DNA from: an uncultured Clostridia bacterium | GTDB lineage: Bacteria > Bacillota > Clostridia > TANB77 > CAG-508 | Direction: 5' to 3' | NCBI GenBank assembly: GCA_947630235.1 | Contig: CANRGN010000022.1 | Span: 1-31,930 of the forward strand | Length of the DNA: 31,930 nt | Shown: piece after piece, positions 1 to 31,930 of the stretch | Position numbering within the stretch: the stretch's first letter is position 1 | How the letters are laid out: each line of letters begins with the position of its first letter | Translations under genes and position numbers: made by a program | The notes under the pieces: generated by a model | Seen by the model: only the letters and a program-made list of their open reading frames with translations | Database searches by the model: none | Told to the model about the DNA's origin: nothing

Positions 1-77
1 GATTCGAACCCACGGTAGGCTATTAACCTACGCCAATTTTCAAGACTGGTGCCATAAACCAACTCGACCACCTCTCC
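1..77 (-). tRNA. tRNA-Ser (anticodon UGA), 3' end cut off by the window edge
   Basis: The reverse complement of 1-77 reads GGAGAGGTGGTCGAGTTGG..CCAGT-CTTGAAA-ATTGG..CGTAGGTTAATAGCCTACC..GGGTTCGAATC. This gives an anticodon stem/loop with TGA, a long class-II variable arm and a T-arm. The acceptor 3' strand lies left of position 1. Confidence 0.85.
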
Positions 78-142
78 ATTTGTTATTAGATTTCTCTAAC
101 AACACATATATATTAACATATTATTAATACATTTGTCAATAG

Positions 143-664
143 TTATTTTCTATGTTTTGCAATAAAATTTTTTGTTTGCTCTGCCAAATCTATTGCATAT
201 TTTTCTTCATCTGATAACTGATATTGTGAAACTCCGTTTTTTATAGGTTTTGCATATATATTTGATGATTCAGAACCATAAATTCCATTTAATACTACTC
301 CATTATCTTCTCTATCAAGTAAAGCTATAGCAAAGCTTAAATCACTTCCTACATCTTTAAAAGCATTATATCTAACTAATCCAACCTTTTGTATACATGA
401 AGCTATATCACTATCTAATTTTGTATAATAAGCTTTTATTTCACTGTTATCTTTTTTTATTAAATTTACATCATCTAAATATTTTTTTAGCATTTCAGGA
501 ATATTATTTCCATTTCCTAGCTTGTTCATAAAGCTCTTATACTCTTTATTCAATTTATAAAATAAATAAACAGCTACAATTAAAAATATAAATAAAATAA
601 TTTCAAAACAAAAATTAAAAAAAATAAAATTGTCACTTTTCAAAAATTCAATAAAATCGTTCAT
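143..664 (-). CDS. DUF4446-family membrane protein, the conserved gene downstream of parB in Clostridia
   Basis: 173 aa with an N-terminal TM helix (FIFFNFCFEIILFIFLIVAVYLF). The C-terminal core VGLVRYNAFKDVGSDLSFAIALLD..NGVVLNGIY is typical of DUF4446. It sits directly after parB. Confidence 0.75.
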   Translation of the reverse strand: MNDFIEFLKSDNFIFFNFCFEIILFIFLIVAVYLFYKLNKEYKSFMNKLGNGNNIPEMLKKYLDDVNLIKKDNSEIKAYYTKLDSDIASCIQKVGLVRYNAFKDVGSDLSFAIALLDREDNGVVLNGIYGSESSNIYAKPIKNGVSQYQLSDEEKYAIDLAEQTKNFIAKHRK

Positions 665-674
665 CTTACCATCC

Positions 675-1547
675 TTATTTAATCAATTGTAAAATTCTTT
701 CCAAATCTTCATTAGAATTATAAGAAATTATTATTTTTCCTTTTCTAGTTCCAGCATCTAATTTTACTTTCGTACCAAAAAAACCTCTAAAAGATTGTTC
801 AATATCTCTATAAATAGCCTCATATTTTTCATCTTTTTTCTTCATTTTTTTCTTTATATGCATTTTCTTTTCAGCTTCTCTAACAGAATCTCCAGATTCT
901 ATCATTCTTAAAGCCATTTGATATTGTTTTTCAGGATCATCTATTGCCATTAAAGCTTTACAATGTCCCTCTGTTAGTTTACCCTGAAGTGCAATTTCTA
1001 TTACTCTTTCGTCTAAATTTAATATTCTAACAGTATTTGCAATTGAACTTCTACTTTTTCCAAGAATATCAGCAATCTTTTGTTGAGTTAAATTATATTG
1101 ATCCATAAGAGTTTTTATTCCTCTTGCTTTTTCTATTGGATTTAAATCCTCTCTTTGAATATTTTCAATTAAAGATATTTCTCTATTTCTTTGTTCATCA
1201 TCTTCTCTAATTATTACCGGGATTTCCTCTAAACCAGCTCTTTTAGAAGCTCTCCATCTTCTTTCACCAGCTATAATTTCATAATATTTTTCTTTTTTAG
1301 TTACAATTATAGGTTGAATAACACCATAAGTTTTAATAGATTCAGCAAGTTCATCTATTGATTCTTCATCAAAAATTTTTCTTGCTTGTGTAGGATTTGG
1401 TTCAATATCAATCAATTTTAATGTTGTTACACCTTCGGATTTTTTTTCATCATTTTTTTTAGAAGCATTAGATACTTGTTCTTCAACTAAATTAGCACTT
1501 CCAAATAATGCATCTAAGCCTTTTCCTAATCCAGACATTTTAGCCAT
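675..1547 (-). CDS. parB: Chromosome partitioning protein ParB/Spo0J
   Basis: 290 aa with the ParB box IIAGERRWRASKRAGL and an HTH (LTQQKIADILGKSRSSIANTVRIL). It lies immediately downstream of parA. Confidence 0.95.
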   Translation of the reverse strand: MAKMSGLGKGLDALFGSANLVEEQVSNASKKNDEKKSEGVTTLKLIDIEPNPTQARKIFDEESIDELAESIKTYGVIQPIIVTKKEKYYEIIAGERRWRASKRAGLEEIPVIIREDDEQRNREISLIENIQREDLNPIEKARGIKTLMDQYNLTQQKIADILGKSRSSIANTVRILNLDERVIEIALQGKLTEGHCKALMAIDDPEKQYQMALRMIESGDSVREAEKKMHIKKKMKKKDEKYEAIYRDIEQSFRGFFGTKVKLDAGTRKGKIIISYNSNEDLERILQLIK

Positions 1548-1550
1548 TTT

Positions 1551-2336
1551 CTATTCCTCCTCATTTTTCTCTATTTTTTTTGTATTATTTAACACTTCTT
1601 TAGCAAGTTTTTCATAACACCTTGCTCCCTTAGATTTTGGATCGTATAATGATATTGGCATACCAAAACTTGGAGCTTCACTAAGTTTAATATTTCTAGG
1701 AATTACAGTTTTATACACTTTTTCTCCAAAATATCTTTTTACTTCTTTAACTACTTGATTAGAAAGATTTGTTCTCATATCATACATAGTTAAAACAGCA
1801 CCTTCTATCTCCAAATTTTTATTTAAATGTTTTTTTACCAAATTTATTGTATTAATAAGTTGTCCTAAACCCTCTAATGCATAGTATTCACATTGAACAG
1901 GTATTAATACAGAATCAGCAGCTGTAAAAGCATTAAGTGTAATCAATCCTAAAGAAGGTGGACAATCTACCAAAATATAATCAAATTTATCTTTAACTTC
2001 ATCTAATTTTTCTTTTAATCTTTGTTCTCTAGACATGAGATTAACTAGCTCAACTTCAGCTCCTGCAAGATTCATATTAGATGGGCATACTTTTAAACTT
2101 TTTACACAAGTATCTTGTAACGTAGACATTATGTCAACTTCACTTATTAATACATCATACAAAGAAAATTCTACTTCCTTATCAATGCCCAAACCACTAG
2201 TTCCATTACCTTGTGGATCAGCATCTATGAGCATTACTTTTTTATCTTTTTTTGCCAAAATAGTACTTAAATTTACAGCAGTAGTAGTTTTTCCAACACC
2301 ACCTTTTTGATTAGCTATTGCTATTATTTTTCCCAA
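1551..2336 (-). CDS. parA: Chromosome partitioning ATPase ParA/Soj
   Basis: 261 aa with the deviant Walker A NQKGGVGKTTTAVNL and Walker B ILVDCPPSLG. It forms an operon with parB. Confidence 0.95.
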   Translation of the reverse strand: MGKIIAIANQKGGVGKTTTAVNLSTILAKKDKKVMLIDADPQGNGTSGLGIDKEVEFSLYDVLISEVDIMSTLQDTCVKSLKVCPSNMNLAGAEVELVNLMSREQRLKEKLDEVKDKFDYILVDCPPSLGLITLNAFTAADSVLIPVQCEYYALEGLGQLINTINLVKKHLNKNLEIEGAVLTMYDMRTNLSNQVVKEVKRYFGEKVYKTVIPRNIKLSEAPSFGMPISLYDPKSKGARCYEKLAKEVLNNTKKIEKNEEE

Positions 2337-2555
2337 GTTAATCCCTCCTTATATTATCTCCAATAATAATATAAAAAATTAAAAAATATGTCAATAAATT
2401 TTAGTGATAATCTATATATTTTTTTATATTTCTACCTAAATTGACTATATAAAATATGATAAAAATATTTTTTTACAAATATTGAAATTTTTTACAATTA
2501 TTTCAAATTTTAATACAATTTTTAATACAATTTTATATGCCTTTATTAAACCTGC

Positions 2556-2935
2556 CTATAGAGAATTTTACTATTAATAACAATACTGGGCATTTTATTA
2601 TGTTAGATTATTACGATATACTGCAAAGTCTAAGTTAAATTGTTCGTGCAACTATTTTGAAAAAATGTATGTAGGCTTTTTTTAGCTTGCTATAGAAAAC
2701 TTCCCTACTCAATAACAATGGTAAACATTTTATTATGTTAGATTATTATAATATACTGCAAAGCCTAAGTTAAATTGTTCGTGCAACTATTTTGAAAAAA
2801 TGTATGTAAGCTTTTTTAAGCTTGCTATAGAAAACTTCCCTACTCAATAACAATGGTAAACATTTTATTATGTTAAACTATTTAAATATATTACAAAATA
2901 CACATTAAATTATTAGTGTGAAGATATGGCTAGAT
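2556..2935. repeat. Tandem array of a 135-bp unit: a partial tail, two near-identical full units (2591-2725 and 2726-2860) and one degenerate unit (2861-~2935)
   Basis: Units begin CATTTTATTATGTTAGATT at 2591, 2726 and 2861 (period 135). Units 1 and 2 differ at only a few positions. Each contains ATATACTGCAAAG(T/C)CTAAGTTAAATTGTTCGTGCAAC and a small hairpin GTA(G/A)GC-T-rich loop-GCTTGC. Confidence 0.85.
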
Positions 2936-2982
2936 TTTTGTGCAATTTTTTTCAAACCGAAAAATTCATAAAAATAACAAAA

Positions 2983-3032
2983 TGTTCCACACTTTTAATT
3001 GCCAAAAAGTCTAATTTCAATAGTGTTCCACG
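2983..3032 (+). other. Two direct copies of the motif TGTTCCAC(A/G), at 2983-2991 and 3024-3032
   Basis: Read directly from the sequence. The 9-mer equals the left half of the Bacillus-type parS (TGTTNCACGTGAAACA) and shares the TCCAC core of DnaA boxes. The same motif occurs as an inverted pair at 5980-6006. Confidence 0.3.
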
Positions 3033-3222
3033 ATTTTCAATACTGGTTAACCTTAATATACATAATATTTAGTGGCTTATAACTCCAAAAAACATTTTCT
3101 TAAAATATATATTATAAAAAACAAAATAAAAAAAATCAATATAAAATAATAATTTTTTTTATTTATTTTTTTACTCGATAATTTTTTTAATTTAAAACAA
3201 TAATAAATCTTTTCTCATAAAA

Positions 3223-3283
3223 CATTTTCTTATGTTAGACTATTAAAATATATTGCAATGTACACGTTAAATTATTCGTGCTA
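3223..3283. repeat. Diverged solo copy of the 135-bp repeat family core
   Basis: CATTTTCTTATGTTAGACTATTAAAATATATTGCAATGTACACGTTAAATTATTCGTGCTAC aligns with the first ~60 nt of the tandem unit at 2591. Confidence 0.6.
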
Positions 3284-3284
3284 C

Positions 3285-3325
3285 AAAAAATAACGAAGTA
3301 TCTTTTTAAAGATTACTTCGTTATT
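3285..3325 (-). terminator. Rho-independent terminator of rsmG
   Basis: Minus-strand hairpin AATAACGAAGTAATCTTT/AAAGATACTTCGTTATT (one bulge) followed by a T-run, 25 nt downstream of the rsmG stop. Confidence 0.75.
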
Positions 3326-3350
3326 CAATCAAATTTTTATATATATAAAT

Positions 3351-4067
3351 CTATTTTAATGGCTTTTTCAAAGGTAATCCAGAATTTCTTGGATATTTGT
3401 TTGGCGTTTCACTTACTTTATCTATAATAATAATATTTCTTTCTATATCATCATCAATATGAATAGAAAGAATACTATCAATTCTTCCTCCTAACTTTTT
3501 AATAGCATTTTTACTATTTTCCATTTCTTCATTAATATTAGGCCCTTTCATGCAAATTACTTTTCCTCCAATTTTTACTAGAGGTAATAAATACTCAGAC
3601 AAAGTAGTTAAATTTGAAACAGCTCTAGAAGTTGCAAAATCATATTTTTCTCTATAATTTGTTTTATGTGCAATATCTTCTACTCTAGTATGAATTGCTT
3701 CAACTTTTTTTAAATTTAACTTTTCTATAATACTATTTAAAACCATAACCTTTTTATTTACAGAATCTACTAATGTAATATCTATATTTTCTAAAGCTAA
3801 TTTCAAAGGAATTCCTGGAAATCCTGCACCTGTTCCAACATCAATTACTTTTGATTTTTCTGATATTATTGATTTTATGGTAAGAGAATCTACAAAATGT
3901 TTAATAATAAACTCTTTTTCCTCTTTTATAGCTGTTAGATTTATCTTTTCATTCCACAAAAGAACTTCTTTCATGTATTTATAAAACAAATCATAATTTA
4001 TATCTAATTTTATATTATTTTTTTCTAATTCTTCTTTAAAAATTTTACAAAAAGTTTCAAAATCCAA
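3351..4067 (-). CDS. rsmG: 16S rRNA (guanine527-N7)-methyltransferase RsmG (GidB)
   Basis: 238 aa with the SAM-binding motif VIDVGTGAGFPGIPLK. It has the conserved position downstream of mnmG. Confidence 0.9.
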   Translation of the reverse strand: MDFETFCKIFKEELEKNNIKLDINYDLFYKYMKEVLLWNEKINLTAIKEEKEFIIKHFVDSLTIKSIISEKSKVIDVGTGAGFPGIPLKLALENIDITLVDSVNKKVMVLNSIIEKLNLKKVEAIHTRVEDIAHKTNYREKYDFATSRAVSNLTTLSEYLLPLVKIGGKVICMKGPNINEEMENSKNAIKKLGGRIDSILSIHIDDDIERNIIIIDKVSETPNKYPRNSGLPLKKPLK

Positions 4068-4078
4068 AATCTTACCCC

Positions 4079-5950
4079 CTACTTCTTTAATGTTTCTAAA
4101 TAGATAAGTAAAACAGATATATCGGCTGGTGAAACACCAGATATTCTTGAAGCTTGGCCAATTGAATATGGTTTAAATTTATTCAATTTTTGTCTTGCCT
4201 CTAATCTAATTCCCTTAATATCATTATAATCTATGTTATCTGGTAATAATTTTTTCTCAAGTTTTTTAAAAGATTCAACTTGTTTTTCTTGCAACTTTAT
4301 ATAACCATCATATTTTATCATAATTTCTGCTTCTTCACTAACTTGTTTATCAACAATTGGTCTATTTTTATCAATTTCTGCTAAAATTTCATAATTTATT
4401 TCTGTTCTTTTTAATAATTCAGCAAGTTTTACTCCACAATCAACAGGAGAAGTTCCGTGCTTAACTAAAAAATCATTAAGTTCTTTAGTAGGCTTAATAT
4501 TCGTTGTTTCTAATCTTTCAATTTCTTTTTTTATATTTTCCTGTTTTTCTAAAAACTTTTGATATCTTTCTTCACTAATTAATCCAATATCATAACCAAT
4601 TTTAGTTAATCTAATATCTGCATTATCTTGCCTTAATAATAATCTATATTCTGCTCTTGAAGTCATCATTCTATAAGGTTCTTGAGTACTTTTTGTTACT
4701 ATATCATCAATTAAAACACCAATATATCCTTGAGATCTATCTATTATAACTGGTTCTTTTCCTTTTAATTTTTGAACAGCATTTATTCCAGCAATTATCC
4801 CTTGTGCGGCAGCTTCTTCATATCCAGAAGTTCCATTTATTTGTCCTGCAAAAAACAATCCATTAATTTTCTTTAATTCCAAAGAACTTTTAAGTTGAGA
4901 TGGTTCTATTGAATCATATTCTATAGCATAAGCAGGCCTTGTAAACTCTGCATTTTCTAGACCAGGAAGTGTTCTATACATAGCTATTTGAACATCCTCA
5001 GGAAGTGAAGAACTCATTCCTTGAATATATAATTCATCTGTATCTTTTCCAATTGGCTCAACAAAAATTTGATGTCTTTCTTTATCTGCAAAACGAACAA
5101 CTTTATCTTCAATTGATGGACAATATCTAGGCCCTGTTCCTTCAATTAGTCCTGCATATAATGGTGACCTATGTAAATTTTCTCTTATAATTTCATGAGT
5201 TTTATTGTTTGTATAAGTTAAATAACAAGGTTCTTGTTCTATTTTTTCTAATTTATCCTCAAAAGAAAAAGCAACAGGATCTTCATCTCCTAATTGAATT
5301 TCCATTTTTGAAAAATCTACACTTTTTTTATTTATTCTAGCAGGAGTTCCCGTTTTAAATCTTTGAATCTCTATACCTAATTTTTTTAAACAGTCTGATA
5401 ATCTATTTGCAGGAAAAACCCCATCAGGGCCACTTTCAAAAGATTTATCACCAATAAAAATTTTCCCTTTTAAATATGTTCCTGTTGCAACAATTACACA
5501 ATCAACATCATAAGTTGCATCTAAATGTGTAGTAATAGATTTTACTTTCCCATCTTCAACAGTTATATCAACAATTTCTGCTTGCTTTAAAAATAAATTT
5601 TCTTGCTTTTCTAAAGTATGCTTCATTTCCATCTGATATCTTTTTCTATCAGCTTGAGCTCTTAATGAATGTACAGCGGGTCCTTTTGAAGTATTAAGCA
5701 TTTTTAATTGTATGTAAGTTTTATCAATATTCCTCCCCATTTCTCCGCCTAGTGCATCAATTTCTCTAACCAAATGCCCTTTTGATGTACCTCCTATATG
5801 TGGATTACAAGGCATATTAGCAACACATTCAAGTGTTATTGAAAACAATAAAGTTTTCATTCCTAATCTAGCAGCGGCAAGTGCAGCTTCACATCCAGCA
5901 TGTCCAGCGCCTATTACTGCTATATCATATTTTCCAGCATTATATCCCAT
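4079..5950 (-). CDS. mnmG: tRNA uridine-5-carboxymethylaminomethyl modification enzyme MnmG (GidA)
   Basis: FAD motif [23 protein letters not shown] with full-length homology. The start is placed at the internal ATG (5950), which is preceded by the SD AAAGGAA. The 13-codon extension to 5989 in the ORF track has no SD and runs into an intergenic hairpin. Confidence 0.93.
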
Positions 5951-5979
5951 AATAAAATTCCTTTCTTTTTTCAGTTGAG

Positions 5980-6006
5980 CGTGGAACATTAAAAAAATGT
6001 TCCACG
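5980..6006. repeat. Perfect 10-bp inverted repeat CGTGGAACAT / ATGTTCCACG with a 7-nt loop
   Basis: Arms at 5980-5989 and 5997-6006, loop TAAAAAA. It lies in the mnmE-mnmG spacer just upstream of the mnmG SD and has no T-run after it on the minus strand. It carries two TGTTCCACG motifs in everted orientation. Confidence 0.7.
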
Positions 6007-6050
6007 AACCTGCGTTTAACGATTTTTCGTATATAGTATTATGTAAACCT
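6002..6050. repeat. Probable inverted, diverged copy of the repeat-family core
   Basis: CCACGAACCTGCGTTTAACGATTTTTCGTATATAGTATTATGTAAACC aligns by eye to the reverse complement of the tandem unit (GCACGAACAATTTAAC..GCAGTATATCGTAATAATCTAAC). Shared blocks are CACGAAC, TTTAAC and GTATAT. Confidence 0.35.
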
Positions 6051-6171
6051 ACTTTGGTTCGTATTAAATTTAATTTTTACGATTTTATATAGTTAATCAA
6101 GTAATTTGTTGTTGAGTTAATAAAAATGCCTTATTTTTCATTTTAAAGCGTTGTTTTTTATTTTATTTCCA

Positions 6172-7536
6172 TTATTTTCCTAAACAAAATTTAGAAAAAA
6201 TTTCTTTAATTACATCATCAGTTACAGATTCACCTGTAATTTTTCCAAGCTCCTCTAAAATTTGTTTTAAATAAGTAGAAATTATATCTATAGGCATTCC
6301 ATCATTTATTGTTTGTACACATTTATCTAAATCATTTTTTGCAGATTTAATAATATATTTATGCCTATTATTTGTTATAACTAATTCTCCATCATTGCAA
6401 ATTTGATCAAATTTAAACATTTTCTCAATTTCTTTATATAGTTCTTCTAAGCCAATTCCAAGCTTTGTAGACATTTTTATTATTGGAGATTCGATATTTT
6501 CAAATTGAGTTATGTCTACTTGATCAACTAGATCAATTTTGTTTAATAGAATTAATGAATTTTTATTTTTTAAAATTTCCAATATTTCTAAATCTTCTGA
6601 ATTAATTTTTTTAGAAATATCAAAAATTCCAATTACAATATCACTTTTTTCAGCAATTTCTTTAGCCTTTTTTACACCAATCTTTTCTACCACATCATCT
6701 GTATCTCTAATTCCTGCTGTATCAATTATTTTTAATGGAATTCCTTTGATTGATATAAATTCTTCTATTGTATCTCTAGTTGTTCCTTCAATATCTGTAA
6801 CAATTGCTCTTTCTTCATTTAAAAGTAAATTTAACAAAGATGATTTTCCTGCATTAGGTCTTCCAATAATTGCTGTATTAATTCCTTCTTTCAAAATTTT
6901 TCCATTTTCAAAGCTTAATTCTAATCTATCTAATTTTTTCCTAACTTCTTTTAAATTTTCTAAAATTCGAAAATTTGTAACTTCTTCAATATCATATTCT
7001 GGATAATCAATTGTTGCTTCAATATCTGCCATAATAGATATTATTGAATCTCTAATTTGTTTTATTGTTCTAGATAAGTTCCCTTCTAATTGATTTACAG
7101 AAACTTTTAATTCCTTATCTGTTTTAGAATTTATTATATCAACAACAGCTTCTGCTTGAGATAAATCAATTCTTCCATTTAAAAAAGCTCTTTTAGTAAA
7201 TTCACCAGGCTCTGCTAAAATAGCTCCATTTTTTATACATAATTCTAATATTTTATTCATCATTATTAAACCACCATGTGAATTTATTTCACACATATTT
7301 TCTGTAGTATAACTTTTTGGTGATTTAAAATATGAAACTAAAACTTCATCTATTATTTGATTTCCATCTATTATATTTCCGTATTTTATAGAATATCCTT
7401 TGATATTTTCGATTTTTTCTTTTCTTTTTGGCTTAAATATTTTTTCTAAAATTTCGAATGATTCTTCACCACTCATTCGAATTATTCCAATTCCTCCAAC
7501 TCCAGGAGCTGTTGAAATAGCTACTATAGTACTCAT
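6172..7536 (-). CDS. mnmE: tRNA modification GTPase MnmE (TrmE/ThdF)
   Basis: 454 aa with G1 GRPNAGKSSLLN, G3 DTAGIR, NKID and the C-terminal C-x-GK tail (FCLGK). Confidence 0.95.
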   Translation of the reverse strand: MSTIVAISTAPGVGGIGIIRMSGEESFEILEKIFKPKRKEKIENIKGYSIKYGNIIDGNQIIDEVLVSYFKSPKSYTTENMCEINSHGGLIMMNKILELCIKNGAILAEPGEFTKRAFLNGRIDLSQAEAVVDIINSKTDKELKVSVNQLEGNLSRTIKQIRDSIISIMADIEATIDYPEYDIEEVTNFRILENLKEVRKKLDRLELSFENGKILKEGINTAIIGRPNAGKSSLLNLLLNEERAIVTDIEGTTRDTIEEFISIKGIPLKIIDTAGIRDTDDVVEKIGVKKAKEIAEKSDIVIGIFDISKKINSEDLEILEILKNKNSLILLNKIDLVDQVDITQFENIESPIIKMSTKLGIGLEELYKEIEKMFKFDQICNDGELVITNNRHKYIIKSAKNDLDKCVQTINDGMPIDIISTYLKQILEELGKITGESVTDDVIKEIFSKFCLGK

Positions 7537-7652
7537 ATTTTTCCTTCTTTCCGTTAAAATATCTATGTTATTATATCATACTTTACATAATGAGTCAAAA
7601 ATATATTAAAACATTTTTCAAATATATTTAAATGATATAATATAAAAATTCG

Positions 7653-7696
7653 CAAAAAAAAGTCAAAGTTCGATTATAAAATCTTCACTTTGACTT
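7653..7696 (-). terminator. Rho-independent terminator of jag
   Basis: 10-bp stem AAGTCAAAGT/ACTTTGACTT (7660-7669 and 7687-7696) followed by a 6-7 nt T-run on the minus strand, 18 nt after the jag stop. Confidence 0.8.
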
Positions 7697-7713
7697 CAGA
7701 TTTTTAAATATTT

Positions 7714-8412
7714 TTATTTTAAAGATACTACTAATTTTCTATTTGGCTCTTCTCCAACACTATGTGTTTTTACTTTAGAATTATTTTGTAATCTTAAATG
7801 TATTATTTTTCTTTCATAAGCACTCATTGGCTCTAAAGTAATTGATCTTCCAGTTTTTATTACATTAGAAGCAATTCTATCTGCTAAATTTTGTAAATCT
7901 TTTTCTCTTTTTTGTCTATATCCACTTATATTTAATGCTATTTTTATTTTTCCATTAGATTTTTTATTGGCTACATTTGTTAATATTGTTTGTAAACTAT
8001 TTAAAACTTCTCCTCTATATCCAATTAAAAAACCAGTATCTTCGCCTTCTACATCAACATAAATATAATTTTCTTCATCTCTTATTTTAAAAGATAATTT
8101 GTTTTTTTCAAATTTTGAAACAAATTCATTCATGAATTTGTTAACTTGTTCAACAATTTCTTTGATATCAACATCTTTAACTTCTAATTTCTTTTTTGGT
8201 ATTGTAGTTTTATTATTTTCTTCTTTATTATTTTCTTTTAAAGTAATTTCGACTTTTACTACTCTAGGCGTTAAAATACTAAAAAAGCTTCTTTTTTCTT
8301 CTGATTCTAAAATTTTTATGTCTACTTTGTTTTTAGATACTTTTAATTCACTTAAACCTTTTTCAATTGCCTCAGTAGTAGTTTTTCCTTCGAAAATATA
8401 ACTTTTTTCCAT
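7714..8412 (-). CDS. jag: RNA-binding protein Jag/KhpB (Jag_N, KH and R3H domains)
   Basis: 232 aa with a KH-like GYRGEVLNSLQ and R3H ERKIIHLRLQ. It has the conserved position after yidC. Confidence 0.85.
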   Translation of the reverse strand: MEKSYIFEGKTTTEAIEKGLSELKVSKNKVDIKILESEEKRSFFSILTPRVVKVEITLKENNKEENNKTTIPKKKLEVKDVDIKEIVEQVNKFMNEFVSKFEKNKLSFKIRDEENYIYVDVEGEDTGFLIGYRGEVLNSLQTILTNVANKKSNGKIKIALNISGYRQKREKDLQNLADRIASNVIKTGRSITLEPMSAYERKIIHLRLQNNSKVKTHSVGEEPNRKLVVSLK

Positions 8413-8415
8413 TTA

Positions 8416-9294
8416 TTATTCCTCCTCAGTTTTAAACACTTTATATACAAGTACTCTTTCACCTATAGATAATAAATTACTTAAAAACCAATATAAAGCA
8501 AGACCCAAAGGTGCAATTAGTGCTATACTAACTGTCATAATTGGCATCATTAAACTCATATTTTTGTTCATCTGCTCCATCATTTCAGCTGTATCAACAT
8601 CTTCATTATTATCAACTTTTTTTGGTAAATTAGTTTTAATATTTTTCTTTTCCTCTTTATTTTTTTTACTCGAATTTAAAGCTGTTGTTATTTTCATTGA
8701 TGCAATTGAGGTTATTACATATAATATAGGAATTATAAATACTTTAGGATCTTTATAATCTTGTGTTGGTACTGAACTTAAATTCAAGCCTAAAAAATCC
8801 ATATTAATATTTATTTTATTATCCTCATTTCCAAATCTATTTATTACAGCAATTTCTGGATATCTAAGTGTATTATTATTACTTTCTTGAGATTCTTTTT
8901 GAATAGTGGTTATATAACTATTTATTTCCTCTGGATTCATATTTAACATATATGTTAAAGGTCTACTAACTAAATAAAACATTGATAAAATAACAATAAA
9001 TTGAAAAATTGTACTTAAACATCCACTAAATGGATTCATATTTTCTTTTTTATATAAATCCATAATTTCTTGATTCATTCTTGTAGGATCACTTGAATAT
9101 TTATCTTGTATTTCTCTTACTTTACCTTGTATATACGCAGATTTTTTCATAGTTTTTTGTTGTTTTAACGTTATTGGTAATAAAACTAATTTTAAAATAA
9201 CAGTAAAAATAATTATAGCTAAACCATAATTATTAACAATACCATAAATAAAATTTAAAACGAAGCCAAAAATTTTTGCACAGAATTTAAGCAT
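8416..9294 (-). CDS. yidC: Membrane protein insertase YidC/SpoIIIJ-type
   Basis: 292 aa and polytopic, with the motif LLPITLKQQKTMK. It has a long K/E-rich cytoplasmic loop and sits in the yidD-yidC-jag context. Confidence 0.9.
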   Translation of the reverse strand: MLKFCAKIFGFVLNFIYGIVNNYGLAIIIFTVILKLVLLPITLKQQKTMKKSAYIQGKVREIQDKYSSDPTRMNQEIMDLYKKENMNPFSGCLSTIFQFIVILSMFYLVSRPLTYMLNMNPEEINSYITTIQKESQESNNNTLRYPEIAVINRFGNEDNKININMDFLGLNLSSVPTQDYKDPKVFIIPILYVITSIASMKITTALNSSKKNKEEKKNIKTNLPKKVDNNEDVDTAEMMEQMNKNMSLMMPIMTVSIALIAPLGLALYWFLSNLLSIGERVLVYKVFKTEEE

Positions 9295-9303
9295 ATTTCC
9301 TCC

Positions 9304-9522
9304 TTATTTTAAAGGATCATATCCACCTTTTGAAAATGGATTACATCTCAAAATTCGCTTAATTGCTAGGATACTACCTTTTTTCGTGCCATATTTTTTT
9401 ATAGCTTGTTTTGCATATTCAGAACATGTTGGTTCATACTTACAATGAACTCCATTTGCTTCTAAAAACAAAGAAATATGTTTTTTATAAAAATCTATCA
9501 TTTTTAGTAATATTTTATTCAT
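9304..9522 (-). CDS. yidD: Membrane protein insertion efficiency factor YidD
   Basis: 72 aa with the signature [11 protein letters not shown]. It overlaps the rnpA stop by 8 nt. Confidence 0.9.
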
Positions 9523-9859
9523 CTAAAATTCCTGCCTTTTTAAATGTTTTTTCCATATTATCTTTAATATCATAATATGAAATTTTCGAAATATCTTTAT
9601 TTTTATTACCAACAAATAAAATAGAATTTCCTTCTTTCAAATTATTTTCTAATAATTTATAAGATTCTCGAATTAATCTTTTAAAATGATTTCTTTTTAC
9701 AGCTTTTCCCTGCTTTTTAGAAACTGCAATTCCTATTTTGTTAAAATTACAATTGTTTTTCGTTATATATATATGAATATATTCTCCATGAAAAAATTTG
9801 CCCTTATTAAACAAAGTTTTAAATTCATAATTTTTCTTTATAACAATTGTTTTTTTCAC
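9515..9859 (-). CDS. rnpA: Ribonuclease P protein component
   Basis: 114 aa with the basic RNR-type motif [14 protein letters not shown]. It lies downstream of rpmH. Confidence 0.9.
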
Positions 9860-9904
9860 AATAGAACCATCCTTAATTTTAAAATAAAGAATTTTGTTTT
9901 AAAA

Positions 9905-9925
9905 AAAGGGCATTCTTAGCCCCTC
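9905..9925 (-). terminator. Weak hairpin plus T-run between rpmH and rnpA, a possible attenuator
   Basis: The minus strand reads GGGGCTAAGAATGCCCTTTTTTT. The GC stem is only 4-5 bp, so the call is weak. Confidence 0.3.
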
Positions 9926-9930
9926 TATTT

Positions 9931-10065
9931 TTAAGCACAAATTGATTTTCTTCCTTTATTTCTTCTTGCTTTTAAAACTTTTCTGCCAGCTCTAGTTTGC
10001 ATTCTTTTTCTAAATCCATGAACTTTATTTCTTTGTCTCTTTTTTGGTTGATATGTTCTTTTCAT
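9931..10065 (-). CDS. rpmH: 50S ribosomal protein L34 (not in the supplied ORF track)
   Basis: The reverse complement translates to [44 protein letters not shown]. The SD GGAGGTG lies upstream on the minus strand. It has the classic divergent position next to dnaA. Confidence 0.92.
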
Positions 10066-10246
10066 TTTGCTACACCTCCAATTTATATAATATATTTTTT
10101 ACTTTTTAAATACAAGCATTAGAATTATACTAAAAATAACCATAAAAGTCAACCTTAATTACAGAATTTCTTAGAAATCCGTAGAGCCAGAGGTGAACCA
10201 AAGGGCTCCATAAAAATTTTTTTCAAAAAAACATTTTCTTTTTCTA

Positions 10247-10275
10247 TTGATATTTATTTTCATTTTTGATATTAT
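10247..10275 (+). promoter_or_regulatory. Candidate sigma-A promoter of dnaA
   Basis: TTGATA (10247-10252), a 17-nt spacer ending in TGA, then TATTAT (10270-10275), an extended -10-like arrangement. Confidence 0.4.
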
Positions 10276-10307
10276 ATGGATACAAATAGACTTTGTATTT
10301 CCCTAGT

Positions 10308-10385
10308 TTTTCCACAGCATTGTGCACAAAAAAAGCCTTATATTTCAATATTTTTAAAATAGGCTGTGGATAACCTTGTGGATAA
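10308..10385. promoter_or_regulatory. oriC DnaA-box cluster upstream of dnaA
   Basis: TTTTCCACA (10308-10316) and two perfect TGTGGATAA boxes (10365-10373 and 10377-10385), plus TGTGCACAA at 10321. Confidence 0.8.
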
Positions 10386-10422
10386 AATGTTAATAATTTT
10401 TTTGAAAGGATGATTATTTTTA

Positions 10423-11775
10423 ATGTACTCTGATAAAAATGACTTACTTACAAAAGCCAAAACATTGTTACAAGATGAAATTACAGCAATATCATATTCA
10501 ACATGGATAAAAACATTAGAAATTGAGAGCGTTAATGATAATAAAATAACATTATTAGTTAATTCAAAAATGCAAAAAGATGCAATAGAATCTAGACTAT
10601 TTGATCTTGTAGTTAATGCATTTAATTTAATTACTAATAAATCTTGTGAAGTAACAATAGTTGAAAAATCAAAAGAAGTATTATCAGTTAATAAAGAGGA
10701 AAAAATTACAAACGAGAATTACACTAATACTGAAAGTTATACTAATAGCTTTTTAAATCCTAAATACACTTTTGATAATTTTGTTGTTGGTAATAGTAAT
10801 AAGTTTGCTCAAGCCGCAGCACAAGCTGTTGCAAAATCGCCAGCTACTGCTTATAATCCTTTATTTATATATGGAGGAGTGGGTCTTGGAAAAACCCATT
10901 TAATGCATGCTATAGGTAATTACATATTATCAAATAATCCATCATCAAAAATTTTATACACAACATCAGAAAAGTTTATTAACGAATTAGTAAATTCTAT
11001 AAAAGACGCTAATTATAAAAATGAATTATTTAGAAATAAATATAGAAATATTGATGTATTACTTATTGATGATATTCAATTTATCGCAGGTAAGAAAACT
11101 GGACAAGAAGAGTTTTTTCACACTTTTAATACATTACATGAAAATGGAAAACAAATAATAATCTCTAGTGATAAACCGCCAAGAGATATTCCTTTATTAG
11201 AAGAAAGATTAAAATCTAGATTTGAATGGGGAATACTTGCGGATATTTCCATGCCAGATTATGAAACTCGTTTAGCCATTTTAAGAAAAAAAGTTCAAAT
11301 AGAAAATATAATTATAGATGATTACATATTATCAGTTATAGCTACAAAAATAGATTCAAATATTAGAGAATTAGAAGGTGCATTAAATAAAATTATTGCT
11401 TATGCATCTTTAACTCATAGTCCAATTACAATAGAAATGGCAGAAAAAGCTATAAATGATATTGTTTTGCAAAAAGAAAAAATAATTTCTGCTGACTATA
11501 TACAAGAAATAGTAGCAAAATACTTTAACATAGATAAAAAAGATTTAGTTTCTAGTAAAAAATCTAACGACATTGTACATCCAAGGCAAATAGCAATGTA
11601 TTTATGTAGAGAAATTGGACAAATGTCTTTTCCTAAGATAGGAGATGAATTTGGAAAAAGAGATCATACTACGGTTATGCATGCTTACAAAAAAATTGAA
11701 AAAGAAATTAAAGAAAACACAAACACAAAATTAGTTGTGGAAAGTGTGAAAAACATTATTAATGAAACTAAATAA
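10423..11775 (+). CDS. dnaA: Chromosomal replication initiator DnaA
   Basis: 450 aa with Walker A GGVGLGKTHLMHAIG, Walker B LLIDDIQF and the C-terminal DNA-binding helix RQIAMYLCRE..HTTVMHA. Confidence 0.97.
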   Translation: MYSDKNDLLTKAKTLLQDEITAISYSTWIKTLEIESVNDNKITLLVNSKMQKDAIESRLFDLVVNAFNLITNKSCEVTIVEKSKEVLSVNKEEKITNENYTNTESYTNSFLNPKYTFDNFVVGNSNKFAQAAAQAVAKSPATAYNPLFIYGGVGLGKTHLMHAIGNYILSNNPSSKILYTTSEKFINELVNSIKDANYKNELFRNKYRNIDVLLIDDIQFIAGKKTGQEEFFHTFNTLHENGKQIIISSDKPPRDIPLLEERLKSRFEWGILADISMPDYETRLAILRKKVQIENIIIDDYILSVIATKIDSNIRELEGALNKIIAYASLTHSPITIEMAEKAINDIVLQKEKIISADYIQEIVAKYFNIDKKDLVSSKKSNDIVHPRQIAMYLCREIGQMSFPKIGDEFGKRDHTTVMHAYKKIEKEIKENTNTKLVVESVKNIINETK

Positions 11776-11886
11776 TGAAAATTGCTTTTATTTAAACCAA
11801 AAACTTAATTTATTAAAATATATGTTTTTAAAAACAAATTTTTTACAGAAGAACATGAATTAACTCTTACGGAATAGTCACATAGG

Positions 11887-12052
11887 TTATCAACACCCTT
11901 ACTGTTAATAAAGTGTATAAATAGTGTTAATAAGTGTTAATACACAAAAGAAATTTAAAACTGTGGATAAAAATTAATTTTATTCACAAAGTTATAAACA
12001 TGGTTTTTGTTAGGGAAATAAATAATTCACAGAGTTTTCCACAGAATCCACA
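11887..12052. promoter_or_regulatory. oriC DnaA-box cluster and AT-rich unwinding region between dnaA and dnaN
   Basis: TTATCAACA (11887), TGTGGATAA (11962), TTATTCACA (11980), TTTTCCACA (12035) and GAATCCACA (12044). AT-rich tracts flank them. This is the bipartite Firmicute oriC layout. Confidence 0.8.
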
Positions 12053-12107
12053 GGTCCTATAACTAATACTACTATTTATATCTATTTATTAAAAGGAGAA
12101 AAAAGAA

Positions 12108-13223
12108 ATGAAATTTATATGCGAAAAAGAAAATATTTTAAAAGCTATTAACTCTGTTATAAATGGAGTAGCTTCTAAGACAACAATGCCTATATTAGAA
12201 GGAATTTTAATTCAAACAAATAAAAACGAAATAAAATTAACATCTTATGATTTAGAAATAGGTATCGAATATATATTAGAAGCAAATATTGAAGAAGAAG
12301 GTTCAACTGTTGTAAATGCTATAATGTTTAGTGAAATAATAAGAAAACTTCCTAATAAAGAAATAAAAATAGAAATAAATTCAAACAATTTATTAGAAAT
12401 TGAATGTGAAGGTTCTTTATATAAATTATCAACAATGAATCCAGAAGAATTTCCAGAACTTCCAAAAATAGATATTGATAATTCTATAGAAATAGAACAA
12501 AATATTTTAAAAAATATGATTAGAAAAACAATATTTGCTGTAAGTACAGAAGAAAAAAGGCCAATATTTACAGGTTGTTTATTTGAAATAACAAATAAAA
12601 ACTTAAATGTTGTTGCGGTAGATGGATATAGAATGGCAATAAAAAAAGCTTCTGTTAATACAACAGCAAATGATTTTAGTTGTGTAATACCTGGAAAAAC
12701 TTTAAATGAAGTAAATAAAATAATTGCAGATTCATTTGATATAGTAAAAATAGGAGTATCTAAAAATCAAGCTTTATTTGAAATGGATAATTGTAAAATA
12801 GTAACTAGATTATTAGATGGAGAATTTTTAAAATATCAAAATGCAATACCATCTAATTGGGAAACAAGAATAAAAGTTAATAAAAATGAAATTCAAAATT
12901 GTTTTGATAGAATTCTTTTAATATCTGCATCTGCAATAGAAAAAGAAAAAAGATATCCTGTAAAAATAAATATTGAAGTAGGCAAAGTTATAATATCTTG
13001 TGCAAATCAAACTGGAGATGCTAAAGAAGAAATGTATATTGAAACAGAAGGTAAAGAATTGGAGATTGGCTTTAATCCGAAATTCTTTATAGATGCATTA
13101 AAAGTTATTGATGATGAAGAAGTATATATTGAATTTGGAACAAATAGATCACCTTCAATAATAAAACCAGTTGGCGAAGGCGATTATATATATATGATAC
13201 TTCCAATAAAAATGAAGGAATAG
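12108..13223 (+). CDS. dnaN: DNA polymerase III beta sliding clamp
   Basis: 371 aa with the position after dnaA, a typical N-terminus (MKF.C.K..L...I..V) and the VDGYRMA motif. Confidence 0.95.
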   Translation: MKFICEKENILKAINSVINGVASKTTMPILEGILIQTNKNEIKLTSYDLEIGIEYILEANIEEEGSTVVNAIMFSEIIRKLPNKEIKIEINSNNLLEIECEGSLYKLSTMNPEEFPELPKIDIDNSIEIEQNILKNMIRKTIFAVSTEEKRPIFTGCLFEITNKNLNVVAVDGYRMAIKKASVNTTANDFSCVIPGKTLNEVNKIIADSFDIVKIGVSKNQALFEMDNCKIVTRLLDGEFLKYQNAIPSNWETRIKVNKNEIQNCFDRILLISASAIEKEKRYPVKINIEVGKVIISCANQTGDAKEEMYIETEGKELEIGFNPKFFIDALKVIDDEEVYIEFGTNRSPSIIKPVGEGDYIYMILPIKMKE

Positions 13224-13255
13224 TTATCCACATTTTGGTAACAAAAAGTGGATAA
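13224..13255. promoter_or_regulatory. Convergent pair of DnaA boxes (TTATCCACA ... AGTGGATAA) forming an 8-bp inverted repeat
   Basis: A perfect box at 13224-13232 and a near-perfect reverse box at 13247-13255, in the 43-nt dnaN-recF spacer. Confidence 0.6.
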
Positions 13256-13266
13256 AGGATAATGAA

Positions 13267-14334
13267 ATGTACATAAAGAAAATTACTTTAACAGATTTTA
13301 GAAATTATGAAAATCAAGAAATTGTTTTTGATAAAAATTTAAATATTATATATGGAAATAATGCTCAAGGAAAAACCAATATTTTAGAAGCAATATTTTT
13401 AGTTGCAATGGGGAAGTCTTTTAGAGCAAAAAAAGATAAAGAACTTATAAAATTTGGAAAAAATCTTGCTAAAGTTGAAGTTGAATATCAAACCATAGAT
13501 AGAGATGGCAAGATAACTGCAATTATAGAAGATAAAAAAAATTTCTTTATAAATGGAGTTAAGCAAAATAAAATTAGTGATATTATTGGAAAAATAAATG
13601 TTGTTATTTTTACTCCAAACGATATTGATATAATTAAAGAAGGTCCAGATGTTAGAAGAAGATTTTTAGATATGATGATTAGTTCTTTAAAGCCCAATTA
13701 TATACATATATTAAATAATTATAATAAAACATTAGAACAAAGAAATACATATTTAAGACAAATTAAATATGAAAATAAACCTAAAAAAATGTTAGATATA
13801 TGGGATGAAAGCTTATCTAATTTAGCAGAACAAGTTTATAAATATCGTGAAAATTATGTTAACAAAATTGCGATTAAAATAAAAGATATCCACAAAATGA
13901 TAACAAAAAGTGGAAAAGTAGATGAAGATATTTCAATAAAATATATATCTAATTGTAAAGATAAAAATATTTTTTTAGAAAATTTAAAAAAAGCTAGAGA
14001 ACTTGATGTTTCTAGAGGCTTTACTTCTTTGGGAATTCATAGAGACGATTTAATAATTTATATAAACAATATGCCAGTAAAAGTATTTGGTTCTCAAGGG
14101 CAACAAAGAACTTCTGTATTATCTTTAAAATTAACAGAACTTAATATTGTTAAAGAGGAAATTGGTGAGAGTCCAATATTATTATTAGATGATTTTATGT
14201 CTGAATTAGATAATAATAGAAGACAAAGTTTTTTAGAAAAAATAGATGGAAATCAAGTTATTATTACATGTACTGATAAAATAGAAAACACTAATAGTTA
14301 TTTTGTAGAAAGTGGTGTTTGCAAAAAAGAATAG
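13267..14334 (+). CDS. recF: DNA replication and repair protein RecF
   Basis: 355 aa with Walker A GNNAQGKTNILEA, the signature SQGQQRT and Walker B LLLDDFMSELD. Confidence 0.95.
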   Translation: MYIKKITLTDFRNYENQEIVFDKNLNIIYGNNAQGKTNILEAIFLVAMGKSFRAKKDKELIKFGKNLAKVEVEYQTIDRDGKITAIIEDKKNFFINGVKQNKISDIIGKINVVIFTPNDIDIIKEGPDVRRRFLDMMISSLKPNYIHILNNYNKTLEQRNTYLRQIKYENKPKKMLDIWDESLSNLAEQVYKYRENYVNKIAIKIKDIHKMITKSGKVDEDISIKYISNCKDKNIFLENLKKARELDVSRGFTSLGIHRDDLIIYINNMPVKVFGSQGQQRTSVLSLKLTELNIVKEEIGESPILLLDDFMSELDNNRRQSFLEKIDGNQVIITCTDKIENTNSYFVESGVCKKE

Positions 14335-16272
<1,938 letters not shown>

Positions 16273-16278
16273 ATAACA

Positions 16279-16307
16279 GAAAACCCCCAAGTTAGGGGGT
16301 TTTCTTT
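16279..16307 (+). terminator. Rho-independent terminator of gyrB
   Basis: GAAAACCCCC-AAGTTA-GGGGGTTTTC followed by TTT, 7 nt after the gyrB stop. Confidence 0.9.
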
Positions 16308-16901
16308 ATAAAGTTTATAATGACTTTCAGCTAAGCATATATTTCCAAATATTTCACTCTAATATATATTACTATATAACTAGAATTAATACCTAAAAAT
16401 ATACACAGTTGCTAGAACATAAATGCACCAATGGCAGTTAAATTCGTCCTATTAAAGGATTATAATTAACAACGTATAATGCAAATATATTCATGACTTC
16501 GAATATTTTTCTAAAATTTTACTTCTTGTAATCTATAATCAAGAAATATACTCCTAAAAAAATACTTTTAACGAAGACTAATAATATCTAAATTAGATAT
16601 TACTAATCAGTTGCTCGACTCATATATAATCATAATAGATTATATACGAATCTAAGTTAGGCCAATATAAACCTTACAATAGTATTATATGATTAATTTA
16701 AATTTTTATTCTTTTTTTTTTAATTTTTTTCTTTTTCTATTCCTAATATATTTAAACCGTATTTTAAATCACTTATTTTTTTTCAGAATTAATTCTTTTT
16801 GCTATTTTTAATATACTTTTTTAACACAATTTTTTTCAAAAATGACCTATGAAAAATTTACTTTATACTTTTCAATAATTTTTACTGTCAAACTTAAAAA
16901 A

Positions 16902-17812
16902 ATATCCACTTTTTTTCTAATTCTAATTATATTTCTAAAAAAACTTTAATGTGGAAAACTATATTTTTTTTAATAAATTTAGGTTGTGGAAATCTTATTT
17001 TTGAAAAATAATGTGTATAAATATTTTTTCACTGTGAATAAAAATTTAATAAAAAAATTTTTAAAAAATTAAATTATTAAAAAATATATTTTTCAAAAAG
17101 CCAAAAATAAGAAAAAATTATAGCTTAAAAGACAAGATGAAAAATTTGGAAATTTAAAATTTAAAGAAATGTTTGTTTTATAATATCGAAAATTCGATTT
17201 ACATAAATATTTTAGACTTTTTCTTTTTGACAATTCAAAATTAAGAAGCAAAATTTAAATAATAAATAAAAAAAGAAAATATGATAATTAAATTTAGAAA
17301 AAATTTTGGAAAAAATTAATAAAAAAAATAATTATAAAAAATTTTTTCTATTTAATTAATTATGTAAAATTAAATTGTAAAAAAATTGAAATATTTAAAT
17401 ATCAACAGTTAAAGTTGTGGAAATCTATTATGCGTAAGAAAAAAATATTAAGTTTACAATAATTTTAAGAAATAAATAATAGTGAAGTTATAAAAAAATA
17501 TATACCAGATAAAAAAATATGATAAAAATATAAAAACAAGAAAATTATTTACAAAAAGACAATTAAAAAGTCTTTAAAATAAATAATTTTATATTTTAAA
17601 ATTTTTATAAAAATAATTTGAAAATATAAAATTATTTTTATAAAAACATGAAAAAAATTGATGCTTAAAAAAAGTTTTTTTATAATCAAATTTAGCTTTA
17701 TATAAATTAATTTGAAAATTTGAAATTATTTTTTAAAAAAATTTTTTCAAGTAATTGTTAATAAATTTTGAATAAATAAAAATAATTATCCACAAAGAAC
17801 AATAGTGGATAT
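16902..17812. promoter_or_regulatory. Cluster of at least 7 DnaA-box-like motifs inside a 1.7 kb AT-rich non-coding spacer
   Basis: ATATCCACT (16902), TGTGGAAAA (16950), TGTGGAAAT (16985), TGTGAATAA (17033), TGTGGAAAT (17416), a perfect TTATCCACA (17786) and AGTGGATAT (17804). The 13-mer GTTGTGGAAATCT is repeated exactly at 16983 and 17414. Confidence 0.55.
17602..17646. repeat. Perfect 18-bp inverted repeat with a 9-nt loop
   Basis: TTTTTATAAAAATAATTT (17602-17619) and AAATTATTTTTATAAAAA (17629-17646), loop GAAAATATA. Confidence 0.8.
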
Positions 17813-17857
17813 TTTTTATGTAATATTGCAAAGTCCACGTTAAATTGTTCGCGCGAC
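17813..17857. repeat. Solo copy of the repeat-family core immediately upstream of T4SS module 1
   Basis: TTTTTATGTAATATTGCAAAGTCCACGTTAAATTGTTCGCGCGAC aligns with ..ATATACTGCAAAGTCTAAGTTAAATTGTTCGTGCAAC of the tandem units at 2591 and 2726. Confidence 0.6.
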
Positions 17858-17976
17858 AATTTTTAAAATTGTGTGCAATGATTTTATTCAGTCTATTTAC
17901 AGAAAACTTTCCAACTTAATAAAAAATAATCAAAAAAGAATGTTTAAAATTTTTTTGATTTTTTGACAAAAGAATA

Positions 17977-18005
17977 TTGACAACTATATCGGAATGATAT
18001 ATTAT
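17977..18005 (+). promoter_or_regulatory. Candidate sigma-A promoter of T4SS module 1
   Basis: TTGACA (17977-17982), a 17-nt spacer, then TATTAT (18000-18005). A second TTGACA lies at 17963. Confidence 0.5.
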
Positions 18006-18599
18006 AAAATAAATTTTACGAAAGGAGGTTTAAACATAAAAAATTTTGAGTCAACTCAAAATTGGTTGCCATACGATAAAATTTTTAATAATGGAATAAT
18101 ATTATATAAAAATTATTATTTAAAATTAATAAAAGTTATTCCTATCAATTATGATTTAAAATCTAATCTAGAAAAAGAAGCTATTTTAAATTCTTATAAA
18201 ATTTTTTTAAAAACTTGTAATTTTGATTCTCAAATTTTAATTCAAAGTAAAAAAGAAAATTTATCTAAACATTTTTCCAAATTAAAAGAAATTGAAAATA
18301 CCTATATTGATAAGAATGTTGAACAAATTTATAAAAATTACTATTCTTATATTTTAGAGTTAAATAAAAATAATAAATCTTCATCTAAAAATTTTTATAT
18401 TATTATAAAGTATAAATTAGAAAGTTTTAAATTAGAAGATTGCAATAGAGATAAAGAAGCTACAGTAAATTTAAATGATATGTATTTTAAAATAAAAGAA
18501 TGTTTATCTAGATGTGGCAATTCAATTTTTGATGTAAATACTAAAGAGGAAGTAGAAGAGATATTTTATTCCTTCTACAATTTAAGACTAAATTTATAA
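17994..18599 (+). CDS. VirB4-family N-terminal domain expressed as a separate ORF (first part of a split conjugative ATPase)
   Basis: NWLPYDKIFNNGIILYKNYYLKLIKVIPINYDLKSNLEKEAILNSYKIFL matches the characteristic N-terminus of Gram-positive VirB4/TcpF/Orf16-type ATPases. The ATG at 17994 has no SD and lies inside the predicted promoter. A strong SD, AAAGGAGG (18021-18028), is followed after 7 nt by an in-frame ATA at 18036, so the true start is probably there. Confidence 0.6.
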   Translation: MIYYKINFTKGGLNIKNFESTQNWLPYDKIFNNGIILYKNYYLKLIKVIPINYDLKSNLEKEAILNSYKIFLKTCNFDSQILIQSKKENLSKHFSKLKEIENTYIDKNVEQIYKNYYSYILELNKNNKSSSKNFYIIIKYKLESFKLEDCNRDKEATVNLNDMYFKIKECLSRCGNSIFDVNTKEEVEEIFYSFYNLRLNL

Positions 18600-18709
18600 A
18601 CGAAAGGAGAATTATTGCGGATTTTTTAAAAGGAAGTTTTAAAGCGAAAGATAAAATTGCTCCAAGTTATATCAGTAATCTAAATCCCAAATATTTAGAA
18701 ATTGATAGT

Positions 18710-20353
18710 ATGCTTTTTTCAGGATTAATGGTGGTTGATTATTATAGAGAATATAATGATATTATTTTAAAGAATATAATAGATACTAATATTAATGTAA
18801 ATTTATCTATGTTTTATGAAAAACAGGATAATTATAAAATAATAAAAGATTTAACATATTATATTGGAAATGTTGGAGTAGATTTAAAGGATAATGGTGA
18901 TAATAGAAATGATATAGATATTGCTGCATTTTCTTATCAAGATGCTAAGTATATTAGAAAAGAGCTTCAAGTTAATAATGAAGATTTTTATTTTTTGTTT
19001 TTATACATAGTTGTATATGCAGAAGCTGAAAGAGAATTAAATTTTTTACTAAATAAAGTTGAAGGAATATTGCAATCTTCTGGTTTAATAACAAGAAGAG
19101 CAACCTTTAGGCAAGAGCAAGTATTTAAAGCTTGTTTACCAATCCAGGAAAATTCTATAGATATAAAAGAAGTAAGTAAAAGAAATATTTTAACAAGTGG
19201 TATGGTTTCAACATTTCCATTTGTATCATCTAATATTTTTGATGAAAATGGAGTTTTTATGGGAACTAATCTTTATAATAATTCTTTAGTTTTTATAGAT
19301 AGATTTTCTAAAGAAAAATATAAAAATGCAAATATGTGTGTATTTGGTACAAGTGGTGCTGGAAAATCCTTTTTTATCAAATTACAAATTTTAAGATATT
19401 GGATGTTTGGAATTGATCAATATGTAATAGATCCTGAGCATGAATATTATAAAATAGCAGAAAGTTTAAATGGAACTTTAATAAAAATTGGCCCAACAAG
19501 TAATACTTTTGTAAATATTTTTGATATAAGAGAGGATTCTATTGAAGAAGGAAATGGTTATTTAGCTACTAAATTAAACAAATTGAAGGGATTTTTCTCA
19601 TTAATATTTGAAGATTTAAATGATGAAAAATATTCTATATTAGAAAATAAAATAATAAAAATGTATCAAAAAAAAGGAATAAATTTTGATGATTCTAGTT
19701 TATATAGAGATAATAAATTTAAAACTAGTGAAGAAATGCCTATTTTAGAAGATTTATATAATGAATTTTCTCCTGAAGATAATTATTATAAAAATAAATT
19801 AAATATTTTTATAAATGGAAGTTTAAGTTTTTTTAATAACAAAACTAATGTTAATCTAGATAATAAACTTATTATTGCAGATATTTATGAATTAGGTGAA
19901 GATAATTTAAAATATGGAATGTTTATTTTTGTAGATTTGTTTTGGGATAAAATTAAAAAAGAAAGAAATAAAAATAAAGCAATCTATTTAGATGAAATTT
20001 GGAGATTGATAGGTGTTGTTTCTAATAAAGAAGTTGCAAGTTTTATTTATAAAATCTTTAAAACTATAAGAAAATTTGGAGGAAGCAGTGTAGCAATTAC
20101 ACAAGATATTTCAGATTTATTTAGTTTAGATGATGGAATTTATGGAAAAAGTATTTTGAATAATTCAAATATAAAAACTTTCTTCTCTTTAGAAGAGGAA
20201 AATATATCAACTTTAGAAAAATACACTAATATTAGTGAAAAAGAAAAAGTAGAAATAAAATCTTTAAAAAGAGGAGAATGTTTAATGTTTGTTCAAGATA
20301 ATCATATTTTAGTAAAAATTGAATCATCAGATTTTGAAAAAGAATTAATATAA
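18710..20353 (+). CDS. VirB4-family T4SS ATPase, C-terminal ATPase part
   Basis: Walker A VFGTSGAGKSFF followed by VIDPEHEYY, Walker B AIYLDEIW, then RKFGGSSVAITQDISD and LKRGECLMF. Together these are the diagnostic pattern of Gram-positive VirB4 (CD1110/Orf16/PrgJ type). The reading frame is open from 18545. The upstream in-frame peptide IAPSYISNLNPKYLEIDS also looks VirB4-like, so coding probably starts by 18611-18614 (ATT) or by frameshift from the preceding ORF. Confidence 0.85.
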   Translation: MLFSGLMVVDYYREYNDIILKNIIDTNINVNLSMFYEKQDNYKIIKDLTYYIGNVGVDLKDNGDNRNDIDIAAFSYQDAKYIRKELQVNNEDFYFLFLYIVVYAEAERELNFLLNKVEGILQSSGLITRRATFRQEQVFKACLPIQENSIDIKEVSKRNILTSGMVSTFPFVSSNIFDENGVFMGTNLYNNSLVFIDRFSKEKYKNANMCVFGTSGAGKSFFIKLQILRYWMFGIDQYVIDPEHEYYKIAESLNGTLIKIGPTSNTFVNIFDIREDSIEEGNGYLATKLNKLKGFFSLIFEDLNDEKYSILENKIIKMYQKKGINFDDSSLYRDNKFKTSEEMPILEDLYNEFSPEDNYYKNKLNIFINGSLSFFNNKTNVNLDNKLIIADIYELGEDNLKYGMFIFVDLFWDKIKKERNKNKAIYLDEIWRLIGVVSNKEVASFIYKIFKTIRKFGGSSVAITQDISDLFSLDDGIYGKSILNNSNIKTFFSLEEENISTLEKYTNISEKEKVEIKSLKRGECLMFVQDNHILVKIESSDFEKELI

Positions 20354-20366
20354 CAAGGAGGAAATT

Positions 20367-21419
20367 TTGAAAAAAATAATTACAGTAAATGGTAATGAAG
20401 ATTTAAATAATATGTTAAGAAAATTTAATGATATAGAAGTAAAAGAAAGAGATATTTTTTATAAAGAAGGTGTTTTAGATTTTTTAGAGAAAGATTCAGA
20501 TTTAGATATTATAATTCTTAGTGAAGAGTTATTTGGTGATGAATTATTTGATTATTTAAAAAATATAAGCATTTATAAAATATCAATTTATATAATTACA
20601 AATAAAAAACATTATATGGAGGAATTTGAATCATTTTCAGATATAAAATTATTTAATACGGAGGAGGATATTATAGATGATTTAGAAAATAGTAATTATT
20701 CTCTTAATAAAAGTAATAATTGTTTGCTCAAAAATACCAAAAGGGTAATGTCTATTATAGGAAGTTATGGAGTAGGAAAAACAATTTTTTGTAGTCTTTT
20801 GGGAAAAACTTTAGCTAAAACAAATAAAGTATTATTAGTTAATTTTGATATTTTTAGTAATAACTTAAAATATCTATTTGATATAAAAAAGCAAATTACT
20901 TCTTATAGTATTGAATCATTAATAACAAAATCAAGTAAAAATTTATATATATTAAATGGAATAAAATATATATTTAATGAAACAAATAAAATAAATACAT
21001 ATAAAGTTAAAGAGTTATTAGATCAGCTTAAAAATAGTTTTGATTATATTGTAATAGATACATCAAGTGAAATTTCTTTAAAATATATTAAAACTATATT
21101 TCCAAATTGTGATTATAATATATTTTTAATAGAATCTAATTCATTAGAAATAAAAAAAGCAAAAGAATTATTAGAAATATATGTTATGGATTTTAATTTA
21201 GATTTAAATAAAACTGGGATATTCATAAATAAATATAATATTGATTCTATTGATACTAATATAATTAAGCAAATTTTTAAAGATATTAAAGTATTAGGGA
21301 AGGTAAATTATACTCCTAAAATTAATTCATATATAAATACTTATACTAAAAATAATATAAAAGTTGATGATATAGTAAATTTTAAAAAATATTTGAAGGG
21401 AGAGATAAAAAATAGATAA
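20367..21419 (+). CDS. Two-domain protein: an N-terminal receiver-like (pseudo-receiver) domain plus a ParA/MinD-superfamily P-loop ATPase, a CpaE/TadZ-like architecture
   Basis: TTG start 6 nt after the SD AAGGAGG. The central P-loop is VMSIIGSYGVGKTIFCSLLG, where SY replaces the KG of the deviant Walker A. Walker B is YIVIDTSSE. The N-terminal ~110 aa has an alternating beta/alpha pattern (KIITVNG..DLDIIILSE). Confidence 0.55.
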   Translation: MKKIITVNGNEDLNNMLRKFNDIEVKERDIFYKEGVLDFLEKDSDLDIIILSEELFGDELFDYLKNISIYKISIYIITNKKHYMEEFESFSDIKLFNTEEDIIDDLENSNYSLNKSNNCLLKNTKRVMSIIGSYGVGKTIFCSLLGKTLAKTNKVLLVNFDIFSNNLKYLFDIKKQITSYSIESLITKSSKNLYILNGIKYIFNETNKINTYKVKELLDQLKNSFDYIVIDTSSEISLKYIKTIFPNCDYNIFLIESNSLEIKKAKELLEIYVMDFNLDLNKTGIFINKYNIDSIDTNIIKQIFKDIKVLGKVNYTPKINSYINTYTKNNIKVDDIVNFKKYLKGEIKNR

Positions 21420-21519
21420 TTTAATAGTTAATGCTAGTAATAATGTTTTAGAAAATACTTTAAATAATAATTTAGAAAAAGCACAAAATAGTTTTTTAAA
21501 AAGTAAATTTGGAAATGTT

Positions 21520-22137
21520 GTGAATAATGCTTTAAATATTGGCTTAAAAGCTGTACTTCCAGATTTTGTCGAGGATCAAATTATTGATGTTAAAGATGCA
21601 ATATTACAAGATGGAGTAAAAGCTGGAATAAAAGAAGCAATTGATAGTTCAATTGATTTAGGAAAAAGCATAACAGGAATTTTTACTGGTAAATTTGATA
21701 ATATGAATCAGATTAATAATGTAGTTAAAAAAGGGGGATTAATTGATGCTGTTAATTCTGTTCTAGGAAAAGGAATTGATCTTGCCGTAGATAAAGGGAT
21801 AGTAAATAAAAGTGTAGGAAAAATTATAGAGAGTGGTAAAAAAACAATTTTAAAAAATGTAAGTAATAGTATAGAAAATACTTTAGAAAAACAAGTTACT
21901 TCAATTGAAAAATTAGATAAATATTGTGAAAATTGGAAGGAAGCGTATAATAATCAAGATTTATCGAATATGGATAAATATTATAAAAATATGAATAAAG
22001 AGCTTGAAAAAATAGTTCCACTTGAAACTACATTAAATAAAGCAAGAGAAATAGAAAATCTTCATAACTTAATAAAAAATAATGGAGGAAATTTTAATAT
22101 TTCAAAGGAAGAATTGGCTTTAGCACAAATTTTATAG
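21520..22137 (+). CDS. Hypothetical helical/coiled-coil protein, last gene of module 1
   Basis: The ORF has no recognisable motif, TM segment or signal peptide. The frame is open from 21409. The SD GGGAGAG (21398-21404) is followed by an in-frame ATA at 21412, giving a likely 241-aa product that overlaps the preceding stop codon. The GTG at 21520 has a poor SD. Confidence 0.5.
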   Translation: MNNALNIGLKAVLPDFVEDQIIDVKDAILQDGVKAGIKEAIDSSIDLGKSITGIFTGKFDNMNQINNVVKKGGLIDAVNSVLGKGIDLAVDKGIVNKSVGKIIESGKKTILKNVSNSIENTLEKQVTSIEKLDKYCENWKEAYNNQDLSNMDKYYKNMNKELEKIVPLETTLNKAREIENLHNLIKNNGGNFNISKEELALAQIL

Positions 22138-22160
22138 TATGTAAATTTTTGCAAAATTTC

Positions 22161-22189
22161 TTGATTTTTTCAAAATACTTTAATATAAT
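22161..22189 (+). promoter_or_regulatory. Candidate sigma-A promoter of gyrA
   Basis: TTGATT (22161-22166), a 17-nt spacer, then consensus TATAAT (22184-22189), about 38 nt upstream of the gyrA ATG. Confidence 0.55.
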
Positions 22190-22226
22190 ACAAGTGATTT
22201 AAAGTATAAGGAAAAGAGGATAATAA

Positions 22227-24665
22227 ATGGAAAGACAAGAAGAACGTATTATTGAAAGAAACATAGATTTAGAGATGAGAACTGCTTATATGGATTATGC
22301 AATGAGCGTTATAGTTTCTAGAGCTTTACCAGATGCTAGAGATGGTTTAAAACCTGTTCATAGAAGAATTCTATATACAATGCATGAGGATGGAATTACA
22401 TCAGATAAGCCATATAGAAAATGTGCAACTACTGTTGGAGATGTTTTAGGTAGATATCATCCACATGGTGATGCTTCTGTTTATGATGCTTTAGTTAGAT
22501 TAGCTCAAGATTTCTCCATGAGATATCAAATGGTTGATGGTCATGGAAATTTTGGATCAATTGATGGTGATGGTGCTGCTGCATATCGTTATACAGAAGC
22601 AAGAATGTCAAAAATATCTGAAAGAATGCTTGATGATATTGAAAAGAATACAGTGGATTTTATGCCAAACTTTGATGGAAGGTTATTAGAGCCTACTGTA
22701 CTTCCAGCAAAGATACCTGCATTGCTTGTAAATGGTTCATCAGGAATCGCTGTCGGTATGGCTACAAATATACCACCGCATAATTTAACTGAAGTGGTAA
22801 ATGGTATAATAAAAGTTATAGAAAATCCAGATGTTACTATTGAAGAATTAATGCAAATAATAAAAGGTCCAGATTTCCCAACAGGTGCTATGATTCTTGG
22901 AAGAGAAGGTATTAAACAAGCTTATACAACAGGAAAAGGAAAAATAAGTGTTAGAGCAGAAGCTGAAATTGAAGAAATGTCTGGAAATAAACAAAGAATA
23001 GTAGTACATTCACTTCCATATCAAGTTAATAAAGCTAAACTTATTGAGAATATTGCAGATCTTGTAAAAGATAAAAAAATTGAAGGAATTAGTGATATTA
23101 GAGATGAATCAGACAGAAAAGAAAAAGTAAGAATTGTAATTGAACTTAAGAGAGATGCAAGACCTCAAGTAATTTTAAATCAATTATATAAACATACGCA
23201 AATGCAAGATACTTTTGGTATAATAACTCTTGCTTTAGTAGATGGAAAACCTGAAATATTAACTTTAAGACAATGTTTAGATGTATATATAAATCATAGA
23301 AAAGAAGTAGTAGTTAGAAGAACAAAATTTGAACTTGAAAAAGCAGAAGCTAGAGCTCATATTTTAGAAGGCTTATTAATTGCTATTGATAATATAGATG
23401 AAGTTATAAAAATAATTCGTGAATCTTATGATGACGCTAAAGAAAGATTGATGGAAAGGTTTAAACTTTCAGATATTCAAGCACAAGCTATCCTTGATAT
23501 GCAACTTAAGAGATTATCTGGTTTGCAAAGAGAAAAATTAGAAGATGAATACAATGAACTAATGAAGCTTATTGCTTATTATAAAGAAGTTTTAGCTAAT
23601 GAATCTATGGTTTATGATATTATTAAAAAAGAATTATTAGAAATAAAAGAAAAATTTGGTGATGAAAGATTAACTAAAATAACAGCAGCAGAAGGTGAAT
23701 TTAATGAGGAAGATTTAATAAAAGAAGAACAAACTGTTGTTGCACTTACTCATTTTGGTTATATTAAGAGAATGCCAGTTGATACTTATAGATCACAAAA
23801 ACGTGGAGGAAAAGGTATAACAGGTATATCTACAAAGGAAGATGATTTTGTTAAATCAATTTTCACAGCTTCAACACATGATATAATTCTATTCTTTACA
23901 AATAAAGGAAAGATGTATAGATTACGTGGTTTTGAAATTCCAGAATGTGGAAGAACAGCTAGAGGTACTGCAATAGTTAATCTATTAAATCTTGATAGTG
24001 GAGAAAAAGTTTCTGCAATAATTCCTATTCAAAATTACGCAGATGGAAAATATATTTTAATGGGAACTAAAAATGGTATTGTAAAGAAAACACCGCTTAA
24101 AGAATATGACTCAAGTAGAACTACGGGATTATTAGGAATAACATTAAAAGAAGATGATGAACTTATAGATGTTAGATTAACTGATGGTGAAGATAATATA
24201 GTATTTGTTACTAGAAAAGGTTTATCTATAACATTTGATGAAAAAGATGTAAGACCAATAGGAAGAACTTCTCAAGGCGTTATAGCAATGAGGTTAGATG
24301 ATGATGATTTTGTTATAGGAATGGAACCTATTATTTCAAGAAGTAATGCTACTCTTCTTGCAATTACAGAAAATGGATTTGGAAAGAGAACAGAACTGGA
24401 TGAATATAGAGTTCAAAATAGAGGAGGAAGAGGTGTTATTACTTATAAAATTACACCAAAAACAGGTGATATTGTAGGAATAAAAGTTGTTAATGGAAAT
24501 GAAGATGTAATGCTTATTACTGATACAGGAACAATTATTAGAATGAAGGTTGAAGAAATAAGTATTCTTGGAAGATCAACACAAGGAGTAACACTTATGA
24601 GAACAAACGATGGAAAAGTAGTAAGTATTGAAACAATTGAGCCTGAAAATGAAGATGAAGAATAA
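22227..24665 (+). CDS. gyrA: DNA gyrase subunit A
   Basis: 812 aa with N-terminal YMDYAMSVIVSRALPDARDGLKPVHRR, the catalytic Tyr region AAAYRYTEARM, the QRDR-like HPHGDASVYDALVRLAQ and C-terminal beta-pinwheel repeats. Confidence 0.97.
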   Translation: MERQEERIIERNIDLEMRTAYMDYAMSVIVSRALPDARDGLKPVHRRILYTMHEDGITSDKPYRKCATTVGDVLGRYHPHGDASVYDALVRLAQDFSMRYQMVDGHGNFGSIDGDGAAAYRYTEARMSKISERMLDDIEKNTVDFMPNFDGRLLEPTVLPAKIPALLVNGSSGIAVGMATNIPPHNLTEVVNGIIKVIENPDVTIEELMQIIKGPDFPTGAMILGREGIKQAYTTGKGKISVRAEAEIEEMSGNKQRIVVHSLPYQVNKAKLIENIADLVKDKKIEGISDIRDESDRKEKVRIVIELKRDARPQVILNQLYKHTQMQDTFGIITLALVDGKPEILTLRQCLDVYINHRKEVVVRRTKFELEKAEARAHILEGLLIAIDNIDEVIKIIRESYDDAKERLMERFKLSDIQAQAILDMQLKRLSGLQREKLEDEYNELMKLIAYYKEVLANESMVYDIIKKELLEIKEKFGDERLTKITAAEGEFNEEDLIKEEQTVVALTHFGYIKRMPVDTYRSQKRGGKGITGISTKEDDFVKSIFTASTHDIILFFTNKGKMYRLRGFEIPECGRTARGTAIVNLLNLDSGEKVSAIIPIQNYADGKYILMGTKNGIVKKTPLKEYDSSRTTGLLGITLKEDDELIDVRLTDGEDNIVFVTRKGLSITFDEKDVRPIGRTSQGVIAMRLDDDDFVIGMEPIISRSNATLLAITENGFGKRTELDEYRVQNRGGRGVITYKITPKTGDIVGIKVVNGNEDVMLITDTGTIIRMKVEEISILGRSTQGVTLMRTNDGKVVSIETIEPENEDEE

Positions 24666-24682
24666 AAAATATTTTCAAATAA

Positions 24683-24716
24683 AAAATCCCAGATTTTAAT
24701 TTTATCTGGGGTTTTT
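24683..24716. terminator. Bidirectional rho-independent terminator shared by gyrA (+) and the dnaI-like gene (-)
   Basis: AAAATCCCAGAT-TTTAATTTT-ATCTGGGGTTTT, with an A-run on one side and a T-run on the other. Confidence 0.85.
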
Positions 24717-24756
24717 ATTTGAAAAATTTGTAATTTAATATTTAAAATAAAGTTAT

Positions 24757-25773
24757 TTATTTAACTCTTAATTTTATTCTTAAATCTTCTCCAAAAAATC
24801 TTAATACTCTATAGTTTCCTGCAAGCCTTGAGCCTATTCTTGGAGTATAAACTTTAACTAATTCATCAATAGTAAGATTAGTTGAAATAATTGTTTTCGT
24901 AGATTTATGGTTAAAGTTTAATAAACGTGTATTTATTATAGTAAATAATTCAGAAATTTTTGATTCCGTAATTTTTTCAGTTCCTAAATCGTCGATAATA
25001 AGTAAATCTACATTATATATATTATCTAATAAATCAATATTAGTATTTTCTTTACCAAATTTTGCATCTTGTATATTATCAAACATAACTGGTGCAGTTT
25101 GATATAAAACGGTTTTTCCATTTTGTAAAATTTCTTTTGCAATACAATTAGATAAAAATGTTTTCCCAAGACCAGTATTTCCAGTAAATAAAAGGTTTTG
25201 TTCTAAAGGATCATCAAAATTTTTTATAAAATTCCATGCTTTTTCTCTTAATAATTCTATATTATCTTTTGGAGATATATCTGATTTATATAATTCAGGA
25301 TTTGTTTTATTTGAAAATAATCTAGAATTAAAAGTAGAAAAATTTTCTCTTTCTAAATTGCCTATATTTGATTTATTGTAATATATATTAAATATTTTTT
25401 GTTTTAAACAACTACACATAACTGTTTTGTTTTCTTCTTGTATATATCCTGTATCTTCACATTTTTTACATTCAAAATAAGGTGATAAATAATCAGAAGA
25501 TTTTGATAATTGTTTTAATATTGAATTTTTTTCTTTTATAATTTTTTTATTATGTTTTTCTAAATCTTTTAGAATTTTTGATTTTTCATTTTCATTAGAA
25601 TTAAGTAATGTAATAGAAGTTTTTATAGAAATATTTGCAAGTTCTTTTTCAATTTCAGAAAGTTTTGGATTTATAGTTAGAAGCTCGAATTTCCTTTTTT
25701 CTGCATCATTTATAGCTTTTTGTCTTTTTAAATTATATTCTCTTAAAATTTGTTTTAAAATTATTGTATCCAA
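24757..25773 (-). CDS. dnaI: DnaI/DnaC-type replicative helicase loader ATPase
   Basis: 338 aa with an N-terminal Cys cluster CKKCEDTGY..MCSC, AAA+ Walker A GNTGLGKTFLSNCIAKE and Walker B LLIIDDLGTE. Confidence 0.8.
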   Translation of the reverse strand: MDTIILKQILREYNLKRQKAINDAEKRKFELLTINPKLSEIEKELANISIKTSITLLNSNENEKSKILKDLEKHNKKIIKEKNSILKQLSKSSDYLSPYFECKKCEDTGYIQEENKTVMCSCLKQKIFNIYYNKSNIGNLERENFSTFNSRLFSNKTNPELYKSDISPKDNIELLREKAWNFIKNFDDPLEQNLLFTGNTGLGKTFLSNCIAKEILQNGKTVLYQTAPVMFDNIQDAKFGKENTNIDLLDNIYNVDLLIIDDLGTEKITESKISELFTIINTRLLNFNHKSTKTIISTNLTIDELVKVYTPRIGSRLAGNYRVLRFFGEDLRIKLRVK

Positions 25774-25791
25774 AACTAACCAAACTCCTTA

Positions 25792-26751
25792 TTAATTATC
25801 ATATAAAAAACTTAAATTATCAAAAGTACTTTGAGTAAATTCAAAATTATTAGAAATATTATCTATTTTTTTAGTTTTTGATTTTTTTTCAGTTACACTA
25901 TTTAAATGATTTTGTATATCTGAAGGTGTAGTATATTGTTTATCGTGCCAATCTGTTAAAATTTTATCATAATAAGCAAATCCAGCATTGGTAGTATTTG
26001 TAGAACGTTGAAGTGCTAATGTAATTATTTCCATTCCATAACCAAATTCTTGATTCCATTTCTCAACATATTCTTCTTCAAATGTTGTTAAAGGTCTGTT
26101 TAAGCGTAATTTATTAGAGATTTCTTTTTTTAGTGTATTTGTTTTTTCTCTTTTTGCAAAATACATATCTAAATCGTCAAATGTTTTTATATTACATTTA
26201 TACCAACCGTCTGCAACAGTAGTTAAATATTTTATATGTAAAGCTCTTTTGTCATACGCATAGTTAAATAAAGCTAGCATAACTTGATCATCAAATCCGT
26301 ATTTATTAAATAACATATCAATATCAGTATACCAAGTTGGAGACATAACACCTTGAAAAAATTGATTGTTAATACATTCAATTGTATGTGCTCTTTCTTT
26401 ACTCTTTTCAGTATTTTTCATATCTTCTGGTGAAGATGTAAGTTTAGGATTATAAAGTTTTGAAAGTTCAATTTCCTGGAGATTAGCAAGCGAATATCCC
26501 GTAGGGTTTTTTATAAGTAAACCTTGCTCTTCCCAAAACTTAATAGCATCTTGAACAGTAGGATAAGATAATGACAATGATTTTGAAAGTTCATTTATAT
26601 TTATATCTTTATTATAATTAGCTAAAAACACCATATAAAAATATACTTTAACAAAATCGCCACTTGCTATTTGCATATATTCTGTAAAAAAAATGTCTGG
26701 TATTTCAGTAGATGAAAATAAAACTGACTTTTCTTTTGCTTCTAATTTCAT
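25792..26751 (-). CDS. DnaD/DnaB-like replication initiation protein (winged-helix N-domain plus two DnaD-type C-domains)
   Basis: 319 aa. The DnaD-domain signature is repeated (YLTTVADGWYKCNIKT and YYDKILTDWHDKQYTT). It forms an operon with the dnaI-like gene. Confidence 0.75.
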   Translation of the reverse strand: MKLEAKEKSVLFSSTEIPDIFFTEYMQIASGDFVKVYFYMVFLANYNKDININELSKSLSLSYPTVQDAIKFWEEQGLLIKNPTGYSLANLQEIELSKLYNPKLTSSPEDMKNTEKSKERAHTIECINNQFFQGVMSPTWYTDIDMLFNKYGFDDQVMLALFNYAYDKRALHIKYLTTVADGWYKCNIKTFDDLDMYFAKREKTNTLKKEISNKLRLNRPLTTFEEEYVEKWNQEFGYGMEIITLALQRSTNTTNAGFAYYDKILTDWHDKQYTTPSDIQNHLNSVTEKKSKTKKIDNISNNFEFTQSTFDNLSFLYDN

Positions 26752-26915
26752 TTGTTAACCCCCGCATATAAATTTAAGCAACAAAAACGCGGGTATTAAT
26801 TACTCCGCATTTTTTTCTTAAATTCATCTTTTGTGTTTTGTTGATTATACCATTAACATTAGATAAAAACAATAAATTTTTTAATAAATTTTTTAGTTTT
26901 AAATTAAAAAATTAA

Positions 26916-26955
26916 CCACTTACTTACATCAAGTTTTTATGATGAAAGTAAGTGG
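26916..26955 (-). terminator. Probable terminator of the DUF1858 gene
   Basis: 10-bp stem CCACTTACTT/AAGTAAGTGG with a 20-nt loop, followed on the minus strand by the T-rich TTAATTTTTTAATTT. Confidence 0.45.
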
Positions 26956-26977
26956 CCAATTCCCTAATTTTTGATAA

Positions 26978-27160
26978 TTAAGCATTTAATTTTTTCAATA
27001 AATCTTCAACATCTATTCCATGAACTGTACAAGCTTCTTCTAAAGTTTCAAATTGAGAAGCCATGCAACCCAAACAATGCATACCAGCTTCAAGAAGTAT
27101 ATCTGTTTTATCTGGGTAATTATTTAATAAATCAACAAGATTTATATCTTTTTCTATCAT
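26978..27160 (-). CDS. DUF1858-family small protein (hybrid-cluster-protein-associated redox disulfide type)
   Basis: 60 aa with the pattern LL..YP....IL...GMHCLGCMASQFETLEEAC..HGID...LL..LN, which is characteristic of DUF1858. The SD GGAGGAT lies upstream on the minus strand. Confidence 0.75.
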   Translation of the reverse strand: MIEKDINLVDLLNNYPDKTDILLEAGMHCLGCMASQFETLEEACTVHGIDVEDLLKKLNA

Positions 27161-27229
27161 TTTAATCCTCCATTCAATTTACTATAGTTAAATTCATTTT
27201 GTATTTTAACATAAAATTTAAAAAAAGTA

Positions 27230-27258
27230 TAGACAAATAAAAAAAAATGTTATATTAT
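27230..27258 (+). promoter_or_regulatory. Candidate promoter of T4SS module 2
   Basis: TAGACA (27230-27235), a 17-nt spacer, then TATTAT (27253-27258). Confidence 0.35.
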
Positions 27259-27289
27259 AATGAAAATTTAGAAAAGAGGTGGTTTAGCT

Positions 27290-31930: not shown

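Follow-up and report, generated by a model that had tools for sequence, protein, structure and literature searches.

In Bacillus subtilis, DnaA-box clusters (DBCs) that are intergenic and proximal to oriC bind DnaA and restrain initiation, and datA of Escherichia coli is their functional analogue (PMC3245932). OLE, ROOL, GOLLD and raiA belong to another kind of element, the large structured bacterial non-coding RNA (ncRNA), whose function is either unknown or has recently begun to emerge (PMC12286853, PMC10861870). Large, intricately folded bacterial RNAs of no known function are rare, and their study has repeatedly given new biochemistry.

Candidates for both kinds of element are encountered in the spacer that follows gyrB in an uncultured Clostridia bacterium. 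The window, i.e., the whole stretch of DNA that was analysed, comprises 31,930 nucleotides of contig CANRGN010000022.1 (assembly GCA_947630235.1). A structured ncRNA in 16320-16700, which the original prediction for this spacer had raised as a side remark, was borne out and is the strongest result of the follow-up.

The gyrB stop codon is at 16272, and the next gene probably starts at 18036. The spacer predicted at 16308-17993 is real, but its right border is probably at 18035 and not at 17993, because the ATG at 17994 falls inside the best promoter of the region, between its -35 (17977-82) and -10 (18000-05) elements and upstream of the ribosome-binding site (RBS), and homologues align from an ATA codon at 18036. 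The elements of the right end are as follows.

17977-17982 and 18000-18005, plus strand: promoter, TTGACA, 17 nt, TATTAT, the best in the region (11/12)
18020-18028, plus strand: RBS, GAAAGGAGG
18036, plus strand: probable ATA start codon

A TTGACW-17-TAWWAT promoter, an RBS and the in-frame ATA are kept in L092, L093 and L094. These are the genus-level relatives (L092/L094 and L093), in which a neighbouring protein is 77-79% identical. More distant homologues have an ATG start at the equivalent residue. The right end of the spacer is probably the strong sigma-70-type promoter and RBS of the split-virB4 operon, with ATA as the probable start.

The GC content is 16.5% over 16308-17993, 14.3% over 16690-17976, and 11% over 17051-17400. 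An assembly artefact as the source of the spacer was ruled out, since its 1721 bp are 100% identical across three independent assemblies. Ultra-AT-rich spacers of this type interrupt metagenome assemblies; the contig of this organism (L001) and that of the closest sampled relative (L006) both end inside or adjoining the spacer region.

The spacer contains no open reading frame (ORF) of at least 60 codons, as predicted, and the longest has 52 amino acids and a TTG start. The accompanying claim that ATG-initiated ORFs do not exceed 12 codons was wrong: ORFs of 40, 35, and 20 amino acids are present, none of which is conserved. A decayed gene was also considered and rejected. The spacer of the relative L002 carries an M14 peptidase ORF, with which tblastn against the window returned only noise, and the AT-rich body, compared with 86 related loci by blastn and tblastx, produced nothing beyond low-complexity matches. 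It is likely that the 1.7-kb gap is a composite of an RNA gene, AT-rich DNA with DnaA boxes, and the expression signals of the operon.

DnaA boxes in the AT-rich body

Box-like sites and other elements are distributed along the AT-rich body as follows.

16690-16940: DNA that is T-rich on the plus strand and poorly conserved, GC 14.9%, between the ncRNA promoter and cluster A
16902, plus strand: weaker box-like ATATCCACT
16950-17041, minus strand: cluster A, with TTTTCCACA at 16950, ATTTCCACA at 16985, TTATACACA at 17012, and TTATTCACA at 17033, all in one orientation
17187-17208, plus strand: conserved island cgaaaattcgatTTTACAtaaat, at least 83% three-way identical columns
17414-17426, minus strand: site B, the second copy of the 13-mer GTTGTGGAAATCT, containing box-like ATTTCCACA at 17416
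17449-17463 and 17540-17554: similar TTTACA-containing islands, at least 83% three-way identical columns
17602-17646: 18-bp inverted repeat of A/T only with a 9-nt spacer, inside a locally duplicated and inverted stretch, 17565-17750
17756-17812: cluster C, with TTATTAACA at 17756 (minus), TTATTCAAA at 17767 (minus), a perfect TTATCCACA at 17786 (plus), and ATATCCACT at 17804 (minus)
17823-17925, plus strand: copy of a repeat unit, 75% identity, specific to this genome

These 1.3 kb might be neutral filler that has grown by slippage, in which the boxes are relics or chance occurrences; nothing but the RNA gene and the operon promoter would then be of importance. Several properties of the spacer agree with this. 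Its length at the gyrB site varies from 0.14 to 3.4 kb among relatives; short-period tandem repeats, local duplications and inversions are numerous; and most columns are weakly conserved even inside the genus, with 12-47% of the columns in 16690-16940 identical in all four genus-level sequences. Fillers of 9-10% GC that lack boxes are present in other relatives (e.g., 1.27 kb at 9% GC in L080), and promoter-like sites in the spacer do not exceed those in shuffled sequence (26 vs. 20.2 +/- 4.6).

The number of strong boxes argues against neutral filler. The spacer at 16308-17993 has 1, 4 and 14 sites with 0, up to 1 and up to 2 mismatches, while 0.006, 0.35 and 6.0 are expected from shuffled sequence. 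In the AT-rich body there are four boxes with at most one mismatch where 0.24 are expected, which is an enrichment of about 17-fold that was reached in 0 of 2000 shuffles. The perfect box predicted at 17786 is present and forms a convergent pair with the box at 17804. The predicted total of at least seven boxes holds if two mismatches are allowed, but not under stricter limits; most of the box-like sites in the spacer carry two mismatches, and six such sites are expected per 1.7 kb of AT-rich DNA. Of the 14 intergenic regions of the window, the gyrB spacer and the three oriC regions are the only ones with boxes.

The position of the boxes is a second argument against neutral filler. The genus-level relatives keep a spacer of 1.7-1.9 kb, and at least eight box-like sites hold their position and orientation in three genus-level lineages. 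For each site of cluster A, L092 and/or L093 have a box-like partner that is aligned with it and oriented alike, and the partner of the 17012 site in L092 is a perfect TTATCCACA. The partner of site B is a perfect TTATCCACA in L093 and ATTTCCACA in L092, while the sites at 17756, 17767 and 17786 of cluster C keep their position in both. Thus, which site is the perfect box differs among lineages. Three-way identity is 69% in box columns vs. 40% elsewhere (P < 1/20000). Tight clusters of strong boxes are also found independently in the distant relatives L003 and L011, which have three strong boxes in a 270-bp version where 0.08-0.12 are expected. Neutral filler is, therefore, an improbable account of the AT-rich body, with a small but appreciable chance of being correct.

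About 45 other related loci with the same flanking genes have few or no boxes. Any role of DnaA is, therefore, lineage-specific, and not intrinsic to the RNA gene or to the type IV secretion system (T4SS) operon.

Other sequence features of the AT-rich body were confirmed as well, with differing significance. The predicted A-tract phasing is non-random: the spacing has components at 12.5 bp and 10.5 bp, whose z values (8.1 and 6.8, respectively) exceed the 95% null of 5.3. The 13-mer GTTGTGGAAATCT occurs exactly at 16983 and 17414, the first copy enclosing the cluster A box at 16985, and no 13-mer with at least five G/C was repeated in 200 shuffles. The inverted repeat (17602-17619/17629-17646) is perfect over its predicted 18 bp, where the longest in 200 shuffles was 16 bp. 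Conservation in relatives, which had been put forward as a check, separates these features: box positions are kept within the genus but the inverted repeat is not, and no inverted repeat of at least 11 bp was found at the aligned place in L092 and L093. This inverted repeat probably arose as a side effect when low-complexity DNA was duplicated locally. In the sequences compared, the exact identity of the 13-mers and the inverted repeat are lineage-specific.

Within the repeat unit at 17823-17925, the palindrome TCGCGCGA is where the spacer reaches its highest GC content. Further copies are located between parA and rsmG (2591-2725 and 2726-2860, with partial copies at 2861-2918 and 3223-3284), and the unit is absent from all related loci. 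No evidence of function was found for this copy or for the inverted repeat, both of which are lineage-specific additions. The TTTACA islands may be -35-like elements or sites for another factor; a promoter-like match is located at 17453-17480.

The enrichment of boxes over shuffles and their conserved position and orientation in genus-level relatives support the originally proposed auxiliary DnaA-binding or titration cluster, and the AT-rich body is predicted to be an oriC-proximal cluster similar to the DBCs of B. subtilis. From enrichment and positional conservation, we infer that binding of DnaA to the array would be the most likely mechanism. DnaA would bind at least eight box-like sites in three groups (about 16950-17041, 17416, and 17756-17812), 6.5 kb from oriC. 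This would buffer free DnaA and/or link the transcription of two divergent units, the RNA gene and the split-virB4 operon, to the status of DnaA. The box-bearing DNA is probably also a control region for both, and the roughly 1.3 kb of AT-rich, A-tract-phased DNA appears to have expanded in this genus.

The RNA gene downstream of gyrB

An 'empty' ultra-AT-rich spacer can conceal a gene. Comparative sequence evidence shows that the left quarter of the gap is an independent minus-strand gene for a structured ncRNA, composed of the following elements.

16278-16305, both strands: G+C-rich hairpin AAAACCCCC-N6-GGGGGTTTT with T-runs on both strands, from a terminator scan
16308-16677, minus strand: structured ncRNA core, ~370 nt (about 400 nt including the terminator)
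16660-16677/16308-16325, minus strand: P1, closing stem
16637-16652/16617-16632, minus strand: P3
16593-16609/16576-16592, minus strand: P4
16547-16567/16501-16526, minus strand: P5/P5a
16415-16492, minus strand: P6/6a/6b
16330-16412, minus strand: P7 and P8
16369-16372, minus strand: GNRA loop (GUAA) capping P8a
16684-16689, minus strand: -10 box TATAAT, 6 nt upstream of P1

Transcription would start after the -10 box at 16684-89, pass through the core from 16677 to 16308, and end at the hairpin (16305-16278). The -10 box is a property of the whole RNA family, with the consensus cATAaT in nearly invariant columns (16-22) of the alignment; a good -35 element was not found for the ncRNA promoter, and A/T tracts lie upstream. 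The terminator scan found two terminators on the minus strand vs. 0.0 expected, and the 16278-16305 hairpin is among those listed. This hairpin is predicted to be a bidirectional intrinsic terminator, common to gyrB on the plus strand and the ncRNA on the minus strand. The RNA region has no ORF of at least 20 amino acids on either strand.

The RNA block is present in 48 of the 58 related gut and rumen Clostridia loci that have a complete spacer from gyrB to the next gene, at a median distance of 45 bp from the gyrB stop codon. A search with nhmmer found it in 55 loci, in a single copy in each, and always at the same site and on the minus strand. Since the block is missing from the other 10 of the 58 loci, the RNA is dispensable, or encoded elsewhere, in these genomes.

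The alignment of the family (35 sequences, 584 columns, 57% mean column identity) gives a consensus of 119 pairs with RNAalifold and 134 pairs with ribosum scoring. Compensatory changes on both sides were found at 104 of the 134 pairs. The proportion of paired cells is 94.9%, compared to 80.2% in shuffles and about 40% with slid partners, and the covariation score is 0.472, compared to 0.204 (0 of 500 shuffles as high) and 0.09, respectively. All five measures of pairing and covariation are above 500 of 500 shuffles and above all slid controls. The signal is also specific to one strand, with an alifold energy of -163.6 on the minus strand vs. -43.6 on the plus strand. For the copy in the window, single-sequence folding gives a minimum free energy of -121.4 kcal/mol on the minus strand, as opposed to -52.9 on the plus strand (z = -12.2 and -2.6, respectively). 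G-U pairs are numerous and sensible on the minus strand only, and the variants of the tetraloop (GCAA, GUAA, GCGA, GAAA and GGAA) conform to GNRA on that strand only. Thus, judging by sequence, the block has compensatory pairs, a strand-specific signal, and a promoter and terminator of its own.

The predicted fold consists of a long closing stem that encloses five hairpin domains, one of which has the GNRA tetraloop. In the family consensus, six helices begin with (A)AGA(U/G) and end with (A/G)UC, and GAGC-type linkers lie between them. These similar motifs and linkers suggest that the architecture is modular and duplicated. Unpaired columns were scanned for pseudoknots, and no stacks of at least three covarying pairs were found. 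The palindromes that had been described as operator-like are present at 16583-16601 and 16623/16638. They are helices P4 and P3 of the ncRNA, respectively, with compensatory changes, rather than operators.

It could be argued that the left block is a DNA element (MITE-like with terminal inverted repeats, or a set of operator palindromes), since its ends are inverted repeats and palindromes lie inside it, or else a diverged RNase P, SRP, 6S or tmRNA, given that genes for housekeeping RNAs are often located near oriC in Firmicutes. A DNA element is difficult to reconcile with one copy per locus at a fixed site and orientation and none elsewhere in about 0.9 Mb of related sequence, with G-U tolerance and a GNRA loop restricted to one strand, or with the 104 covarying pairs. 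As for a known RNA, a covariance-model scan, which had been suggested as a check, was run with Rfam 15 and assigned the left block to no catalogued family. Neither the window nor 12 loci gave a match at the gathering score, and there was nothing relevant at E <= 10 in three representatives (the window, L003 and L084), although the families covered include RNase P, tmRNA, SRP, 6S, OLE, ROOL, GOLLD, raiA, HEARO and group I/II introns. ARAGORN found no tmRNA. The absence of the block from ten loci also stands against both versions, which are very unlikely.

A mobile-element origin of the RNA was rejected as well: it has no match in plasmids or viral contigs, and the one short match in phages is at chance level. 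No mention of an RNA that follows gyrB was found in two large surveys of candidate RNAs, bulk lists such as the 3161 motifs in PMC8040213 aside.

The RNA is possibly, although somewhat doubtfully, the first of a new class of large ncRNAs limited to low-GC gut and rumen Clostridia, in which five or six 'AAGAU...GUC' modules would be arranged in one multibranch loop. Under this proposal, it would be transcribed here from a control region occupied by DnaA, with the levels of the RNA and of split VirB4 tied to the initiation state. No gene is located downstream of the ncRNA on the minus strand. It is tempting to speculate that the RNA acts in trans as a folded scaffold rather than as a cis-regulator, with several copies of one partner bound to the repeated junction modules; the idea derives from repeated junction motifs in the consensus, and such a trans-acting scaffold is rather unlikely. 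The comparative support is unusually clean, with more than 100 covarying pairs and a fixed address beside the origin. Because the RNA is found widely in a gut and rumen lineage that is uncultured, it offers a well-defined target for structure probing, cryo-EM and partner pull-downs.

The split virB4 operon and the origin

The genes next to the spacer bear on whether it belongs to a mobile element. The order gyrB-spacer-split virB4-(ParA-like)-p205-gyrA is kept in all of the approximately 90 loci sampled, and the divergence of VirB4 tracks that of gyrB (r = 0.70, Mantel p = 0.001). This co-divergence indicates old, vertical inheritance. By these sequence comparisons, what had been called a T4SS module is a split virB4 cluster of the chromosome that is inherited vertically and occurs clade-wide. 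An exact look-up of the VirB4-like protein of the window returned no record. The scanned ORFs of the window, and those of neighbouring genes in relatives, gave no relaxase (MOB) domain, and no Rep, integrase or recombinase genes were found. Vertical inheritance and the lack of a relaxase both argue against an origin of transfer (oriT) or an origin derived from an integrative and conjugative element (ICE).

In favour of the suggestion that the spacer is an oriT or nic region for the adjacent type IV secretion genes are its location directly upstream of split virB4, with genes for a coupling protein and a VirB2-like protein nearby, and its curved AT-rich DNA with inverted repeats. The suggestion fails on several counts besides the missing relaxase. 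The 18-bp inverted repeat is not kept even within the genus, the left palindromes are RNA helices with compensatory changes, and in most relatives that carry this T4SS the RNA gene and the operon are just 130-300 bp apart, without any motif in common. An oriT function is, thus, highly improbable.

The cumulative GC skew of the window reaches its minimum at about 10.0-10.5 kb and turns at about 10.4 kb, beside dnaA. Perfect boxes at 10365, 10377 and 11962 flank dnaA in a standard bipartite oriC, located upstream of dnaA and between dnaA and dnaN, about 6.5 kb from the spacer. The least probable reading, with barely any chance of being correct, is that the spacer is a plasmid or ICE origin (relic or active) inserted with the T4SS genes, or a second chromosomal origin: although a DnaA-box array lies beside the extremely AT-rich stretch at 17051-17400 and T4SS-type genes split the usual gyrB-gyrA pair, this is contradicted by the synteny of all sampled loci, the co-divergence with gyrB, the lack of Rep, integrase or recombinase genes, an RNA region unlike plasmids or phages, and the skew switch and oriC at dnaA.

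Comparison with known systems

The oriT regions of Gram-positive conjugative elements resemble the spacer in being AT-rich, in having inverted repeats, and in lying beside T4SS genes. They differ in that here no relaxase gene and no conserved repeat or nic-like motif were found, and the spacer is not co-conserved with the T4SS genes.

The gyrB-adjacent RNA has more in common with OLE, ROOL, GOLLD and raiA. Similar to these, it has a gene to itself that measures several hundred nucleotides, and it combines numerous covarying helices with a GNRA tetraloop and with conserved nucleotides at the junctions. Its range is also narrow (anaerobic Firmicutes-type gut and rumen organisms), and its neighbours give no function. 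In contrast to them, it has a fixed site, convergent with gyrB and near oriC, rather than one in a prophage or beside a gene for a partner protein, and its architecture resembles a single multibranch loop with five or six hairpin modules that are alike. OLE, ROOL and GOLLD are larger, and Rfam 15 scans gave no match in sequence or structure to any of the four RNAs.

CsrB and RsmZ are multi-hairpin RNAs that sequester proteins. The gyrB-adjacent RNA may be compared with them in architecture only: it has repeated similar hairpin and junction modules, which would suit several copies of one partner, whereas GGA-loop motifs are absent and the helices are long and covarying.

The DBCs of B. subtilis are the closest counterpart of the box array. 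As in these clusters, several boxes occupy intergenic DNA that is not part of the origin itself but lies a few kb away from it, and box quality varies by site. Unlike them, the array is not compact, being spread over about 850 bp of A-tract-phased DNA of 14% GC, and is limited to one sub-lineage of the clade. It also differs from every B. subtilis DBC in being flanked by an ncRNA gene and a T4SS operon, and both DnaA binding and the effect on initiation are here predictions from sequence alone. If the predictions are correct, the idea of origin-proximal clusters, known from B. subtilis and E. coli, would also take in uncultured Clostridia, and DnaA would be linked with both an ncRNA gene and a type IV secretion operon on the chromosome. 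Since the array lies between promoters, DnaA could be both a titrated ligand and a transcription factor, as at the B. subtilis DBCs.

Gene order and the split virB4 operon

The window has a GC content of 24.1%, in a genome of about 24% GC with the standard bacterial genetic code. It covers the origin region, with its genes in the following order:

minus strand, first in the window: parB, parA, rsmG, mnmG, mnmE, jag, yidC and rnpA
10423-11775, plus strand: dnaA
plus strand, between dnaA and gyrB: dnaN and recF
14344-16272, plus strand: gyrB, with the spacer directly after it
after the spacer: a 201-aa ORF, a 547-aa VirB4/TraG-P-loop ATPase, a ParA/MinD-like ATPase and a 205-aa ORF (p205)
22227-24665, after the 205-aa ORF: gyrA
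minus strand, after gyrA: dnaI-like and DnaB_2/DnaD-like genes
after these: a coupling-protein gene and small ORFs

In the window, cumulative GC skew turns at about 10.0-10.5 kb, and dnaA is flanked by perfect DnaA boxes. The real oriC therefore lies at dnaA, about 6.5 kb from the spacer. A convergent DnaA-box pair, TTATCCACA-N14-TGTGGATAA, is situated directly 3' of dnaN (13224-13255) and is kept downstream of dnaN across species; it occurs in the related loci L002 (4423-4454 and 5561-5592, the second copy lying between recF and gyrB) and L003 (5098-5129). By eye, the 1-kb parA-rsmG intergenic region has matches resembling parS-consensus half-sites at 2983-2998 (TGTTCCACA...) and 3026-3041 (TGTTCCACG...). 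At the right end of the window, a 12-nt tandem repeat of AACAAGGAATTG (10.6 copies, 92% matches, 31683-31809) sits within a PD-(D/E)XK_2 (Rpn-type) transposase-like ORF.

In the NCBIfam CD1110-type VirB4 model, positions 1-161 are matched by the 201-aa ORF and positions 214-731 by the 547-aa ORF. What had been called T4SS module 1 therefore starts with a split virB4. Searching species-representative genomes once with the VirB4-like protein yielded 5 loci, all in uncultured Clostridia MAGs, and scanning metagenomes with a 5-sequence alignment added 80 loci of human-gut and rumen origin. When the 201-aa ORF product, read from its probable ATA start, served as a protein query and contigs were then looked up, five contigs belonging to the same organism were obtained, together with three genus-level lineages (L092, L093 and L094). 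The order gyrB-spacer-split virB4-(ParA-like)-p205-gyrA is broken in no sampled locus, longer related contigs also carry dnaA, dnaN and recF upstream, and the divergence of VirB4 is correlated with that of gyrB (r = 0.70, Mantel p = 0.001). The unbroken synteny and the co-divergence indicate that the T4SS-type genes have long belonged to the chromosome of the clade, passed on by vertical inheritance, and are no recent insertion.

These genes (17994-22137 and 27435-30768 in the window) are seen throughout the related loci L002-L097; in about 90 loci, they are located between gyrB and gyrA and next to dnaI/dnaB. The set comprises the split virB4 (about 185 aa for the N-domain ORF, about 550 aa for the ATPase ORF), the ParA/MinD-like ATPase, p205, the coupling protein, a weakly VirB2/T4SS-pilin-like p111, p288 and p95, and has the look of a domesticated system. 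The stand-alone VirB4 N-domain protein has 5410 homologues in the database.

A structured RNA gene next to gyrB

The spacer is 1721 bp long and base-for-base identical in three independent assemblies. The sequence facts of the original prediction are nearly all correct, the exceptions being the right edge and the statement that ATG ORFs have 12 codons or fewer, since ORFs of 40, 35 and 20 aa are present. In most loci the distance from gyrB to the next gene is about 570-720 bp; it is 140-430 bp in seven loci and 1-3.4 kb in about a dozen.

The most valuable content of the spacer is a gene for an unclassified, conserved structured RNA, whose core of about 370 nt occupies 16308-16677 on the minus strand. 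Alignment with the spacers of L002 and L003 reveals a conserved block of about 390 bp starting about 35 bp after gyrB; the remainder of those two spacers cannot be aligned with that of the window. Profile searches found the block in 55 loci, and it is present in 48 of the 58 with a complete spacer, in every case as a single copy on the minus strand (median distance from the gyrB stop, 45 bp). In a four-way alignment of the window and L092-L094, identity within the RNA is 75-82% for most blocks of 60 columns.

In an alignment of 35 minus-strand sequences with 57% mean column identity, the consensus fold has 119-134 pairs, of which 104 show changes on both sides. Paired cells amount to 94.9%, compared with 80.2% in shuffles and 37-43% with slid partners, and the covariation score is 0.472, compared with 0.204 and about 0.09, respectively; none of 500 shuffles matches any observed value. 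The fold belongs to the minus strand: the alifold energy is -163.6 there and -43.6 on the plus strand, and the window copy alone gives -121.4 kcal/mol (z = -12.2) and -52.9 (z = -2.6), respectively. Numerous G-U pairs, and a hairpin cap that is always GNRA (GCAA, GUAA, GCGA, GAAA or GGAA), are likewise found on the minus strand only. A near-invariant cATAaT precedes the closing stem by 6 nt; in the window it reads TATAAT (16684-89). The core, of 23.8% GC, is followed by a G+C-rich hairpin (16305-16278) with T-runs on either side. No ORF of at least 20 aa exists in the region on either strand. The support for an RNA gene is as good as sequence comparison permits, and a structured ncRNA, which the original prediction had only left open for the left part, is borne out by comparative evidence. 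The two operator-like palindromes reported there are helices of this RNA, P4 (16576-16609) and P3 (16617-16652).

Six helices of the consensus start with (A)AGA(U/G) and end with (A/G)UC, with GAGC-type linkers between them, which suggests construction from duplicated modules; pseudoknot stacks were not detected. As a tentative working guess, the RNA might be a trans-acting folded scaffold bearing repeated binding modules. Rfam 15 gave no match at gathering score, nor at E <= 10 in three representatives, and no match was found in plasmids, phages or viral contigs. The literature searched holds no description of this RNA, which may yet figure in bulk candidate lists.

The right end and other contents of the site

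Three features occupy the operon-proximal end:

17823-17925: copy (75% identity) of a unit tandemly repeated between parA and rsmG (2591-2860)
17977-82 and 18000-05: promoter, TTGACA and TATTAT separated by 17 nt, the best in the region (11/12)
18036: in-frame ATA, 7 nt after the RBS GAAAGGAGG

The promoter, RBS and ATA are kept in L092-L094, and more distant homologues have ATG at the equivalent residue. This non-canonical ATA is the probable start of the operon's first gene, and 18035 is a more likely right edge for the spacer than the 17993 originally proposed. The annotated ATG at 17994 is inside the promoter; in the genus-level lineages, gene callers placed the start at ATGs further inside the gene (giving 177 and 159 aa).

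The repeat unit is 135 nt long, with 2.3 tandem copies between parA and rsmG (2591-2918) and a partial copy at 3223-3284; the copies share the core GCAAAGTCYAMGTTAAATTGTTCGYGC. It was found only in this genome and is absent from all related loci compared. It could be a promoter/operator cassette, a small RNA or a selfish repeat.

In relatives, the site between RNA gene and operon takes cargo. In L002 it is occupied by an M14-type peptidase ORF (8198-9127, HHANEW motif by eye), and the long-spacer loci L008, L009, L014, L031 and L039 have inserts of 1.7-3.4 kb. L007 (4380-4640) and L029 (4867-5057) share a second, G+C-richer conserved block at this site (70% identity), which matches no Rfam family at gathering score and may be another ncRNA. 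In other members of the clade, ultra-AT-rich stretches of low-complexity filler, free of DnaA boxes and as long as several kb, recur at differing intergenic sites of the gene cluster, as in L080 (spacer of 1.27 kb, 9% GC), L083, L076 and L044 (at positions 7.7-12.2 kb). The contigs of L001 (this organism) and L006 (its closest sampled relative) terminate within or beside such DNA.

The AT-rich body and its DnaA boxes

The remaining 1.3 kb or so, between RNA gene and operon promoter, has a GC content of 14.3%, and is crowded with short-period tandem repeats and local duplications and inversions. It has no specific similarity to other wider-clade loci, and a search with the protein of the gene occupying the same site in L002 led to rejection of a decayed copy of that gene. 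The corresponding spacers of L092/L094 and L093 are 1.7-1.9 kb long with 17% GC; unlike the RNA, the body is mostly 12-50% identical per block in the four-way alignment.

Neutral filler is the main live rival explanation for this body, and the positional conservation of its DnaA boxes speaks against it. There are four boxes with at most one mismatch, compared with 0.24 expected (0 of 2000 shuffles), and among the 14 intergenic regions of the window, boxes occur only in three oriC regions and the spacer. Box-like sites are found at aligned positions 16950, 16985, 17012, 17033, 17416, 17756, 17767 and 17786 with their orientation kept, while the perfect box differs by lineage (17786 in the window, 17012 in L092, 17416 in L093). 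Three-way identity is 69% in box columns and 40% in the rest of the body (P < 1/20000). Three more conserved islands contain TTTACA (17187-17208, 17449-17463 and 17540-17554). Both 13-mers of the original prediction hold conserved box sites; their exact identity to each other is specific to the window, and the 18-bp inverted repeat is absent at L092 and L093.

Other proposed roles are not supported: an oriT or nic region, because the inverted repeat is not conserved and no relaxase was seen among the window ORFs and the neighbouring ORFs of relatives scanned; a plasmid or ICE origin, because gene order is kept and the genes diverge in step with the host; and a second origin, because the GC-skew switch lies elsewhere.

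The proposal of an auxiliary DnaA-binding cluster fares better, given the enrichment over shuffles and the position and orientation kept in L092 and L093. The more distant L003 and L011 have a compact 270-bp version, with three strong boxes 42-88 bp upstream of the RNA gene, and about 45 other loci have few or no boxes. By analogy, the array is best read as a candidate oriC-proximal DnaA-binding cluster like those of B. subtilis, for which DnaA binding, a restraining effect on initiation and an influence on neighbouring promoters have been shown (PMC3245932). The array here is lineage-specific, with a divergent ncRNA gene on one side and the split-virB4 operon on the other.
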